This document shows, in pieces, positions 1 through 64,000 of a stretch of 64,000 nucleotides of DNA. The DNA comes from Hyphomicrobiales bacterium (lineage in GTDB: Bacteria > Pseudomonadota > Alphaproteobacteria > Rhizobiales > JAJFHC01), in the NCBI GenBank assembly GCA_965275905.1, contig CBDHYJ010000078.1, positions 10,908-74,907 on the forward strand, written 5' to 3'. The notes beneath the pieces are model-generated. The model was not told where the DNA came from. It did no database searches and saw only the letters and a list, made by a program, of their open reading frames with translations. Made by a program: the position numbers and the translations under genes. How positions within the stretch are numbered: position 1 is the stretch's first letter; each line of letters starts with the position of its first letter.

Positions 1-3000
1 TGTAGCGGCTCCACGTCAAGCGTGCCGGAGGCGTTGGCAACAATACCTTTCGTCGCGGCTATGGCACCGGCAACGGTCGTGTAATAGGGAATCTTGTTGA
101 TCAGGGCCGTGCGCCTGAGCGAGCGGCTGTCCTCGAGCGCCTTGGCGCCTTCCGTCGTGTTGATGACCAGCTGCACGTCGGCGTTCTTCATGGCGTCGAC
201 GATATGCGGCCGTCCCTCGAGCACCTTGTTGACCTTGGTGCACGGAATGCCCTCCGCTTCCAGGAAGCGTTGCGTGCCTCCGGTCGCGATGATCTTGAAT
301 CCGGCATCGACCAGCTCGCGGACGGATTCGATGATCCGGGACTTGTCGGAGTCCTTGACCGACACGAAGGCGGTTCCCCTGGACGGCACGGCGGTGCCGC
401 CGCCGAGCTGGCTCTTGGCGAAGGCGGTCGCATAGTCGCGGTCGATCCCCATCACTTCACCGGTCGACCGCATTTCCGGGCCAAGCACGGTGTCGACACC
501 CTGGAACCGGGCGAACGGGAACACGGCCTCCTTGACCGCGACGTGGTTCAGTTCCTTGCGTGTCAGATTGAACCCGGCCAGCGGCTCGCCGGCCATGACG
601 CGGGCGGCGATCTTGGCGATCGGGACTCCGATGACCTTGGCGACGAACGGCACCGTCCGGCTGGCGCGCGGGTTGACCTCCAGCACGTATATCTCGCCGT
701 CCTTTATCGCGAACTGGACGTTCATGAGTCCGACGACATTGAGCGCAAGCGCAAGCGACCGCGTCTGGTCTTCGAGCCGGCCGATCGTCTCCTTGTTGAG
801 CGAATGTACGGGCAGGGAACAGGCGCTGTCGCCGGAGTGAACGCCGGCTTCCTCGATGTGTTCCATGATGCCGCAGATGAAGACGTCCTTGCCGTCGGCA
901 AGCGCGTCGACGTCGACCTCGATGGCGTCGCGCAGGTAACTGTCTATCAGCACGGGGCTCGATCCCGACACGACGACGGCCTCGGAGATGTAGCGATCGA
1001 GCTGCGTCATGTCGTGCACGATCTCCATGGCGCGGCCGCCAAGCACGTAGGACGGCCTGATGACGACTGGGAAGCCGATCCGCCCTGCGATTTCCCTTGC
1101 CTCTTCGGCGCTGGTGGCGATTCCGTTGTTCGGCTGGGTGAGGTCCAGATCCTGCAGCAGCGACTTGAACCTGTCGCGGTCTTCCGCAAGATCAATGGCA
1201 TCCGGCGACGTGCCGAGGATCGTGATGTCGGCGTTCTCCAGCGCATGCGCCAGCTTGAGCGGAGTCTGGCCGCCGAACTGGACGATGACGCCGTGCACGC
1301 TGCCGTTGCTCTGTTCGGTGTGAATGAGCTCGAGCACATCCTCTCGGGTCAGCGGTTCGAAGTAGAGCCGGTCGGACGTGTCGTAATCGGTCGAGACGGT
1401 TTCCGGATTGCAGTTGACCATGATGGTCTCGTACCCGGCTTCGTCCAGCGCGAAGGCGGCGTGGCAGCAGCAGTAATCGAACTCGATACCCTGGCCGATC
1501 CTGTTCGGACCGCCGCCGAGGATGATCGCCTTCTTGCGGTCCGAGGGCCGGGCCTCGTTGCCGTCGTCGCCGGGAAAGCCGGTCTCATAGGTCGAGTACA
1601 TGTACGCCGTTGGAGAGGCGAACTCCGCGGCGCAGGTGTCGATGCGCTTGTAGACCGGGCGGACATCGAGGCCATGCCGCAGGGCGGTCACCTCGTGTTC
1701 GTCGAGGCCGCTCAGTTCGGCCAGGCGTTCGTCCGAGAAACCCATGGCCTTGAGTGCGCGCAGGTTGAAGGCGTCGCGCGGCAGGCCGAGCTGGCGGACC
1801 TTTTCCTCTGTGTCGACAATGTCCTGGAGCTGTTCGATGAACCAGGGGTCGAGACTGCACGACGCAAAGATCTGGTCGTGGCTGATGCCGAGTCGCAGAG
1901 CCTGGGCCACCTTGAGCAGACGGTCAGGCGTGGGGACTGCCAGGGCGGCGCGGATGGCATTCTTGTCATCACCCTCGCCGAGGCCGTCGATCTCGATTTC
2001 GTTCAGTCCCGTGAGGCCCGTTTCCATCGACCGCAGCGCCTTCTGCAGCGACTCCTTGAACGTCCGTCCGATCGCCATGGCCTCGCCGACCGATTTCATG
2101 GTCGTGGTCAGATAGGGCTCGGCGCCCGGGAACTTCTCGAAAGCGAAGCGCGGCATCTTGGTGACGACATAGTCGATGCTGGGCTCGAATGACGCCGGCG
2201 TGATGCCCTGCGTGATGTCGTTCTCCAGCTCATCCAGCGTGTAGCCGACGGCGAGCCGGGCCGCGACCTTGGCGATCGGGAAGCCGGTGGCCTTGGAGGC
2301 GAGCGCGGAAGACCGCGACACGCGCGGGTTCATCTCGATGACGACGAGCCGGCCGTCCTTCGGATTGATGGCGAACTGCACGTTGGAGCCGCCGGTCTCA
2401 ACCCCGATCTCGCGCAGCACCGCGATCGAGGCGTTGCGCATGATCTGGTATTCTTTGTCGGTCAGGGTCAGGGCCGGCGCAACGGTGATTGAGTCGCCGG
2501 TATGGACGCCCATGGGATCGACGTTTTCGATCGAGCAGACGATGATGCAGTTGTCCGCTCTGTCGCGGACGACCTCCATCTCGTATTCCTTCCAGCCGAG
2601 CACCGATTCCTCGATCAGCACTTCCGATGTCGGCGAGGCGTCGAGCCCGCGTTCGACGATCTCGAAGAATTCGTCCCGGTTGTAGGCGATGCCGCCGCCG
2701 GTGCCGCCAAGGGTGAAGGAAGGCCGGATGATCGCCGGCAGGCCGACGAACTCGAGCGCTTCGGCCGCGAGCACGAGCGCGCGGTTCTGGTAGCGCTCCT
2801 TGCGCTCCCGCTCGCCGGATCGCCAGGCTTTCTCGAATGCGGCGATCTCGGCCGATCCGTCGCCGTGTTCGGCCGTCAGCTCGGCCAGTTCGTCGGCGTA
2901 TTTCTGCTTGTCCTCGGCCTTGAGCTCCGAGGCGTTGGCAAGCTTGGAGCGTGGCGTTTCCAGGCCGATCCGCTCCATTGCTTCGCGGAAAAGCTTCCGG

Positions 3001-3383
3001 TCCTCGGCCTTGTCGATGGCGGCTGCGTCCGCGCCGATCATCTCGACGCCGAACTTGTCCAGCACGCCCATGCGCCGCAGCGACAGCGCGCAGTTCAGCG
3101 CGGTCTGCCCGCCCATGGTCGGCAGCAGGGCGTCGGGCCGTTCGCGTTCGATGATGCGGGCGACGATCTCGGGCGTGATCGGCTCCACATAGGTGGCATC
3201 CGCCAGATCCGGGTCGGTCATGATGGTCGCCGGATTGGAGTTGACCAGGACGATACGGTAGCCCTCGGCCTTGAGCGCCTTGCAGGCCTGGGTTCCGGAA
3301 TAGTCGAATTCGCAGGCTTGGCCGATGATGATCGGGCCGGCGCCGATGATGAGAATGCTCTGGATGTCTGTTCTTTTGGGCAT
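1..3383 (-). CDS. carB: carbamoyl-phosphate synthase large subunit (3' end off-window)
   Basis: Reverse strand from ATG (complement of 3381-3383) reads [58 protein letters not shown], the canonical CarB N-terminus. The frame stays open to nt 1, where it reads the C-terminal MGS-like domain ([32 protein letters not shown]). It is absent from the ORF track because the stop lies outside the window. Confidence 0.95.
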
Positions 3384-3503
3384 CTGGGTTCAGTCTGTCG
3401 CGTTCTGGTTCAGGTAGCCGGGAACACATCTGGCGTTGTGCCCCTGCCGTCCTTTGTTATGATCATCTCCCATCGGGTTGCCTGCGGGAGACAGTTGAGC
3501 GTA

Positions 3504-4358
3504 ATGCGGTTTGGTCGGGTTTCCATGGGTCGCCGGCGGTACGGCCGGCGCGGCCGTTTCAAGATGTGGCCTGTGATCCTGTTCGGGGCCTTCGCCGCGT
3601 ACTACTACTTCGCCAACCAGGAATCCGTGCCGGTCACCGGCCGCAGCCAGCTTGTCACCATGGACCGCCAGCAGGAGATGGCGCTCGGGCTGGCGTCCTT
3701 CGAGAAAGTGCTGTCCACGTCCGTCGTCCTGCGGGAAGGCAGGGCGGTCGATGTGATCGAAAGCATCGGGCGGCGCATCGCCAAGGCCGCCGCCGAGCAC
3801 GATCCCGGATTCAAGTGGGAATTCAAGGTCATCAAATCCGACCAGGTGAACGCCTTCGCGCTGCCTGGCGGCAAGGTGGCGGTGTTCACCGGCATCCTGC
3901 CGGTGGCCGCGAACGTGAACGGCCTTGCCGCGATCATGGGTCATGAGGTCGCCCACGCCCTTGCCCGGCACGGCGCGGAGCGCATGGCACAGCAGCAACT
4001 GCTGCAGTGGGGCCAGCTTGCCGTCGGCATGGCGGCGGGCGAGCTTGACCGCGGCACGCAGCAGATGATCATGGGGGCGTTCGGCATGGGTGCGCAGTAC
4101 GGCGCCCTGCTGCCGTTTTCGCGCAGGCACGAGTCCGAGGCCGACTATATCGGGCTGATCCTGATGGCGAAGGCCTGTTTCGATCCGCGCGAGGCGCCGA
4201 AGCTGTGGCAGCGCATGGGCAAGGCGGCCCAGGGCCGCGGCGGCAAGCCTCCGGAATTCATGTCCACCCACCCCAGTGCAGAGACCAGAATCCGACAGTT
4301 CAAGGAATGGATGCCTGAGGCGCTCGAAATACGGAAAAAACACTGCGGGGATCAATAG
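3504..4358 (+). CDS. M48-family zinc metalloprotease, membrane-anchored
   Basis: This is the 3' third of ORF 2502..4358; the upstream part is an antisense shadow of carB. From ATG 3504 (alternatives 3525, 3564) there is one TM helix (WPVILFGAFAAYYYF), an HExxH motif (HEVAHALARH) and a downstream ESEADYIGL segment typical of M48 peptidases. Confidence 0.8.
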   Translation: MRFGRVSMGRRRYGRRGRFKMWPVILFGAFAAYYYFANQESVPVTGRSQLVTMDRQQEMALGLASFEKVLSTSVVLREGRAVDVIESIGRRIAKAAAEHDPGFKWEFKVIKSDQVNAFALPGGKVAVFTGILPVAANVNGLAAIMGHEVAHALARHGAERMAQQQLLQWGQLAVGMAAGELDRGTQQMIMGAFGMGAQYGALLPFSRRHESEADYIGLILMAKACFDPREAPKLWQRMGKAAQGRGGKPPEFMSTHPSAETRIRQFKEWMPEALEIRKKHCGDQ

Positions 4359-4372
4359 GGCGCTGGCGGCGC

Positions 4373-5605
4373 TCACCGCTTTGCCTCCATGAGCCCGACA
4401 AATCGTTCGAACAGGTAGTGGCTGTCCTGCGGGCCCGGCGAGGCTTCCGGATGATACTGCACCGAGAAAATCGGGCGTCCCTCGACCGCAAGGCCGCAAT
4501 TCGATCCGTCAAACAGGGAAACGTGGGTCTCCTTGACCCCGTCCGGCAGGGTTTCCCGGTCGACGGCAAAGCCGTGGTTCATGGACGTGATTTCGACCTT
4601 GTCGGTCGTGTGGTCCATGACCGGATGGTTGGCGCCGTGGTGGCCGTGGTGCATCTTTACAGTGGTGGCGCCGAGGGCCAGGGCCAGCATCTGGTGGCCG
4701 AGGCAGATGCCGAAAACGGGCAGGCCGCTGTCGATCAGTTCGCGGATGACGGGCACGGCATATTCGCCGGTGGCGGCCGGGTCGCCCGGACCGTTGGACA
4801 GAAAGATGCCGTCCGGTTGCAGAGCGAGCACGTCTTCGGCGGAAGTCTTCGCCGGAACGACTGTGACGCGGCAGCCGGCATTGGCGAGACAACGCAGGAT
4901 GTTCCGCTTGAGCCCGTAGTCGATGGCGACAACGTGGTGTTTCGGATCTTCGAGCCGGCCAAACCCCGCATCCCACTCCCAGCGCATCTCGTCCCAGTCG
5001 TAGCGCTGACCGCTGGTGACCTCGATCGCAAGGTCCATGCCTTCGAGACCGGGCCAGGCGGCGGCCTCGCGCTTCAACTTTTCGAGATCGAACGTGCCGT
5101 CCGGCGAGTGGGCGATTACCGCGTTGGGCATGCCCTGTTCGCGGATGCGTGCGGTCAGGGCGCGAGTATCGACGCCGGAAATGACAATGATTCCGCGCGC
5201 AGACAGCCAGTCGCTGAGGTGCCGGGCGGCGCGATAGTTGGACGGTTCCGTTATCCCTGCGCGCAGCACGGCGCCGCGCACACCCGATGACGAGGCAAGA
5301 TTCGACGTTTCGATATCCTCGTCATTTGCGCCGACGTTGCCTATATGGGGAAACGTGAAGGTGATGATCTGACCGGCATAGGATGGATCGGTCAGTATCT
5401 CCTGGTAGCCGGTGATCGCGGTGTTGAAGCAGACTTCTCCGACCGCATGACCGACGGCTCCGAGGCCGAACCCTTCGATAACTGTTCCGTCAGCGAGCAC
5501 GAGTAACGCGGTGAACACGGGAGTGTCCCAGGTTGCCGCCGTGGCCGCAGCGACTCCGGCCGAACCGGCGAGGCCTGGTCCGGGCAGGGCGTCATTGTCA
5601 GCCAT
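4373..5605 (-). CDS. carA: carbamoyl-phosphate synthase small (glutaminase) subunit
   Basis: ORF 4373..5719, trimmed to the ATG at 5605 (AGGAG 8 nt upstream). It has the CPSase small-chain N-domain ([25 protein letters not shown]) and class-I amidotransferase motifs ([20 protein letters not shown]). Confidence 0.93.
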
Positions 5606-5864
5606 TTCAGATGCTCCTTGAGCTGGCCGGTGTGGGGTAGGCCTCAGATCCGCTAAACACTGATACGGCAGATTTACGCAGCGGAATATGTAGGCGTCCG
5701 GCCAAATTGCGCGGGACAATAGTGAAAACTCCGGGCGCAGTCAACAGCAGGTAAAAAAATATTTTCTTACGTAAAATCAATCACTTACAGGGCGTACATT
5801 CAATTGCCCTCAACACCGGAATGAGGTTATGGTGGTGGCTTTCAGAAACCAGTTTGAGGCTCCT

Positions 5865-6329
5865 ATGAGCGATCAAATTCGCGAGCAGATCAATCTCGCT
5901 TTGAAGGATGCCGTGAAGGCTCAGGACAAGCCGAGAATGTCGACTTTGCGACTGATCAATGCAGCGATCAAAGACCGGGACATTGCAGCAAGAACCGGGG
6001 GCAAGAGTGACGGTGTGGGCGACGCCGAGGTGCTCGACATCCTTTCCAAGATGGTCAAGCAGCGCAGGGAAGCCGCGACGACCTACGAAGAGGCCGGCAG
6101 GCTGGAACTCGCGGAGCAGGAACAGACAGAGATTTCAATCATTTCCGATTTCCTGCCGCGACAGCTCGACAGCGACCAGATGGAAGCGGCCTGCAAGGAA
6201 GTGGTCGGTGAACTGGGCGCGGCGGGGCTCAAGGACATGGGCCGGACGATGGGGGCGCTGAAAGAGCGCTTTTCCGGCCAGATGGACTTCGGCAAGGCGA
6301 GCGCCGTCGTCAAGAAACTCCTGGGGTGA
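5865..6329 (+). CDS. GatB/YqeY domain-containing protein
   Basis: ORF 5829..6329, start moved to ATG 5865 (GAGG 5 nt upstream). MSDQIREQINLALKDAVKAQDKPRMSTLRLINAAIKDRDI resembles the YqeY/GatB C-terminal-domain family. Confidence 0.85.
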   Translation: MSDQIREQINLALKDAVKAQDKPRMSTLRLINAAIKDRDIAARTGGKSDGVGDAEVLDILSKMVKQRREAATTYEEAGRLELAEQEQTEISIISDFLPRQLDSDQMEAACKEVVGELGAAGLKDMGRTMGALKERFSGQMDFGKASAVVKKLLG

Positions 6330-6444
6330 TCGGCCGCGCGCGGCCGGGTTTCAAAGGTCTGTTGATTGATTCGGTTTGTGATTCGCCTTTTGCGGGGCGA
6401 ATCCGCTAAATTGATCCGATTCTGCAACACCGTCCCGGCTGCGC

Positions 6445-8379
6445 ATGAAATTTCCCCCGTCTTTCCTCGATGAGATCAGGGCCCGGATACCCGTATCCGA
6501 GGTCGTGGCGCGCCGTGTGAAACTGACGAAGCGTGGCCGCGAGTTCGTCGGGCTGAGCCCGTTCAATCCCGAGAAGACTCCGTCCTTCACGGTCAACGAC
6601 CAGAAGGGCTTCTATCATTGCTTCTCGTCCGGGAAACACGGCGACATTTTCCGTTTTGCCATGGAGACCGAAGGACTCAGCTTCCCCGAAGCCGTCGAGC
6701 GGCTCGCGGGCGAGGCCGGTATCCCCATGCCGCAGCGCAGTCCGGACGATATCGTGCGCGAGCAGAAGCGTGCGGGTCTTTACGAGATCATGGAAATGGC
6801 GTCGGCCTATTTCGAGGGCCTGCTGCAGCAGAGCGACGGGGCCGGCGCGCGGGGCTATCTCTCCGACCGCGGTCTGGCGGTCAGAACGCAGCAGGCGTTC
6901 CGCCTGGGCTATGCGGGTGCGGGCCGTCATGCGCTCAAGTCGCATCTGGGCGGGCTCAACGTGGCGCCGGAACAGATGGTCGAGGCTGGTCTGCTCATTG
7001 CTGGCGACGATATCCCGGTCTCCTACGACCGGTTCCGCGACCGCGTGATGTTCCCGATCACGGACCAGAAAAACCGCGTGATTGCGTTTGGGGGCAGGGC
7101 GTTGTCACCGGACGTTCCCGCCAAATACCTCAATTCGCCCGAGACGCCGCTGTTCCACAAGGGAGCCGTCCTCTACAACTTTGCCACGGCGCGCAAGGCG
7201 GCTTACGACACCGGCACCATGATTGCCGTGGAAGGCTATATGGACGTGATCGCGCTGGGTGCGGCCGGCTTTGCCAATGCAGTGGCGCCGCTTGGCACCG
7301 CGCTGACGCCCAACCAGATTCAACTGATGTGGCGCGCGGCACCCGAGCCGATCCTGTGTTTCGACGGCGACAAGGCAGGGCTCAAGGCGGCCTACCGCGC
7401 GGTCGAGACGGTCCTGCCGCTGCTCAAGCCCGGCCATTCGCTCAAGTTCGCGCTTCTGCCCGAAGGCCAGGACCCGGACGATCTCATCCGCGAGCAGGGC
7501 CGGGACGCCATGGAAGAGGTTCTGGCGGCGGCCCGGCCGCTCGCCGACATGCTGTGGAAGCGCGAGATCGAGCAGGACAGTTGGGAAACCCCGGAACGGC
7601 GCGCCCAACTCGAAGCCCGCTTCGACGAGTTGCTGGGGACCATCGGCGATCCGAAGGTGAAGCGGCACTACGAGGCCGATCTCGAAGACCGCCTCAGGCG
7701 CCACTGGGGCCGCGACGAACGGCGTTTCGGCCGGTCAGGGCGAGCATATGGCCGCCAGCCGGCTGGGCGCTCACAGCGGCGCGGCGGAAGGCCGTCTCCG
7801 GGGTGGCAAATGGGCCCGGCGCCGGCCACCGAGTCCCTCAAATCCAGCGCGCTCGTGCGCGGCCACAGAACGTCGATGTCCAGCCGGGAGCGCATTCTGC
7901 TTCTGGGCGTGCTCAATCATCCGGAGCTTCTGGTCCAGTACGCCGAGGAATTCGCCGAAACAGAATTCGAATCACGGGACCTTGACAGGCTGAGGGTGGA
8001 AATTCTAGATATCGCCGCCCATTTTGTACCACTTGACAGTCGAACTCTGCGCGACCAACTGATGTCTCGCGCAATGCTGGGCACTGTTGAGCGTCTGGAA
8101 GGCGGAAAAACAGTCAGGAGTGATTGGTTTGTTGACAGTGGCGCAGCGGCCACGGATGCGGAGACGGGGTGGCTGCACACCCTTGCCCTGCACAGAAAAT
8201 CACTCACATTACAAAAGGAACTGAAGGCTGCCGAACTAGCATTCGGTCAAGACGGCAGTGAAGAGAATTTCGAAAGACTCAGGGATATCCGAATGCAACT
8301 GCTGAGCGCGGAAGGAACTGAGGCGACTGTGGAGGGGTTTGGCGAGGCGTCGCAGGACGTAATCGAAGTGAGTCGTTAG
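6445..8379 (+). CDS. dnaG: DNA primase
   Basis: CHC2 zinc-finger region (GLSPFNPEKTPSFTVNDQKGFYHCFSSGKHGD) and TOPRIM region (IAVEGYMDVIAL ... CFDGDKAG); 644 aa; lies directly upstream of rpoD as in the classical dnaG-rpoD arrangement. Confidence 0.95.
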   Translation: MKFPPSFLDEIRARIPVSEVVARRVKLTKRGREFVGLSPFNPEKTPSFTVNDQKGFYHCFSSGKHGDIFRFAMETEGLSFPEAVERLAGEAGIPMPQRSPDDIVREQKRAGLYEIMEMASAYFEGLLQQSDGAGARGYLSDRGLAVRTQQAFRLGYAGAGRHALKSHLGGLNVAPEQMVEAGLLIAGDDIPVSYDRFRDRVMFPITDQKNRVIAFGGRALSPDVPAKYLNSPETPLFHKGAVLYNFATARKAAYDTGTMIAVEGYMDVIALGAAGFANAVAPLGTALTPNQIQLMWRAAPEPILCFDGDKAGLKAAYRAVETVLPLLKPGHSLKFALLPEGQDPDDLIREQGRDAMEEVLAAARPLADMLWKREIEQDSWETPERRAQLEARFDELLGTIGDPKVKRHYEADLEDRLRRHWGRDERRFGRSGRAYGRQPAGRSQRRGGRPSPGWQMGPAPATESLKSSALVRGHRTSMSSRERILLLGVLNHPELLVQYAEEFAETEFESRDLDRLRVEILDIAAHFVPLDSRTLRDQLMSRAMLGTVERLEGGKTVRSDWFVDSGAAATDAETGWLHTLALHRKSLTLQKELKAAELAFGQDGSEENFERLRDIRMQLLSAEGTEATVEGFGEASQDVIEVSR

Positions 8380-8535
8380 GTTTCGCTTGGTTAATTCGTG
8401 CTTAAGACACTTGGCCTTATCTAGTAAATGTACCAGATGTCATGCCGCCCGGTACCGGCGGCGTGAAGGGCGGACGCAAACTTAAACGGACTTGTCGCCG
8501 CAGACAGGCAGACGTCGCGGTTGGAGATACTGTAT

Positions 8536-10548
<2,013 letters not shown>

Positions 10549-10578
10549 GGCAGGACCCGCGCAACCGCTTTTACGGAA

Positions 10579-10609
10579 AACCGCCCGATCTCTTTGATTT
10601 CGGGCGGTT
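10579..10609 (+). terminator. GC-rich stem-loop after rpoD (candidate intrinsic terminator)
   Basis: aaccgcccga / tcgggcggtt forms a perfect 10-bp stem around an 11-nt loop, 31 nt after the rpoD stop. There is no clear U-tract. Confidence 0.5.
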
Positions 10610-10742
10610 GCGCTTGAAGGTTACAACATAGCCGCTGTTGAATAGCTGGGCCGGACGACCTATATACTACTTGTTTTGATTGAGCGTTGGCTGTAAACTA
10701 TAGGATGCTGAACGAGGTTTCAGAAAGTTTGAGGAATCGTAG

Positions 10743-10844
10743 ATGAATAGGTTAATCAAGTTTCTCACTGCAATTGGAACTCTTTGGGCGTCGGCCTCGC
10801 TCTCTGTTGTTGCTTATGCCGGGACGATGAACGTATTGCCCTGA
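10743..10844 (+). CDS. hypothetical 33-aa hydrophobic mini-protein
   Basis: ATG preceded by GAGGAA (gaggaatcgtagATG). Product MNRLIKFLTAIGTLWASASLSVVAYAGTMNVLP is one signal-peptide/TM-like helix. Its stop lies 3 nt from the stop of the convergent 695-aa gene. It is too short for the ORF track. Confidence 0.25.
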   Translation: MNRLIKFLTAIGTLWASASLSVVAYAGTMNVLP

Positions 10845-10847
10845 GAA

Positions 10848-12935
10848 TCATTCCAATTGCTTTAGGTGCCAGTTGGCGGAGCTTCTGTTTTTCTGTGTGA
10901 CGGGACGTTCTCGAAGAATCTGAGGTAGGTTTAGCCGATCAAGAATGAGTTTGTTCTTTTCCTTCCAGTTCGATCTCGCATTCACCGATATTGCATCCGT
11001 TAGCTGTAAGCTCCTATCATAGGCCATAATTGCCAGATTTAGAAGTTTAACAGCGCGGTCCTTCATGATGCTGGTATGGGACTGTCCAGAGCTAATTTGT
11101 TCAATGGCACCAATTGCCTGCCTTAGGTAAATGCTACCCGACGTATCGGACGCGGCAGCATCCATTAAGTTTTTCAAGCTATTATTCTGGTCAATGATGC
11201 AGATCCAATTAATTTCTAATAATTTGCCTGCAGCATTGCTTGCTATTGTTTCATATCTCTCCGTAAATCTATTCAATATTACAGACGTGTAAGCAAATTG
11301 ATTCTCTGTCCTAATTCTCTGAAATATCAGATGTTTTGCATGTCTCAATCTTTTCGCTTCCTTGATTCCAAATGATTCTCCAATATTGCATTCCTGCGTT
11401 AGTGTTACGAAATTATCCGTGCCGCTTCGAATTAATAGGATTCTTGACAAATCGTTTCTTGCTTCGAGCGCCTTATCAGCAAGTAACTCTTTGTCGGCAG
11501 AATTAATAAGAAGGAATATCAAGTAGTCCATCGCCCTAAATTTGTGCCACAGCCCAACGGCAATGTCTTTGTCTGAGAGGCCTAATTTCTCATTCTCTAA
11601 GAACTCCTGTTCAAACTGTCTGACCCAGCCGTCTAGATGAGCAAGCGCTGCCCGCCGGTCTCCAAGTACGTCATAGATTGCTGATATCACCAACGATAGA
11701 TACGGCCTGTCTGTTCTAATTGTTCGAAATGCATCGCGAACAGAGTTGCAAAACTGAACTATCGCATTCTTGGTAGGTTGTTCTTCACTGCAAATTTCAT
11801 AGCTCGCTGCGTCGTTTGAATTTTCCAAGAATGGATCCGTATTTATGAAGTGCTTTTTGTTTCCTTCTTCACTGTCGTACTTTACGAATATGTTAACGGG
11901 TGCAAAATTATTAAAATCCCAAATCATTTCCGTTAATCTTTTGCATCCGTGTTCAAAGTTCTGATCAATTCTTCCCAGTTTTATTGAGCTAGTCAGAAAT
12001 TTTCGAAAAATGGAATCGTATCTAAAATTTTCTTTCAATACTTCAAGCATAACTTGAAATATTTCACTTTGTATCTCTAAAATATCACTATCAGATATCA
12101 AAATTTTATTATTATTTACTACATCTCCAGATGCTAATATTAATCTAAGTCGATTGGCGATTTTTCTGGCTGAATTTGCGATATCATTTATCGACCCAGT
12201 TTTTGTCAATATATTCTTCATGCACAGTGAAACTGGACTTATATAATATTGAAAAAACAATTTGTCTGAATTATTAATTTCTGTGAAATAAGATTTCTTG
12301 TGTGTATTGCTATCCATAATTCGAATCATAAACGACATATCTTCGTCGCGCTCAATCAATTTATGCATATCTACTAATATTCGAAAAACATAAGAATTTG
12401 CTTGATTCTTATTTGTGCTGGTTCGGTGTGCCAATGACAATTCAAACTTCGTTTTATTATTTTTTCTTACCTGCTCTAATTCTATAGATCCAATCGGCGT
12501 CGTGATTCCACTGATGCTCCGGATTAATACGTGAAATCCGATATCGCTAGACCCTAGAAAAAGTATTACTACTGAAAATATGCCCCAATTTCGATGAATT
12601 CGCTTTTCTGATTCGTTAGCAAGGAGGTCCGGATGCATTGTCAATTCGGCCCATTTGCCAAAGATCAACCCAAATACACTTCCTAAAATGAAATAGTAAA
12701 AATCATTAGAATGAAGTTTGATATGCTCCCATCGTCTTTCCAATATCCATAAGGGATCATCTCGATACAAAACGAATAGTGTTGCAATAATAATAATCGA
12801 AAATATGCTGGTAACAGATAATACGAACCACACAAATGCGGGGTGTGATATTCCGTCATATCGTTCTCGAACAATGTAAGCGGATGAAAAGCTAATGGCC
12901 GAGGCGATAATCGCGAATATCAAAAATTCAGACAT
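10848..12935 (-). CDS. hypothetical membrane protein: four N-terminal TM helices plus a ~550-aa helical soluble domain
   Basis: It is the only long ORF in the AT-rich islet, at 695 aa. TM helices are FLIFAIIASAISFSSAYIV, FVWFVLSVTSIFSIIIIATLFVLY, FYYFILGSVFGLIFGKW and WGIFSVVILFLGSSDIGFHVLI. I recognise no catalytic motif in the rest. Confidence 0.7.
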   Translation of the reverse strand: MSEFLIFAIIASAISFSSAYIVRERYDGISHPAFVWFVLSVTSIFSIIIIATLFVLYRDDPLWILERRWEHIKLHSNDFYYFILGSVFGLIFGKWAELTMHPDLLANESEKRIHRNWGIFSVVILFLGSSDIGFHVLIRSISGITTPIGSIELEQVRKNNKTKFELSLAHRTSTNKNQANSYVFRILVDMHKLIERDEDMSFMIRIMDSNTHKKSYFTEINNSDKLFFQYYISPVSLCMKNILTKTGSINDIANSARKIANRLRLILASGDVVNNNKILISDSDILEIQSEIFQVMLEVLKENFRYDSIFRKFLTSSIKLGRIDQNFEHGCKRLTEMIWDFNNFAPVNIFVKYDSEEGNKKHFINTDPFLENSNDAASYEICSEEQPTKNAIVQFCNSVRDAFRTIRTDRPYLSLVISAIYDVLGDRRAALAHLDGWVRQFEQEFLENEKLGLSDKDIAVGLWHKFRAMDYLIFLLINSADKELLADKALEARNDLSRILLIRSGTDNFVTLTQECNIGESFGIKEAKRLRHAKHLIFQRIRTENQFAYTSVILNRFTERYETIASNAAGKLLEINWICIIDQNNSLKNLMDAAASDTSGSIYLRQAIGAIEQISSGQSHTSIMKDRAVKLLNLAIMAYDRSLQLTDAISVNARSNWKEKNKLILDRLNLPQILRERPVTQKNRSSANWHLKQLE

Positions 12936-13086
12936 CGAAAATTTACTTCAAAGTTTGCGTTACTTTATTAGTATCGGTTTTATATTTATTTTCAGCAAGA
13001 AAAAGTTGTGTTACTCGGCATGCCGAAATTCAATAATTTGAATTTGGTCATTTCGGAGGGCGTTCAGATCCATGGTCTTGGGTCAC

Positions 13087-13905
13087 TCAAAAGTTCCCGC
13101 CGTCGACCCGGAATTCCTGACCGGTGCAGCCGCGCGAGGCGCGCGAGCACAGGAACAGAACCATCTCCGCGACATCGTCCTCCTTCATCTGGCGCTTGAG
13201 GCACTGGCGGTCGAGGATGGCGTCGATCTTCCCGGGCGTGATCCACAGGTCCAACTGGCGCGGCGTCAGAATGGCACCGGGCACCACCGAATTGACCCGG
13301 ATGTTGTCGCGGCCGAATTCGCGGGCGAGCGTCCGGGTCAGGCCGAATACGGCGGCCTTGCAGGTGGCGTAGACGGACAGCCCCTCTTCGCCGAGCGTCG
13401 GGGCGATGGAGCCGAAATTGACGATTGCACCGCCGCCACCGGCGGCGAGGTGCGGATGGGCGGCCTGCGCGGCGAAGAACTGATGACGCAGATTGACGTC
13501 GACCGTGCGTGCCCAGGTGTCCGCATCGACCGCGTCGACCTTGATGCGCATATCGTTGGCGGCATTGTTCACGAGGGCATAGAGGCTGCCTGTTGCCGTG
13601 GCCGCCTCGTCGATTGCAGTCTTGAGGGCATCGAGATCGGTCACATCCGTGACTGTGAAAGCCGGTTCATTGCGCACGTGCGGACGCAGCGCTTCGACGA
13701 GCCTTTTGCCGGCGTCCTCGTCGAGGTCGCAGAAATGGACGTGAGCGCCCTGACCCGCCAGAGCGGCGACGATTACCGACCCGATGCCGGTTGCGCCGCC
13801 GCTGACAAAGACGGTCCGGTCGACGAGATCGCCGAACCGGCCGGCCATGTCGGGGAGGGCGCCGGTTTCAGCGTTTTTTGCCGGCGACGGCGTCGAACTC
13901 TGCAT
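13087..13905 (-). CDS. SDR-family oxidoreductase
   Basis: ORF 13087..14067, trimmed. ATG 13905 has GGAAGGAAGGA upstream; the alternative ATG 13848 gives MAGRFGDLVDRTVFVSGG. Motifs: VSGGATGIGS (TGxxxGxG), NNAAN, YATCK (YxxxK) and C-terminal GQEFRVDGGNF. Confidence 0.85.
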   Translation of the reverse strand: MQSSTPSPAKNAETGALPDMAGRFGDLVDRTVFVSGGATGIGSVIVAALAGQGAHVHFCDLDEDAGKRLVEALRPHVRNEPAFTVTDVTDLDALKTAIDEAATATGSLYALVNNAANDMRIKVDAVDADTWARTVDVNLRHQFFAAQAAHPHLAAGGGGAIVNFGSIAPTLGEEGLSVYATCKAAVFGLTRTLAREFGRDNIRVNSVVPGAILTPRQLDLWITPGKIDAILDRQCLKRQMKEDDVAEMVLFLCSRASRGCTGQEFRVDGGNF

Positions 13906-15496
13906 CGCGTCCTTCCTTCCTCGTAACCGTGTACCGTGATCCGGCGGCCAGTCTGGTCCAGCCGCTCGTCGTACCGTCCCGCCAGCGGACCCTGATGTCG
14001 GCCGACTCGCCCGAGCCGAGACCGAAGTGGAGGTCCCCCACACCGCCGCCTGCATGACCGCCGCCAATCGCGACGAACCGCTTCTGAGTCCTGCCGCCAG
14101 ACTTCAGGGTGACCGTGGCGCCAACGGCCTGGGTGTTTGGTGCCGGCTGGCGAAGCATTATGGAAACCCAGTTCCTGTCGGGGTCGCCGCAGCTTCGATT
14201 GCGGAACAGGGACGCCGGCTGATTGCGATTGACGACGACAATGTCGAGGCAGCCGTCGCGGTCGAAATCCGCAATGGCCGCACCACGCCCGGCGGTGTTC
14301 AGCGCGATGCCGGTATTGCCGGACGCCTCAGCGAAACGGCCATCACCCTTGCCGAGCAGGATGGTGTCGGGATCAAACGCGGCGAACTGCTTCATGGTGT
14401 CCACGTTGCCCTTGACGATGAGCAGGTCGTCGAAACCGTCATTGTTGAAATCGGCGAACCCGTTGTGCCAACTGGTGGACGGCCGTGGGTCGCCGCCGGT
14501 GTGCGGGCGCTGGGACGCCGCGCCGCGCGTCCAGGCAACTTCGCCGAATCTGGGTACAGGCGGTTCTTTCGCCTCCAGGGTATAGAGCTTGTTTTCGGCC
14601 ATGTTGGTGACCGCGATCTCGGGCAGGCCGTCCTGGTCGATGTCCCGGGCCGCGAGTCCCATGCCCCAGATCTTTGCATCCTTCCAGCCGTCGGCGGCCG
14701 CGTAGAGGCGCGGTGCGGCGCCGAAGACCGACCAGAGCTGTTCGCCGCCGTCCGCATCCTGATACTCGCGGTCATTGGCGATTCTCAGATCCGCCTCGCC
14801 GGTGTTCCGCCAGTCGACGAACAGCATGGAGAGCGCGCAATGGCCCGGCGCGAGCGGCGAAGCATCCTCGTAGAGCACGCCGTCCGGGCCGGATGAAGAC
14901 GGACGCAGCAGCGTATTGGTCTCGCAGTTGCCGGTCTTTTCGAGCGGGCGGTCACGGTCGACGTAGTTGCCGACGATCAGGGTCGGAAAGTCCGCGCCGC
15001 GCGCCCATGCGGCGGCAAAGGCCGTCGACCACTTTCCTGACCCTGCAATGGCCGCGCCCTTTTCCGCGACCGTGAATCTGCAGTTGCCGGTATTCTCCAG
15101 AAGAGCATTGCGGCCGAACCGCAGCAGGAACAGATCGAGATCCGCATCATTGTCGAAGTCGATTGCGTAGACCCCGGCGACGTTCTTCAGAACGTCGTGA
15201 CCGGAGCCGGTGAGCGGCCGGACTGCGGCGAAGCGGATCTGTCCGGCCTTCTTCGTCCTGTTACGGAACAGCTGTGCCGAACCCGTGCCTCCGGCGAGAA
15301 AGAGATCGGCATCGCCGTCGCTGTCGCAATCGAATGCCGCTGCGCCTCCGCCGACGACGAAGTCCGCATTGCCGCCGAAAACATGGGAAAGGCCGGCCGA
15401 TGACGCCTGTTCGGAGAAAATGACAGGCGCCGGACCGGCGAATGCCGGTGAAACCGGGAGAAACGCGGCCAGCAGGATCGTAAATAGTCGTTGCAT
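13868..15496 (-). CDS. secreted FG-GAP/VCBS repeat protein with ASPIC/UnbV-like C-terminal domain
   Basis: Signal peptide MQRLFTILLAAFLPVSPAFAGPAP. Repeated Ca-binding-like DxDxDG motifs (FDCDSDGDADLFL, DFDNDADLDLFL, DIDQDGLPEIAV, DFNNDGFDDLLIV, DFDRDGCLDIVVVN). The C-terminus (GATVTLKSGGRTQKRFVAIGGGHAGG...DIRVRWRDGTTSGW) is typical of ASPIC/UnbV. Confidence 0.85.
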   Translation of the reverse strand: MQRLFTILLAAFLPVSPAFAGPAPVIFSEQASSAGLSHVFGGNADFVVGGGAAAFDCDSDGDADLFLAGGTGSAQLFRNRTKKAGQIRFAAVRPLTGSGHDVLKNVAGVYAIDFDNDADLDLFLLRFGRNALLENTGNCRFTVAEKGAAIAGSGKWSTAFAAAWARGADFPTLIVGNYVDRDRPLEKTGNCETNTLLRPSSSGPDGVLYEDASPLAPGHCALSMLFVDWRNTGEADLRIANDREYQDADGGEQLWSVFGAAPRLYAAADGWKDAKIWGMGLAARDIDQDGLPEIAVTNMAENKLYTLEAKEPPVPRFGEVAWTRGAASQRPHTGGDPRPSTSWHNGFADFNNDGFDDLLIVKGNVDTMKQFAAFDPDTILLGKGDGRFAEASGNTGIALNTAGRGAAIADFDRDGCLDIVVVNRNQPASLFRNRSCGDPDRNWVSIMLRQPAPNTQAVGATVTLKSGGRTQKRFVAIGGGHAGGGVGDLHFGLGSGESADIRVRWRDGTTSGWTRLAAGSRYTVTRKEGRDAEFDAVAGKKR

Positions 15497-15632
15497 TTAT
15501 TTCACAGGGCGAATTTAAGGATTCGACAAATCAGCAGTTTGACGTGTCGATTGGTTCAGGATTGGCGTCTCTCTATCAGGTTTTGGGGCCTGCAGCTTCG
15601 ATTGTTGACTCATCGACCAGCCTCTGGCAAGA

Positions 15633-15657
15633 ATATATTTCGGTTAATAAAATATAT
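15633..15657. promoter_or_regulatory. AT-rich palindrome upstream of xylF (candidate operator/promoter element)
   Basis: ATATATTT-N9-AAATATAT, 8-bp perfect arms, 65 nt upstream of the xylF ATG in an otherwise GC-rich intergenic region. Confidence 0.25.
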
Positions 15658-15721
15658 AACGACATTTTCGTGAGCCGAGGAACCGGGCGGCTCGCGCCCG
15701 GCGATCTAGGGAGATCAATCC

Positions 15722-16771
15722 ATGAAAACTCGCAGAATACTGGCTTCAGCCGCTGTCTTTGGCCTTGCGCTGGGCGGCGCGCTGGCCATCTCGGCGGCAA
15801 AGGCCGCTGATCTCGTCATCGGGGTCAGCTGGTCGAATTTCCAGGAAGAACGCTGGAAGACCGATGAGGCCGCGATCAAGAAGGCGCTCGACGCCGCGGG
15901 TGCGCAATATATCAGCACGGATGCGCAGAGCTCGACTGCCAAGCAACTGTCCGATGTTGAAAGTCTGATCGGACGCGGTGCGAATGCACTGATCATTCTC
16001 GCGCAGGACGCCTCGGCCATCGGCCCGGCCGTCCGCAAGGCGGAGCAGGAGGGCATTCCGGTGGTCGGCTATGACCGCCTGATTGAAGATGCCGGCGTTT
16101 TCTACCTGACATTCGACAATGTCGAGGTCGGACGGATGCAGGCCCGTGCGGTGCTCGAGGCGCAGCCCAAGGGCAACTACGTTTTCATCAAGGGCTCCCC
16201 GCAGGACCCGAACGCTGACTTCCTTCACGGCGGCCAGCTCGAGGTGCTCAAGGCGGCCATGGATTCCGGTGACATCAAGGTTGTCGGCAACCAGTACACC
16301 GACGGCTGGCTGCCGGCCAATGCACAGCGCAATATGGAGCAGATCCTGACCAAGAACGACAACAAGGTCGATGCCGTCGTGGCCTCCAATGACGGAACGG
16401 CGGGCGGCGTCGTGGCGGCGCTGACCGCTCAAGGGATGGAAGGTCTGCCGGTCTCGGGACAGGACGGCGACCATGCAGCGTTGAACCGGGTGGCGCTCGG
16501 AACGCAGACCGTGTCGGTGTGGAAGGACGCGAGGGAACTTGGAAAGGCCGCTGGCGAGATCGCCGTAGCGCTGGCCAAGGGATCGAAGATGGCCGATGTG
16601 GCAGGCGCCGAGATGTGGAAGAGTCCCAAGGGATTGAGCCTCACCTCAAGGTTCCTGAAGCCGGTTCCGATCACCCGAGACAACCTCAATGTTGTTGTCG
16701 ACGCGGGATGGGTCGCGAAGGACGTCGTCTGCAAGGGCGTCAAGGCCGGGGCGGTTGCCGTCTGCAACTGA
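15722..16771 (+). CDS. xylF: D-xylose ABC transporter substrate-binding protein
   Basis: Signal peptide, then strong resemblance along the whole length to E. coli XylF (ERWKTD.., GYDRLI.., [11 protein letters not shown].., [15 protein letters not shown].., DGWLPANAQ.., [14 protein letters not shown].., VSGQDGD). Confidence 0.9.
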
Positions 16772-16785
16772 GTAAACTTGCACGG

Positions 16786-16817
16786 GGCGGCGGGTCGGCA
16801 AAAGCTGTGCCGCCGCC
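16786..16817 (+). other. intercistronic GC stem-loop between xylF and xylH
   Basis: ggcggcgg ... ccgccgcc forms an 8-bp perfect stem with a 16-nt loop, 15 nt after the xylF stop. This is the usual position for mRNA-stabilising or attenuating hairpins after binding-protein genes. Confidence 0.4.
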
Positions 16818-16878
16818 GGTAGGCAGCCGCGAAGAGCATTCTCCCACCTGAGACCGGCGGGGACAGCGCTGCGGCAAC

Positions 16879-18249
16879 ATGGATCCTGAAAGCATCGCCA
16901 TGTCGTCTTCAACAGAAAGCTCAGCCGGATCCGCCGAACAGGCGCCGGCGGATACCGAAACGCACGAACCGCAGACGCAGGCCTCCGGCGGGGCGATGGG
17001 CATGCTCCGGGCAATGGAAGTCGATACGCGTCTGCTTGGCATGGTTGTCGCACTTGTCGTCATCTGGATCATCTTCGACCTGTGGACCGGCGGGCGGTTC
17101 ATAACGCCGCGCAACATGTTCAACCTGTCGGTCCAGACGGCCTCCGTCGCCGTGATGGCGACGGGCATGGTGTTCATCATCGTGGCGCGCCACATCGATC
17201 TTTCGGTCGGCTCCATGCTGGGCCTGATCGCCATGGTGATGGGGGTGGTCCAGGCCGAAATGCTGCCGTCCGCGCTCGGGTTCAATCATCCGGCAACGTG
17301 GGTCATCACGATTCTTGTCGGGCTGGCGCTGGGCGCCCTGATCGGAGGCACGCAAGGCTACATCGTCGGCTATCTGGGCGTTCCGGCTTTCATCGTTACG
17401 CTCGGCGGTCTGCTGGTCTGGCGGGGCGCCGCGTGGTGGGTCACTCAGGGACGCACCGTGGCGCCGCTGGACGAGAATTTCACCATCTTCGGCGGCGGGG
17501 TGGCGGGCACCCTCGGCAGTACCTGGAGCTGGGTGTTCGGCGCGGTTGCGGTGGCCGCGATCGTTTTCGCCGCGGTCCGCGGCCGCCGCCAGCGCAAGCT
17601 GTTCGACTTTCCGCTGAAGCCGATGTGGGCCGAATACACCAACGTGTCGGTGCTGACGGTGGTGGTGCTCGGGTTCGTCTGGATAATGAACAGCTATCCG
17701 GTGCCGCCGCGTGCCGCGCAGCGTCTTGCCGAGGCGCGCGGCTGGGAGGTCCCGCCGGAAGGCCTCTCCCTGATGCACGGTATCGCCATACCCGTTGTCT
17801 GCGTGGCCGTGATCGCTGTGGCGATGACCATCATCGCCAAGCGCACCAAGTTCGGACGCTACATCTTTGCCATCGGCGGCAATCCGCAGGCTGCGGATCT
17901 CTCAGGCATCGATACAAGGCGTATCACATTCTACATCTTCACGCTGATGGGCGTCCTGTGCGCACTCTCCGCCGTGATTGCCTCGGCGAGGCTGCAGTCC
18001 GCCGCCAACGATCTCGGCACGCTCGACGAGTTGCGCGTGATCGCGGCAGCCGTCATCGGCGGTTCGTCGCTCGCAGGCGGTATCGGCACGATCTACGGCG
18101 CGATCCTCGGCGCGCTGGTGATGCAGAGCCTGCAGAGCGGCATGGCGCTGGTCGGCGTCAACACCTCGTTGCAGTCGATTGTCATCGGCCTTGTTCTCAT
18201 CCTGGCGGTATGGGTCGATCAGGTCTACCGCCGCCGGCTCCAGGAGTGA
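16879..18249 (+). CDS. xylH: sugar (xylose-type) ABC transporter permease
   Basis: 456-aa polytopic protein with CUT2-type permease signatures ([15 protein letters not shown].., [10 protein letters not shown].., [32 protein letters not shown]). The start could also be ATG 16900. Confidence 0.85.
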
Positions 18250-18256
18250 GGGCACC

Positions 18257-19054
18257 ATGACGCAGCAAAACGGATCAACGCCGCTCGTCGAGATGCGCAA
18301 TATCAGTGTGAGCTTCGGCGGCATCAAGGCTGTCGACGACGTTACCTGCAACCTCTTTCCCGGCGAGGTGGTCGGACTGCTCGGCCACAACGGTGCCGGC
18401 AAGTCGACGTTGATCAAGGTGCTGTCGGGTGCCTATCAGGCCAATGCGGGGGAGATACATATCAACGGTGACAAGGCCGACATCAGCACGGCGCGGGATG
18501 CCCGCAAGTACAATATCGAGACCATCTACCAGACGCTCGCGCTGGCAGACAATCTCGACGCCGCGGCCAACCTGTTTCTCGGCCGCGAACTGGTGTCGCC
18601 GACCGGCATGCTCGACGACGTCAAGATGGAGGCCGAGACCCGCGAGATCATGGGCCGGCTGAACCCGAACTTCCGCAAGTTCTCTGCTCCCGTTTCCGCG
18701 TTGTCCGGTGGCCAGCGGCAGTCCGTGGCGATTGCGCGCGCGGTCTATTTCAACGCACGCATTCTGATCATGGACGAGCCGACGGCCGCACTCGGCATTC
18801 AGGAGACCGCGATGGTGGCCGACCTGATCAAGCAGCTCAAATCGGAAGGCATCGGCATCTTCCTGATCAGTCACGACATCCACGACGTCTTCGACCTTGC
18901 GGACCGGCTGACCGTGATGAAGAACGGCCGGCTCGTCGGGACGGTGAAAACTGAAGACGTCAGCCAGGATGATGTGCTCGGCATGATCATTCTCGGCAAG
19001 CGGCCTGAGGGCGTGCACGTCGAAGGGGCGGAGATGGAGACGCCCGTTGCCTGA
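18257..19054 (+). CDS. sugar ABC transporter ATP-binding protein (single NBD, 265 aa)
   Basis: ORF 18179..19054 trimmed to ATG 18257, 5 nt after the permease stop. Walker [10 protein letters not shown], signature LSGGQRQ, Walker B ILIMDEPT. Confidence 0.9.
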
Positions 19055-19063
19055 GGTGGCGCC

Positions 19064-20255
19064 GTGAACATACAGGACGCTCCGATGGATACTCCGCGCC
19101 TGCGGATCCTTGACCACGTCCGGCGCAAGGGCGCGATCTCGCGCATCGACCTTTCGGAGCAGATCGGCATCTCGCCCGCCACCGTCTCGGTGCTCTGCGC
19201 GGAGCTGATCGAGAACGGCCTGTGCCGGGATGCCGCCGAGACGGTCATGGCACCCAACCGGCGCGGCCGGCCGAAGACGATGCTGCAGCTGACGCCGGAT
19301 GCGGCCTACGCGTGCGGGGTCAAGGTGTCGATGCACCGGATTGCCGTGACGGTGACCGACTTCTGCGGCGAGGTCGTTCACGCGCGAACGCAGAATGTCC
19401 GTGCCAAGGACGAGAGCGCGGAAAAGATTGCCGACATCTGCGCCGATCTGGTGGATGGCGCCATCGCGTATTCGCAGATCGACCGGGAAAGGCTGGCCGG
19501 TATCGGCGTCGGCTTACCCGGTTTCGTCAGCTATCCGGACGGCGTGGTCTACTGGAGTCCGGTATTCGGCGACCGGCGGGTGGACTTCAAGGCGCTTCTG
19601 GAAGAGCGCATGGAGTCGAACGTGCTGGTCGACAACGACGCCAATCTGGCGACGGTCGCGGAACGCTGGTTCGGCCACGGCCGTGACGTCGACAACTTCG
19701 TGGTCATCACGGTGGAGCATGGCGTCGGCATGGGGATGTACGCCAACGCGCGGCTGGTGCGCGGCATGCGCGGGTTCAGCGGCGAGTTCGGCCACACCAA
19801 GATCCAGCTCGACGGTGCCCTGTGCCGCTGCGGCCAGCGCGGCTGTGTCGAGGCCTATGTGGCCGACTACCGCGATCGCCCGCGACGCGGCGGTGTTCGG
19901 TAGCTCGGCCGATCTGGACGATCCGTCCGCCGTGCAGGCCACGGTCGAAGCGCTCATGGAAAAGGCGCGTGCCAGCGACGAGGCGGCCGGCGCCCTGTTC
20001 GACCGTGCGGGCCAGCGGCTGGGGGCGGCGATCGCAAATATCGTGAATATCTTCAATCCGCCGCTTGTCATCATTTCCGGCGCGCGGGCGACCTATGCCG
20101 ACTCGGTGTTCTTCAGTTCCATGGAGCGCGCGCTGGAACGGTTTCAGTTGATCTCGGAACTGCAGCAGCCGCGCATCGAGGTGCACGGTTGGGGCGATGA
20201 CGTCTGGGCGCGCGGAGCGGCGGCATTGGTACTTGAAGCGCACGTGGCGCAATAG
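19064..20255 (+). pseudogene. ROK-family transcriptional regulator (XylR/NagC-like) interrupted by a +1 frameshift near 19870/19871
   Basis: Frame 1 (19064..19903) carries a wHTH and the ROK core up to CRCGQRGCVEAYVADY, then ends in RDRPRRGGVR*. The next frame continues the family-typical sequence without a gap: AIARDAAVFG...GQRLGAAIANIVNIFNPPLVIISG...ARGAAALVLE, to 20255. Deleting one C from gactaCCgcg restores a 396-aa ORF (1192 nt minus 1 = 397 codons). Confidence 0.75.
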
Positions 20256-20269
20256 TAGCGGCAGAGATT

Positions 20270-21163
20270 ATGCGGCAGACCGTTGTCCTGCGTTCACCTC
20301 CGCACGAAGCCGTGCTTTCGCCGGACATCGGCGGGTCACTGCTGCGATTCTCCACGAAACAGCCCGATGGCGAGACGTGGCACTGGCTCAGGCCGGCCGC
20401 CGATGACGTGGCCTGCGCACTTGAGACGGCCTGTTTCCCAATGCTGCCGTTCTGCAACCGCATTGCCGACGCGCGGTTCTGCTATGGCGGGAAGGACGTC
20501 CGACTCGCTGCGAACTTTCCGCCCGAGCCTCACGCCATTCACGGTGTGGGCTGGCAGTCCTCCTGGCAGGTGTCCCGCGCCGCTGGAAAGCAGGTCGTTT
20601 TGCGGTTTGATCATGATGGTGGAGGATGGCCCTGGCCATTCACGGCGACTCAGAGTTGTTCGCTCGCGGACGACGGACTGACGATCGAACTCGCCGTCCG
20701 CAACCGTTCGAACGAGACCATGCCGTCCGGCCTCGGCCTGCATCCATACTTTGCACGGAACGGAGCAGTCTCCGTGACCGCGCCGGCGCAGGAACTCTGG
20801 TTCAACGACGGCCGCAACCTTCCGTTCGCGCGCGTCTCGAAGGACCCGCTGCTCGACGCGCTGAAAGGCGGCAGTCCGCTGCCGTCAGGCTATGACAACC
20901 AGATTTCCGGCTGGACGGGCAGGGCCGACATCGTCTGGCAAGACACACGACACCGCCTGACCTTGAGCACATCGCCCGCGCTCAGCAGAGCCGTCGTCTA
21001 TTCGCCTGCGGACGAACCGTTCTTCTGCTTCGAGCCGGTTACCCATGCCTGGAACGCGCTCGGCGGCAGTCCGGCGCGTCACGCCGAACGCGGCGTGATT
21101 GCGCTCGCTCCTGGCCAGACCCACACCCTGTCGGTGCGCTTGGCGGTCGGCTCTGACAATTGA
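20270..21163 (+). CDS. aldose 1-epimerase family protein
   Basis: 297 aa with FPMLPFCNRI, HGVGW and GLHPYF motifs typical of the galM-like aldose epimerase superfamily. It sits at the end of the sugar-uptake cluster. Confidence 0.85.
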   Translation: MRQTVVLRSPPHEAVLSPDIGGSLLRFSTKQPDGETWHWLRPAADDVACALETACFPMLPFCNRIADARFCYGGKDVRLAANFPPEPHAIHGVGWQSSWQVSRAAGKQVVLRFDHDGGGWPWPFTATQSCSLADDGLTIELAVRNRSNETMPSGLGLHPYFARNGAVSVTAPAQELWFNDGRNLPFARVSKDPLLDALKGGSPLPSGYDNQISGWTGRADIVWQDTRHRLTLSTSPALSRAVVYSPADEPFFCFEPVTHAWNALGGSPARHAERGVIALAPGQTHTLSVRLAVGSDN

Positions 21164-21180
21164 TCCGCGCGCGCAATCCG

Positions 21181-21894
21181 CTATTCGATTACCCAGGTCA
21201 TCGAAACGGTGATGCTGAGGCTCTGCTCGCCGGCCTGCACCGGAACGGAGTCGGCGGCTTCCATCCGGGCGGCGGCAAAGCGCACGGGCTGCGGCTGGAA
21301 GCCGCCGGATTCGCTGATCGTAATGATGGGGCCGAGCGTCACGCCGGCGGCTTCGGCATAGAGCGCCGCCTTGCGCCTGGCGTCCGCCACGGCGCGACGG
21401 CGGGCCTCGTCGCGCAGTTCCTTCGGATCGGCAATGGAGAAGCGGATACCGTCAATGGTGTTCGACCCGAGAGACACCACGGCATCGAGCGTTTCGCCAA
21501 GCCTGGCGATGTCGCGGACGACAACGGCGACCCGGTTCGACACGCGGTAGCCCCGGATCTTCGGCGGACGCCCGTCCTTGTAGCGCTGGTACTGCGGGCC
21601 GACATTGAAGTTCGAGGTCTGAATGTCGTTCTCGGCGATGCCGCGTCCCTTGAGGCCCTCGATCACCTCGGCCATCGCGGTGTTGTTGGCGGTGAGCGCC
21701 TCGCGGGCGGTCCGCCCCTCGACAACCACGCCGGTCGTGATACGCGCGACGTCGGGCGGCGCGGTTACCTCGCCGGTGCCGGCCAGCGTCATTGTACGGG
21801 GCTGCGCATTGTCAGCGGCGTCGGCCGCGAGAGGTGAGACGAGCAGCGCAAGCGTGGCGATCAGGGGCAGGGCGGTGCGCGGAAGAACGGTCAT
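21181..21894 (-). CDS. SIMPL-domain periplasmic protein (BP26/OMP28-like)
   Basis: Signal peptide, then GTGEVTAPPDVARITTGV...REALTANNTAMAEVIEGLK...IQTSNFNVGPQY...GYRVSNRVAVVVRD, as in DUF541/SIMPL 26-kDa periplasmic proteins. Confidence 0.85.
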   Translation of the reverse strand: MTVLPRTALPLIATLALLVSPLAADAADNAQPRTMTLAGTGEVTAPPDVARITTGVVVEGRTAREALTANNTAMAEVIEGLKGRGIAENDIQTSNFNVGPQYQRYKDGRPPKIRGYRVSNRVAVVVRDIARLGETLDAVVSLGSNTIDGIRFSIADPKELRDEARRRAVADARRKAALYAEAAGVTLGPIITISESGGFQPQPVRFAAARMEAADSVPVQAGEQSLSITVSMTWVIE

Positions 21895-22018
21895 GGCGGA
21901 TCAGTCCTTGTTTATGGTCTGGCGGATATATAGCAATGAAATGGCGTGGACGAAGGGCCAATGCGCGCCGTGTCGGGTAACGGGCTCTCAGGTGGACCGG
22001 CGGTGGCGCAATGGGGCT

Positions 22019-22046
22019 TTGGCAAGCCTGGCAATTCTGCTATAGC
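22019..22046 (+). promoter_or_regulatory. candidate sigma-70 promoter for the tRNA
   Basis: TTGGCA-N16-TATAGC; the -10 element ends 45 nt before the mature tRNA 5' end. Confidence 0.3.
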
Positions 22047-22091
22047 AGGCGCTGCGTGAACGGTGCATGAACCGGCGTTCCCGCACAGCGT

Positions 22092-22168
22092 GGGCCTGTA
22101 GCTCAGTTGGTTAGAGCCGACCGCTCATAACGGTCTGGTCGCAGGTTCGAGTCCTGCCGGGCCCACCA
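22092..22168 (+). tRNA. tRNA with CAT anticodon (elongator Met, or Ile2 read after lysidine modification)
   Basis: Full cloverleaf folded by hand: acceptor gggcctg/cgggccc, D-arm gctc-agttggttag-agc, anticodon stem gaccg/cggtc with loop ctCATaa, T-arm gcagg-ttcgagt-cctgc, discriminator A, encoded CCA. It is not an initiator (no 1:72 mismatch, no GGG/CCC anticodon stem). Confidence 0.93.
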
Positions 22169-22171
22169 TTC
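22150..22171 (+). repeat. direct repeat copy 1 (tRNA 3' end; att-like)
   Basis: agtcctgccgggcccaccattc is identical to 25489-25510. Confidence 0.9.
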
Positions 22172-22241
22172 AGTTCCCTGACGAGTTAGCAAACCGTCAG
22201 TGTAATAAGAGCCATCGTGCAAAGCGATTCCTTGAACAATT

Positions 22242-23495
22242 CTATTTCCTGGCCTTTTGGGCGGGCGACCGCTTGACCTTTAAGCGTCTCTGGGCGGACA
22301 GAGCGGATGCGATGAAGTTCAGCGCCCAAACTTTGACCCTTCCTTTCATTGATGCCTGTGCCTGCGTCACAAATCGCGTGTATGCCACCGAACTGGTAAT
22401 ATCAGGATTTCTTCTGGGTTCGGTAATTTCATAGGAACCGTCATTCAGTTTCAGCTCAAAGTGCGTCTTGGGATTGTTACTTTTGCAGTTGGATGTAACT
22501 CGGTCCACAATCAGGATCCGAACTTTCTGCGGATACCAGAGATTTCTCTCGAACCATCCAGGCGAACGGAATTTGAAAACCGTAAATACAGTGCGTTCGA
22601 TCTTGAGGTCTTTTTCATAGGTTTCTTCACGCACAGTCTTCAATGCTGCTTCGATTGACGCGCTCAGTTCCGCGTCAATGAGTTTAGCGAATGGTGCTTT
22701 CGCAGTTACAGCGGCTTTGATCTCAGAGGATCGCACAATTTTGCTGCCAACATCGCAGCGTTTGATAAGGCGGCGTGTTGGATATTCGTAAGTCTTCGGA
22801 AACGGTATCGTAGGCCGTTCTATTTTCCGAATTTCCGAGAGTTGGGTCTTCGGAATCCAACCAATTACACCTTTGCACCCATGGGGCTTAAGACACTCGA
22901 CTTCTATGTGTTCACGACCACTGTCGTCATACAGATTGCCGCGCCAAGCAAATATCCGCCCGCGGCCAATTTCGGACTTCATTTTTAGGCCAGAATCTTT
23001 GTAGAACTCGGCAGCTTCTACTGAGATGAATAGCTGTTCAGCAGAATGAGCAGATTTGAGTCTCTCATATTCCTCAGGGGCGATGAGTTTCCTTTCAATA
23101 TCAAGAACGTTTAGATAGAGGAACGAATTACTCGACAACGAAAAAGCCAAATGTCTGCCGTTAAGCTTAGCATCAAGGATGAGAACATGCTCGCCCGGCC
23201 TTATAAACTCACTCGTCGAACCGGTGGCGGCATTTGAAAAGCGATTTGTGCGAGCATCATACACTGCCGACAATCCGAAAGTGAGATTGGTCGTCGTGAA
23301 CCCTTCATGCAGAACACGCATTCGTTGCGCGCAGCGTTCCCAGTATCTTTCCGGTGCGCCATTCCAAACAAGTCGAGACTCGCCAGTTTTGAAAGTGCAC
23401 ATATACATTTCATCGACATTGGTCTGTGCATCTCCATTTGCTGTTGCTGTCCCTAAAAGGATTGCAGTTGCCAAGAGGCAAGCATTTGTGCGCAT
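22242..23495 (-). CDS. hypothetical secreted protein (417 aa)
   Basis: ORF 22242..23516 trimmed to ATG 23495 (GGAGGGAATGGGAG immediately upstream). Signal peptide MRTNACLLATAILLGTATANG. No motif I recognise. Confidence 0.7.
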   Translation of the reverse strand: MRTNACLLATAILLGTATANGDAQTNVDEMYMCTFKTGESRLVWNGAPERYWERCAQRMRVLHEGFTTTNLTFGLSAVYDARTNRFSNAATGSTSEFIRPGEHVLILDAKLNGRHLAFSLSSNSFLYLNVLDIERKLIAPEEYERLKSAHSAEQLFISVEAAEFYKDSGLKMKSEIGRGRIFAWRGNLYDDSGREHIEVECLKPHGCKGVIGWIPKTQLSEIRKIERPTIPFPKTYEYPTRRLIKRCDVGSKIVRSSEIKAAVTAKAPFAKLIDAELSASIEAALKTVREETYEKDLKIERTVFTVFKFRSPGWFERNLWYPQKVRILIVDRVTSNCKSNNPKTHFELKLNDGSYEITEPRRNPDITSSVAYTRFVTQAQASMKGRVKVWALNFIASALSAQRRLKVKRSPAQKARK

Positions 23496-23894
23496 CTCCC
23501 ATTCCCTCCGCGTCACGTGTTGGTTTTGTTGCTCCCCAAGACCAGATGCCCATAACGCGAGATTCTAAGAAATCTGCGGGATTACGGGAAAAGATCGCTC
23601 AGAGGTTTCGTGGTTTTCTTTGGCGTTGAATTCATCTGAAAAGTGGTATTCTGGGAGGCAATCAGCACGCTGAATATCGGTTGGTGAATCTCCGAATCAG
23701 CTCAATAAAAATTCGCCGGTTCGGTGGCCATTTAGTCCAAATTGGCTTCAGCCAAAGAGTCAGGATTCGGAATTTTTGACTTATTGGTCACAAGTTTTGG
23801 ATGGGCAAGAATTTGAATGATTGAGCCAGTTTCGGCTTTTATCAAATTCTTCGATTTTTCAACCAAAAGTATTCGATAAATTTTTGATCAAACA

Positions 23895-23923
23895 TTGCAA
23901 ATTTTTGTCAAATATTGTCTAAA
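23895..23923 (+). promoter_or_regulatory. candidate promoter of the 494-aa islet gene
   Basis: TTGCAA-N17-TCTAAA, 26 nt upstream of ATG 23949. Confidence 0.25.
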
Positions 23924-23948
23924 TGACCCTCTGGGAAGGGGGGATAGT

Positions 23949-25433
23949 ATGTCGCGCATTTCTTTGCTGTGCAGCCTTGCCGCTGCTTTGGAAGAGGAAA
24001 AACTCACGAGGATTTTGACTGCCTACAACGAGCAGTTGAAAGACCTCGTGACCAAAGGTGATACAAAAGGAAAGATCAACTACCCCAAATTAGCGCGCCA
24101 TATTCACTATGTAGCGCTGGCTGTTGCCGAAGACCGTCACAAGAAACGCGTTTCAGCAACTCCGCATTCAGATACCTCTAACGCCGGAATTGGATCCAAC
24201 GACTCGACGAGCTCAAAGGGACCCGCATGGAAATACATTGCGGACAAAGTAGAGCACGTATGTGGTTCCCACTCTGAAGATTTCAAAGGCCTTCTTCCAA
24301 AAAAGGTGACCAATGACCGCATTAGCAGCTTCGCCACCTTTGGATCAATGGCGAATGGTGTTAGTACGCCTTGCTTTTACGTGGCTTTGGTTCTCTTCAT
24401 TATCTATTCGTCTGAGACAGGAGAGACGGATCGAGATTTTTTCAAACGCGCTATTCCCAAGAGAGAAAGAGACTTATCGCGGCTGCTATTTGACGACATG
24501 AGTTCTGCGCTGCGTTCTGAAGTACGGACGGATACCGATGACGAGGAACACGAAATAACTGTGAATTTCAACATAAAAAGGAGCAAGACAGACGAGTTCA
24601 TCAAGTATTTCGATCAGTATGCCTTCAGTGATGACGGACGCGCACATTTGGTACTGTATCGGCCGACGCGGTCAGATCCGGCAATCCTGATCAAAACCTT
24701 TCTGTCAATCGGGCCGCACTCCGAAGACAAAGACGGCTATGCATATGCGCACTATTACAAGCCGGTTGATGGGACGCCCCGTACTCGCTTCAGTGGGGGA
24801 AAAGTTCTTCCAATGGACAATGGTTTGTTTATGGCGGGCGGTCAGAAACCGCACGCACTTAATGAAAGAACAGATAAACCATTTATCTCTCTCAAAACAA
24901 TGGCATTTCGATGGACGGATATCGACAACAACGCGCCAGTTTTGCCTGGCCTTGTCATGTCGACCAACTTTGAGGGAGAGCAATTGGTTTCAAGGATTGT
25001 TGCTCGAATTACGCCAATTCCGCATTCCGACGAACTTGAGCTAAGATCGGTGAGAAATGATGATCTGGTCGAAAACTTGAAGGCAGATATCGAAAAAGAA
25101 AAAGCAGTAATCGAGGAAATAACAAAGAACAAAAGCCTCTATTATGAGAACGCATCGAACTTTGTCATTTATGACTCTGAAATCGACATTCGAAAATTAG
25201 CTGATCGAATTCTCTCTTTGACGAATAACCGACCAAATCCAAAGACAGGCGTTGCGGCGCCCTCGGGATACTCCAGAAGAGCCCAGCGAAAGATCGAAAA
25301 GCTGACTAGTCCTCGCCTTAGTACGGTCATCGATGATGCATTCGAGCATGACGACAGTGCCTACCAGGACAAAGACGGGAACTACTATAATTTTTGGGAG
25401 CATACCCGTTTTGGTCCGCTAACCATTTCGTAA
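23949..25433 (+). CDS. hypothetical protein (494 aa), no TM or signal peptide
   Basis: ORF 23895..25433 (TTG) trimmed to ATG 23949 with GGGGGGA 5 nt upstream. No recognisable catalytic or binding motif. Confidence 0.7.
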   Translation: MSRISLLCSLAAALEEEKLTRILTAYNEQLKDLVTKGDTKGKINYPKLARHIHYVALAVAEDRHKKRVSATPHSDTSNAGIGSNDSTSSKGPAWKYIADKVEHVCGSHSEDFKGLLPKKVTNDRISSFATFGSMANGVSTPCFYVALVLFIIYSSETGETDRDFFKRAIPKRERDLSRLLFDDMSSALRSEVRTDTDDEEHEITVNFNIKRSKTDEFIKYFDQYAFSDDGRAHLVLYRPTRSDPAILIKTFLSIGPHSEDKDGYAYAHYYKPVDGTPRTRFSGGKVLPMDNGLFMAGGQKPHALNERTDKPFISLKTMAFRWTDIDNNAPVLPGLVMSTNFEGEQLVSRIVARITPIPHSDELELRSVRNDDLVENLKADIEKEKAVIEEITKNKSLYYENASNFVIYDSEIDIRKLADRILSLTNNRPNPKTGVAAPSGYSRRAQRKIEKLTSPRLSTVIDDAFEHDDSAYQDKDGNYYNFWEHTRFGPLTIS

Positions 25434-25488
25434 GCACATTAAGGCCAACGGCGCGATATGGAGAACCCATTCACTCCGGCTTATGCGT

Positions 25489-25510
25489 AGTCCTGCCGGG
25501 CCCACCATTC
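25489..25510 (+). repeat. direct repeat copy 2 (att-like)
   Basis: Exact copy of 22150-22171. The sequence upstream of it has no further tRNA similarity. Confidence 0.9.
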
Positions 25511-25712
25511 CGCGCCACGGCATTGCGCCTTTCTCAAGCTGCCTTTTGCGCCTGCCGGCAAGGGCGTCTTGCCGTTCCTGTCGATGCTGGATTACCCTGC
25601 ATTCCGGCCTGTCACCGAACGGGCCGTGGGCCGCCATAATCCCCGGGTCCGCGGCCGGAACGCGGTGATCGGGCCAGTCACAGATGCAACGGTCCAGCAG
25701 GAGCTCTCTTTC

Positions 25713-27395
25713 ATGGACAACACGTCGCTGATTGCCCGGTTTCGCGAGATTGTCGGCCGGCGCAACGTGCTGACAGGCGCGCGCGCCACCGAGCGGTTCC
25801 GCCGCGGCTTCCGGTCGGGCGAGGGCGAGGCGCTGTGCGTCGTGCGTCCGGGCACGCTGCTGGAACAATGGAAGGTGCTCGAAGCCTGTGTCGCGGCGGA
25901 CAAGATCGTCATCATGCAGGCCGCCAACACGGGCCTGACCGAGGGCTCGACCCCTTCGGGCAGCTACGATCGCGACGTCGTACTCATCAATACATGCCGG
26001 ATGGACGCCATCAAGGAGATCAATGGCGGCCGCCAGGTCATTGCCTTCCCCGGCGCCACGCTGTTTGCACTTGAAAAGCTCCTTGCGCCGCTTGGCCGCG
26101 AGCCTCATTCGGTGATCGGCTCATCCTGCATCGGGGCATCCGTGATCGGCGGCGTCTGCAATAACTCCGGGGGCTCGCTGGTGGAGCGTGGCCCGTCCTA
26201 TACGGAACTCTCGCTGTTCGGCCAGATCGGCGAAGACGGGCAATTGCGGCTGGTCAATCACCTCGGTATCGACCTCGGCGACTCGCCTGAGGAGATCCTG
26301 GGCCGGCTTGAAAAGGGTGACTTCGACAGGACCGTGGCGGCGACGAACCTCAAGGCTTCAGACACGGATTACGCCGCGCAGGTCCGCAATGTCGATGCGG
26401 CCACGCCGGCACGGTTCAACGCCGACAAGCGCCGGCTTTACGAGGCGTCCGGCTGCGCCGGCAAGCTCGGGGTCTTTGCCGTTCGCCTCGACACATATGC
26501 GAAGCCCGACGCCGAGAGGATCTTCTATATCGGAACAAACGACGTTGGCGATCTGACCGAATTGCGCAGGCATATTCTCGCCAATTTCGAGACATTGCCT
26601 GTTTCGGCCGAGTATGTGGAGCGCGAAGCCTTCGACATCACCGAACGCTACGGCAAGGACACGGTGATGATGATCGACCGGCTCGGCACCGACCGATTGC
26701 CGACGTTCTTCGCGCTCAAGGGTGCCGTCGATTCGCGTCTGCGGAATATTCCCGGGCTTGCGAATTTCACCGACCGGTTCATGCAGTTTGTTTCGCGTCT
26801 GACCCCCGCGGTCCTGCCTAAACGGCTTCTGCAGTTTCGTGACCGTTACCGCCACTACCTGATTCTCAAGATGCGGGACGGCGGCATCGACGAGGCTGCT
26901 GAGTTTCTCGCGGATTTCTTCGCTGACCGCGACAGCGACTTCTTCGAATGCGACAGCCGGGAGGCAAAGATCGCGGGGCTGCACCGCTTCGCCGCCGCGG
27001 GCGCGGCGATCAGGTATATGGCAATCCATAGCGCGGAGGTTGAGGACATCATCCCGCTCGACATCGCCCTGCGCCGTAACGACCGCGACTGGTATGAGCA
27101 ACTGCCGCCCGAGATCGAGGATCAACTGGTTCACAAGCTCTACTATGGCCACTTCATGTGCCACGTCCTGCATCAGGACTACATCGTGAAGAAGGGGGCC
27201 GACGCAAAGGCGCTCAAGGCGCAGATGCTTGAAATTCTCGATCAGCGCGGCGCGGAATACCCCGCCGAGCACAATGTCGGCCACCTCTACAAAGCCAAAC
27301 CGGATCTCGCCGCCCACTACAGGGCTTGCGATCCGACAAACGCCTTCAATCCCGGCATCGGCAAGACATCGAAAACCAAGAATTATGCCGATTAA
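25713..27395 (+). CDS. dld: FAD-dependent (quinone-type) D-lactate dehydrogenase
   Basis: ORF 25569..27395 trimmed to MDNTSLIARFREIVG. Resembles E. coli Dld along its full length (MQAANTGLTEGSTP, GSSCIGASVIGGVCNNSGGSLVERGPSYTE, EHNVGHLYKAKP, DPTNAFNPGIGKTSK). Confidence 0.9.
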   Translation: MDNTSLIARFREIVGRRNVLTGARATERFRRGFRSGEGEALCVVRPGTLLEQWKVLEACVAADKIVIMQAANTGLTEGSTPSGSYDRDVVLINTCRMDAIKEINGGRQVIAFPGATLFALEKLLAPLGREPHSVIGSSCIGASVIGGVCNNSGGSLVERGPSYTELSLFGQIGEDGQLRLVNHLGIDLGDSPEEILGRLEKGDFDRTVAATNLKASDTDYAAQVRNVDAATPARFNADKRRLYEASGCAGKLGVFAVRLDTYAKPDAERIFYIGTNDVGDLTELRRHILANFETLPVSAEYVEREAFDITERYGKDTVMMIDRLGTDRLPTFFALKGAVDSRLRNIPGLANFTDRFMQFVSRLTPAVLPKRLLQFRDRYRHYLILKMRDGGIDEAAEFLADFFADRDSDFFECDSREAKIAGLHRFAAAGAAIRYMAIHSAEVEDIIPLDIALRRNDRDWYEQLPPEIEDQLVHKLYYGHFMCHVLHQDYIVKKGADAKALKAQMLEILDQRGAEYPAEHNVGHLYKAKPDLAAHYRACDPTNAFNPGIGKTSKTKNYAD

Positions 27396-27493
27396 GCGGT
27401 CCTGTGACCGGCTCCGACGGAATACGCTCTGCCGTCTCTTGATCCGGCCGCCCGCCCGGGAAACCTCCTGAAATCAGGTTCTTGCGCGGCCGA

Positions 27494-27525
27494 CTTACCC
27501 AAATGTATGTCAGCTTACCCAAATG
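27494..27525 (+). promoter_or_regulatory. two 12-nt direct repeats with 20-nt period upstream of the kinase operon
   Basis: cttacccaaatg occurs at 27494-27505 and again at 27514-27525, 108-139 nt upstream of ATG 27633. Confidence 0.3.
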
Positions 27526-27632
27526 GGTATTGTCCGCTCCCGGACTGTTTCCTAGCGTTTCGCCACCAAGACCTGGGGCATGAGAACAACTGAGAGACTC
27601 ACGCATTCGAGGCGACTGCGGGTCGCGGCGCG

Positions 27633-29069
27633 ATGCCGGATTCGCTCGGGCTCGAAGCTCGGACGAACGCTATGGGTACCAGTCTTGACGCTCGGCCGCT
27701 TGGCAAGGGGGAGACGTTCTGGTCATTGAACGGCCAGCGCCAGGGCCTTGTCGGCGATCTTCTGGGGCAGGGCGGTCAGGGCGCGGTACACCGGGTCGAG
27801 TTCAGCTCCGATACCTATGCGCTCAAGTGGTACCACGATCACTACATTGCCGTTGACGGGACGCTGAGAGACAGGCTGCGACGCACCATTGCCAGAGGCG
27901 CTCCGGACAAGCGCTTCCTCTGGCCCCTTGAACTGGTGCAGATGCCGGACCGGCGCGCCTTCGGCTATGTGATGGCGCTCAGGCCTGGCGAGTATCGCTG
28001 CATCCGCGATCTGCTCGCCCCGCCGCCCAGCCGCATCGTCCTCCCGCTTGAGAAACGGCTGCGGATTTGCCGCCAGATCGCAGACAGTTTCCTCAACCTT
28101 CACGCCGGCGGGTTCTGCTATCAGGACATCAATTTCGGCAATTTCTTCATCCACCCAAACACCGCCGATGTCCTGATCTGCGACAACGACAACGTCAATG
28201 TCGACGGCGCGGACGCCAGTATCTACGGCACCCGCAAATTCATGGCACCGGAGGTCGTGCGCCGCGAAATCCTGCCAAACACGCGTACCGACCTGTTCTC
28301 GATGGCCGTGCTGTTCTTCTACGTGCTGTTCGGATGGCATCCGCTCGACGGCAAGCGGGAAGCCAATGCCCGGGTCCTGAATGCCGAGGTGGAGATGGAC
28401 CTCTACGGCAACAATCCGAAGTTCATCTTCGATCCGTCAGATAACGAAAACGGCCCGGTCGCGCCGATGCACGATGCGGTGGTCTGCCGTTGGAACTCGC
28501 TGCCGCAGCCGCTCCGTGACCTCTTTGTCCGCTCGTTCTGCGAGGGACTGACAGTGCCCAACCGCCGGGTGCTCGAACAGCAATGGCTCAAGGCATTCGA
28601 GCAGATTCGCAGTGCGGTGTTCGAATGCCCGGCCTGCCGTTACGAACATGTCCTCGAGCCGTCTTCGAGCCAGACCGATTCCATTGACTGCGTCTATTGC
28701 GGCCAGGAATTCGAGCAGCCGCCCTTCCTGCAGATCGGCAGGTCCGGTTTCGTGCTGACCCGCGACAAGGCGATCGGGCTCAGGGATATCGGTGTTCCGG
28801 GCGCTGCCTCATGGGACAGCGCGGCTCTGGTGGTCGAGCATCCGACGCGCAAGGGAGTGCTCGGCCTGCGCAACATGATGGAGAAGGCGTGGATCGTGCG
28901 CTCGGACCGGACCGCGAGTTCTTCGGTGGCTCCCGGAAAAACCGTGATGCTTCTGGACGGTCTGAAAATCGATTTCGGATCGCACAGCGGCACCATTCGC
29001 GATCCGGCCAACGCGGACCGGCCGGGTCTGAAGGCGGGATCGGATCAGGCGGAGGGCCGGGCGGAATGA
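27633..29069 (+). CDS. atypical Ser/Thr protein kinase with zinc ribbon and C-terminal FHA-like module
   Basis: Gly-rich loop LGQGGQGAV, Lys motif YALKW, catalytic loop YQDINFGNF (in place of HRDLKxxN), DNDN (in place of DFG), GTRKFMAPEV (APE). Zinc ribbon CPACRYEH-x13-CVYCGQEF (nt 28626-28700). C-terminal ~95 aa (nt 28722-29000) is shared with the PrsW protein. An alternative start is ATG 27672. Confidence 0.85.
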   Translation: MPDSLGLEARTNAMGTSLDARPLGKGETFWSLNGQRQGLVGDLLGQGGQGAVHRVEFSSDTYALKWYHDHYIAVDGTLRDRLRRTIARGAPDKRFLWPLELVQMPDRRAFGYVMALRPGEYRCIRDLLAPPPSRIVLPLEKRLRICRQIADSFLNLHAGGFCYQDINFGNFFIHPNTADVLICDNDNVNVDGADASIYGTRKFMAPEVVRREILPNTRTDLFSMAVLFFYVLFGWHPLDGKREANARVLNAEVEMDLYGNNPKFIFDPSDNENGPVAPMHDAVVCRWNSLPQPLRDLFVRSFCEGLTVPNRRVLEQQWLKAFEQIRSAVFECPACRYEHVLEPSSSQTDSIDCVYCGQEFEQPPFLQIGRSGFVLTRDKAIGLRDIGVPGAASWDSAALVVEHPTRKGVLGLRNMMEKAWIVRSDRTASSSVAPGKTVMLLDGLKIDFGSHSGTIRDPANADRPGLKAGSDQAEGRAE

Positions 29070-29899
29070 CTGAAGTACAGGCGCAGAGCGGCGGCTGGCT
29101 CATTGGCGGTGCATCCGTCATCGGCCCATCGCATCAGCGCCGCGACCTGCCCAATCAGGATGCGCTCCTGTTTACACCCCAAAACGGGCGCGGGCCCATC
29201 ATTCGGGCGGCCATTGCCGACGGACATGGCGCGGCCGCGCACCACCGATCGGACCGCGGCGCCCGGTTTGCGGTGGAAAAGTCCATAAGCGTGCTCGACT
29301 GGTTCCTAGAGGACCAGGAGACGATCGATCTCAACGACCTTTCGAACCAGATGATCGAGGCGTGGCGGGTGGCTGTCCTGGAGGACGTCGAGCAGCACCC
29401 GCTTGAGCAGGCGCAGGACAATCCGTTCACGCCCTACGGATGCACGCTTCTGACCGCAGCCGCGACCCGCGACAGTGTCTGCCTGACGCAACTGGGCGAC
29501 GGCGACATCCTGCTTGGCTACGAGGACGACACCATCGTTCGTCCTATCGCTCAGGATGCCGGACTGCAGGGGGAGCAGACCTACTCGATATGCCTGACCG
29601 ATGCCGGCGAATACGTGAAGACCTGGTTCGCGCACCGCAACTGGGATGACGCCATTCCCGACTTCATCCTGATGGCGACGGACGGGGTCTCCAAGTCGTT
29701 CCGGTCGGAAGACGCTTTTCTGAACGTCGCGGCGGATTACCGCGTGCGCTGCCGGGACTCGCGCGACACCTACCTCAAGACACTCAAGGCACTTCCGGAG
29801 TGGCTGTCCGAACTGGCGGCCAGAGGTGCCGGCGACGACACGACGTTGATATTGGCGGTCCGGACTTCGGATCAGGAGGGGAGCAAGAAAAATGACTGA
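29066..29899 (+). CDS. PP2C-family Ser/Thr phosphatase
   Basis: The start ATG overlaps the kinase stop (ATGA), with GGAGGG upstream. Metal-binding motifs are NQDA, ADGHG, GDGD, ATDGV and GDDTTL. Confidence 0.85.
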   Translation: MTEVQAQSGGWLIGGASVIGPSHQRRDLPNQDALLFTPQNGRGPIIRAAIADGHGAAAHHRSDRGARFAVEKSISVLDWFLEDQETIDLNDLSNQMIEAWRVAVLEDVEQHPLEQAQDNPFTPYGCTLLTAAATRDSVCLTQLGDGDILLGYEDDTIVRPIAQDAGLQGEQTYSICLTDAGEYVKTWFAHRNWDDAIPDFILMATDGVSKSFRSEDAFLNVAADYRVRCRDSRDTYLKTLKALPEWLSELAARGAGDDTTLILAVRTSDQEGSKKND

Positions 29900-31262
29900 C
29901 AGACGACCTGACGACATGCCACAGGCGCCTCGGGACTATGACGATGCCTCCTATTCGGAGCTGGTGCCGATCAAGTCTTCGTCGATCAGCATCATCAAGA
30001 GCCCGCTTTTCTACGTCGTCGCGGCGACAGGCGTTCTGACAATGGCGCTGGTCTACGGGATGTTCTCGTTCGGCCAGACGTCTTCGGTGAAGGCTCTGAT
30101 CAACTACGGGCTGGTGGCGATCGCCTATCTCCTGCTGATCGTCCTCGCACTCGTCTATCTCTATTCACGGTCGGACAAGCCGTTCTGGGCGTTCGCGATC
30201 TCATTCGGGATTGTCAGCATCATCTTCATGACGCCGCTCATCCAGTTCATCCTGACGCCGTTCCGGTTCTGGATGCCGAGAAGCTGGATCGGCAACAATC
30301 TGATCTCCCACTATATCTGGATGTTCTTCGGGGCCGGGATGGCCGAAGAGTTCCTGAAGAGTATTCCCGGCCTGATCGGCGCCTGGCTCGCCGTCAAGGG
30401 CACCCATCTTCGCGAAAAGTCCGCCAGGCTCTATGACTGGATGGTCGTTCGGGGCCCGCTGGACGGCCTGATGATGGGCGTTTTCGCGGGCGCAGCCTTC
30501 ATCTTCTTTGAAACCGGCTTTGAGTACTTCCCGAGACAGTTCGCGCAGAATCCGGATGCGGCGAAGGGACTGAGCGGTCTGATGCTTCTCATTCCGCGGG
30601 TTTCCGGCGGCATGGTCGGGCACATGTGTTGGGCCGGGATCACGGGGTATTTCATCGGCCTTGTGGTCATGCGTCCCAACGCATGGAAGTTCGCGCTCTA
30701 TGCGTGGGTCGGGTCGTCAGCCATTCACGCCATGTGGAACTCGCTGGGCTTCGTTGCCCTGTTCGGACCGCTTTCGATCGGCATCGGCGGACTGGTCTTC
30801 GTGGCCTGTTTCCTGAAGGCAAAGCAGATGGACCAGTCGCTCGGGCGCCAGCAGGACGGCTATGGATCGATTGTCGTCCAGCCCGATGACCGGCCTTCAC
30901 CGTCTCCGGCGGCCGCTCCGGCACCGGACGCAACCGCGGCCCCGCCACCTCCGCCGCAAAGCGCGCTGTTCCTCCAGTCCGGCGCTGTCCGCCTCCCGGT
31001 TGTTCCCGGGCAGCAGCTGGACTTCGGGCCGCTCAAGGAGGCCGGCCTCGGCGTCGACGGACTGGGTGCCGAAGTGACCACTCATCCGACGCGCAAGGAC
31101 GTGCTGGGTCTGAAGAACACCGGAGACCGCCCCTGGGCCGTGACCTTGAGAGACGGTTCGCAGATCGAGCTTGAAACCGGACGGAACATCCGTCTTGCGC
31201 CGGGCGTCAAGATCAATCTGGGCAACGACGTGACGCTCGATGTCTACGAGAGCGGAGCCTGA
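29892..31262 (+). CDS. PrsW-family intramembrane protease fused to a Pro/Ala linker and an FHA-like module
   Basis: 8-nt overlap with the PP2C gene, AGGAGGGGAG upstream. Multi-pass TM core with PrsW signature motifs AEEFLK (EExxK) and HAMWN (HxxxN). Then linker PSPSPAAAPAPDATAAPPPPP and a C-terminal module at nt 30963-31250. Confidence 0.8.
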   Translation: MTDRRPDDMPQAPRDYDDASYSELVPIKSSSISIIKSPLFYVVAATGVLTMALVYGMFSFGQTSSVKALINYGLVAIAYLLLIVLALVYLYSRSDKPFWAFAISFGIVSIIFMTPLIQFILTPFRFWMPRSWIGNNLISHYIWMFFGAGMAEEFLKSIPGLIGAWLAVKGTHLREKSARLYDWMVVRGPLDGLMMGVFAGAAFIFFETGFEYFPRQFAQNPDAAKGLSGLMLLIPRVSGGMVGHMCWAGITGYFIGLVVMRPNAWKFALYAWVGSSAIHAMWNSLGFVALFGPLSIGIGGLVFVACFLKAKQMDQSLGRQQDGYGSIVVQPDDRPSPSPAAAPAPDATAAPPPPPQSALFLQSGAVRLPVVPGQQLDFGPLKEAGLGVDGLGAEVTTHPTRKDVLGLKNTGDRPWAVTLRDGSQIELETGRNIRLAPGVKINLGNDVTLDVYESGA

Positions 31263-31263
31263 G

Positions 31264-31974
31264 ATGGCAGACACCGAAACCCAGATGCCGGGCATCGGCG
31301 ACGCCGATGTCGGACGTCGCCAGCTTCAGGTGGTCTTCATGCTCGACTGCTCGGGATCGATGAGAGGCGAAAAGATTGCTTCGCTGAACTACGCCATCCG
31401 TTCCGCCCTGCCGGAGCTCAGGTCGGTTGCGGGTGAAAATCCCGAAGTGCAGGTCATGGTCAGTGCGGTGGCCTTTGCCGATACCGCGGAATGGCACATC
31501 GACGAACCGACGCCGGTCGAGGAGGTCGAGTGGAAGGATGTCGAGGCCGGCGGCGAAACGGCGATGGGCCAGGCGCTCGATCTGGTCGGCGAACTGCTCG
31601 ATAGCGACAGGATTTCCGGCCGGCAACTGCCTCCCGTCATCCTGCTCGTCACCGACGGATACCCGACCGACGACTTCGATGCAGGCTGCGAGGCGTTCTT
31701 CGCGTCCGAGGTGACCCAGCACGCCATGCGGCTGGCGATCGCCATCGGGGACGGCGCCGATACGGAAACGCTGGAGCGCTACATCGACAGTCCGAACGGC
31801 GAGATCAAGCCGCTGCAGGCGAGGAACGCGCCGGACTTGGTGCGTTACCTGAAATGGGCGACGACGGCGCCGGTCAAGGTCACGTCTGCACCCAAACTCG
31901 GACCGTCAAGTCTCGATGACATCGCGGCGGGCATCGATCACCTCAAGGAAAACGACAGCGAAATCGTCTGGTAG
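31264..31974 (+). CDS. TerY-like von Willebrand factor A domain protein
   Basis: ATG is 1 nt after the PrsW stop. MIDAS motif LDCSGSM, followed by GGETAMGQAL, LVTDGYPTD and the C-terminal YLKWATTAP, as in TerY-type vWA proteins. Confidence 0.85.
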   Translation: MADTETQMPGIGDADVGRRQLQVVFMLDCSGSMRGEKIASLNYAIRSALPELRSVAGENPEVQVMVSAVAFADTAEWHIDEPTPVEEVEWKDVEAGGETAMGQALDLVGELLDSDRISGRQLPPVILLVTDGYPTDDFDAGCEAFFASEVTQHAMRLAIAIGDGADTETLERYIDSPNGEIKPLQARNAPDLVRYLKWATTAPVKVTSAPKLGPSSLDDIAAGIDHLKENDSEIVW

Positions 31975-31992
31975 CGATTTGGAGAGACTGGA

Positions 31993-33078
31993 ATGGCTGG
32001 CAATAACTACGACGATATAGCGCGGATCCTGAAGGAGGCCGTGAGGCGGTATCCGGACGATGCCTTTGAAGACACCCGGCGCCTGAAGGGTCTTCTTTCG
32101 GATCATCTGTCGGGGCTGAACAACGAGATCAACATCATTATCGGCGCCCTGGAAGAAGGCATTCCGGACCAGCTCAGGACGTCCGGAGAACAGGGCGTCG
32201 ACATCACGGTCAATCGTCTTACGGAACGCCTGGAGGAGACCAAGGGCATCCGCGGCGACATTGCCAAGAGCGCCGTCATCGCCATTGCGCACGCAATGGA
32301 CCTTTCGGAACTGCCGTCCTCATCTGTCGCCACGATCAGCAAGACGTCGCAGCGACAGACGGACATGCCTCCGTTGAACGATCCGGATCTCAATGATGCC
32401 GGGGGTGGCGGCGATGACTGGGTCGGCGTATCGGAAGTCGTGGAGGAGGCTCCGCGGGAGAGAAAAACCGGTGGCGGTAACACGGGCGGAGCGTCGTCGC
32501 TGCCCGGAGGTCTGAATGACCTCGTCGAAAAGGTGAAGAAGCAGCCGCTTCTGATCGGTGTCGCCGCGGCGGCCGTCGCCGGCGTGCTCTACTTCAGCGG
32601 CGAGTCCTCGACGCCGCAGCCGCCGCCGGGCCCGCAACCGAGTCCGCAGCCGAGCCCGCCGCCCAATCCGCAACCGAATCCGACGCCGCCGCCGAATCCG
32701 CAGCCGAATCCGCCGCCCAACCCGCAGCCGAATCCGCCGCCGAATCCCAAACCGTTCCGGGGCGGCCCGGCGCCGACGCCTGGTCCGGCGGCCAACTTCT
32801 ATTTCGCGGACGACAACCGCAACGTCTGGCGGCCGGCGCCTCAGCACGCCGGTCAGGGATACGGCGCCTTTTCGGCGCGGATCAGCGGCCAGAACGTCAT
32901 CATGAAGTCGCGGCCGACCGGCCAGAGCTCGTTCAGCTTCACGGTCTACAACCAGGCCGGGCAGAAGGTCTTCACCGGTTCCGCCAGGGCGTCCGACGCG
33001 ACGCATTTCAAATATTCGTTCCAGGGTAACGGTCAAAGGGGGCAAGGCACGTGGCACGTCAATCACATGCCGAACTGA
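31993..33078 (+). CDS. single-pass membrane protein: helical N-domain, TM, Pro-rich repeat linker, beta-rich C-domain
   Basis: GGAGAG RBS. TM helix LLIGVAAAAVAGVLYF, then PQPPPGPQPSPQPSPPPNPQPNPTPPPNPQPNPPPNPQPNPPPNPKP, then a ~105-aa C-terminal domain. No family recognised. Confidence 0.75.
   Translation: MAGNNYDDIARILKEAVRRYPDDAFEDTRRLKGLLSDHLSGLNNEINIIIGALEEGIPDQLRTSGEQGVDITVNRLTERLEETKGIRGDIAKSAVIAIAHAMDLSELPSSSVATISKTSQRQTDMPPLNDPDLNDAGGGGDDWVGVSEVVEEAPRERKTGGGNTGGASSLPGGLNDLVEKVKKQPLLIGVAAAAVAGVLYFSGESSTPQPPPGPQPSPQPSPPPNPQPNPTPPPNPQPNPPPNPQPNPPPNPKPFRGGPAPTPGPAANFYFADDNRNVWRPAPQHAGQGYGAFSARISGQNVIMKSRPTGQSSFSFTVYNQAGQKVFTGSARASDATHFKYSFQGNGQRGQGTWHVNHMPN
32656..32754 (+). repeat. in-frame tandem repeat (24-nt unit, about 4 copies) encoding PPPNPQPN
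   Basis: ccgccgcccaatccgcaaccgaat / (ccgacg)ccgccgccgaatccgcagccgaat / ccgccgcccaacccgcagccgaat / ccgccgccgaatcccaaaccg. Confidence 0.85.
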
Positions 33079-33118
33079 CGCTCTGGAGGAGTGTTCGCCG
33101 CAACGAAGAGGAAACATC

Positions 33119-33766
33119 ATGAAAAGCCTGAAACTGCAACTCGCTGCGTCACTGCTTTTGCTGTTCTCTGCCGCAACGGCATTCGCGCAACAATCCCCGG
33201 CCGTGCCGGCCCCGTCGCCGCAGGGACCGAGCTACTACTATATCGATGCCGGAAAGCGCGTCGGGCCGGTGCCGTTTGTCCAGATCGGCGAACTGGTGAA
33301 GTCCGGGCGGATCAAGCCCGATACCTTTGTCTGGACCGACGGCATGTCCGACTGGCTGCCGGCGAGCAAGGTGTCCCAGCTGGCCGCGATCCTGCCCAGG
33401 AAACCCAAGGGCCCGCCGAAGCTGCCCGACACGGACTGGAAGTCCTTTATGACCGGAACATGGAACTCCGAGATTACTCAGCAGCAGCAGGGGATCGTGA
33501 CGATCGTGCGGACCACGCAGACGTTCTCCGCAGACGGGACGTGGTACGGGCTGTTCGAGACGTCCGCCAGTTCCCAGGGGCTGCAGGTTCCGCCAGTGAC
33601 AAGCCAGGCACAGGGGAAGTGGGATGCGAAAAAGGTTCATGGAGAAACCTTCACGATCACCGTGACGGTGAACAATCAAAGTGAGGTCAACAAGATGAAG
33701 CGGCTGGGCCCGAACCTCGTGCGCAACGAGAGCAGCGGATTCGACGCGCGCCGCATTGCGCAGTGA
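33119..33766 (+). CDS. secreted GYF_2 (DUF4339)-domain protein
   Basis: Signal peptide MKSLKLQLAASLLLLFSAATAFAQQ. YYYIDAGKRVGPVPFVQIGELVKSGRIKPDTFVWTDGMSDWLPASKV matches the GYF_2 pattern. The ~120-aa C-terminal domain is unassigned. Confidence 0.75.
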   Translation: MKSLKLQLAASLLLLFSAATAFAQQSPAVPAPSPQGPSYYYIDAGKRVGPVPFVQIGELVKSGRIKPDTFVWTDGMSDWLPASKVSQLAAILPRKPKGPPKLPDTDWKSFMTGTWNSEITQQQQGIVTIVRTTQTFSADGTWYGLFETSASSQGLQVPPVTSQAQGKWDAKKVHGETFTITVTVNNQSEVNKMKRLGPNLVRNESSGFDARRIAQ

Positions 33767-33792
33767 CGACCGCCTGAACTTGGCTAGGATGT

Positions 33793-33819
33793 GCCCCCGG
33801 CCGGTCGACGGCCGGGGGC
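33793..33819 (+). terminator. strong GC stem-loop ending the kinase operon
   Basis: gcccccggccg-gtcga-cggccgggggc forms a perfect 11-bp stem with a 5-nt loop, 27 nt after the GYF gene stop. No U-tract. Confidence 0.55.
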
Positions 33820-33856
33820 ATCAAGACGGAACAAGGCGGTGCCGCCTGCGGGAAAA

Positions 33857-35437
33857 ATGAGCAGAGTTCTCGAAGATATCCTGGATTCCGCGTTTTCGCT
33901 TTTGCCGGACGCTCAGGCGGCGAGGGCCAAGCAACGCCTGATCGAGCGCCACCGGACCGGAATTTCGGCCGAAGCGTTCGAGCTGAAGTGGGCCGAGTTC
34001 GACATGGCCGGACGGTTCTTGCGCGGCGGCATCTCCGATATCTCCGACCTGTCGACCTATATCGTGCTTGTCAGCCAGGAAGACCGGGACATCGAAAAGA
34101 TGGCGATGCTGGCGCGCGAAGGGGTCGCCCGCGCCGGAACCGTCTCGTGGGTTCCCGAGGCGCAGCATTTCCACTGGTTCGTTCCGTTCAGGCCCGCCAG
34201 TGACGAGAGCGTGCTGGAGACCCGGCTGCGGGGGCTGTGCATCACGGAACCGCTGCTCGGCGAGTTGCTCGACCAGTTCAACCCGGACGCCGGGCTCACA
34301 ACGAGCGAGAAGCGGGTCATCTTCCAGACCATGGGCGGGCTTGATCTGCGAACGTCGGCTGACGACGACGGCGTCGTGTACGAGACCAAGCGCGCGCATA
34401 TCAGGAACGTCAACGAGAAGCTCAGATGCGGCGGGCAGAAGGATCTTGTGCGACAGGTCTTCGGCCAGATGATGTACCTGGTTTCCGCAAGCACGTCGGA
34501 TATCGTCCACGCGGAAACGGCGTCCGAGTTTGTCGCGCGCCACCTCGCCGACGACATGCGGCTGCTGACCGTGCGGGGGGCATCGGGAAAGCTCCTGACC
34601 TACCTGCAGGGCGGGGCGTCCGAAGGCGTGCCCGTGGTCATGGTGCACGGCATGATGTTCCCCGTGATCCTGCAGGGCGTGTCGCCCTGTCTCTACGACA
34701 ACAATATCCGCCTCATCGTGCCCATCAGGCCCGGCTATCTGGAATCGCGGCCGCTGACCAGCCTCTACCGGCAGCAGGACCTGCTTGAGAGCGGCATCGA
34801 CGACATCGCCGAGCTGATCGCCGCGCTCGGTATCGGGCCAGCCGTGATTCTGGGTAATTCGCTCGGGGCCCCCGTGGCCATCCGCATGGCCCAGCGCCTG
34901 CCCGAGCAGGTCTCGCATCTCGTGCTGCTGTCGATGAACCTCACCCGGACCAAGCAGGCGCCCAGGGGGCGGGCCGGGCAGTTCTACAGCGGCCTGCGGT
35001 CGCTCGCCTCCGAGGCCGACGTATTCAAGCTGGTCAATCTGGAATTCCGGAAGTACTACGCTGACGAACAGATGTGCCGGACCATCCTGACGCGCCATTT
35101 CGGCGCATCCCCCGCCGACGTCGATGTCCTGGAAGGCAAGCACACCGGCGCGGCGTCCTATGCGATGTTTTCCGAGACCTACCGGACATCGGTTGTCGGG
35201 ATTTCCGAGGATTTCCGCTTTGTCATGAGCAGTCTCAGGAATGCCGTTGGCGGACTCGCGGCGCCGGCCGTGTTCATTCACGGCACCGAGGACCCCCTGA
35301 CGGACGCGTCCGAGATCGAACGGTTGTCGGAGCAGCTGGGCGATGTCCGCGTGGTCCGCATCGACGGGGCGGGACACTTTGCGGCCGTGTCGCATGGCAA
35401 ACAGGTCTGGCGGGCCGTCCGCGACGCCATCCTGTGA
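33857..35437 (+). CDS. fusion protein: possible LuxR/GerE-type HTH region plus alpha/beta-hydrolase domain
   Basis: ORF 33791..35437 trimmed to MSRVLEDIL, which lies downstream of the hairpin. LTTSEKRVIFQTMGG...YETKRAHIRNVNEKL resembles a GerE HTH. C-terminal half: VVMVHGMMFP, nucleophile elbow GNSLG, FIHGTEDPL, GAGHF. Confidence 0.75.
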   Translation: MSRVLEDILDSAFSLLPDAQAARAKQRLIERHRTGISAEAFELKWAEFDMAGRFLRGGISDISDLSTYIVLVSQEDRDIEKMAMLAREGVARAGTVSWVPEAQHFHWFVPFRPASDESVLETRLRGLCITEPLLGELLDQFNPDAGLTTSEKRVIFQTMGGLDLRTSADDDGVVYETKRAHIRNVNEKLRCGGQKDLVRQVFGQMMYLVSASTSDIVHAETASEFVARHLADDMRLLTVRGASGKLLTYLQGGASEGVPVVMVHGMMFPVILQGVSPCLYDNNIRLIVPIRPGYLESRPLTSLYRQQDLLESGIDDIAELIAALGIGPAVILGNSLGAPVAIRMAQRLPEQVSHLVLLSMNLTRTKQAPRGRAGQFYSGLRSLASEADVFKLVNLEFRKYYADEQMCRTILTRHFGASPADVDVLEGKHTGAASYAMFSETYRTSVVGISEDFRFVMSSLRNAVGGLAAPAVFIHGTEDPLTDASEIERLSEQLGDVRVVRIDGAGHFAAVSHGKQVWRAVRDAIL

Positions 35438-35456
35438 CGCTTTTCGCCGGCTCGCT

Positions 35457-36143
35457 CTAGCGGAAGGCCCGGGCCTTTCCGGTGAATGCCCGCGAATTGA
35501 GAATAATTCCGGCAAGCGTTTCCATCTTCCGGCTGGCCTCGTTGAACTTTCCGGTCGCAGACTTGCCCGCACCGAGTAACCTGCGGACGGTTTCGTTGAT
35601 GTGATCGATGCCTTCGCGGCTGGTCACCGGCTCTTCCTGCAGGCTGGCGCGCAACCAGACACCGTCGATCGCGGTGCTGATCTGGCGGGCGACGGTTTCG
35701 ACGGTCTCTGGCGAAGCGACCGGGCGAAGAGCATGCACGAGATTGCTGCGCATTCGGGCTTGAATGACCGTCTGGATGCGCTGGCTCTGGGTGTTGTAGG
35801 GAACGTCGGCACATAGGCTGATCCAGGCGTGGCAGATCGGCTGGCGGAAGATCGGATCGGCGAAATTACCGACGATCACGGCACTCAGGCGCTCGAACGG
35901 GTTTTCGGCATGGCGAAGCAGTTCGATGACGCCGTCGCGCAGCAGTGTATTGGCTTGGCGCATGACACGTTCGAACAGCGCATCCTTGTCCCCGAAGTGA
36001 TGAAGCACGACACCCTTTGAAACGCCGGCGCGTGCCGCGACACGGTCGAGCGTGGTGCCGCGCAGCCCGAACTCGACCAGAATTTCAAGGGCGGCCTCGG
36101 ACAGCTCAGCCTGCCGCATCTGCCTGATGGATCGTTTTGCCAC
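35457..36143 (-). CDS. TetR-family regulator (BetI-like)
   Basis: N-terminal HTH ILVEFGLRGTTLDRVAARAGVSKGVVLHHFGDKDALF. It is divergent from the Rieske oxygenase gene. Confidence 0.85.
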   Translation of the reverse strand: MAKRSIRQMRQAELSEAALEILVEFGLRGTTLDRVAARAGVSKGVVLHHFGDKDALFERVMRQANTLLRDGVIELLRHAENPFERLSAVIVGNFADPIFRQPICHAWISLCADVPYNTQSQRIQTVIQARMRSNLVHALRPVASPETVETVARQISTAIDGVWLRASLQEEPVTSREGIDHINETVRRLLGAGKSATGKFNEASRKMETLAGIILNSRAFTGKARAFR

Positions 36144-36364
36144 TTGGAAAAGCCACGTCTTCTTCTGCCGGGAAGCAGCATATATTCCAGACCATGCTAA
36201 TACAATACAGACTCTTTGACAAAAAACTGACTAATGGTTTACTTTTTTGTAACGACAGTAAACTGTGAACAATCAAATGCCCACCTGAAACCGCCGATGC
36301 GGAATCGCGTTTCCGGCCGGCGTCACGTCAACAGACAGCATGGATTGTGGAAGGGATTTGGAAA

Positions 36365-37522
36365 ATGCCCGGGCAATGCGAGAGGACAAGGATTATCGGC
36401 GAAGGGTTCACGGACAATGCCGCGAACACCCATGCGCCCGCGGGGCACTACTACACCGATCCGGATATTCACCGTCTGGAGCTCGAAAAGGTGTTCCACC
36501 ACGAGTGGAACTACTTCTGCCACCAGAGCCAGATCCCGAATGCCGGGGACTACATGACCGGCGTGGTCGGCGAGGAGTCCCTGTACGTCATCCGCGGCCG
36601 GGACGACGTGATTCGCGCGTTCTACAATGTCTGCCAGCACCGGGGACATGAACTGCTGAAAGGCACCGGCAATATCAAGAGCGTCGTGGTCTGCCCCTAT
36701 CATGCGTGGAGCTACGACATGGAGGGCAACCTTCGCGGCGCGCCGAAGATGCGGGAGGTCAAGGGCTTCGACCGGTCTCAGGTCCGGCTTTCACCGATCG
36801 GCGTGGAGGTCGTCGGCGGGTTCGTGTTCCTCAACTTCGATCCCGACGCCCGGCCGTTCCGGGAGATGGCGCCAGAATTCGAGCCGATCCTCACGTCGAT
36901 GGTGGCGGAGGTCGGCGCACTCCAGTTCGTGAAGCGCAAGGATTACGACATCGGCGCCAACTGGAAGATCGTTACCGAGAATTTCCTAGAGGCCTACCAT
37001 GTCGAGTTCTCTGGTGAGGCCCACAGGGCGCTGGGCCATATCATCGACGTCGGCACCTACCGGTTCAACATCAGCGGGCGCACGATCGAATACACCGCCG
37101 GCGGCGGCGCGGCAGAGGTCATCCCCTATGACGTCAACGCGCGCGACGACTTCACCAATTCACGCAACGCGCCGTTCCATCAGGTGTTCCTCTACCCGCA
37201 CATGACCTTCTCGGTGTTCCCGGGAACGAACATGCTGTTTGTCTTCAACATGCGGCCGAACGGGCCGGAGCGAACGGCCGAGGAGATCATCTACTTCACG
37301 CTCGACGGCAGTATGTCCGCGCCGACCGAAACGGCTGAAGCCTATGTCAGCGACAGCCTCAACCCGGAGGATATTGCGCTGGTGGAGGGGGTTCAGCGGG
37401 GCTTGCGCTCCAGCGGCTACAATCCGGGGCGGCTGATGGTTGATGAAAACGCCGAGGCCGGCTGGGGCGAGCAGTTCATCCACCACTTCAACCAGCTGAA
37501 TCTCGCCGCGCTCGAAATATAA
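36365..37522 (+). CDS. Rieske [2Fe-2S] aromatic-ring-hydroxylating oxygenase alpha subunit family (GbcA/demethylase-like)
   Basis: CQHRGHELL...CPYHAWSY Rieske motif and the catalytic domain (NFLEAYHVEFSGEAH). The track start at 36347 is GTG; ATG 36365 has GGAAGGG upstream. Confidence 0.85.
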   Translation: MPGQCERTRIIGEGFTDNAANTHAPAGHYYTDPDIHRLELEKVFHHEWNYFCHQSQIPNAGDYMTGVVGEESLYVIRGRDDVIRAFYNVCQHRGHELLKGTGNIKSVVVCPYHAWSYDMEGNLRGAPKMREVKGFDRSQVRLSPIGVEVVGGFVFLNFDPDARPFREMAPEFEPILTSMVAEVGALQFVKRKDYDIGANWKIVTENFLEAYHVEFSGEAHRALGHIIDVGTYRFNISGRTIEYTAGGGAAEVIPYDVNARDDFTNSRNAPFHQVFLYPHMTFSVFPGTNMLFVFNMRPNGPERTAEEIIYFTLDGSMSAPTETAEAYVSDSLNPEDIALVEGVQRGLRSSGYNPGRLMVDENAEAGWGEQFIHHFNQLNLAALEI

Positions 37523-37568
37523 GTAATGTAAGATAAGTGAAGGACGGAGGAACGCGGGCGAGCGCACC

Positions 37569-38462
37569 ATGGACCATCGCGCATTTGTCGCGTCGCTGAG
37601 TGCCGAGCAGCGACGGCACCTGACGGCGAAATCCGACCGGGCGGGGCTTGCCCATCTGGTGTCGCACTGGGGCGCGATCCTGCTCGTCGGCGGTCTCATT
37701 CTGGCGGAAGTGCCGGGCTGGCCCCTGCTGATGGTGGTGCAGGGGATCCTGATCGTCTTCCTGTTCACGCTGCTGCACGAGACGGTGCACCGGACGCCGT
37801 TCGCGTCGGAGCGCCTCAACACGCTCGCGGGCTATGTCTGCGGCTTCGCGCTCGTTCTGGCACCCTACTGGTTCCGCTTCTTCCATCTCGCCCATCACCG
37901 CCACACCCATGACCCGGAGCATGATCCGGAACTCGCGCAAGCCAAACCCGATACGGCCTTGCGGTACATCGCCTATGTCTCCGGACTGCCGGTCTGGGTG
38001 TCCCATGTCCGCACGCTCGTCCGGAACGCGGCCGGCCGTTGCGACGACGCCTTCGTGCCGCCGGCAAAACGCGGCCGGGTCCAACACGAGGCGCGGATCA
38101 TGGTGCTCGGCTACGCGATGCTGGCGGCAGTCTGTATCGGTGTCGGCGCAACCGGCCCGCTCTATGTCTGGGTGCTGCCGGCGCTGATCGGCCAGCCGTT
38201 CCTGCGGCTCTACCTCCTGGCGGAGCACGGGCGGTGCCCGCATGTGACCAACATGTTCGAGAACACCCGCACCACCTTCACGACCGGCCTCGTCCGCTGG
38301 CTTGCCTGGAACATGCCCTATCATGCCGAGCATCACGCCTATCCGACGGTGCCGTTCCACCGGTTGCCCGAGCTGCACCGGCTGGCGCGCGCGCACCTGC
38401 GCGAGACCGAGCGCGGCTATGCCCGGTTCCACGCCAAGTACACCGCCGACCTGTCTGCGTGA
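37569..38462 (+). CDS. fatty-acid desaturase family membrane protein
   Basis: Three His boxes: HETVH, HLAHHRHTH, HAEHHAYP. Confidence 0.85.
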   Translation: MDHRAFVASLSAEQRRHLTAKSDRAGLAHLVSHWGAILLVGGLILAEVPGWPLLMVVQGILIVFLFTLLHETVHRTPFASERLNTLAGYVCGFALVLAPYWFRFFHLAHHRHTHDPEHDPELAQAKPDTALRYIAYVSGLPVWVSHVRTLVRNAAGRCDDAFVPPAKRGRVQHEARIMVLGYAMLAAVCIGVGATGPLYVWVLPALIGQPFLRLYLLAEHGRCPHVTNMFENTRTTFTTGLVRWLAWNMPYHAEHHAYPTVPFHRLPELHRLARAHLRETERGYARFHAKYTADLSA

Positions 38463-38479
38463 CGCGTCCGGACGGCCAG

Positions 38480-39406
38480 CTACCCGTCCACTTGCGCAAG
38501 CGTATCTGCCCGCTCGATTGCGCTGACGAGCGAGTTGTCCGAGACCTTGGTATAGATCTCGGTCGTGGAGATGCTTGCGTGACCCAACAGGCGCTGAACG
38601 AGGCGGATATCCACGCCTTCTTCGATAAGCATGGTCGCCGCTGAATGGCGAAATCTATGCGGCGTCAGATGCGGCTCGATGGAAAGGGAGCCGGATAGTG
38701 TCCGTAGCCGCTTCCGGAATGCTGCTTCGGTCAAACGGCTGCCGCGGGAATTCAGGAACAGGAATGCATGAGCATCAGACGAACGGTTTCGGAATTCTCG
38801 ATGATGTCTCAGATCCCGCAACAGGCGGGCGTTCGTGATGTATACGGTTCTCTCGCGGTTGCCCTTGCCGCGCACCCTGATCCGGGAACATGAATGGGAA
38901 ACATCGCTGATGCGCAGATTGGTCGCCTCTCCGATACGCATGCCCGTGACCACGAGCAGACGTGCAATCAGGCCGGTAATCTGATCGGACGTGGTCGGCG
39001 CCTCTAAGCCGCGGCCCTCTTCCACAAGGTGCTTCGAGGCCTGAAACAGCGCGCTGAGGGTAGGGCGGTCGATCGGTCTCGGCAGTCTCCGTGGTACCTT
39101 GAGTTCGAGCCGGAGCCCGTCGAACGGGGACAGTGATCCGTCGGCTTCCTCCTGCAGCCAGCGAAAGTAGGATCGCAAGGTGGCGAAACGCCTGCGGATG
39201 GTTGCCGCGCCGGATGACCTCTCTTCGCGCAGATATTGATGGTATTCGACCATGTCGTCTGGCTTCGGCATGCCGGATAGCCCGTACCGGTCTGCGAATC
39301 TCTTGAATGCTCTCAAATCCTGCTGATACGCCCGGATCGAGTTGGCGCTGAGGCCAAGTTGATCCCGGCAGTAAGTTGCGAACGCGCTGAAATGAATCTC
39401 GATCAT
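38480..39406 (-). CDS. tyrosine site-specific recombinase (XerC/D-phage integrase family)
   Basis: N-terminal SAM-like domain (IRAYQQDLRAFKRF). Catalytic domain with RIGEATNLRISDV, HRFRHSAATMLIEEGVDIRLVQRLLGHASISTTEIYTKV (R..HxxR..H..Y). GGAGAG RBS. Confidence 0.9.
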   Translation of the reverse strand: MIEIHFSAFATYCRDQLGLSANSIRAYQQDLRAFKRFADRYGLSGMPKPDDMVEYHQYLREERSSGAATIRRRFATLRSYFRWLQEEADGSLSPFDGLRLELKVPRRLPRPIDRPTLSALFQASKHLVEEGRGLEAPTTSDQITGLIARLLVVTGMRIGEATNLRISDVSHSCSRIRVRGKGNRERTVYITNARLLRDLRHHREFRNRSSDAHAFLFLNSRGSRLTEAAFRKRLRTLSGSLSIEPHLTPHRFRHSAATMLIEEGVDIRLVQRLLGHASISTTEIYTKVSDNSLVSAIERADTLAQVDG

Positions 39407-39621
39407 CGTGTCTCTCCATTATGTAACGGGTGCGCGATGATCCGGCAGCCGGAGCAACTCGATCGCACCAGCGCGTTGAAGTGCGACGAGAATCTAAAGA
39501 ATCACTTAGGAAATCGATTTTCGGTTTTGGAAATCTGCTGAAAAATAGGATTTAATCCTAAGTTTTTGCTATTCTTCGCGCGCAAATGCTGACTTGTTGA
39601 AGGCAAGAATTGTCAAGTAAC

Positions 39622-39654
39622 GATAACTGGGAATTATCATGAATGTTGAGGGGG
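39622..39654 (+). repeat. inverted repeat, left copy (IR-L)
   Basis: gataactgggaattatcATGAATGTTGAGGGGG: 17 nt of leader plus the first 16 nt of the methyltransferase CDS. Confidence 0.97.
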
Positions 39655-40949
39655 CCGATTATCGATCCCATAGTTCGAAATTAGAAAAGTGGGCAGTTCA
39701 CAAATTGCTGAAGTTTTTGTTTGGTTCAGCTCCTGTGGAACTCGATTTTCAAGAAGGTGATATTAAAAAATTAAATCACCCCAACCCAACGATACGGGTG
39801 GCACCCCCACGCCTATGGCGACTGATTCTCATCCTTCGAAATCCCAATTATCACTTCCCGGCTGCTTATGTAGACGGCTTCTGGTATTGCACAAAAGGCG
39901 AATTGAGTGATCTTGTTTTGCAACTCAAAAACCGAAAGCGGAGAAACACCCGCAATTCTGGGTTATCCTTTGGGTTGGGAGAACTCGGAATTCACATCTA
40001 TAGGCACTATTTGCGACCGTCTTCGCTACGGGAAACACGTAAACACTACAATACCGACGTAAGAATGTATCGGGCCGTTCTAGGCGAGAGCCTAATATAC
40101 TCATGTGCCTTTTTTGAATCAGTTTCAGACACGCTTGAGCAGGCTCAGGCGAACAAGGTGTCAACGACCTTACGCCGTCTGGCCGACCAAATCGACGAAG
40201 GCACTCTTACATTGGATATTGGTTGTGGTTGGGGAAGCTTTGTTTTCTCAGCAGCCAAAATAAACGAAGGCAGATATCATGGAATCTCGATCGCCAAGTC
40301 GCAGGTAGACTACGCTGTCAAAACCAGGCGGAAGTTGGATAAGCGCATCGCCGAACGGCTCGAGTTCTTCCACTGTGATTTCTTAGATTTTAGGCCAGAT
40401 GAAAACAATGTTTACGATTACATTGTGAGCATAGGGATGTTAGAGCATGTTGGCAAAACACAATATCCAAAATATTTTGCCGAGATTTATCGACTGCTGA
40501 AACCTGGCGGACGCGCACTAGTTCACTCAATCACAAGACGGCAAACTGGTGTTACAAATGTTTGGATTGATCAACACGTATTTCCTGGTGGATATATTCC
40601 AAGAGCGTCAGAGGTCATGCGTGGAATTGAAGGATCGGGTCTGGAGTTATTTTCCAGTCATGTTCACAACGGGCTCAACTACAAAAAGACTTTGCAATAT
40701 TGGCTCGATAATTTGTCAAGAAACGAAAAACTATGCCTCACGTTATTGAAGAATTCTGTCGTGGGAGCGGCGTCGCTTGGAGGAGGAGGCGATATTTTGG
40801 ACTACCAGTCTCGACGCGGTTATCGAATTTGGAAATTTTATCTATCTTCCATTCAATGCATATTTGACAGAAACGGTGGCGCTTTTGACGTGACGCAGTT
40901 TGTCATGGTCAAACCAAGCCAAGAAACTTTCCTACAGCGAGAACCATAA
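39639..40949 (+). CDS. cyclopropane-fatty-acyl-phospholipid synthase-like SAM-dependent methyltransferase
   Basis: 436 aa. YSCAFFE...LEQAQ, SAM motif I LDIGCGWGSF, IVSIGMLEHVG, LLKPGGRALVHSI, FPGGYIPR, YKKTLQYW: the CMAS/CFA-synthase family pattern. Confidence 0.85.
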   Translation: MNVEGADYRSHSSKLEKWAVHKLLKFLFGSAPVELDFQEGDIKKLNHPNPTIRVAPPRLWRLILILRNPNYHFPAAYVDGFWYCTKGELSDLVLQLKNRKRRNTRNSGLSFGLGELGIHIYRHYLRPSSLRETRKHYNTDVRMYRAVLGESLIYSCAFFESVSDTLEQAQANKVSTTLRRLADQIDEGTLTLDIGCGWGSFVFSAAKINEGRYHGISIAKSQVDYAVKTRRKLDKRIAERLEFFHCDFLDFRPDENNVYDYIVSIGMLEHVGKTQYPKYFAEIYRLLKPGGRALVHSITRRQTGVTNVWIDQHVFPGGYIPRASEVMRGIEGSGLELFSSHVHNGLNYKKTLQYWLDNLSRNEKLCLTLLKNSVVGAASLGGGGDILDYQSRRGYRIWKFYLSSIQCIFDRNGGAFDVTQFVMVKPSQETFLQREP

Positions 40950-41967
40950 CTCCGCCGATAACACTCTGAGTGATCGTTAACATGGAGCTAATAGCAAAAT
41001 AAAGGCACCTATCTGAGCGCGATTTCGCGCTTGCAGCTATTCCGCCAAGAGGCTCGGGTAACATAGCTTCATCCGCATCGTTTGTGCCGAAATAAATGTC
41101 CTGAATTTTCTTCGAGAGTCGAACTAGTAGGAAAATTAGAGAAACCAACAACACAAGAGCCATGCCTACAAAGGTAGGTAGGAATACAGTTCCTGTAATA
41201 AACAACTGGCCTGGGAATGTGACCGGATAAAAAGTCTGTTGTGCTCCAACGACGCTTTCAAGAAACGCATATGGCATCAATGCGGCCTCGATGGACCATG
41301 GATCGAAAGACAATGGCGGCTTCTCCAATGCCATTGGATAAAGAAAATTCGAGACCAACTGGGAGGAGGAAAACAGCAACAATGCTGCAACCAAATCAAA
41401 GGCAACTCTTCCAACCACAGTTGCGTACCGCTGGAGAGAAAATGCTGAACCGATACGAGTAAGATTGATGAATGTTATTGCTAACGAGAGCAAGTCCGTA
41501 ACAACATTCACGACTGCCAAGATCGCAATATTTACAATCTGCGACGGAGCGTCTTTGCTAACGCCAAAGGCAACCAATTTTCCAGCCTCTTGGCTAGCGG
41601 TAATGTCTATTGGTTTCGCAAGGAAAACCAATATCAAACAGTAAAGCATATAGTAAGAAAATAACTGCCAAAAACACTTCAACTTATTCTGTGCAAAATA
41701 GGTCCGACCAATATAATTGGCATTTATGTATTGACCGTCATTGCTCGATATATCGTGTTTTGATGCGCCCGAGAATTTTAGCAGAGATATTTTAATTCTG
41801 GTGATAGCGCCGACCAGAGCATTGGCCATTGGTGATTTCGATTTTTCCCCTTCCAATAAAAATCGAAATATACTGCCCCAGTTCAACACTAGCAGTACAA
41901 ACAAAACCAGCGAAAATGAAGCGATAGCGAGTTCCGGCCCGCCAGCAATCACCCCCTCAACATTCAT
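40909..41967 (-). CDS. hypothetical polytopic membrane protein (352 aa)
   Basis: Roughly 8 hydrophobic helices (for example LAIASFSLVLFVLLVLNW, FSYYMLYCLILVFLA, IVNIAILAVVNVVTDLLSLAITFI, VFLPTFVGMALVLLVSLIFLLV). Shares only MNVEG with the methyltransferase. Its 3' end overlaps that gene by 41 nt. Confidence 0.75.
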   Translation of the reverse strand: MNVEGVIAGGPELAIASFSLVLFVLLVLNWGSIFRFLLEGEKSKSPMANALVGAITRIKISLLKFSGASKHDISSNDGQYINANYIGRTYFAQNKLKCFWQLFSYYMLYCLILVFLAKPIDITASQEAGKLVAFGVSKDAPSQIVNIAILAVVNVVTDLLSLAITFINLTRIGSAFSLQRYATVVGRVAFDLVAALLLFSSSQLVSNFLYPMALEKPPLSFDPWSIEAALMPYAFLESVVGAQQTFYPVTFPGQLFITGTVFLPTFVGMALVLLVSLIFLLVRLSKKIQDIYFGTNDADEAMLPEPLGGIAASAKSRSDRCLYFAISSMLTITQSVIGGVMVLAVGKFLGLV

Positions 41968-41984
41968 GATAATTCCCAGTTATC
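41952..41984 (-). repeat. inverted repeat, right copy (IR-R)
   Basis: ccccctcaacattcatgataattcccagttatc is the exact reverse complement of 39622-39654. Confidence 0.97.
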
Positions 41985-42175
41985 AGAACTCCGTGAGGGG
42001 CTCGTAGTGGAAGGTCCAAAACTCAATGAGAGCTTCGAGTTGCGCCTTCGCTAGCGATGTGACCAGTTCGGACGTGCTGCTTGGCGAGGCTAGCCCGCTG
42101 GTCAATTTGCAACACGTTGGGCACCTGAAGGCGTGAGGACTCTGCTCTAACAGAACTGCCGCGCCGATTTACCGC

Positions 42176-42325
42176 TCACGTCGCCTTGTCGAGCGCCTCC
42201 AGTAACTTGTCCTTCTCGTCCGCGTGCATCGAGATGTTGGTTTCCGCGTAGGGGAAGTTCAGCGCCGTAACCTCGTCGTGAAAGGCTTTCAGGGCCGTCC
42301 CGCCTTCCGGCCGGGACGCCGTCAT
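42176..42325 (-). CDS. hypothetical 49-aa protein translationally coupled to the hydroxylase gene
   Basis: Its ATG overlaps the upstream stop (ATGA at 42322-42325). Product: MTASRPEGGTALKAFHDEVTALNFPYAETNISMHADEKDKLLEALDKAT. In the track it appears only as the tail of shadow ORF 42176..43201. Confidence 0.4.
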   Translation of the reverse strand: MTASRPEGGTALKAFHDEVTALNFPYAETNISMHADEKDKLLEALDKAT

Positions 42326-43314
42326 TTTGCATACATCTTCTGCTTGCGGGCGCGGGTTGCCGCGGTCGCAGCCGCGCTGCCGTCGTGAAACGATCCGAAA
42401 ATTCTGTCCCAGGGCATCTCGGACGTTCCGTAATTGCACTCGAAATAACGGTGGTGGAGCTGATGGAAGAAATCTCCGGCCGCGATGCGTTTCCTGTCCT
42501 TCACCAGCACACTCTCGAATCCTGAATGGGAAAAGGCAGGGTTCAGGCCCTCGAGATAGAGATGAAACAGGATATGCACCGGGTGCGACGGGACGACGAA
42601 GTGGATCAGCACGGATGAGAAGTAGAGTGTGGTTTCGACCGGATGCATCGAGATCCCGGCCCAGGGCCCGATATTGATGTTGCGGTGGTGCAGGGAATGC
42701 GCGAGCCCATAGAGCGGCGGCCAGTGCAGGAGGCGGTGAATCCAGTAGAAATGGAAGCTCGACCAGATCGGGATGATCACCAGCCACGCGACGAACCAGA
42801 CCGGGTTTTCGGCGAAGCCGATCTGCGGTGCGTAGCCGTTCGCGGCGGCCCAGAAATAGAGCACCTCGTAGGCGGTCCAGGCTGTCACGCCGCTCGCGAT
42901 TGTCCAGAACATGTTGTCCCAGACCTGATTGCGGAATGTGTAGGTGCCGTTGTTGCGCATCAGGTCGCGGGCGTCGAACTTCAGCCTCTTGCCCTGTGCC
43001 GAGAAGCTGTAGAACCACAAGTGCAGACCGCCAGCGACCAGGAAAATGAGGATCAGATTGCGGAGCCAGATCTGGAAGACCCAGCCGGGTGCCAGCGACT
43101 GCATGGTGGCCCATGACGGCTGCAGCCACTGATAGATGACGATGGCGAAGACGAGTTCCAGCGTCACGGAGCTGACGGCCAGCCAGTAGCGGGCAATCCA
43201 TTTCAGCCAGGCGAGCGGCCGGGGCGGCCAGCTGAGGATCGGTGACACCGGGATCGGCAAGTCCGGGTGATGGTTCCAGTCGCGGCTCGACGTTTCCGGG
43301 TTGGTGGACATCAT
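42322..43314 (-). CDS. fatty-acid hydroxylase / sterol desaturase superfamily membrane protein
   Basis: His motifs HRLLHWPPLYGLAHSLHH and HQLHHRYFECNYG; several TM helices. Confidence 0.85.
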   Translation of the reverse strand: MMSTNPETSSRDWNHHPDLPIPVSPILSWPPRPLAWLKWIARYWLAVSSVTLELVFAIVIYQWLQPSWATMQSLAPGWVFQIWLRNLILIFLVAGGLHLWFYSFSAQGKRLKFDARDLMRNNGTYTFRNQVWDNMFWTIASGVTAWTAYEVLYFWAAANGYAPQIGFAENPVWFVAWLVIIPIWSSFHFYWIHRLLHWPPLYGLAHSLHHRNINIGPWAGISMHPVETTLYFSSVLIHFVVPSHPVHILFHLYLEGLNPAFSHSGFESVLVKDRKRIAAGDFFHQLHHRYFECNYGTSEMPWDRIFGSFHDGSAAATAATRARKQKMYAK

Positions 43315-43326
43315 GGTCTCCCGTTT

Positions 43327-44799
43327 TCAGGCGAAGGGATCAGGCTGGTGCGGAGCGGTGGCAAGCCAGACCGACTTCGTCTGCATGAAGCAGCGCATGC
43401 CCTCCCAGCCGTTCTCCCGGCCGTAGCCCGACTGCTTGAAACCGCCGACCGGGGACTGCGTGGCGGCGTTGAAATAGTTGTTGATGTAGACGGTGCCGGC
43501 CTCGATGCGATCGGCCATGCGCATGGCGCGCGTCACGTCACGCGACCAGATCCCGGCGGCCAGACCGAAGACCGTGTCGTTGGCGATCCGGATGGCGTCT
43601 TCTTCCGTCTCCCAGGCTTCGGTCGAGACGACCGGGCCGAAGACCTCGTTCTGGGCGAGGTCCGAACCGTTGGGCACGTCGGCGAAGATGGTCGGACCGA
43701 TATAGTAGCCCGCATCGCGACAGGCGGACCGGCCGTCGAACAGCAGCGTGTGACCGGCGGCCTCGGCATCCGCGATCCGCTGCAAGACGCTTTCGTAGTG
43801 CGGGCGGTTGGCGATCGGCCCGATCTGGGTGGCCGGATCGTCCGGATCGCCGACGCGGGCCTTGCTGACCACGCCGGCCAACCGTTCGCTGAATTCGCCG
43901 ATGATGGACCGGTGGACGAGAATCCGCGAGCCCGAGATACAGCTCTGGCCGGCGGCCGGAAAGATGCCCGAAGCCACACCGTTGACGGCGAGCTCGATGT
44001 CGGCGTCCGGCAGAACGATCTGCGGTGACTTGCCGCCGAGTTCCATGATGATCGGCTTGACGTGTTTCGCCGCGAGCGCTGCCGCGGCACGTCCGCCGGC
44101 GGTGCCGCCCGTGAAGCTCACCATGCGCACGTCCGGGTGTTCGATGAGCGGACCTGCTGTCGTCGGGCCGAAGCCGGTGACCACGTTCAGGACTCCGGGT
44201 GGCAGGTCGGCCTCGAGCAGCACGTCCATCAGTTCAAGCGTAGAGCATGAGGCCTGTTCGGACGGCTTCATGATCACGGCGTTGCCCGCCGCGAGGCACG
44301 GCGCCAGCTTCCAGATCAGGGTGCCGATGGGCGAGTTCCAGGGCAGGATCAGACCGGCGACGCCAAAAGGCTCCCACTTGAGATAATTGTGCATGTCGGG
44401 GACTTCGGCCGGGATGAGCCGTCCCTCGAACTTGTCGCACATGCCGGCGTAGTAATGGAAACTGTCGACCTGCCACGCCCCGTCCAGGAGCGACGGCGTG
44501 ATGTTCTTCGGAAGCTTGCCGTTATCGCGGGTCTCCACCGCACCGAGGTGCTCGGCGTGTCTGGAGATCACGTCTCCCATGCGCCGCATCAGGCGACCGC
44601 GTTCGGCCGGCATCATTCGGCCCCAGGGACCGTCATAATAGGCTGCCCTGGCCGCGGCAACGGCGCGGGATACGTCTTCGGCGTTGCAGTCCGGCACCTG
44701 CGCCCAGACTTCGCCGGTGGCCGGGTTCTCGCTGTCGAAATGGCTGCCGGATGCGGGGTCGTGCCACGCGTTGTTCGCGAAATACTGATAGGTCTTCAT
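43327..44799 (-). CDS. NAD(P)-dependent aldehyde dehydrogenase
   Basis: 490 aa. ELGGKSP glutamate motif and catalytic Cys in GQSCISGSR. Confidence 0.92.
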   Translation of the reverse strand: MKTYQYFANNAWHDPASGSHFDSENPATGEVWAQVPDCNAEDVSRAVAAARAAYYDGPWGRMMPAERGRLMRRMGDVISRHAEHLGAVETRDNGKLPKNITPSLLDGAWQVDSFHYYAGMCDKFEGRLIPAEVPDMHNYLKWEPFGVAGLILPWNSPIGTLIWKLAPCLAAGNAVIMKPSEQASCSTLELMDVLLEADLPPGVLNVVTGFGPTTAGPLIEHPDVRMVSFTGGTAGGRAAAALAAKHVKPIIMELGGKSPQIVLPDADIELAVNGVASGIFPAAGQSCISGSRILVHRSIIGEFSERLAGVVSKARVGDPDDPATQIGPIANRPHYESVLQRIADAEAAGHTLLFDGRSACRDAGYYIGPTIFADVPNGSDLAQNEVFGPVVSTEAWETEEDAIRIANDTVFGLAAGIWSRDVTRAMRMADRIEAGTVYINNYFNAATQSPVGGFKQSGYGRENGWEGMRCFMQTKSVWLATAPHQPDPFA

Positions 44800-46508
44800 T
44801 GCAGACTGTCCTCTTCTTCGCGCAGTCCCTCCGCGGCCCGGGCCAGCCTCGGGTCCTCGGCGGGCAGCGGGACCCGACTGCGGATCAGGTCGGCTGCCTT
44901 TTCCGCCAGCATAATCGCCGGTGCGTTCGTGTTGCCGCCGATCTGGTCGGGGAAGGCGGAGGCATCGACGACGCGCAACGCCTCGATCCCCCGGACCTTG
45001 AGATCCTTGTCCAGGACCGCGCCAGGATCATGGTCGCCGCCCATGCGGCAGGTCGAGACCGGATGATGACCGGTTGTGACATGGCTGCGTACGGCTTCGG
45101 CGAGATCCTCATCGCTGGTCGCGGCCTTGCCCGGCAGCATTTCAGCATCGCGGATGCCGTCGAAGGCGGACTGGGCCATGATTTCGCGGGCATGTCTCAG
45201 CCCCGCGACCATGTCCGACATATCTGCGGTGTCGGTAAACCATTGCGGGTCGATCCGGGGTGGCGCGCGCGGGTCGTCAGAGGCAAGCCGCACCGTGCCG
45301 TGGCTTCGCGGCCGGTTGATGTTGATTTCGATCTGAACGCCCGGGACCGCCTTCTTCCCGCGCGTCATGACCAGGTTGCCAATGTTGAAGACGTTCTCGG
45401 CGGTCCACTCGAAAGGCGCCGTATCTTCCTTCACGCACATGGGCGTCATGTAAATCTCGAGCTCAGGATTGTCGGTGTCGCGCAGGCTGTGGAACACGAG
45501 CGACGACCAGAAGGGCGCCGCCCCCGGGCCGCTCCCTGTCAGCAGGTATCGCATGCCCATCACAACCGCCCGGTCTATGCGCTGGTAGCGCGAGAGGCTC
45601 AGGGCCGGGTCCTTCAGCCCGAATTTCACCGGCATCTGCGGATGATCGTAGAGGGTTGCGCCGACACCAGGCAGGTCCTGCGAGACTGCGATGCCGACGT
45701 CTTTCAGATGGCCGGCCGGACCGATGCCGGAAAGCATCAGGGCCTGGGGCGAGCCGAAGGCGCCGAGACTCAGGATCACCTCGCGGTCCGCGCGCAGGTT
45801 GCCCGAACTGAGTTCGAGACCTGTTGCGCGATTGCCTTCAAGCGTCACCCTGCAGACATGGGTGCCGGTGAGGACCGTCAGGTTCTTCGGACAATGCTTC
45901 AGATAGGCTTCCGCCGTTGACTGGCGGCGGCCGTTCCAGACCTTGACGTCGACGCGGCCGACGCCGCGCTGGCTGGGCCCGTTGAAGTTTTCGTTGAGCG
46001 GGTTCCCGGCCTGTTGCGCGGCCTCGACGAAAATCCTGTTCAAACGGTCGTAGTTGCCGGCCGGTGTCAGCTTGAGCGGTCCGTCGCCGGCATGGAATGG
46101 ATCGCCGTTACGGTGCGGTGCACTGCAGGCGCGACGGAAGTAGGGCAGCACGTCCGCATAGGACCAGCCGGCGAGCCCTTTCTGTCGCCAGCGGTCGTAG
46201 TCGGCCGCCGTGCCGCGCATGTAGATCATGCCGTTCATGAGCGACGTGCCGCCGACGCCCTTGCCGCGCGGGTAGTAGATGCGCCGTCCGTTGAGCATTT
46301 CCTGCGGCACCGAGCGAAAGCCCCAATCGAAGCGCGGGTTGCCGAACAGGAAACCGTTGCCTGCGGGCATACGGGTCCAGAGACTGCGGCCCGAGCCGCC
46401 GGCCTCAACCAGGCACACCGTAACGTCCGGGTCCTCGGCGAGCCGGGCGGCGAGCGCGCAGCCGGCGGAGCCCGCACCGGCGATGACGTAGTCGTAGGCC
46501 GCAGTCAC
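44796..46508 (-). CDS. GMC-family FAD oxidoreductase (choline dehydrogenase-like)
   Basis: GTG start, with a GTGA overlap to the upstream stop. N-terminal YDYVIAGAGSAGCALAARLAED. Its stop overlaps the ALDH start (ATGA). Confidence 0.9.
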   Translation of the reverse strand: MTAAYDYVIAGAGSAGCALAARLAEDPDVTVCLVEAGGSGRSLWTRMPAGNGFLFGNPRFDWGFRSVPQEMLNGRRIYYPRGKGVGGTSLMNGMIYMRGTAADYDRWRQKGLAGWSYADVLPYFRRACSAPHRNGDPFHAGDGPLKLTPAGNYDRLNRIFVEAAQQAGNPLNENFNGPSQRGVGRVDVKVWNGRRQSTAEAYLKHCPKNLTVLTGTHVCRVTLEGNRATGLELSSGNLRADREVILSLGAFGSPQALMLSGIGPAGHLKDVGIAVSQDLPGVGATLYDHPQMPVKFGLKDPALSLSRYQRIDRAVVMGMRYLLTGSGPGAAPFWSSLVFHSLRDTDNPELEIYMTPMCVKEDTAPFEWTAENVFNIGNLVMTRGKKAVPGVQIEININRPRSHGTVRLASDDPRAPPRIDPQWFTDTADMSDMVAGLRHAREIMAQSAFDGIRDAEMLPGKAATSDEDLAEAVRSHVTTGHHPVSTCRMGGDHDPGAVLDKDLKVRGIEALRVVDASAFPDQIGGNTNAPAIMLAEKAADLIRSRVPLPAEDPRLARAAEGLREEEDSLQ

Positions 46509-47590
46509 GGGGCCAGCTCCGCGATGACGGCGCGGGTCACGTCGTCCGTCGTCGATGCTCCGCCGATATCGGGCGTGCGTGCGCCGGCTTCAACGGCCCG
46601 TTCGGTCGCGGTTTCAATCGTGCGTGCGATGTCGGCCCGGCCCAGGCTGTGCTCGAACATCATGGCGACGCTGAGGATCATGCCGACCGGGTTGGCCGTG
46701 CCGGTTCCGGCAATGTCGGGGGCCGAACCGTGCACCGGCTCGTAGATGCCGCGCACCGGCGTGCCCGGTGGACCGCACAGGCAGGCCGAGGGCAGCATGC
46801 CGAGGCCGCCGGAGACGATCGCGGCCAGATCCGACAGCAGGTCGCCCAGAAGATTGCAGCCCATGATGGTGTCGAATCCGGTCGGGTCCATGGCGAGCTG
46901 ATAGGCGCAGTTGTCTGCATACATGTGGGTGAGGGGGACGTCTGGGTAGTCGGCGGCGACCTCGGAGACCACCGCGCGCCAGAGCCTGTAGCTTTCCATG
47001 ACGTTGGCCTTGTCGGCGGAGACCAGCGTGCCGTTGCGACGGCGCGCCAACTGGAAACCGGCGGTGGCGAAGCGGCGCAGCTCTTCCTCGCCGTAGCCCG
47101 CCGTGTCGTAGGCGTAGCGCCCCTCGGGCCTTTTCTCCGTGCCGCGCGGTACGGCGAACATGACGCCGCCGCACATCTCGCGCAGGACGAGGATGTCGGC
47201 GCCCTCGGCGCGGCCTTCACCGAACGGCGTGCGGTCCGAGAGCGAAGGCCAGTGGCGCGCGGGCCGCAGCCCCGCGTAGGCGTCCAATTCCTTCCGCAGG
47301 CACATGAGCCCGTCCTGCTTCTCGGGTCCGCCCGGCACCCGGATGCCGTCCCACTGCGGTCCACCGACGGCACCAACCAGGACGGCGTCTGCGGCCTTGG
47401 CCTTGTCGACCGTCTCCTCCCGGCAGAAGGTGCCGTGGCGCTCCCAGGCTTCGCCGTGCAGGAGGTCACGCTCAACCTCGGTACGGACGCCGGCGGCATT
47501 CGCGGCCGCGGCCGTCACGGCCAGCCCGGCCTCCAGCACTTCCGGGCCGATGCCGTCTCCTCCGAGGGCAAGGATGTGGAAATCTGTCAT
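46505..47590 (-). CDS. isocitrate/isopropylmalate dehydrogenase family protein (tartrate/IMDH-like)
   Basis: ORF 46505..47710 trimmed to MTDFHILALGGDGIGPEV. Also contains NLLGDLLSDLAA and EPVHGSAPDIAG. Confidence 0.85.
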   Translation of the reverse strand: MTDFHILALGGDGIGPEVLEAGLAVTAAAANAAGVRTEVERDLLHGEAWERHGTFCREETVDKAKAADAVLVGAVGGPQWDGIRVPGGPEKQDGLMCLRKELDAYAGLRPARHWPSLSDRTPFGEGRAEGADILVLREMCGGVMFAVPRGTEKRPEGRYAYDTAGYGEEELRRFATAGFQLARRRNGTLVSADKANVMESYRLWRAVVSEVAADYPDVPLTHMYADNCAYQLAMDPTGFDTIMGCNLLGDLLSDLAAIVSGGLGMLPSACLCGPPGTPVRGIYEPVHGSAPDIAGTGTANPVGMILSVAMMFEHSLGRADIARTIETATERAVEAGARTPDIGGASTTDDVTRAVIAELAP

Positions 47591-47687
47591 GGGCGCGCCC
47601 ACCCGCACATTATTCAACGGAAAACATAGAACCGCTGAAAACGAACGCGTAGACTGAAAACAGGAATAGCCAACATTCACGAGATGA

Positions 47688-48587
47688 ATGACCATGCACG
47701 ACCGGTTCATCCCGTTTCACCAGATTGCGGCGTTCGAGGCGGCGGCTCGCCACAAGAGCTTCTCGCGCTCTGCGCAGGAACTGAACGTTCAGCAGCCCGC
47801 CGTCAGCCGTCAGGTGGCCCAGCTCGAGGCCGCGCTCGGGACCAAACTGTTCCGCCGCACCAAGCCCAGTCTCACGCTGACGGCAGATGGCGAAGTGCTG
47901 CTTCGGGCGGTGTCGGGCGGCTTCGAAGCGATCCGAACGGGCATGGCCACGGTGCGGTCGCGGCCGGACAACGACACCATCGTCGTCAATGCGGCCATCG
48001 GCTTTACAAGCCTGTTCCTCCTGCCGCGCCTTGGTGAATTCCAGAGCCTGCATCCGCAGGTCCGGCTCGAAGTCGTCACCCGCGACCAGAATCCGGACTT
48101 CGACCCCGCACGCTGCGACATTGCCATCGTGTTCGGAGATGCCGGTACGCCCGGTACGGAATCCCGGCTGATTTTTGGCGAAGAGATGGTGCCGATCTGC
48201 CGGCCCGGCTATCTGGACGGCGACCGGCCGCTTGAGCGCACGGCTCTGGCGGAGGAGCGCCTGCTGCACCTCTCAAGTGACGACCACGCCGGCGATTGGG
48301 AGCGTTATCTCGCGGGCAGTGGAGTGGAGCCGCAGCAGCCCGCGCCGCTCGACCGGATCTTCAGCTACATGGTCTACCTGCGGGCGATCCAGAACGGCAA
48401 CGGCATCGGGATAGGATGGCGCCACATGATCGAGGACATGCTCGAAGCCGGCAGTCTTGCGATTGCCTGCCAACACCGGGTGGTCACCGGACGCGGCTAT
48501 CACTGTTGCGTCATGCGCCACGCCGCGGGGCGGCCCGGCGCGCACGTCTTTCTCGACTGGATTTCCGGCTTGTGCCGAGAGCGCTAG
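47688..48587 (+). CDS. LysR-family transcriptional regulator
   Basis: HTH FSRSAQELNVQQPAVSRQVAQLE. It is divergent from the dehydrogenase operon. Confidence 0.88.
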   Translation: MTMHDRFIPFHQIAAFEAAARHKSFSRSAQELNVQQPAVSRQVAQLEAALGTKLFRRTKPSLTLTADGEVLLRAVSGGFEAIRTGMATVRSRPDNDTIVVNAAIGFTSLFLLPRLGEFQSLHPQVRLEVVTRDQNPDFDPARCDIAIVFGDAGTPGTESRLIFGEEMVPICRPGYLDGDRPLERTALAEERLLHLSSDDHAGDWERYLAGSGVEPQQPAPLDRIFSYMVYLRAIQNGNGIGIGWRHMIEDMLEAGSLAIACQHRVVTGRGYHCCVMRHAAGRPGAHVFLDWISGLCRER

Positions 48588-48594
48588 GTTCGGG

Positions 48595-49362
48595 TCACTT
48601 CTCCCGGACCATCTCCCAGGTGGGGTCGGTTTCCACAACCGAAGCCGTGCTGGCGTGCAGGTGCTCCACAAGGCCGGGCTCAAGCTTGAGCCGTGCGGCA
48701 AGCATGGCCAGGTAGCCGCGTTCGGCCGCGCCATCCGGATCGATGACAAGCAGGGAAGCGGCGTAGATCTCGGCAGCCTGTTCTGGCGTGCGGGCAGCGT
48801 CCGCCACCTCGCCGACATTCAGAGGCTTGGACAGCTCGTCATTGATGAAAGCCCGGTCGTCGCCGCTCAGTTCGAGTGCGCCGAGCTGTTCGGCGATCCG
48901 TCCGCGCTCCTCGTCGGTGACATGTCCATCGGCCTTGGCGGCAGCGATCATGGCGCGGATGAGGGCCCGGCTCAGATTTTCAGCCTCGGCCTCGTTGTCG
49001 GGCACGAACGGCGTTTCCGCGGGCGCCTGCAGCCTTTCGGGCTGGGGTGCCGGCGCCGCCGGAGCAGGGGCCTTGTTGGCCTGCCAGTCGTTCCACGCCT
49101 TGTAGGCCAGGCCGCCGACAAGTGCTATTCCGCCGACCTTCAATGCAGACTTGGCAATCTTGCGCGGTTTCTTGCCACCCAGAAGAAGTCCGGCCAGACC
49201 GCCGGCGATTGCACCGGTGGCGAGGCCGCCCTTGCCGCTGAGCATGCTGTCGAGACTGAATCCCGAACCCTGGCCGCGGCCGGACTGTCCTCCGCCCTGG
49301 CCGGACGATTGTCCGAGAAACTGGTCAAGTAGGGCTTTCGCATCCTGCATCGCTGTACTCAA
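48595..49362 (-). CDS. DUF533 / TerB-like (YebE-type) inner-membrane protein
   Basis: Gly-rich N-region, TM helix IAGGLAGLLLGG...VGGIALVGGLAY, and a C-terminal TerB-like domain (MIAAAKADGHVTDEERGRI...EIYAASLLVIDPD). Confidence 0.75.
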   Translation of the reverse strand: MSTAMQDAKALLDQFLGQSSGQGGGQSGRGQGSGFSLDSMLSGKGGLATGAIAGGLAGLLLGGKKPRKIAKSALKVGGIALVGGLAYKAWNDWQANKAPAPAAPAPQPERLQAPAETPFVPDNEAEAENLSRALIRAMIAAAKADGHVTDEERGRIAEQLGALELSGDDRAFINDELSKPLNVGEVADAARTPEQAAEIYAASLLVIDPDGAAERGYLAMLAARLKLEPGLVEHLHASTASVVETDPTWEMVREK

Positions 49363-49691
49363 TCCTTATTGCTGTGCGCCACGCGCAATCCATTCACTCT
49401 GTTTCAGAAGGTGGGGGCTTCCGGGCGGATCGCAAGAGGGCGCCCGGGCAGAAATTGACAGAAATTTTCTATCAAAAGAGGCGGCGAGCTTATGATGCCT
49501 TGATCGGTTTCGAGGCCAGGCCGCCGCCGATGTCCATGATCAGCATGGTTTCCGCCAAAAGCGGAGGATCATTGCCCCGCGTCTCGATAACGGGGGCCTT
49601 CGCGGATGATCCTGCCCTTACACAAACGCCACATGGATGGTAACCCATTACACCATTCGGGAAGCCATGAAGCGGATAAGGAAAAGCCGGA

Positions 49692-50474
49692 ATGCAGTAT
49701 GAAGACATCCTCTACGACGTGACCGACGGGGTGGCGCGGATCACGATCAACCGCCCGGACAAGATGAACGCCTTCCGGGGTGCCACCTGCGAGGAACTGC
49801 TCGACGCCCTGACAAAGGCCGCCTGGGACAAGAGCATCGGCGTGATCGTGCTGGCCGGTGCCGGCGAGCGCGCGTTCTGCACTGGCGGCGACCAGTCGGC
49901 GCATGAGGGCGGCTATGACGGTCGCGGTACGATCGGGCTACCGATCGAGGAACTGCACACCGCGATCCGCGACGCGCCCAAACCGGTAATCGCGCGGGTG
50001 CAGGGCTACGCCATAGGTGGCGGCAACGTGCTGTGCACGATCTGCGACTTCACGATCGCCTCCGACAAGGCGGTCTTCGGGCAGGTGGGTCCCAAGGTGG
50101 GCTCGGTCGATCCGGGTTACGGGACGGCCTTTCTGGCCCGTGTCGTCGGCGAGAAGAAGGCGCGCGAGATGTGGTACCTGTGCCGCCGCTACCCGGCCGA
50201 GGAAGCGCTCGCGATGGGCCTCGTCAACACGGTCGTGCCTCATGACGAGCTCGACGCTGAAATCGACAGGTGGTGCGCGGAGATCATGGAACGCAGTCCG
50301 ACGGCCATCGCCATTGCCAAACGGTCCTTCAACATGGACACGGACCACATCCACGGCATCGCCGGCATGGGCATGCAGGCGCTCAGTCTCTATTACGAAA
50401 CCGAGGAGTCCAAGGAAGGGGTCAACGCTTTCCTCGAAAAGCGCAAGCCCGAGTTCCGCAAATTCGTGCGCTGA
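49692..50474 (+). CDS. enoyl-CoA hydratase/isomerase (crotonase) family protein, MenB-like
   Basis: ITINRPDKMNAF, FCTGGDQ, VQGYAIGGGNVL, SKEGVNAFLEKRKPEF. Confidence 0.88.
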   Translation: MQYEDILYDVTDGVARITINRPDKMNAFRGATCEELLDALTKAAWDKSIGVIVLAGAGERAFCTGGDQSAHEGGYDGRGTIGLPIEELHTAIRDAPKPVIARVQGYAIGGGNVLCTICDFTIASDKAVFGQVGPKVGSVDPGYGTAFLARVVGEKKAREMWYLCRRYPAEEALAMGLVNTVVPHDELDAEIDRWCAEIMERSPTAIAIAKRSFNMDTDHIHGIAGMGMQALSLYYETEESKEGVNAFLEKRKPEFRKFVR

Positions 50475-50622
50475 GCCGAGCCGGTATTCGTGAAAACCGG
50501 GCCTGAATCCGGCCCTTCAGCGGAATTGAATTGATCGCCCGGAAAAAATTTGATCAAATGATAAAAAAATAGACTGCATTCGCGCAGAGCGGGGCGGGGT
50601 GAATTGCTGAGGGAGATACGCC

Positions 50623-51972
50623 ATGAGTACAGATGGCAGGCCTGCCGGCATTGCTGCAGGCCGACTGAGCAGCGAACAGTACACGGAAAACTTCTCCGAC
50701 CTGCATCCGCCGCTGAGCACGCACGAGGCCTTCGTCGAGTCCGACCGGTGTTATTTCTGCTACGACGCGCCCTGCGTTACGGCCTGTCCGACGGGCATCG
50801 ACATCCCTTTGTTCATCCGCCAGATCCTTGCCGACAACCCGTCCGGCGCGGGCAAGACCATCTTCGACGAGAACATTCTGGGCGGCATGTGCGCCCGGGC
50901 CTGTCCGACCGAAACGCTGTGCGAGCAGGCCTGCGTCCGCAACACGGGCGAGGACCGTCCGGTGAAAATCGGTGAGCTTCAGCGCTTCGCCACCGACCAC
51001 AAGATGGACGCCGGAGATCACCCTTACGAGCGCGCCATGGCGACCGGCAAAAGCGTCGCCGTTGTCGGCGCGGGGCCGGCGGGGCTGGCCTGTGCGCACA
51101 GGCTGGCGCGCTACGGACATGACGTGACCATTTACGAGGCGCGTGAAAAGGCGGGTGGCCTCAACGAATTCGGTATCGCCACATATAAAACGGCCGATCA
51201 ATTCGCCGAGCGTGAAGTGGACTTCGTTCTCGGTATTGGCGGTATCACCGTCGAGACGGGGAAGGCGTTGGGCAAGGATTATTCGCTCGCCGATCTGCGT
51301 CAAGGATATGACGCCGTTTTCCTGGGCATGGGGCTCGCCGGGGTCAACGCACTGAAGCTGGACGGCGAGGACATGGACGGCGTTTATGATGCCATAGAAT
51401 TCATCGCCGATCTGCGCCAGGCCGACGACTTTGCCAGAGTGCCGGTGGGCCGCAAGGTTGTTGTGATCGGCGGCGGCATGACGGCGATCGACGCGGCGGT
51501 GCAGTCAAAACTGCTCGGCGCGGAGGATGTGACGATTGCCTATCGTCGTGGCCAGGATGCCATGAACGCGAGCACGTTCGAGCAGGATCTGGCACAGACC
51601 CGGGGCGTCAGCATCAAGCATTTTGTCCAGCCGGCCCGGATTCTGGGTGACGGCGCGGTGACAGGCATCGAACTCGAATACACACGGCTGGACGGCCGCT
51701 CTTTGAGCGGCACGGGCGAGACCTTTACGCTGGAAGCGGATATGGTTCTGAAAGCGATCGGGCAGTCCTTCGACGAGGATCCGCTGGAGGACGACGGCGA
51801 TGCGCCTGCTCTCGAGCGCGGCCGCATCAAGGTCGATGCGGAGCGCAGGACATCGCTTGCCGGTGTCTGGGCGGGAGGCGACTGCGTCTCGGACGGCGAA
51901 GACCTGACGGTCGTCGCGGTGCAGGACGGCAAGGTCGCCGCGGAATCGATCCACGCAATGCTCGCCGGATGA
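50623..51972 (+). CDS. preT: NAD-dependent dihydropyrimidine dehydrogenase subunit PreT
   Basis: N-terminal Fe-S cysteine clusters (CYFCYDAPCVTACP, CARACPTETLCEQAC) and Rossmann folds (VAVVGAGPAGLACA, VVVIGGGMTAIDAA). Directly upstream of preA. Confidence 0.88.
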   Translation: MSTDGRPAGIAAGRLSSEQYTENFSDLHPPLSTHEAFVESDRCYFCYDAPCVTACPTGIDIPLFIRQILADNPSGAGKTIFDENILGGMCARACPTETLCEQACVRNTGEDRPVKIGELQRFATDHKMDAGDHPYERAMATGKSVAVVGAGPAGLACAHRLARYGHDVTIYEAREKAGGLNEFGIATYKTADQFAEREVDFVLGIGGITVETGKALGKDYSLADLRQGYDAVFLGMGLAGVNALKLDGEDMDGVYDAIEFIADLRQADDFARVPVGRKVVVIGGGMTAIDAAVQSKLLGAEDVTIAYRRGQDAMNASTFEQDLAQTRGVSIKHFVQPARILGDGAVTGIELEYTRLDGRSLSGTGETFTLEADMVLKAIGQSFDEDPLEDDGDAPALERGRIKVDAERRTSLAGVWAGGDCVSDGEDLTVVAVQDGKVAAESIHAMLAG

Positions 51973-51984
51973 GAGGAATACGCC

Positions 51985-53295
51985 ATGGCTGACATCCGCA
52001 ATGACTTCATCGGCATCAAGTCTCCCAACCCGTTCTGGCTGGCCTCGGCACCGCCGACCGACAAGGAATACAACGTCGTGCGTGCCTTCAAGGCCGGCTG
52101 GGGCGGCGTGGTCTGGAAGACGCTGGGCGAGGATCCGCCGATCGTCAATGTGAGCGGTCCGCGCTACGGCGCGGTGCACGCTGGCGACCGACGGCTGATC
52201 GGCCTGAACAATATCGAGCTGATCACTGACCGCCCGCTTGAGGTAAACCTGCAGGAGATCAAGCAGGTCAAGCGCGACTGGCCGGACCGGGCCATGGTTG
52301 TCTCGCTCATGGTGCCCTGCGAGGAACAGAACTGGGTCAGCATCCTCAAGAAGGTTGAGGACACGGGCGCCGACGGGGTCGAACTCAATTTCGGCTGTCC
52401 CCACGGCATGTCCGAACGCGGCATGGGGTCGGCCGTAGGCCAGGTGCCGGACTATATCGAAATGGTGGCGCGCTGGTGCAAGGCCAACACGCGTATGCCC
52501 GTTATCGTGAAGCTCACGCCCAACATCACGGACATACGCTATCCGGCGCGCGCGGCTCTCGCCGGTGGAGCGGATGCGGTTTCGCTGATCAACACGGTCA
52601 GTTCCATCGTCAGCGTCGATCTCGACACCATGTCGCCCGAACCGTCGATTGACGGCAAGGGATCACACGGCGGTTATTGCGGGCCGGCGGTCAAACCCAT
52701 CGCGCTCAACATGGTGGCCGAGATCGCGCGCGATCCGGAAACGCATGGTCTGCCCATCTCGGGCATCGGCGGGATCACCACATGGCGCGACGCGGCGGAG
52801 TTCATGGCCCTTGGCGCGGGCAACGTCCAGGTGTGCACGGCCGCCATGGTCTACGGCTTCAAGATCATCGACGAACTTGTGAGCGGGCTTGAGAACTGGA
52901 TGGACGAGGCGGGTTATGACCGGCTCGACCAGTTCACGGGCATGGCCACGCCCAACGTGACGGACTGGCAGTATCTCAACCTGAACCATGTGGTGAAGGC
53001 GCGGATCGATCAGGAAAGCTGCATCAAGTGCGGGCGCTGCCACATCGTATGCGAGGACACGTCACACCAGGCCATCACGTCGATGGTCAATGGCGAACGG
53101 CACTTCGAGGTGATCGACGAGGAATGCGTCGGTTGCAATCTCTGTGTCAGCGTGTGCCCGGTCGAGAACTGCATCACCATGGAGACCCTGACCGACGGCG
53201 TCGATCCACGCACGAAGCAGCCGATCAGCGACGATTACGGCAACTGGACGACACACCGGAACAATCCGGCGCGGGTGACCGAGGCCGCCGAGTAG
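51985..53295 (+). CDS. preA: NAD-dependent dihydropyrimidine dehydrogenase subunit PreA
   Basis: Dihydroorotate-dehydrogenase-like barrel (GADGVELNFGCPHGM, VKLTPNITD, GGITTWRDA) plus two C-terminal 4Fe-4S motifs (CIKCGRCHIVC, CVGCNLCVSVCP). Confidence 0.9.
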   Translation: MADIRNDFIGIKSPNPFWLASAPPTDKEYNVVRAFKAGWGGVVWKTLGEDPPIVNVSGPRYGAVHAGDRRLIGLNNIELITDRPLEVNLQEIKQVKRDWPDRAMVVSLMVPCEEQNWVSILKKVEDTGADGVELNFGCPHGMSERGMGSAVGQVPDYIEMVARWCKANTRMPVIVKLTPNITDIRYPARAALAGGADAVSLINTVSSIVSVDLDTMSPEPSIDGKGSHGGYCGPAVKPIALNMVAEIARDPETHGLPISGIGGITTWRDAAEFMALGAGNVQVCTAAMVYGFKIIDELVSGLENWMDEAGYDRLDQFTGMATPNVTDWQYLNLNHVVKARIDQESCIKCGRCHIVCEDTSHQAITSMVNGERHFEVIDEECVGCNLCVSVCPVENCITMETLTDGVDPRTKQPISDDYGNWTTHRNNPARVTEAAE

Positions 53296-54206
53296 TGGCA
53301 GCCGGCGCCGGGGCTGCGGCGGGGCACCGCCCGCTCTGGCGCGCCCATGTGGCGATGTTCGCCTTCGCCTTCCTGATCAGCACGTCTTTCACGGTCGGAC
53401 AGGCGATCACGGATGCCGTCGACCCGGCGGCGCTGACCTTTCTACGCTTTCTCATGGCGCTTTCGATCTTCGCCGCGCTGCTGAAGGCTGGCGGCGAGGG
53501 CTTCGGTCTTCCGGGCGGCCGGGACATGCTGCGGTACGGCTGGCTGGCGCTTCTGGTGGTCACCTACTTCGTCGCCATGTTCGAGGCGCTGCGCTGGACC
53601 GATGCGCTCAGCACGGGTGCCGTGTTCACCCTGACGCCGCTTATCACTGCCGTCATGTCCCGCATCTTTCTCGGCCAGCGCCTGACGGCGGGCGAGGGGA
53701 TTGCGCTCATCGTTGCGGGCGCGGGTGCGCTCTGGGTGATGTTCGGCGGCGACATCGAAAAGCTTGCCCGGTTCGCCATCGGCAAGGGCGAGCTGATCTT
53801 CCTGTTCGGCGCGACCGCCTATGCAGCCTATTCGCCGTCGGTACGAAAGCTCAATGCCGGCGAGCCGCTGGCGCGGCTCACCTTCTGGACCCTGGCTGCG
53901 GGCTGTGTCCTGCTCGCGGTCTACGGCTGGCGTCCGATCACGCAGACCGACTGGGCGTCGGTTCCCTGGCCGGTCTATCTCGGCATCGCCCATCTTGCGG
54001 TGTTCACGACCGCGATCTCGTTTTACCTGATCCAGTACGCCAGCCTCGACCTGCCGTCGGCCAAGGTAATGGCCTACACCTACCTCATTCCCGCATTCGT
54101 GCTCGCCCAGACGCTCATCCTCGGCGCGCCGTGGCCGGGAGCCAGCGTGATCGCAGGCGTCGCCGTCATCGCTGCCGCGATGGTGTTGTTGCAGCGCGCG
54201 GCCTAG
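53295..54206 (+). CDS. DMT-superfamily (EamA-like) transporter
   Basis: In-frame tail of ORF 53028..54206. GTG 53295 overlaps the preA stop; an alternative start is ATG 53355. About ten hydrophobic helices with the two-EamA-repeat layout. Confidence 0.75.
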   Translation: MAAGAGAAAGHRPLWRAHVAMFAFAFLISTSFTVGQAITDAVDPAALTFLRFLMALSIFAALLKAGGEGFGLPGGRDMLRYGWLALLVVTYFVAMFEALRWTDALSTGAVFTLTPLITAVMSRIFLGQRLTAGEGIALIVAGAGALWVMFGGDIEKLARFAIGKGELIFLFGATAYAAYSPSVRKLNAGEPLARLTFWTLAAGCVLLAVYGWRPITQTDWASVPWPVYLGIAHLAVFTTAISFYLIQYASLDLPSAKVMAYTYLIPAFVLAQTLILGAPWPGASVIAGVAVIAAAMVLLQRAA

Positions 54207-54571
54207 CTCTCGAACGTCCGCTTCCGGTCCTGCCAGAGCTCCAAAAGGGCGAGGATCACCACCGCGCTGCCGAGCACGACATGCCAGTTGCGCAGCGCGC
54301 CGCCGTAGTTGAGGACGAACGGCGAGGCGATCACCCATGCGCCGCAAAGCAGTTCCGCCACTTCTTCCCACCGGCGCAGCCACATCATTTCCTGGAATGC
54401 CAGCATCGCGATGAGTATGCCGGCGAGGCCGGTATTGATCGCGATAGCGGTGTTGTCGCCAACGCCGATGATGATCGGGGACAGCACGATCAGCACGCCG
54501 CAGGCGGCCGAGAAGACGTCCTCCCAGCGGCGGTGCTCGCTGAGCCAGTTTCGTTTTGCCGAAGTTGCCAT
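54203..54571 (-). CDS. SPW-repeat-like small membrane protein
   Basis: ORF 54203..54676 trimmed to MATSAKRNW (GGAGGA 6 nt upstream). It has two repeats, RRWEDVFSAACGVLIVLSPIIIG and RRWEEVAELLCGAWVIASPFVLNYG. Confidence 0.6.
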   Translation of the reverse strand: MATSAKRNWLSEHRRWEDVFSAACGVLIVLSPIIIGVGDNTAIAINTGLAGILIAMLAFQEMMWLRRWEEVAELLCGAWVIASPFVLNYGGALRNWHVVLGSAVVILALLELWQDRKRTFES

Positions 54572-54754
54572 GACAACTCCTCCTGTCTGGTTACGGGGCA
54601 AGCGCAACCGGAACGCCCATGAGGAGTGTCTGACGTATCCAACCATCCCGCAGACGGGCGTTGGTACGCTTTGCATGGATTATATCCGCAATCCGATGCA
54701 ATGCAAAGTTGTGTTGATTTCAGAATTGCTCGCAAAAAGAGAGGTCCGGACGAG

Positions 54755-55363
54755 TCAGGTATGCGACCAGTCGTCAGGGTCCTCCGAGTTGCCCGGCGAA
54801 AGACCGAGGATATCGCCGTCCGTCGCGCAGCCCAGGCCGAGGACCGTGCGGTTGGCGTAGGCGAAATAGGCGCTGAGCTGGTTGATCTCCAGAATCTCGC
54901 CGTCATCGAACCCGGTGGCTCTGAGGTCTTCAACGGACTGCTCTGTCAGCGCGGAGGGGTTCTCTGTCAGGATCCGCGCATAGCGCAGCGCCGCTTTCTC
55001 GCGGTCGTTGAACGGCCCGGCGTCGATGTCGCCGCTGTCGAGGGCGGCTCTGATGGCTTCCGCCTTCGCATCGTCATTCAGAAGGCGCACCAGTCCCTCA
55101 TAGTGGTGGTCCACGCAATAGGTGCAGCGGTTGAGGATGCTGACCCAGACGCCCAGCGTCTCCAAAAACCACTTGGGGACGCGGTTGCCGGAGTGATGCA
55201 GCACGTATTTGTAGAGCGCCATGTGCCCTTCCATGGTGTGCGGGCGCAGGCTGTGCATCATCATGATGTTGTCGACGTTGTTGTCCGGTCCCTTGATCCG
55301 GTCATAGAGCGTCTTGAGACGGCCTTCCGCCTCGTCATAGGGCACGGTGCGTATCCAGGTCAT
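54755..55363 (-). CDS. carboxymuconolactone decarboxylase/AhpD-like (peroxidase-related) protein
   Basis: MTWIRTVPYDEAEGRLKTLYDRI...SILNRCTYCVDHH (CxxC). Confidence 0.8.
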   Translation of the reverse strand: MTWIRTVPYDEAEGRLKTLYDRIKGPDNNVDNIMMMHSLRPHTMEGHMALYKYVLHHSGNRVPKWFLETLGVWVSILNRCTYCVDHHYEGLVRLLNDDAKAEAIRAALDSGDIDAGPFNDREKAALRYARILTENPSALTEQSVEDLRATGFDDGEILEINQLSAYFAYANRTVLGLGCATDGDILGLSPGNSEDPDDWSHT

Positions 55364-55403
55364 CTGTGGTCCTCGTCACTCAACTGTTGAACCGGTGAGG
55401 CGT

Positions 55404-57038
55404 TCATGAACGCGAATAGCCGTACAGGCGCCGGGCTTCGTCCTCCGAAACATAACCGTTGCGGATGTCGTCCTCGATCAGGTGTTTCGGGCGTTCCGCC
55501 GGGTCGCCGTAGCCGCCGCCGCCCGGAAGCTCGATCGTGACCACGGTATCGGGTTTCAGCGTGCGCGTGATCTTGGGCTCCAGCGGCTCGTCATTGTTGA
55601 CCCGCAGGATGCCCGCCGCACCGTCTCTGCCGCCGGCGAGGCCGGGGGCGGGGTGGCGCACCCGCTCGTACAGGCCGGAGAAAAGATAGGGCTGATCCGT
55701 CAGAACCTCGATGTCGAGGCTCTGGCCGAGCCCGCCGCGATGGGTGCCGGCACCGGCGGAGTCGTCGCGCAACTCGCGTCGGTGGATATAGAGCGGTGCC
55801 ACGGTTTCCATGACCTCGACCGGCACACCGGCGATGCCGCTCGGGAAAGCGGTGGCCGACAGGCCGTCCCGGTTGGCCATGGCCCCCGCGCCGCCTGAAG
55901 CAAACCATGTGAAGGAGAAGTGCTTGCCGGTCTTGCCGTCGACACCGGCGATGTGCGTGTCCCAGAGGCCGTCGAAGCCGGGCGCGATCACCTTGTCCGG
56001 CAGCACGCCTGCAAGCGCGCCCATGACGGCTGAAGGGAGAAAATGCCCGACCAGATGCCGCCCGCCGATGGCGGCCGGATAGACCGCATTCAGGAGACAG
56101 CCTTCCGGCGCATTGACCGTCACCGGGCGGAAGCTGCCTTCGTTGTTGGGAACGTCCGGTGAGATGGCGCACTTGACGCCATAGGTGGTGTAGGCGCGGG
56201 TGTAGTTGAGGCAGACATTGATGCCGTATGCGGAAGGCCCTGACGTGCCGTCGAAATCGACGGTCAGGTGATCGCCCTCGACGATGACCCTGGCGGCGAT
56301 CTCGATAGGGTCATCGAAGCCGTCGATGACGATGTCATAGGAATGCTCGCCGTCATCGAGGGCTGCGATCCGGTCACGCATCGCGCGTTCGGAGCGGTCG
56401 ACGATCTCGTCGGACAGGTTCTCGATGTCGTCGAGGTCGAACTCGTCGATGAAGCGCAGCAACTGGCGGGCGCCGACCTCGTTGCCGATGACCTGGGAGT
56501 GCAGGTCGCCCATGACCTCTTCGGGCGTGCGCACATTGGCGGCGATCATGTCGAAGATCGGCTCGACCATCTCGCCCGCCTCGTAGAGCTTCATGACGGG
56601 CAGGAAGATGCCTTCCTCGTAGACCGACCGGGAATCGGCGGAGAGACCGCGCCCGCCAATGTCGAGCGCATGACAGCAGTTGGCGAAGAACGCGATGCAG
56701 CGGTCGCCCTTGAACACCGGCGTGGCGATGGTGATGTCGTTGAGCTGGGATGCGGTCTTCCACGGGTCGTTGGTGATCAGCACGTCGCCGGGCTTGAGAC
56801 TGTCGACCGGATACTTGTCCAGGAAATGGATCATGCCGGTCGCCATGGAGTTGATGTGACCGGGCGTTCCGGTCACGGCCTGGGCGATCATCCGGCCGCG
56901 CCGGTCGAACACGCCGGCGGAAAGGTCGCCGGCCTCGCGTACGATCGAGGTGAAGGACGAGCGCATGAGCGCGGCGGCCTGTTCGTTGACCGTCGCGATC
57001 AGCCGGTTCCAGAGAATATCGAGCGTGACCTGGTCCAT
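55404..57038 (-). CDS. hyuB: hydantoinase B/oxoprolinase family protein
   Basis: ORF 55404..57089 trimmed to ATG 57038 (AGGAGAAGGG upstream, 2 nt after the hyuA stop). DQVTLDILWNRLIATVNEQA, GDLSAGVFD, ITNDPW. Confidence 0.88.
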   Translation of the reverse strand: MDQVTLDILWNRLIATVNEQAAALMRSSFTSIVREAGDLSAGVFDRRGRMIAQAVTGTPGHINSMATGMIHFLDKYPVDSLKPGDVLITNDPWKTASQLNDITIATPVFKGDRCIAFFANCCHALDIGGRGLSADSRSVYEEGIFLPVMKLYEAGEMVEPIFDMIAANVRTPEEVMGDLHSQVIGNEVGARQLLRFIDEFDLDDIENLSDEIVDRSERAMRDRIAALDDGEHSYDIVIDGFDDPIEIAARVIVEGDHLTVDFDGTSGPSAYGINVCLNYTRAYTTYGVKCAISPDVPNNEGSFRPVTVNAPEGCLLNAVYPAAIGGRHLVGHFLPSAVMGALAGVLPDKVIAPGFDGLWDTHIAGVDGKTGKHFSFTWFASGGAGAMANRDGLSATAFPSGIAGVPVEVMETVAPLYIHRRELRDDSAGAGTHRGGLGQSLDIEVLTDQPYLFSGLYERVRHPAPGLAGGRDGAAGILRVNNDEPLEPKITRTLKPDTVVTIELPGGGGYGDPAERPKHLIEDDIRNGYVSEDEARRLYGYSRS

Positions 57039-57040
57039 GT

Positions 57041-59137
57041 TCAGCCCTTCTCCTGCGTTGCTGGGATCTCGGCTATCAGATTGCCCCATTGATCCACCAT
57101 GAGATCACCCGGCCCGTTGATCACGACGGTCGACTCGTGTTCCTCGATAATGGCCGGACCTGTGAGTGTCTGCCCGGGCTCAAGCAGATAGCGGTCGTAG
57201 ACGGGGACCGGCACGAACGCCTTCTCGCCCGGCAGATAGATCTCGCGCTCGCCCTTGAGTGCGTCCGCAGCGTCTCCCGATCCATCCGTCTGCCGGGCGG
57301 CCAGCGAGAGTTCCGGCTCGGGCCCGGAGGCCACGACCCGCCAGGATACGACGTCGATGGGCGTGTCCGGCACGATATGCCCGTAGAGGGTCTTGTAGGT
57401 TTCCTCGAAGTTGGTCTTGAGCTGATCGAGGGCAGCGTCGTTTAATTCGCCGTGCGGCGCGCGGACGCGGATCTCGTAACCCTGCTTGCGGTAGCGCATG
57501 TCCGCAAAGCGGTCGAAGCGAATGTCTGCTTCCGCCACAGTCGGTGTCAGGACTTTCCGGCCTTCGTCCTCCATCAGCCGGATGGCGTCCATGGCCTCGG
57601 CGCAATCGAGGTTCTCGAGCGGGCGCGTCAGCGTGCGGACGAAATCGAAGGAAAGCGGCGCGGTCAGGAACCCGATGGACGACATGACGCCGGCGCGCAG
57701 CGGATAGATGATGCGCGTCGCATTGAGAATGCGCGCTACGCCATAGGCGTGAACCGGTCCCGCGCCACCGAAGGCGAAGATCGCCAGGTCCTCGATGTCG
57801 CGGCCGCGCTCGACGGCATGCATGCGCGCGGCCGACGCCATGCTCTCGTTGGCCATCTGGTGAATACCCCAGGCCGCATCGGTCTGATCGAGGCCAAGCG
57901 GTTCTGCTACGTGGCTCGTGATCGCGGTTCGGGCCGCGTCGACATCAAGCGCCATGTCGCCGCCTAGGAAGAAAGACGGATCGAGATAACCGAGCGTCAG
58001 GTCGGCGTCGGTCACGGTCGGTCGCGTGCCGCTGAGGCCGTAACATGCCGGGCCCGGGTCGGAGCCCGCGCTTTGCGGGCCGACCTGAAGGCGCCGCAAT
58101 GCGTCGACCTGGGCGATCGAGCCGCCGCCGGTGCCGATCTCGATCATTTCGATCACCGGTATCTTGACCGGGAGGCCGCTGCCCTTCTTGAACTGGTACT
58201 GACGATCGACCTCGAAGTCCGGTGCGATCAGCGGTTCGCCGTCGATGATGAGACAGGCCTTGGCGGTCGTGCCGCCCATGTCGAAGGAGAGCAGATCCTT
58301 TAGCCCCAGGCGCTCACCGAAACTGGCCGCGGCCAGCGCCCCCGCAGCGGGACCGGACTCGATCAGCCGGACGGGAAAACGCACCGCGGTCGACACTTCG
58401 CAGAGACCGCCGTTGGACTGCATGATGAAGAGCGGGCCCGCGGTGTCGGCCTCGTCGCGGAGACGCGACTCCAGACGCCGCAGATAGTCCTCCGCGATAC
58501 CCTGGACGTAGATATTCACGAGCGTCGTCGACGTGCGTTCGTACTCGCGCAACTCCGGGACCAGTTCACTCGCCAGCGTGACCGAGAGGCTGGGCATGCG
58601 GTCGGCCAGCATCCCGGCGATACGGCGTTCGTGGACATCGTTTGCATAGCCGTGCATCAGACAGATGCCGACGGCCTCGACACCTTCTTCCTCGAGCCTG
58701 GGGACCAGCGCCTCTACGCTTGCCTCATCGAGCGGGATGCGGATGCTGCCGTCGGCGAGCACGCGTTCATCGACTTCAAACCGCAGATAACGCGGCGCGA
58801 TCGGCTGCGGGCGCTGCATCTGCAGGTCGTACATGTCGTAGCGATGCTCGCGCCCGATCTCGATGGCGTCGCGGAATCCGCGCGTCGCGATGAGGGCGGT
58901 CCTCGCTCCCTTGCGCTCGATCACCGCATTGGTGAAGAGGGTGGTGCCGTGCAGTACCTGCGACACCGCCTGTCCCTCGCCGTCGGTGAGCAACTGCCTG
59001 ACGCCGTCGAGCACGGCTTCGTCCGGATTGTCGCGGGTCGTGCGCACCTTGGCGATACGGATGTCGCCGGTGGCATCATCGATCAGGACAAGATCGGTGA
59101 AGGTTCCGCCGATGTCGGCGCCGATCCTCAGACTCAT
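57041..59137 (-). CDS. hyuA: hydantoinase A/oxoprolinase family protein
   Basis: MSLRIGADIGGTFTDLVLID..., DMGGTTAK; 698 aa. Confidence 0.9.
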   Translation of the reverse strand: MSLRIGADIGGTFTDLVLIDDATGDIRIAKVRTTRDNPDEAVLDGVRQLLTDGEGQAVSQVLHGTTLFTNAVIERKGARTALIATRGFRDAIEIGREHRYDMYDLQMQRPQPIAPRYLRFEVDERVLADGSIRIPLDEASVEALVPRLEEEGVEAVGICLMHGYANDVHERRIAGMLADRMPSLSVTLASELVPELREYERTSTTLVNIYVQGIAEDYLRRLESRLRDEADTAGPLFIMQSNGGLCEVSTAVRFPVRLIESGPAAGALAAASFGERLGLKDLLSFDMGGTTAKACLIIDGEPLIAPDFEVDRQYQFKKGSGLPVKIPVIEMIEIGTGGGSIAQVDALRRLQVGPQSAGSDPGPACYGLSGTRPTVTDADLTLGYLDPSFFLGGDMALDVDAARTAITSHVAEPLGLDQTDAAWGIHQMANESMASAARMHAVERGRDIEDLAIFAFGGAGPVHAYGVARILNATRIIYPLRAGVMSSIGFLTAPLSFDFVRTLTRPLENLDCAEAMDAIRLMEDEGRKVLTPTVAEADIRFDRFADMRYRKQGYEIRVRAPHGELNDAALDQLKTNFEETYKTLYGHIVPDTPIDVVSWRVVASGPEPELSLAARQTDGSGDAADALKGEREIYLPGEKAFVPVPVYDRYLLEPGQTLTGPAIIEEHESTVVINGPGDLMVDQWGNLIAEIPATQEKG

Positions 59138-59202
59138 GTGGGCATGTCCGTTCTTGCCAGGGATTTGTGAACGGCGGTCATCGGAATCCTTTCTTTAGGC
59201 CG

Positions 59203-59832
59203 TCAGCGGGGGATAAGGCCGTTGAGGAACACGGTCCGCAGGGTTTCCGCCGCGCTCTTGAAGCGCTCTTCGCGCGGCTTTGGCGAGAGGGCGTCGATCT
59301 GGACTTCAAAGTCGGCGTAGTGCTGCGTGGCGGCCCAGATCATGAAGATCAGATCAAGCGGGTCGACGGCCGCGAGCTTGCCGTCATCGATCCAGCCCTG
59401 AACGACCGCGCATTTTTCGGCGACGCGCCGTTTCAGTTCGCCGTGCAGAATCGGGCGGATGCTCGGCGCGCCCTGAAGAATTTCATTGGCGAAGAGCCGC
59501 GAGGCCGCCGGGCTTTGGCGCGACATCTCCAGCTTGTGATCGATATAGGCGGCGATCTCCGTGCCCGGGTCGCCTTGGGGATCAAGCTGCGCGAACGGTT
59601 CGAGCCAGAGTTCCAGCGTGTTCGCCAGTACCGCGACGTAAATGTCATCCTTGCTCGCGAAGTAGTAGAGCAGGTTGGGCTTCGACATGCCGGCCTTGCG
59701 GGCGATCTGGTCGACGGTCGTGCCGCGATAGCCGAATGCGGAAAAGACCTCGACGGCGGCGTCGAGGATGCGTTCCTCGTTCTGCTCCTGAATACGGGTG
59801 CGCTTGCGGGACTGCTGGGCGCGCGGGCTCAT
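59203..59832 (-). CDS. TetR-family regulator, RutR-like (paralog 1)
   Basis: HTH ILDAAVEVFSAFGYRGTTVDQIARKAGMSKPNLLYYF. The C-domain, with IFMIWAATQHYADFEVQI, is shared with paralog 2. Confidence 0.85.
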   Translation of the reverse strand: MSPRAQQSRKRTRIQEQNEERILDAAVEVFSAFGYRGTTVDQIARKAGMSKPNLLYYFASKDDIYVAVLANTLELWLEPFAQLDPQGDPGTEIAAYIDHKLEMSRQSPAASRLFANEILQGAPSIRPILHGELKRRVAEKCAVVQGWIDDGKLAAVDPLDLIFMIWAATQHYADFEVQIDALSPKPREERFKSAAETLRTVFLNGLIPR

Positions 59833-60500
59833 GGCCGATGCTCCGGTACAATGCCGATACCCTTCAGGATGATGTCGACAACCTGCGTCTTGGCTTCCTC
59901 GAACTGGGACTCACTCAGCGGACGGCCGCCGTTCAGCGTGTCGATCTGGTGGTTGAAGTCGGCATAGTGCTGGGTCGTTGCCCAGATCATGTAGAGCAGA
60001 TACTCCGGGTTGACCGCCGCGATCTTGCCTTCGTCGATCCAGCGCTGAATGACGGCGACGCGGCTGTCGGTCCAGTCGCGCAGGGTGGTTTCCAGATAGT
60101 CGTGGATAACGGGGGCCCGGTGCATGATCTCGTTGGCCCAGACCTTCGACCCCATCGGATGATCCCGGCTGATGTCCATCTTCGTGGAAATGTAGCGGGT
60201 CAGCGCTTCGGCCGGGTCGTCGCAGTCGTCGAACGAGTTGGCCGCTTCAAGCCATATCGTAAAGATATCGTCGACCACCTTGCGGTAGAGCGCTTCCTTG
60301 GTCGGAAAATAGTAGTGAAGATTGGCCTTCGGGATGCCGGCGCGTTCGGCGATCAGGCTCGTGGTGGCGCCGCGAAAACCGTATTCCGCGAACACGCTTT
60401 CGGCCGCCTCGAGAATGGCGGACTCGTTTTCCTTGCGGATCGTCGCCTTGCCGCCGTTGCGTCTGGCAGCAGGCCGCTTCAGAGCGGTGCGCTCGGCCAT
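59829..60500 (-). CDS. TetR-family regulator, RutR-like (paralog 2)
   Basis: HTH ILEAAESVFAEYGFRGATTSLIAERAGIPKANLHYYF; LYMIWATTQHYADFNHQI. 4-nt overlap with paralog 1. Confidence 0.85.
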   Translation of the reverse strand: MAERTALKRPAARRNGGKATIRKENESAILEAAESVFAEYGFRGATTSLIAERAGIPKANLHYYFPTKEALYRKVVDDIFTIWLEAANSFDDCDDPAEALTRYISTKMDISRDHPMGSKVWANEIMHRAPVIHDYLETTLRDWTDSRVAVIQRWIDEGKIAAVNPEYLLYMIWATTQHYADFNHQIDTLNGGRPLSESQFEEAKTQVVDIILKGIGIVPEHRP

Positions 60501-60529
60501 CGGTCCCGGGGTCGTTTCCTACAAATTAT

Positions 60530-60545
60530 TTGACCAATTGGTCAG
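60530..60545. promoter_or_regulatory. RutR-type operator box 1
   Basis: TTGACCAATTGGTCAG against the E. coli RutR consensus TTGACCAnnTGGTCAA. The core TGACCAATTGGTCA is a perfect palindrome. It lies 30 nt upstream of the TetR paralog 2 start. Confidence 0.55.
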
Positions 60546-60563
60546 CGTTCGTTAGCGTTCATC

Positions 60564-60579
60564 TTGACCGATTGGTCAG
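60564..60579. promoter_or_regulatory. RutR-type operator box 2
   Basis: TTGACCGATTGGTCAG, 34 bp centre-to-centre from box 1, in the divergent region towards the aminotransferase gene. Confidence 0.55.
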
Positions 60580-60798
60580 GATCGCGCAACCGGCATATTC
60601 GGAAAACCGAAGCTGGCGGCGGGTGTCGCCGGTGCCGCGGAATGCGGATGGCCTTCGCGATTCCAATGCAGGGGAGTGTCTTTCGTGACAATGCCGATCC
60701 GGCCTTTTGCTCCATTGCCGATGCGCCGTTTGGCGGTATCCTGCCTGATCCTGAAACCCATGGGAGGAGCGGCCCTGCGGCCCGCTTGCTGAACGCCG

Positions 60799-62127
60799 AT
60801 GCTCGACAAAGTCGTTTCCCGACCGAATGATCTCGAATCCTTCTGGATGCCATTCTCTGCCAACCGGCAGTTTAAGAAGGCGCCACGCATGTTCGTGGCC
60901 GCCGACGGCATGTACTACACGACCGACGACGGCCGGAAGGTGCTGGACGGCACGGCCGGTCTCTGGTGTGTGAACGCGGGTCACAAGCGGCCCAAGATCG
61001 TCGAGGCCGTGCAGCGGCAGGTTGCCGAACTCGACTTCGCGCCGACCTTCCAGATGGGCCACCCCAGGGCGTTCGAGCTGGCGTCGCGCCTTGCGCAGAT
61101 CACGCCCCAGGGCATGGACCGCATCTTCTTCACCAATTCCGGTTCCGAGTCGGTCGACACGGCGCTGAAGATCGCTCTGGCCTATCACCGGGTCAAAGGC
61201 GACGGCGCGCGCTTCCGTCTGATCGGGCGGGAACGCGGCTATCACGGTGTCAACTTCGGCGGCATCTCGGTGGGCGGCATCGTCGCCAACCGCAAGATGT
61301 TCGGTACGCTGCTGACGGGTGTTGACCATATGCGGCACACCCATGACATCGAGCGCAACGCCTTCACCCGCGGTATCCCCGAGCACGGTGCGGAATTCGC
61401 CGACGACCTGGAGCGCATCGCCACCCTGCATGATCCGTCGACCATTGCCGCCGTGATCGTCGAGCCGATGGCCGGCTCGACCGGCGTGCTTCTGCCGCCC
61501 AAGGGCTATCTGGAGCGCCTGCGCGAGATCTGCGACAAGCACGGTATCCTGCTGATCTTCGACGAGGTCATCACCGGGTTCGGCCGCCTCGGCACGCCCT
61601 TCGCGCCGGATGCCTTCGGCGTGAAGCCGGACATCATTACGACCGCCAAGGGTCTGACCAGCGGCGTGATCCCGATGGGTGCGGTGATCGTGCGCGACGA
61701 GATCCACGACGCGTTCATGAACGGTCCGGAGCATCTGATCGAGTTCTTCCACGGCTACACGTATTCCGGCAATCCGGTCGCGAGTGCCGCCGGCATTGCA
61801 ACGCTCGAGACCTACCAGGAAGAGGGCCTGTTCGCGCGCGCTGCGGAGCTCGCACCCTACTGGGAGGACGCGCTGCATTCGCTCAAGGGCCTGCCCCATG
61901 TCATCGACATCCGGAACTACGGCCTGATCGGCGCGGTCGAGCTTGAGCCGATCGCCGGTGAGCCGACCAAGCGCGCCTTCTCGGCCTTCATCAAGGCATT
62001 CGAGAACAATATTCTGATCCGCACGACCGGCGACATCATCGCCCTGTCGCCGCCGCTGATCATCGAGAAATCGGAAATCGATGAACTGTTCGGCAAGCTT
62101 GCGGAGGTCCTGAAAGCCACGGACTGA
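60799..62127 (+). CDS. class-III aminotransferase (omega-amino acid/beta-alanine--pyruvate type)
   Basis: FWMPFSANRQFK, GLWCVNAGH, DEVITGFGRLG, PLP lysine in TTAKGLTSG. Confidence 0.9.
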   Translation: MLDKVVSRPNDLESFWMPFSANRQFKKAPRMFVAADGMYYTTDDGRKVLDGTAGLWCVNAGHKRPKIVEAVQRQVAELDFAPTFQMGHPRAFELASRLAQITPQGMDRIFFTNSGSESVDTALKIALAYHRVKGDGARFRLIGRERGYHGVNFGGISVGGIVANRKMFGTLLTGVDHMRHTHDIERNAFTRGIPEHGAEFADDLERIATLHDPSTIAAVIVEPMAGSTGVLLPPKGYLERLREICDKHGILLIFDEVITGFGRLGTPFAPDAFGVKPDIITTAKGLTSGVIPMGAVIVRDEIHDAFMNGPEHLIEFFHGYTYSGNPVASAAGIATLETYQEEGLFARAAELAPYWEDALHSLKGLPHVIDIRNYGLIGAVELEPIAGEPTKRAFSAFIKAFENNILIRTTGDIIALSPPLIIEKSEIDELFGKLAEVLKATD

Positions 62128-62173
62128 CCGGCGCCACGAGGCGCGACACAATAAACAGGGAGAAAGGTCGAAA

Positions 62174-63421
62174 ATGACGGTGGCGACCAATCTGAAGGTC
62201 AACGGGGAGCGCCTCTGGGACGCTCTCATGGAAATGGCGAAAATCGGTCCGGGCGTGGCCGGCGGCAATAACCGCCAGACTCTCACCGATGTCGACGCGG
62301 AGGGCCGCGAACTGTTCCAGAAGTGGTGCGACGACGCGGGGCTGACCATGGGCGTCGACAAGATGGGCACCATGTTTGCGCGGCGCGAGGGCGCCGACCC
62401 GGATGCACTGCCGGTCTATGTGGGCAGTCATCTCGATACCCAGCCGACCGGCGGCAAGTATGACGGTGTCCTCGGCGTGCTGGGCGGGCTTGAGATCATC
62501 CGCACGCTCAACGACATGAACATCAAGACCAAGCATCCGATCGTCGTGGTCAACTGGACCAACGAGGAGGGCACCCGGTTTGCGCCGCCGATGATGGCGT
62601 CGGGCGTGTTCGCCGGGATGCACACGCTGGACTGGGCCTATGCGCGGGAGGATGCCGAAGGCAAGACCGTCGGCGAGGAGCTCCAGCGTATCGGCTGGGT
62701 CGGCGACGAAGAGGTCGGTGACCGCAAGATGCACGCCTTCTTCGAACTCCACATCGAGCAGGGGCCGATCCTCGAGGCTGAAGACAAGGACATCGGCGTG
62801 GTCAGCCACGGGCAGGGCCTGAGCTGGATGCAGATCACGCTCACCGGCAAGGAAAGCCACACCGGTTCAACGCCGATGCCGATGCGGGTCAACGCCGGGC
62901 TCGGCATGGCGCGCATCACCCAGCTTGTCGACGAGATCGCCTGGAGCCACGCGCCACTCGCGGTAGGCGCCGTCGGTCACTGCGACGTGTATCCGAATTC
63001 ACGCAATATCATTCCCGGCAAGGCCGTGTTCACCGTCGACTTCCGGCATCCGGAGAAAGACGTCATCGCGGACATGGTGAGCCGGCTGAAGGAGGGTGCG
63101 GAGAAGATCGCCGAAGACATCGGCCTCGGCATCGAGATGGAGCAGGTCGGCGCGTTCGATCCGGTGAAATTCGACGAGGGGTGCGTTGACGCGGTGCGCC
63201 GTGCGGCCGACCGGCTCGGCTACAGCCATCGCGATATCGTTTCCGGTGCCGGACATGACGCCTGCTGGGTCAACCGGGTCGCGCCGACGGCCATGGTCAT
63301 GTGCCCGTGCGTTGACGGCCTGTCCCACAACGAGGCGGAGGAGATTTCGCCGGAATGGGCGACCGCCGGCGCCAACGTGTTGTTCCACGCCGTTGTCGAG
63401 ACGGCGGAAATCGTGGAGTAG
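62174..63421 (+). CDS. M20-family amidohydrolase (N-carbamoyl-beta-alanine / allantoate amidohydrolase type)
   Basis: VGSHLDTQPTGGKYDGVLGV, WTNEEGTRF, ELHIEQGP, SGAGHDA. Confidence 0.88.
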   Translation: MTVATNLKVNGERLWDALMEMAKIGPGVAGGNNRQTLTDVDAEGRELFQKWCDDAGLTMGVDKMGTMFARREGADPDALPVYVGSHLDTQPTGGKYDGVLGVLGGLEIIRTLNDMNIKTKHPIVVVNWTNEEGTRFAPPMMASGVFAGMHTLDWAYAREDAEGKTVGEELQRIGWVGDEEVGDRKMHAFFELHIEQGPILEAEDKDIGVVSHGQGLSWMQITLTGKESHTGSTPMPMRVNAGLGMARITQLVDEIAWSHAPLAVGAVGHCDVYPNSRNIIPGKAVFTVDFRHPEKDVIADMVSRLKEGAEKIAEDIGLGIEMEQVGAFDPVKFDEGCVDAVRRAADRLGYSHRDIVSGAGHDACWVNRVAPTAMVMCPCVDGLSHNEAEEISPEWATAGANVLFHAVVETAEIVE

Positions 63422-63432
63422 GAGGAGGTTCC

Positions 63433-64000
63433 ATGTCGACAGTCATCAAGGGCGGTACCATTGTCACCGCTGACCGGACCTACGAGGCGGACGTTCTCGT
63501 CGAGGGCGGCAAGATCACTGAAATCGGGCAGGGCCTGAGCGGCGACGAAACGCTGGACGCTGCCGGTTGCTATGTCATGCCGGGCGGTATCGACCCGCAC
63601 ACCCATCTCGAAATGCCGTTCATGGGCACCTATTCCTCGGACGACTTCGAATCCGGGACGCGTGCCGCGCTTTCCGGCGGCACCACCATGGTGGTCGACT
63701 TCTGTCTTCCGGCACCCGGCCAGTCGCTCCACGAGGCACGGCAGATGTGGGACAACAAGACCTCCAAGGCGAGCTGCGACTACTCCTTCCACATGGCGAT
63801 CACATGGTGGAGCGAGCAGGTCTTCAACGAAATGGCGGATGTTGTCGACAGCGGCATCAACACATTCAAGCATTTCATGGCCTACAAGGGCGCGCTGATG
63901 GTCGACGACGACGAGATGTACTCGTCGTTCCAGCGCTGCGCCGCGCTCGGTGCAATGCCGCTGGTCCATGCGGAAAACGGCGACGTCGTCGCGCAGTTGC
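63433..64000 (+). CDS. dihydropyrimidinase / D-hydantoinase (5' part; continues off-window)
   Basis: GGAGGAGG RBS. MSTVIKGGTIVTADRTYEADVLVEGGKI, metal-binding GGIDPHTHLEMPFMG. Confidence 0.9.
   Translation, partial: MSTVIKGGTIVTADRTYEADVLVEGGKITEIGQGLSGDETLDAAGCYVMPGGIDPHTHLEMPFMGTYSSDDFESGTRAALSGGTTMVVDFCLPAPGQSLHEARQMWDNKTSKASCDYSFHMAITWWSEQVFNEMADVVDSGINTFKHFMAYKGALMVDDDEMYSSFQRCAALGAMPLVHAENGDVVAQL

Follow-up and report, generated by a model that had tools for sequence, protein, structure and literature searches.

An integrase-less islet at a tRNA(CAT) gene of a marine alphaproteobacterium: a probable CIME-type remnant carrying a mobile gene pair

How does a short stretch of foreign DNA come to lie between two copies of a tRNA gene end, with no gene for its own integration? 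The question is raised by a locus in the 64-kb window analysed here (the window being the whole stretch of DNA under study), which belongs to a GC-rich marine alphaproteobacterium. A preliminary description of this DNA had reported an exact 22-bp duplication of the 3' end of a tRNA(CAT) gene on either side of a 3.3-kb islet, and had read it as the attL/attR signature of site-specific integration. It offered two origins for the islet: a minimal satellite mobilised in trans, or the stump of a larger element. Our analysis favours the second. With a probability of roughly 0.7, we regard the islet as a CIME-type remnant of an integrative element that had integrated at the T-loop/3'-end att of tRNA(CAT).

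The tRNA(CAT) target and the foreign insert

The window contains exactly two copies of AGTCCTGCCGGGCCCACCATTC, both on the forward strand, one at the end of the tRNA gene and one at the far side of the insert (Table 1). No third copy was found in the window with up to three mismatches allowed, and the expectation from shuffled sequence is 0 matches. Since the bases flanking the two copies differ (G/A vs T/C), the repeat is exactly 22 bp long. A single tRNA(CAT) gene stands alone at the locus according to both ARAGORN and Rfam. It may be a tRNA(Met), as ARAGORN labels it, or a lysidine-dependent tRNA(Ile2), while the G1-C72 pairing rules out the initiator. Its T-loop consists of 7 nt (22146-22152). 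The repeat opens at the fifth of these nucleotides and ends 3 nt past the CCA, and arm-by-arm dissection of the gene reproduced the span originally described (T-arm 3' half, acceptor 3' strand, CCA and three further nucleotides).

Table 1. Features of the islet and its surroundings, with positions numbered along the window
Feature	Position	Strand	Description
tRNA(CAT) gene	22092..22168	+	Intact, regenerated by the insert; ARAGORN; Rfam RF00005, 68 bits; arm-by-arm dissection
attL core	22150..22171	+	Last 3 T-loop nt, T-stem 3' strand, acceptor 3' strand, A, CCA, TTC
Foreign insert	22172..25488	.	3,317 bp, GC 0.468, 83% coding, without pseudogene remnants
orfA	22242..23495	-	417 aa, predicted exported; N-terminal signal-peptide-like segment, six invariant cysteines, conserved C-terminal helix (IASALSA)
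Divergent control region	23496..23948	.	453 bp, AT-rich
orfB	23949..25433	+	494 aa, without signal peptide; unannotated family
attR core	25489..25510	+	Displaced tRNA gene 3' fragment, 22/22 bp same as attL
dld	25713..27395	+	Quinone-dependent D-lactate dehydrogenase, host gene at right flank, outside the element; Pfam PF09330, 7.7e-138; GC3 0.78
Xer-like tyrosine recombinase gene	38480-39406		13 kb from the islet

A start within the T-loop defines one of the two main classes of tRNA-gene att sites (1836 of 3919 Islander islands; PMC4383910). The anatomy of the 22-bp repeat supports its assignment to this T-loop type, and the attL/attR reading holds, in agreement with a sharp step in composition at the locus and with same-boundary copies of the tRNA end that lie beside integrases elsewhere. 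The second copy could otherwise be the relic of a tandem tRNA gene, a possibility that the preliminary description had itself raised; the low-GC DNA would then have arrived between two tRNAs by some other route. The 22-mer is tRNA sequence, and tRNA genes are sometimes tandemly duplicated. However, upstream of the copies only 6 of 58 positions are identical, so that the copy at 25489-25510 is not part of a decayed or tandem tRNA, and neither ARAGORN nor Rfam, even at E 0.1, detects a second tRNA at the locus. Furthermore, the repeat extends beyond the CCA, the composition changes at the repeat edges, and the same fragment boundary recurs beside integrases in unrelated metagenome loci. The tandem-tRNA reading is close to refuted.

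The insert is foreign in composition. Its GC content contrasts with 0.633 in the rest of the window, the step coinciding with the repeat edges, and the GC3 of its genes is 0.49-0.50, as compared to 0.76-0.84 in the flanking genes. The low G+C content previously noted at 24361-24420 (25/60) was reproduced. The islet contains two intact divergent ORFs, orfA (-) and orfB (+), which end 70 and 55 bp from the att cores, and its non-coding DNA amounts to 70 + 453 + 55 bp in all. The islet is unusually clean, being 83% coding and free of debris, which simple random-deletion decay would not predict.

The preliminary description had stated that the islet has no integrase, excisionase, transposase or replication gene, and family searches, tblastn with integrases and inspection of the ORFs confirmed this. 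A tblastn search with five tyrosine integrases detected no recombinase or integrase remnant there, and no small Xis-like ORFs were seen in the spacer. Conjugation and mobilisation genes were likewise absent from the islet, both ORFs being without a Pfam, NCBIfam, PHROGs or PADLOC match. No arm-type repeat motifs are common to the two islet ends, an RNA family scan of the islet returned the tRNA only, and scans of the islet for consensus promoters and terminators gave counts at chance level.

When 185,579 species genomes were scanned with Dld as the anchor, the relatives did not exceed 82% identity, and the tRNA(CAT) gene was near dld in none of the 80 loci fetched. The closest relative of Dld among 5.8 billion proteins shares 83% identity with it and does not show the synteny of tRNA and dld. 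Searches for exact copies of the Dld and SIMPL proteins found nothing, and the junction of the att with the right flank had 0 matches in metagenome contigs. As the genomes and metagenomes searched yielded no empty site or islet-free strain, we infer insertion at this site from its anatomy rather than from comparison. If the integration reading is true, the empty tRNA(CAT)-dld junction should read ...CCACCATTC followed directly by CGCGCCACGG. Excision, if current, would give an empty-site junction in which ...GGTTCGAGTCCTGCCGGGCCCACCATTC is joined to CGCGCCACGGCATTGCG, and a circular junction reading ...GGCTTATGCGT-AGTCCTGCCGGGCCCACCATTC-AGTTCCCTGACG.

A gene pair that recurs on other mobile elements

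The probable destination of OrfA is the envelope, to which it would be exported, and OrfB is predicted to be cytoplasmic. OrfA matches no family in Pfam, NCBIfam, PADLOC or PHROGs, a profile search of PDB sequences gave no match, and its AF2 model (pLDDT 45) is too poor for a structure search. OrfB is composed of a helical N-domain, a central β-rich domain (about residues 230-355), into which its conserved residues fall, and a helical C-region with a conserved C-terminal FW..TRFGPL motif. In its AF2 model (pLDDT 70), the β domain is weakly avidin/calycin-like, and the model has no Foldseek match at E <= 0.001 in the PDB or BFVD. OrfB is also without a family in Pfam, NCBIfam, PADLOC and PHROGs, a profile search of PDB sequences was empty, and a Pfam scan of 56 members of its family gave no match. 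With the PADLOC v2 defence models, OrfA and OrfB matched 0 families at E <= 1, and of the pair's neighbours in other loci, the DCD, the UDG and the small ones had no PADLOC match either. Neither protein was found on PLSDB plasmids.

The preliminary description had called the two divergent genes orphans. Their divergent arrangement stands, while strict orphan status does not: the OrfB family, although unannotated, comprises about 125 clusters at 50% identity, and OrfA has relatives. Close relatives among 5.8 billion proteins number 6-7 for OrfA and 5 for OrfB, and the pair is therefore very rare.

Where the pair recurs, it does so on other mobile elements. In L001/L087 it lies within a conjugative-type element with integrase, MobC, relaxase, T4CP, ParA and SSB genes, in Labrenzia sp. 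DG1229 it is found on an island beside Tn3, DUF736, SSB and SNase genes, and in L214 it adjoins an IS. All of these pairs are divergent as in the islet, with a 443-473-bp spacer, and an alignment of the control region revealed that this length range and several sequence blocks are kept in all pair carriers. In the islet, the control region contains a weak promoter-like match at 23845-23817. The DNA similarity between the islet and the other carriers covers the two coding regions only (about 65-70% identity). None of the other copies is flanked by the AGTCCTGCCGGGCCCACCATTC att or by a tRNA, and only chance-level short repeats surround the pair in L087 and in Labrenzia. Since the similarity is limited to the coding regions and no att or tRNA is shared, the pair is cargo and not an element with conserved ends. 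Self-contained and equipped with a conserved control region of its own, this cargo pair circulates on several unrelated mobile platforms.

As both proteins are unannotated, one of them might be a recombinase of a new kind that renders the islet autonomous; in a metagenomic islet at the same att (L108, below), the gene next to attL is oriented like orfA and does encode an integrase. However, the signal peptide and the six invariant cysteines of OrfA are typical of an exported protein, while OrfB, with its conserved β-rich domain and weak avidin/calycin-like matches, matches no recombinase family or structure. The relatives of the pair are not repeat-flanked, and a distant OrfB relative (L006) stands alone amid ordinary chromosomal genes. 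An autonomous islet is hardly credible on this evidence.

Integrases at the same att and a recombinase in the window

The preliminary description had proposed a search for the same 22-bp att in other islands, and this search located it beside integrases. The 122 loci sampled for the 22-mer include 19 copies that are not within a predicted tRNA gene. A contig end truncates five of them, eight start at the anticodon loop or variable region, two start 4 nt earlier than the fragment in the islet, and four (L108, L136, L149 and L178) start at the same nucleotide. The integrases that adjoin this att are those of L093/L111 (377 aa, 68 bp from the tRNA), L175 (428 aa), L149 (403 aa) and L108. The ends and host flanks of the islet have no relatives among the 122 loci, none of the integrase-bearing elements sampled at this att matches the islet ends, and no integrase for this att is visible within the window.

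One of these loci, L108 from a metagenome, is a low-GC islet of 2.4 kb at this att, in which about 430 bp separate the two genes. It shares with our islet the tRNA(CAT) end used, the nucleotide at which the displaced fragment starts, the low GC content of the insert and the two divergent genes. Unlike our islet, it carries a tyrosine integrase gene next to attL and a Fic gene as cargo, its repeat runs about 35 nt further downstream, and the two islets have no sequence similarity. The L108 integrase is N-terminally truncated: its alignment to the L093 integrase is limited to residues 157-362 of the latter. L108 looks like a decay intermediate at the same att.

The sole recombinase gene in the window encodes an Xer-like tyrosine recombinase (Table 1), which could in principle serve the islet in trans. 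Its subfamily, together with a dif-like site, accompanies orfA relatives in three other loci. The recombinase shares 59% identity along its entire length with an integrase located 2.3 kb from the orfA relative in L215, and 77% identity over 48 aa with a recombinase remnant beside the pair in L087. In L216, its dif-like site borders a DCD + orfA cassette. In four contexts, a conserved dif-like site, CGATAA-CTGGGAA-TTATC, is located about 205 bp upstream of the Xer-like gene. However, no copy of CGATAA-N7-TTATC, even in relaxed or degenerate form, is present in or around 21900-25800, and the islet is not bounded by inverted copies of the site, as a dif-like module would be. Moreover, the tRNA T-arm core does not resemble the dif-like site, and in all contexts such sites form inverted pairs, not direct repeats of a tRNA end. 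In the window, the enzyme would be expected to cause inversion between 33-bp repeats at 39622 and 41984. Given that its own site is absent from the islet, we rejected the Xer-like enzyme as the islet's recombinase; a role in trans is very improbable.

Origin of the islet and comparison with known systems

[quoted passage not shown] The islet falls within this definition, as it has both att flanks and no integration/excision, conjugation or mobilisation genes. In the sequence of events that we favour, a tyrosine integrase would have inserted an element at the T-loop/3'-end att of tRNA(CAT). The incoming DNA would have supplied the replacement tRNA 3' end that is now attL, and the original 3' end would have been displaced to the far side, where it is now attR. 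The integrase gene and any transfer genes would have been lost only later, through an internal deletion or the site-specific loss of a tandem neighbour, leaving attL, two intact divergent cargo genes and attR, with no capacity for self-movement. Excision, or carriage in cis, would then depend on a helper, occurring only if the cell acquires an element whose integrase acts on this att.

The other origin initially offered, an active and dedicated integrase-less satellite for which a same-att helper supplies integrase and transfer machinery in trans, draws on several observations. The two att cores are perfect, the islet is very compact with intact genes and no debris, and the integrase-bearing elements at this att could act as helpers. 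Hitchhiking by integrase-less elements has also been documented (PMC6323972). We nevertheless consider it unlikely, since homology to the other carriers does not extend beyond the coding regions and none of the integrase-bearing elements sampled at the att matches the islet at its ends. No other copy of the pair occupies this att or a tRNA, the ends are without relatives among the 122 same-att loci and share no arm-type motifs, and the window contains no helper.

A further reading, somewhat less likely again, would make the islet a working minimal passenger, trans-moved by integrases of the L093/L108 family, and the pair a module selected to hop between unrelated platforms and conferring an envelope trait. 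If this were true, the platforms would be tRNA islands, conjugative elements and the dif-like modules of a dedicated Xer-like recombinase, and the benefit would be envelope-associated, possibly a new defence or exclusion function.

Read as a CIME-type remnant, the islet is a known kind of decayed mobile element, with no new mechanism and of modest practical value. It is a clean case from an alphaproteobacterium, at an att where intact, truncated and absent integrases are seen across loci, and it offers a defined att core for helper-dependent excision tests. As a rare, conserved and co-regulated pair found on several kinds of mobile element, orfA and orfB are a reasonable candidate for a new accessory function.

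Phage-inducible chromosomal islands and satellites, as well as the MGIs mobilised by SXT, resemble the islet in being small and in relying on a helper for transfer, as the islet presumably would. They carry an integrase gene of their own and, as a rule, genes for regulation and hijacking. Since the islet has no integrase, regulatory or hijacking genes, it would be at most a passive passenger.

The islands in Islander (PMC4383910; sublocation classes of Williams 2002) share with the islet an intact tDNA and a displaced 3' fragment in direct orientation, a crossover in the T-stem/T-loop region and a foreign composition. At 3.3 kb, the islet is far smaller than typical tRNA islands. Islander requires an integrase gene within a candidate island (PMC4383910); the islet has the intact tDNA and the cognate same-orientation fragment but no integrase, and pipelines of this type would therefore reject it. 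Given that integrase-requiring pipelines discard att-flanked islets of this kind, examples outside the Firmicutes are poorly documented.

CIMEs are thought to be decay products of ICEs or IMEs, and their movement by definition requires that a related element first integrates next to them (PMC5704250, PMC6323972). Those described are mostly from Firmicutes and occupy other att sites, whereas the islet is alphaproteobacterial, lies at the T-loop/3' end of tRNA(CAT) and has no known partner ICE or IME. As far as the citing papers describe them, the known examples CIME19258 and CIMEL3catR3 of Streptococcus thermophilus (Pavlovic 2004, Bellanger 2011, cited in PMC5704250 and PMC6323972) resemble the islet in being devoid of integration and transfer genes and in consisting of cargo alone, bounded by attL and attR.

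The 22-bp repeat and the islet it bounds

The 22-mer AGTCCTGCCGGGCCCACCATTC occurs in two exact copies on the + strand of the window, confirming the duplication of a tRNA(CAT) 3' end reported in the preliminary description. A search tolerating up to three mismatches found no third copy in the window, and by chance no copy would be expected. Since the bases flanking the two copies differ, the repeat is exactly 22 bp long. The left copy, attL, lies in the single tRNA(CAT) gene detected by ARAGORN (Rfam RF00005, 68 bits). An arm-by-arm dissection placed the T-loop at 22146-22152; the repeat starts at T-loop nucleotide 5 and spans the 3' strands of the T-stem and the acceptor stem, the discriminator, CCA and 3 nt past the gene end.

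The right copy, attR, could have been left by a decayed tandem tRNA, a source that the preliminary description had set against integration. The 58-nt stretches upstream of the two copies have 6 of 58 bases in common, and neither ARAGORN nor Rfam detected a second tRNA at the locus, which makes this source highly improbable. As for the tRNA itself, the predicted G1-C72 pairing excludes an initiator identity, leaving elongator Met or Ile2 with lysidine. Its acceptor stem (GGGCCUG...CGGGCCC, with C4-G69 and C5-G68) is presumably more tRNA-Ile-like than elongator tRNA-Met-like, and the gene may encode a lysidine-modified tRNA-Ile2.

The 3,317-bp insert between the repeats, here called the islet, has a GC content of 0.468, as compared to 0.633 in the rest of the window, a background that leaves out the window's two other low-GC patches. 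The step falls at the repeat edges. At third codon positions, the two divergent islet genes, orfA and orfB, have a GC of 0.49 and 0.50, as compared to 0.76-0.84 in neighbouring host genes, and 83% of the islet is coding. Searches of Pfam, NCBIfam, PADLOC and PHROGs assigned neither OrfA nor OrfB to a family. With five different tyrosine integrases as queries, tblastn found no integrase sequence in the islet, and there is no convincing small ORF in the spacer. Thus, as had been claimed, the islet has no recombinase, and it contains neither an excisionase-like gene nor a remnant of either. Its two ends have no repeated motifs in common.

Elsewhere in the window, a third low-GC patch (10800-13000, GC 0.33-0.41) holds a single 695-aa ORF with a GC3 of 0.38, for which Pfam, NCBIfam and PADLOC gave no match and which no clear repeat bounds. 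Downstream of dld, the host D-lactate dehydrogenase gene on the right flank, are a protein-kinase-like gene (Pkinase, 1.6e-12) and a gene for a PrsW-family intramembrane protease; a further ORF there may, judged by eye, encode a PP2C-type phosphatase.

Features of the window discussed in the text
Feature	Position	Strand	Remarks
695-aa ORF	10848-12935	-	
tRNA(CAT) gene	22092-22168		
attL	22150-22171	+	22 bp
Islet	22172-25488		
orfA	22242-23495	-	417 aa
orfA-orfB spacer			453 bp, AT-rich
orfB	23949-25433	+	494 aa
Non-coding DNA adjoining the two cores			70 bp and 55 bp
attR	25489-25510	+	22 bp
Kinase-like and PrsW-family genes	27633-31262		
Putative PP2C-like ORF	28697-29899		
Xer-like recombinase gene	38480-39406	-	308 aa
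dif-like site	39621-39637	+	CGATAA-CTGGGAA-TTATC; about 205 bp upstream of the recombinase gene
Inverted partner of dif-like site	41969-41985	-	
33-bp inverted repeat	39622-39654 / 41952-41984		perfect; the dif-like site forms part of it
CMAS-type methyltransferase gene	39639-40949		

The same att site in other genomes

The preliminary description had proposed a search for the same att elsewhere, and this search was productive. We sampled 122 loci carrying the 22-mer, comprising 120 metagenome loci (of a total of at least 120) and the two viral contigs found in a scan of public collections. One viral contig (L093) has the full tRNA gene, followed 68 bp on by a 377-aa integrase; the other (L092) has a partial tRNA copy close to the contig end. 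A full tRNA gene holds the 22-mer in 103/122 loci. Among the remaining 19 copies, five are cut off by a contig end and 14 are displaced fragments, which begin at the anticodon loop or variable region (eight), at the identical nucleotide to the repeat in the window (four: L108, L136, L149 and L178) or 4 nt earlier (L103 and L130, identical in sequence). Integrases adjoin several fragments: 428 aa and P4-like in L175, 403 aa in L149, and 225 aa in L108 (PF00589, 4e-21).

The closest analogue of the islet is L108. Both have a full tRNA(CAT), a low-GC insert (2.4 kb in L108), a second core and two divergent genes; unlike in the islet, one gene of L108 encodes a Fic protein and the other the integrase. 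The L108 integrase has thus lost its N-terminal third, since its alignment with the L093 integrase is limited to residues 157-362 of the latter. At this one att site there is thus a series in which the integrase is intact, truncated or absent.

Two of the fragments lie at another tRNA gene. In L149 (413-513), a 22-nt tRNA(CAT) fragment sits 2 nt past the 3' end of a tRNA-Ala and precedes the 403-aa integrase, and in L178 (5085-5134) the fragment is preceded by just the last 14 nt of the same tRNA-Ala. This looks like the att site of one element that has within it the trace of a previous integration into a different tRNA gene.

The gene pair and its carriers

The products of both islet genes are real, conserved proteins. 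Among 5.8 billion sequences, OrfA has six relatives with 51-62% identity; in their alignment the N-terminus resembles a signal peptide, six cysteines are invariant and a C-terminal helix is conserved, features from which export is predicted. OrfB has five close relatives, and a profile search collected some 125 clusters, formed at 50% identity, almost all of about 490 aa and none annotated. Its AF2 model (pLDDT 70) comprises a helical N-domain, a central β-rich domain and a helical C-region; Foldseek returned no significant match, with weak avidin/calycin-like hits to the β domain only. No match came from PDB sequences searched with a profile or from Pfam scans covering 56 members of the family, and PADLOC did not support a known defence system for the pair or its recurrent neighbours.

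The same divergent layout recurs in L001/L087 and three overlapping contigs, in Labrenzia sp. DG1229 and in L214 and L217, each time with a 443-473 bp spacer having conserved sequence blocks in common. The carrier in L087 is a conjugative-type element, with an integrase on one side of the pair and a MobC/relaxase/T4CP/ParA/SSB block on the other. Tn3, DUF736, SSB and SNase genes lie beside the pair in Labrenzia, and an IS adjoins it in L214. The DNA of the window pair resembles the other copies in the two coding regions only (about 65-70% identity), and none of those copies is flanked by this att, a tRNA or significant repeats. The pair is thus cargo rather than an element with its own ends. 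The preliminary description had offered either a satellite or the stump of a larger island. These observations count for the stump, and make it unlikely that the islet is a passenger actively mobilised in trans.

The sole recombinase gene in the 64-kb window encodes a Xer-like tyrosine recombinase, far under the XerC and XerD equivalog cut-offs (198 bits vs 335 and 180 vs 330). Its full-length identity to the L215 integrase, located 2.3 kb from an orfA relative, is 59%, and over 48 aa it shares 77% of its residues with a recombinase remnant of 143 aa adjoining the pair in L087. The same recombinase-plus-site layout is present in L215, Phaeobacter inhibens plasmid pP66_d and Ruegeria sp. PR1b plasmid pSD25. 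In the window, inverted dif-like sites enclose a low-GC segment of 2.3 kb; such sites also enclose a 4.9-kb segment in pP66_d and, in L216 (57-3126), a 3.05-kb cassette with an HTH-DCD gene and an orfA relative. In L215 (6-4708), the site and a 312-aa recombinase are followed by DCD and orfA-related genes, and in L087 (6703-11218) one site is fused to the remnant beside the pair. In these three loci the orfA relative is within 3.5 kb of a dif-like site, and the DCD-domain (PF22769) gene adjoins it in L215 and L216 and is within about 1.3 kb in L087. In the 2.04 Mb examined, the motif occurred at these loci only, and shuffled control motifs gave 0-1 hits each. OrfA-type genes are thus recurrent cargo of this system, which is similar to the dif modules of Acinetobacter but has a dedicated recombinase. 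The islet has no copy of its site, even when relaxed forms are counted, and the site bears no resemblance to the tRNA core; we therefore do not think that the recombinase acts on the islet.

The 2.3-kb segment itself carries two convergent genes, one for a SAM methyltransferase of the CMAS type and one for an unknown protein of 352 aa. Both start inside the repeat and have the same RBS and the same first five codons. With such a layout, DNA inversion would switch which gene follows an outside promoter. The methyltransferase matches PADLOC mad2 of the MADS system (2.6e-19) in the methyltransferase domain only, which is probably generic similarity.

Origin of the islet

The tRNA anatomy, the composition step and the integrases at the same att support the earlier interpretation of an att-bounded integration into a tRNA gene. 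Both attL and attR are present and genes for integration and transfer are absent, the two structural features of a cis-mobilizable element (CIME). We favour a stump of this kind, with a probability of about 0.7, and it may plausibly derive from an ICE or IME; each alternative other than mobilisation in trans is highly improbable. No close sequenced relative of the host lineage was found. We infer that one site-specific event explains the clean structure of the stump better than slow erosion would. The shared att may, for instance, have served to excise a tandem neighbour; or an integrase adjoining attL, where L093 and L108 have theirs, may have been lost in a single deletion.

The interest of the islet rests mainly on its uncharacterised pair of genes, which is found on many mobile elements. 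Islander-type pipelines require an integrase and would reject the islet (PMC4383910). In its anatomy, the islet agrees with published island ends, which are marked by an intact tDNA and its displaced fragment (PMC4383910; see also 10.1101/2020.11.02.365908), and sites in the T-stem region are one of the two main att classes, accounting for 1836/3919 Islander islands (PMC4383910).

Follow-up and report, generated by a model that had tools for sequence, protein, structure and literature searches.

We identified a 2.36-kb DNA segment that probably constitutes a site-specific DNA inversion switch, in which a Xer-like tyrosine recombinase (Rec) would flip two unrelated genes, encoding a methyltransferase (MT) and a membrane protein (Memb), between two oppositely oriented copies of a 15-bp core. 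The segment lies in a 64,000-nucleotide stretch of DNA from a Hyphomicrobiales bacterium, hereafter the window. Comparison lends this reading strong support, although flipping has not been shown for the window strain.

Two convergent genes between inverted repeats

The features of the locus are the following (window coordinates):

38480–39406 (−): Rec, Xer-like tyrosine recombinase, 308 aa, presumed invertase; start codon 215 bp left of IR-L
39407–39621: Rec-to-core intergenic region, 215 bp, AT-rich (GC 0.385–0.46); presumed seat of divergent promoters
39617–39622: GTAACG, outer extension of the proximal site, at the end of the Rec-to-core intergenic region
39622–39654 (+): IR-L, 33 bp, GATAACTGGGAATTATCATGAATGTTGAGGGGG
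39623–39637: core recombination site in IR-L, ATAACTGGGAATTAT; MT ATG at 39639
39629–39632: GGGA, probable Shine–Dalgarno sequence, within the IR-L core
39639–40949 (+): MT, CFA-synthase-like SAM methyltransferase, 436 aa (Pfam CMAS, 1.5e-54); currently on the Rec side
40909–41967 (−): Memb, polytopic membrane protein, 352 aa, from a family without characterised members; on the far side in the present state
41952–41984 (−): IR-R, 33 bp, exact reverse complement of IR-L; core at 41969–41983, Memb ATG at 41967–41965
41985–42321: far-side flank, from IR-R to the fatty-acid hydroxylase gene; GC climbs from 0.54 to 0.62
42322–43314 (−): fatty-acid hydroxylase gene (Pfam FA_hydroxylase), pointing toward Memb

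The preliminary description of this DNA had reported the two perfect 33-bp copies, and we re-found both their coordinates and their exact complementarity. Each copy comprises 17 nt of leader and 16 coding nt, and the ORF translations bear out the identical N-terminus, MNVEG, that had been claimed for MT and Memb. The recombinase gene does start 215 bp to the left of IR-L and points away from it, as described. The repeats bound an invertible unit of 2,363 bp, in which MT and Memb are convergent with 3′ ends overlapping by 41 nt. Allowing up to three mismatches, the 33-mer has two matches in the window and none in 100 dinucleotide-preserving shuffles; a chance origin was thus rejected, in line with the earlier estimate that the repeat lies far beyond chance. 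The exact 33-mer was not found among 185,579 representative genomes. The segment also coincides with an AT-rich island (~39450–41990, GC 0.34–0.50, against 0.60–0.70 in the flanks), which had not been noted before.

Rec carries the Pfam domains Phage_integrase (5e-38) and SAM_1, and its residues R157, K181, H250, R253, H276 and Y285 (R-K-H-R-H-Y) are invariant across orthologues. The earlier assignment to the XerC/D type holds insofar as the protein is Xer-like and has a Phage_integrase domain, but Rec is not a true XerC/XerD dimer-resolution recombinase, as it scores well below the NCBIfam cut-offs for XerC (197.6 bits vs 335.15) and XerD (179.8 vs 329.6). An IntI-type integron integrase (TIGR02249, 102.4 bits, cut-off 265; NF011946, 66 bits, cut-off 435), and with it an integron, was rejected on the same kind of evidence. 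That Rec catalyses the inversion is inferred.

We also considered a transposable element with terminal inverted repeats. The preliminary description would have been refuted had the 33-bp ends proved to be the termini of a multi-copy transposon with target-site duplications; this was tested and such termini were not found. The window holds two copies of the core and a complete 2.68-Mb MAG chromosome a single locus, no transposase gene lies between the repeats, and no direct repeats were seen by eye at the outer edges, so that this candidate was rejected.

Neither gene product could be given a function. MT remains below the cut-offs of both NCBIfam cyclopropane fatty acid synthase models (NF053839, 187 bits, cut-off 600; NF008686, 179 bits, cut-off 400), which rules out a Cfa equivalog; from its sequence, MT is assigned to the CMAS superfamily with no substrate specified. 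Memb had no match in Pfam, NCBIfam or PADLOC, and its homologues are rare (20 among 5.8 billion clusters; 41 representatives among 1.84 billion). Ten distant relatives of Memb have no Pfam domain, and its structure model, of mediocre confidence (pLDDT 67), gave no significant PDB fold match, nor was there a PDB sequence match.

A conserved core and inversion in related loci

An inverted pair of the motif ATAACTnrGAATTAT flanks the MT/Memb pair in eight lineages, with 13 of the 15 positions invariant over 19 sites, and this among lineages whose proteins are only 36–61% identical. The two variable centre bases match between the partner sites in 8/8 loci, for which the chance probability is ~1.5e-5 from pooled frequencies. 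The core carries the Shine–Dalgarno sequence of both genes, with a start codon that either overlaps it or follows within 5 nt. The inverted repeats span 16–23 bp elsewhere, against 33 bp in the window; the functional site is the 15-bp core, and the 17 additional identical inner bases of the window are a lineage-specific extension that creates the MNVEG identity. The 33-bp repeat of the preliminary description is therefore real, but only part of it is the site.

A Rec orthologue is present beside the segment in 7/7 lineages with enough flanking DNA (the L006 contig has no flank), though in L012 the two are 3.5 kb apart. In other loci with divergent rec, the Rec-to-core gap is 174 bp (L017) or 207–208 bp (L022, L031), and where rec points toward the segment, three lineages have only 3–11 nt between its stop codon and the core, as in an operon. 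The Rec-to-core intergenic regions have nothing in common beyond the extended site.

These observations bear on whether the neighbouring recombinase is needed at all, as the repeats could also be inverted through general homologous recombination dependent on RecA, with Rec unrelated to the process. The window repeat does reach 33 bp, and short inverted repeats do undergo inversion. However, the 16–23 bp of the other lineages are short for efficient RecA-dependent recombination, a homology-driven exchange does not require that a 15-bp core be kept while the proteins diverge to such an extent, and the co-occurrence with Rec would be unaccounted for. We regard this explanation as hardly tenable.

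Both orientations of the segment were observed among the loci, and in both architectures of rec. With rec pointing toward the segment, the Rec-proximal gene is MT in L004 and L018 and Memb in L001, L010, L019 and L014; with rec pointing away, it is MT in the window and Memb in L017 and L012. Two co-occurring, near-identical strains of one sample, represented by L018 and L019, carry a 2,354-bp segment in opposite orientations; its two versions are 99.96% identical, the breakpoints fall precisely at the core, and the flanks are collinear (96.3% and 95.8% identity). The inverted segment is included in a 2.6-kb near-identical tract within a ~4% diverged background, which extends 184 nt and 71 nt beyond the cores. 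The comparison of related loci called for in the preliminary description thus yielded the opposite orientation, and its main proposal, a recombinase-driven inversion swapping two whole genes, is borne out by the recurrence of the three genes with the core, by the two orientations and by the flip at the core, all of this in relatives.

Contig ends are in keeping with such inversions. In L014/L015 and L016, DNA is identical inward from the core, and the similarity of the outer flanks is lost right at its edge; this would be a second case of inversion in relatives, in which the correspondence of the L016 flank to the far side of that locus is inferred. Of three stand-alone contigs, those of L003 (Logan) and L006 (a Cognatiyoonia isolate) span exactly from IR to IR and that of L013 ends at IR-defined graph positions; the L002 contig (JGI) stops at the outer edge of the IR, and more family members are found on contigs of 2,329–2,424 bp. 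Contigs thus end where an assembly graph would branch given two junction types, which fits a mixture of junctions; note that a repeated, mobile element would also yield stand-alone contigs (see below).

For the window genome, the exact proteins are recorded on a single 153-kb contig, leaving one orientation on record. Such a record is also what a static remnant would give, i.e. an inherited switch that no longer flips and whose repeats are now only identical translation-initiation regions or a shared operator. Modules can decay, as indicated by a nonsense codon in the MT gene of L001/L003, and the window rec is divergent and not co-transcribed with the segment. Yet two perfect 33-bp copies require recent homogenisation or selection, Rec is full length with all its catalytic residues, the MT and Memb ORFs are both intact, and the divergent architecture is seen again in L017, L012 and two plasmid modules. 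We consider a static locus improbable and infer that the window strain still flips.

Predicted operation of the switch and mobility of its cargo

In the inversion model, Rec would act on two inverted copies of the core, each of which consists of a 7-bp asymmetric centre framed by the short inverted arms ATAA and TTAT, and recombination would invert the 2.36-kb segment holding MT and Memb tail to tail. As the Shine–Dalgarno sequence is in the core and the ATG at or near it, there is no room for a promoter inside the segment, which is a structural argument only; without an internal promoter, a flip would exchange the transcriptional inputs of the two genes, an effect on expression that is inferred. 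Each flip would then trade Rec-side for far-flank transcription between MT and Memb. The Rec-side input would be the divergent AT-rich promoter region in the window, and read-through from rec in loci with rec oriented toward the segment. The hydroxylase gene points toward Memb, which makes the 41985–42321 flank a possible alternative input. As the genes converge, usually with overlapping 3′ ends, transcription of the Rec-side gene would also run antisense into the other. The predicted outcome is two heritable and reversible states, MT-dominant (the present one) and Memb-dominant.

A consensus promoter scan and a terminator scan both gave background levels, and no promoter is demonstrated on either side. 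In several loci, the far side carries a gene that is codirectional; both MT and Memb may consequently be transcribed in both states, and the switch could shift ratios rather than act as ON/OFF. The switch model also leaves unexplained why MT and Memb, always co-inherited, should alternate, which counts against it.

The same core and a ~60%-identical Rec bracket different cargo in two roseobacter plasmid modules, on P. inhibens and Ruegeria plasmids, and the core-adjacent GTAACG is common to these and the window. Rec and core accordingly form a general platform, of which the MT/Memb module is one cargo version; in the others, genes for glycosyl- or carbamoyl-transferases face an Mrr-nuclease/STAND NTPase gene. 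A single orientation is shared by three near-clonal P. inhibens plasmids, which counts against a switch, and no inverted variant of the P. inhibens segment was found in the plasmid collection. This collection holds no counterpart of Memb or of the window region either, and the core is absent, with no IR pair that convinces, from the more distant plasmid Rec relatives at 45–50% identity (R. denitrificans, Rhizobium, Roseovarius). A defence role is without support from the PADLOC library, in which Rec, Memb and the plasmid cargo had no match and MT only a generic methyltransferase-domain match (mad2).

These data raise the possibility that the segment between the IRs is first of all a mobile cassette, with the cores serving for cargo exchange or insertion between Rec platforms (e.g. 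by double site-specific recombination akin to recombinase-mediated cassette exchange) and inversion as a by-product, a view compatible with a switch. Segment GC is 8–15 points below that of rec in 5/5 loci tested, and Memb and MT identities parallel each other and disagree with Rec identities: the window Rec, close to the plasmid Recs with other cargo, shares only 34–52% identity with its counterparts at the other MT/Memb loci that were compared. On the P. inhibens plasmid, homology to related backbones stops 36–97 bp short of the distal core. The near-identical L018/L019 tract might be read in the same way, but it passes the cores on both sides, which ordinary homologous recombination fits better, and the two are the same locus flipped, with no new insertion. 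Moreover, excision of a circle is impossible from inverted sites, no target-site duplication was seen by eye at the outer edges, and there is one locus per genome wherever this could be judged, i.e. in the window and in the MAG chromosome. A segment that is chiefly mobile appears unlikely to us, although not so much as to be set aside, and the inversion switch remains our preferred reading.

A broader proposal can be made, which we consider less likely than not. Rec and core would be a widespread, undescribed platform of marine and soil Proteobacteria. Its recombination site would at the same time be a portable signal for translation initiation, and two cores would turn any promoter-less gene set into a two-state switch. 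Cassettes would be exchanged horizontally through the cores, with cargo typically made up of a transferase for methyl, glycosyl or carbamoyl modification and an effector (a membrane protein or an Mrr-STAND nuclease), and a conflict or envelope-modification system would have one or the other of its arms expressed with each flip.

Comparison with known inversion systems

DNA-inversion phase variation is known mainly from host-associated bacteria, as promoter flips or as shuffled parts of related genes. The present module, conserved in environmental Proteobacteria and with other cargo on plasmids, is a compact natural design: a recombinase target merged with the start codon and ribosome binding site, by which two unrelated genes would be toggled as complete units. 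If active, it would bring the modification of membrane lipids or of the envelope, and perhaps defence, into the scope of inversion bet-hedging in free-living bacteria, give a handle on the function of the orphan Memb family, and provide, for genetic toggles, a 0.9-kb recombinase whose site is as small as 15 bp. We found no earlier description of the system.

The preliminary description could place the swap of two complete, unrelated genes in no described family. A precedent for swapping whole genes exists in the vpma/Xer1 locus of M. agalactiae, as well as in vsp/Mbr of M. bovis and vsa/HvsR of M. pulmonis, where a Xer-like recombinase gene adjoins the locus, as here, and inversion via 5′-end sites swaps complete paralogous genes behind one outside promoter (PMC2268961). 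Those loci shuffle several paralogous surface-lipoprotein genes, whereas here exactly two unrelated genes or gene groups converge in one segment; the module operates in the manner of the Mycoplasma class, but membership in it was rejected, as MT (CMAS) and Memb are not paralogues. Also particular to the present loci are a 15-bp core containing the Shine–Dalgarno sequence and usually the ATG, the Proteobacteria hosts and the interchangeable cargo.

A man-made layout follows the same logic: in Brainbow-2.0 and FLEx (Cre-loxP), two opposed coding sequences lie between inward-facing tyrosine-recombinase sites, and inversion picks the one facing the promoter (PMC4384809). There, the 34-bp loxP stays outside the translation signals, whereas here the site coincides with the signals for ribosome binding and translation start, and the cassette has its recombinase gene linked to it. 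In hsdS invertons, the phage Mu G segment and shufflons, a recombinase near inverted repeats likewise flips a segment and changes the expressed coding sequence (PMC9881135). These keep the upstream part of a gene and exchange C-terminal modules of related proteins, whereas here whole unrelated genes would be swapped, the shared protein part being nil in most MT/Memb lineages and five codons in the window only. Invertible promoters (fimS, Bacteroides invertons) similarly combine a tyrosine recombinase with short inverted repeats, in ON/OFF phase variation often of envelope functions, but there the promoter flips between static genes, and here genes would flip between static promoters. Finally, integrons resemble the module in having a tyrosine recombinase platform, a promoter region and exchangeable promoter-less cargo; they rely on folded attC sites and on excision and insertion of cassettes, whereas the loci described here have a 15-bp duplex core, and inversion is what is seen.

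The repeat-bounded gene pair and its surroundings

The 33-mer GATAACTGGGAATTATCATGAATGTTGAGGGGG is found at 39622-39654 and its exact reverse complement at 41952-41984. These are the only two copies in the 64 kb with up to three mismatches allowed, and 100 shuffles gave none, in line with the preliminary description of a perfect 33-bp inverted repeat (IR). Each copy consists of 17 leader bases followed by the first 16 coding bases of one of two convergent ORFs, a methyltransferase gene (MT) and a membrane-protein gene (Memb), whose proteins both start with MNVEG and whose 3' ends overlap by 41 nt. The shared leader and coding start were verified from the ORFs, as was the tyrosine recombinase gene (Rec) reported beside the left repeat, and all other factual statements of that description hold.

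Genes of the locus
38480-39406, minus strand: Rec, 308-aa tyrosine recombinase, starting 215 bp left of the repeat and directed away from it
39639-40949, plus strand: MT, 436 aa, CMAS (cyclopropane/mycolic acid synthase family) methyltransferase domain
40909-41967, minus strand: Memb, 352-aa polytopic membrane protein without family assignment

The pair lies in an AT-rich island (~39450-41990, GC 0.34-0.50) surrounded by DNA of GC 0.60-0.70. The island sits between a fatty-acid desaturase gene (37569-38462), whose stop codon is 18 nt from that of rec, and a fatty-acid hydroxylase gene (42322-43314), directed at Memb with 337 bp between; as neighbours at other loci are unrelated, this lipid-related setting of a CFA-synthase-like cargo may be a coincidence. 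The AT-rich spacer between Rec and the 15-bp core of the IR, the putative recombination site, contains direct repeats TTAGGAAATC / TTTGGAAATC at 39506 and 39526 and an imperfect palindrome, AAAAATAGGATT/AATCCTAAGTTT, at 39541-39565, which are candidate regulatory or accessory sites. The sole Rfam match in the window is a tRNA gene (22092-22165).

Rec is Xer-like, scores under the XerC, XerD and integron-integrase cut-offs, and has XerA, XerC-like and XerD proteins as its closest solved structures. Residues R157, K181, H250, R253, H276 and Y285, which we take to be the tyrosine-recombinase catalytic set, are kept in the Recs of MT/Memb loci. MT scores under the equivalog cut-offs and is CFA-synthase-like by sequence only, and no relative of known function or fold was detected for Memb; the function of this cargo is unassigned.

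Segment orientation at related loci

The Memb family is very small, with 20 homologues in unrelated taxa among 5.8 billion protein clusters and 41 taxonomically scattered representatives among 1.84 billion. Wherever the flank sufficed to judge (L001/L002, L004, L010, L011 (= L018), L019, L014 and L017), Memb converges on an MT orthologue with a Rec orthologue nearby. The Recs of the other loci compared are 34-52% identical to the window Rec. At L012, a Candidatus Kentrum contig, Rec is 3.5 kb from the segment, with toxin-antitoxin genes inserted between them (2468-5983, DUF433/DUF5615 and two NTP_transf_2/HEPN pairs). In L001, codon 232 of MT (11028-12341, minus strand) is a stop, the only interruption of the reading frame, and L003 is identical there; the Rec-proximal gene of this lineage is Memb. 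A distant MT clade (L020, L021; 37-40% identical to the window MT), which includes a Paracoccaceae MAG protein, is free-standing, with no Memb, Rec or core at the locus, and MT can therefore exist outside the switch.

Comparison of the orthologous loci revealed both segment orientations across lineages, under either Rec architecture.

Rec direction and Rec-proximal gene
Rec toward segment, MT on Rec side: L004, L018
Rec toward segment, Memb on Rec side: L001, L010, L019; also L014
Rec away from segment, MT on Rec side: window
Rec away from segment, Memb on Rec side: L017, L012

One sample yielded two long contigs, L018 and L019, that share their neighbour genes. Outside the segment they are collinear, with flank identities of 96.3% and 95.8%. 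The 2,354 bp of the segment match at 99.96% (1 mismatch) in inverted orientation, the partner sequence changing exactly at the core; the orientation has thus changed within the time of a single substitution. The near-identical tract (L019:5804-8400) extends 184 nt and 71 nt past the cores into a background ~4% diverged, suggesting recent transfer of the region from one strain to another by homologous recombination. In L014 and L015 the order is rec 3' end, core, Memb; L016, from another sample, is identical to them from the core inward, with an unrelated outer flank diverging at the core edge.

Several contigs end at the repeats. L003 (Logan, 2,372 bp) and L006 (isolate assembly of Cognatiyoonia sp. 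IB215182, 2,366 bp) span precisely the stretch from one IR to the other, L002 (a 114-kb JGI contig) terminates at the IR outer edge, and L013 (2,367 bp) has one end at the IR edge and the other at the first 31-mer specific to one junction. In a de Bruijn graph, by our reasoning, contigs should break there, at an IR shorter than k, only if the reads include two different junctions. More family members are on contigs of 2,329-2,424 bp, known by size only. Overall, the inversion switch proposed in the preliminary description is supported for MT/Memb loci at the family level, by both orientations and by the L018/L019 breakpoints at the core; for the window's own strain flipping is only inferred.

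The core site and the predicted effect of inversion

An inverted pair of a 15-bp core, ATAACTnrGAATTAT, bounds every MT/Memb segment, with 13 of 15 positions invariant over 19 sites despite protein divergence to 36-61% identity. Four-bp inverted arms (ATAA/TTAT) flank an asymmetric 7-bp centre, CTnrGAA, whose two variable bases depend on the lineage yet are the same in both partner sites at 8/8 loci (chance ~1.5e-5 from pooled frequencies). Such agreement is expected if strand exchange requires homology in the centre; gene conversion predicts the same pattern. The GGA/AGGA of the centre lies at Shine-Dalgarno (SD) distance from the start codon: in 14/19 sites a G follows the core directly and completes an ATG with the core's last two bases; in the remaining five, window included, the ATG is 1-5 nt beyond the core. 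The IR measures 16-23 bp in other lineages and is longest in the window because 17 inner bases have been homogenised; the shared MNVEG is thus a local peculiarity, not the essence of the design.

With the SD and usually the ATG inside the core, all transcription of MT or Memb must enter from outside, and inversion would therefore exchange the transcriptional inputs of the two genes, an inference made without expression data. In three lineages with rec directed at the segment, 3-11 nt lie between the rec stop codon and the core, which makes the proximal gene in effect the second gene of a rec operon; where rec is directed away, the window included, the gap from Rec to the core is 174-216 bp. 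The far-side input would be whatever the host provides, in the window the fatty-acid hydroxylase gene directed at Memb. As the genes are convergent and usually overlap, strong transcription of one would run antisense through the other. Whether the outcome is ON/OFF or a change of ratio is not decided by the evidence, and consensus promoter and terminator scans gave background level only.

Possible cargo exchange, the wider platform and known systems

Segment GC is 8-15 points below rec GC at 5/5 loci tested, MT and Memb identities track each other and disagree with those of Rec, and a single Rec subclade holds at least three cargo types. Taken together, these data suggest movement of cargo, the genes between two cores, from one platform (Rec plus core) to another. 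Double recombination at the cores and ordinary homologous recombination would both account for it and are not distinguished; such movement is a rival to the inversion switch that partly overlaps with it. Rec direction is independent of Rec similarity, the two layouts being circular permutations, and in the Cognatiyoonia isolate the contig with Rec measures just 1,249 bp; Rec could thus itself be part of a unit that rearranges or is mobile.

At E <= 1e-45 the Rec clade counts 1,302 proteins, many more than the cargo family. More than 100 relatives, 58-69% identical to the window Rec, are nearer to it than are the Recs of the other MT/Memb loci compared; those carrying organism names are mostly Rhodobacterales and Hyphomicrobiales. 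Two annotated plasmid examples combine the same core and the window architecture (divergent Rec) with other cargo, Rec being 207-208 bp from the proximal core and the outer extension GTAACG as in the window. On Phaeobacter inhibens pP66_d, pP80_d and pP83_d, the cores (L022:880-894 and 5779-5793) bound a 4.9-kb segment with two GT4 glycosyltransferase ORFs facing genes for an Mrr_cat + STAND/AAA NTPase and a HAD hydrolase; in one RefSeq annotation the core-overlapping ATG is the glycosyltransferase start. On Ruegeria sp. PR1b pSD25, a 27-nt IR (L031:14318 and 21198) bounds ~6.9 kb in which a carbamoyltransferase gene faces one for an Mrr_cat + AAA protein. This segment also has an IS21 insertion and, adjoining it, a third, partial extended-site copy (cgtaacgATAACCAAGAATGCT, L031:19557-19571), possibly a remnant, possibly a secondary site of recombination. 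In both cargos a sugar- or carbamoyl-transferase lies opposite an Mrr_cat nuclease + STAND/AAA NTPase protein (L022:829-4035, L031:19476-21152), and for one of the transferases there is a weak match to 'GT4 in conflict systems'; PADLOC gave no match on these cargo sets. The core was not found with more distant plasmid Recs (45-50% identity).

Judged from sequence, the locus is a putative tyrosine-recombinase inversion switch of unusual, modular design, supported across the family and still untested in its own strain. No description of it came up in full-text literature searches on the site sequences, on CFA synthase together with phase variation or on similar designs, and a systematic survey of gene-altering inversions has downstream gene parts exchanged behind one upstream part, without whole-gene swaps (PMC9881135). 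The engineered Brainbow-2.0 cassette follows the same logic (PMC4384809). The nearest natural analogue in function is the Mycoplasma vpma/Xer1-type locus, where a Xer-like recombinase acting on sites in 5' leaders selects which of several complete genes lies downstream of the sole promoter (PMC2268961). The present system departs from vpma in the swap of two unrelated genes, in its convergent arrangement with two sites, in the fusion of the site with SD and ATG, and in its variable cargo.
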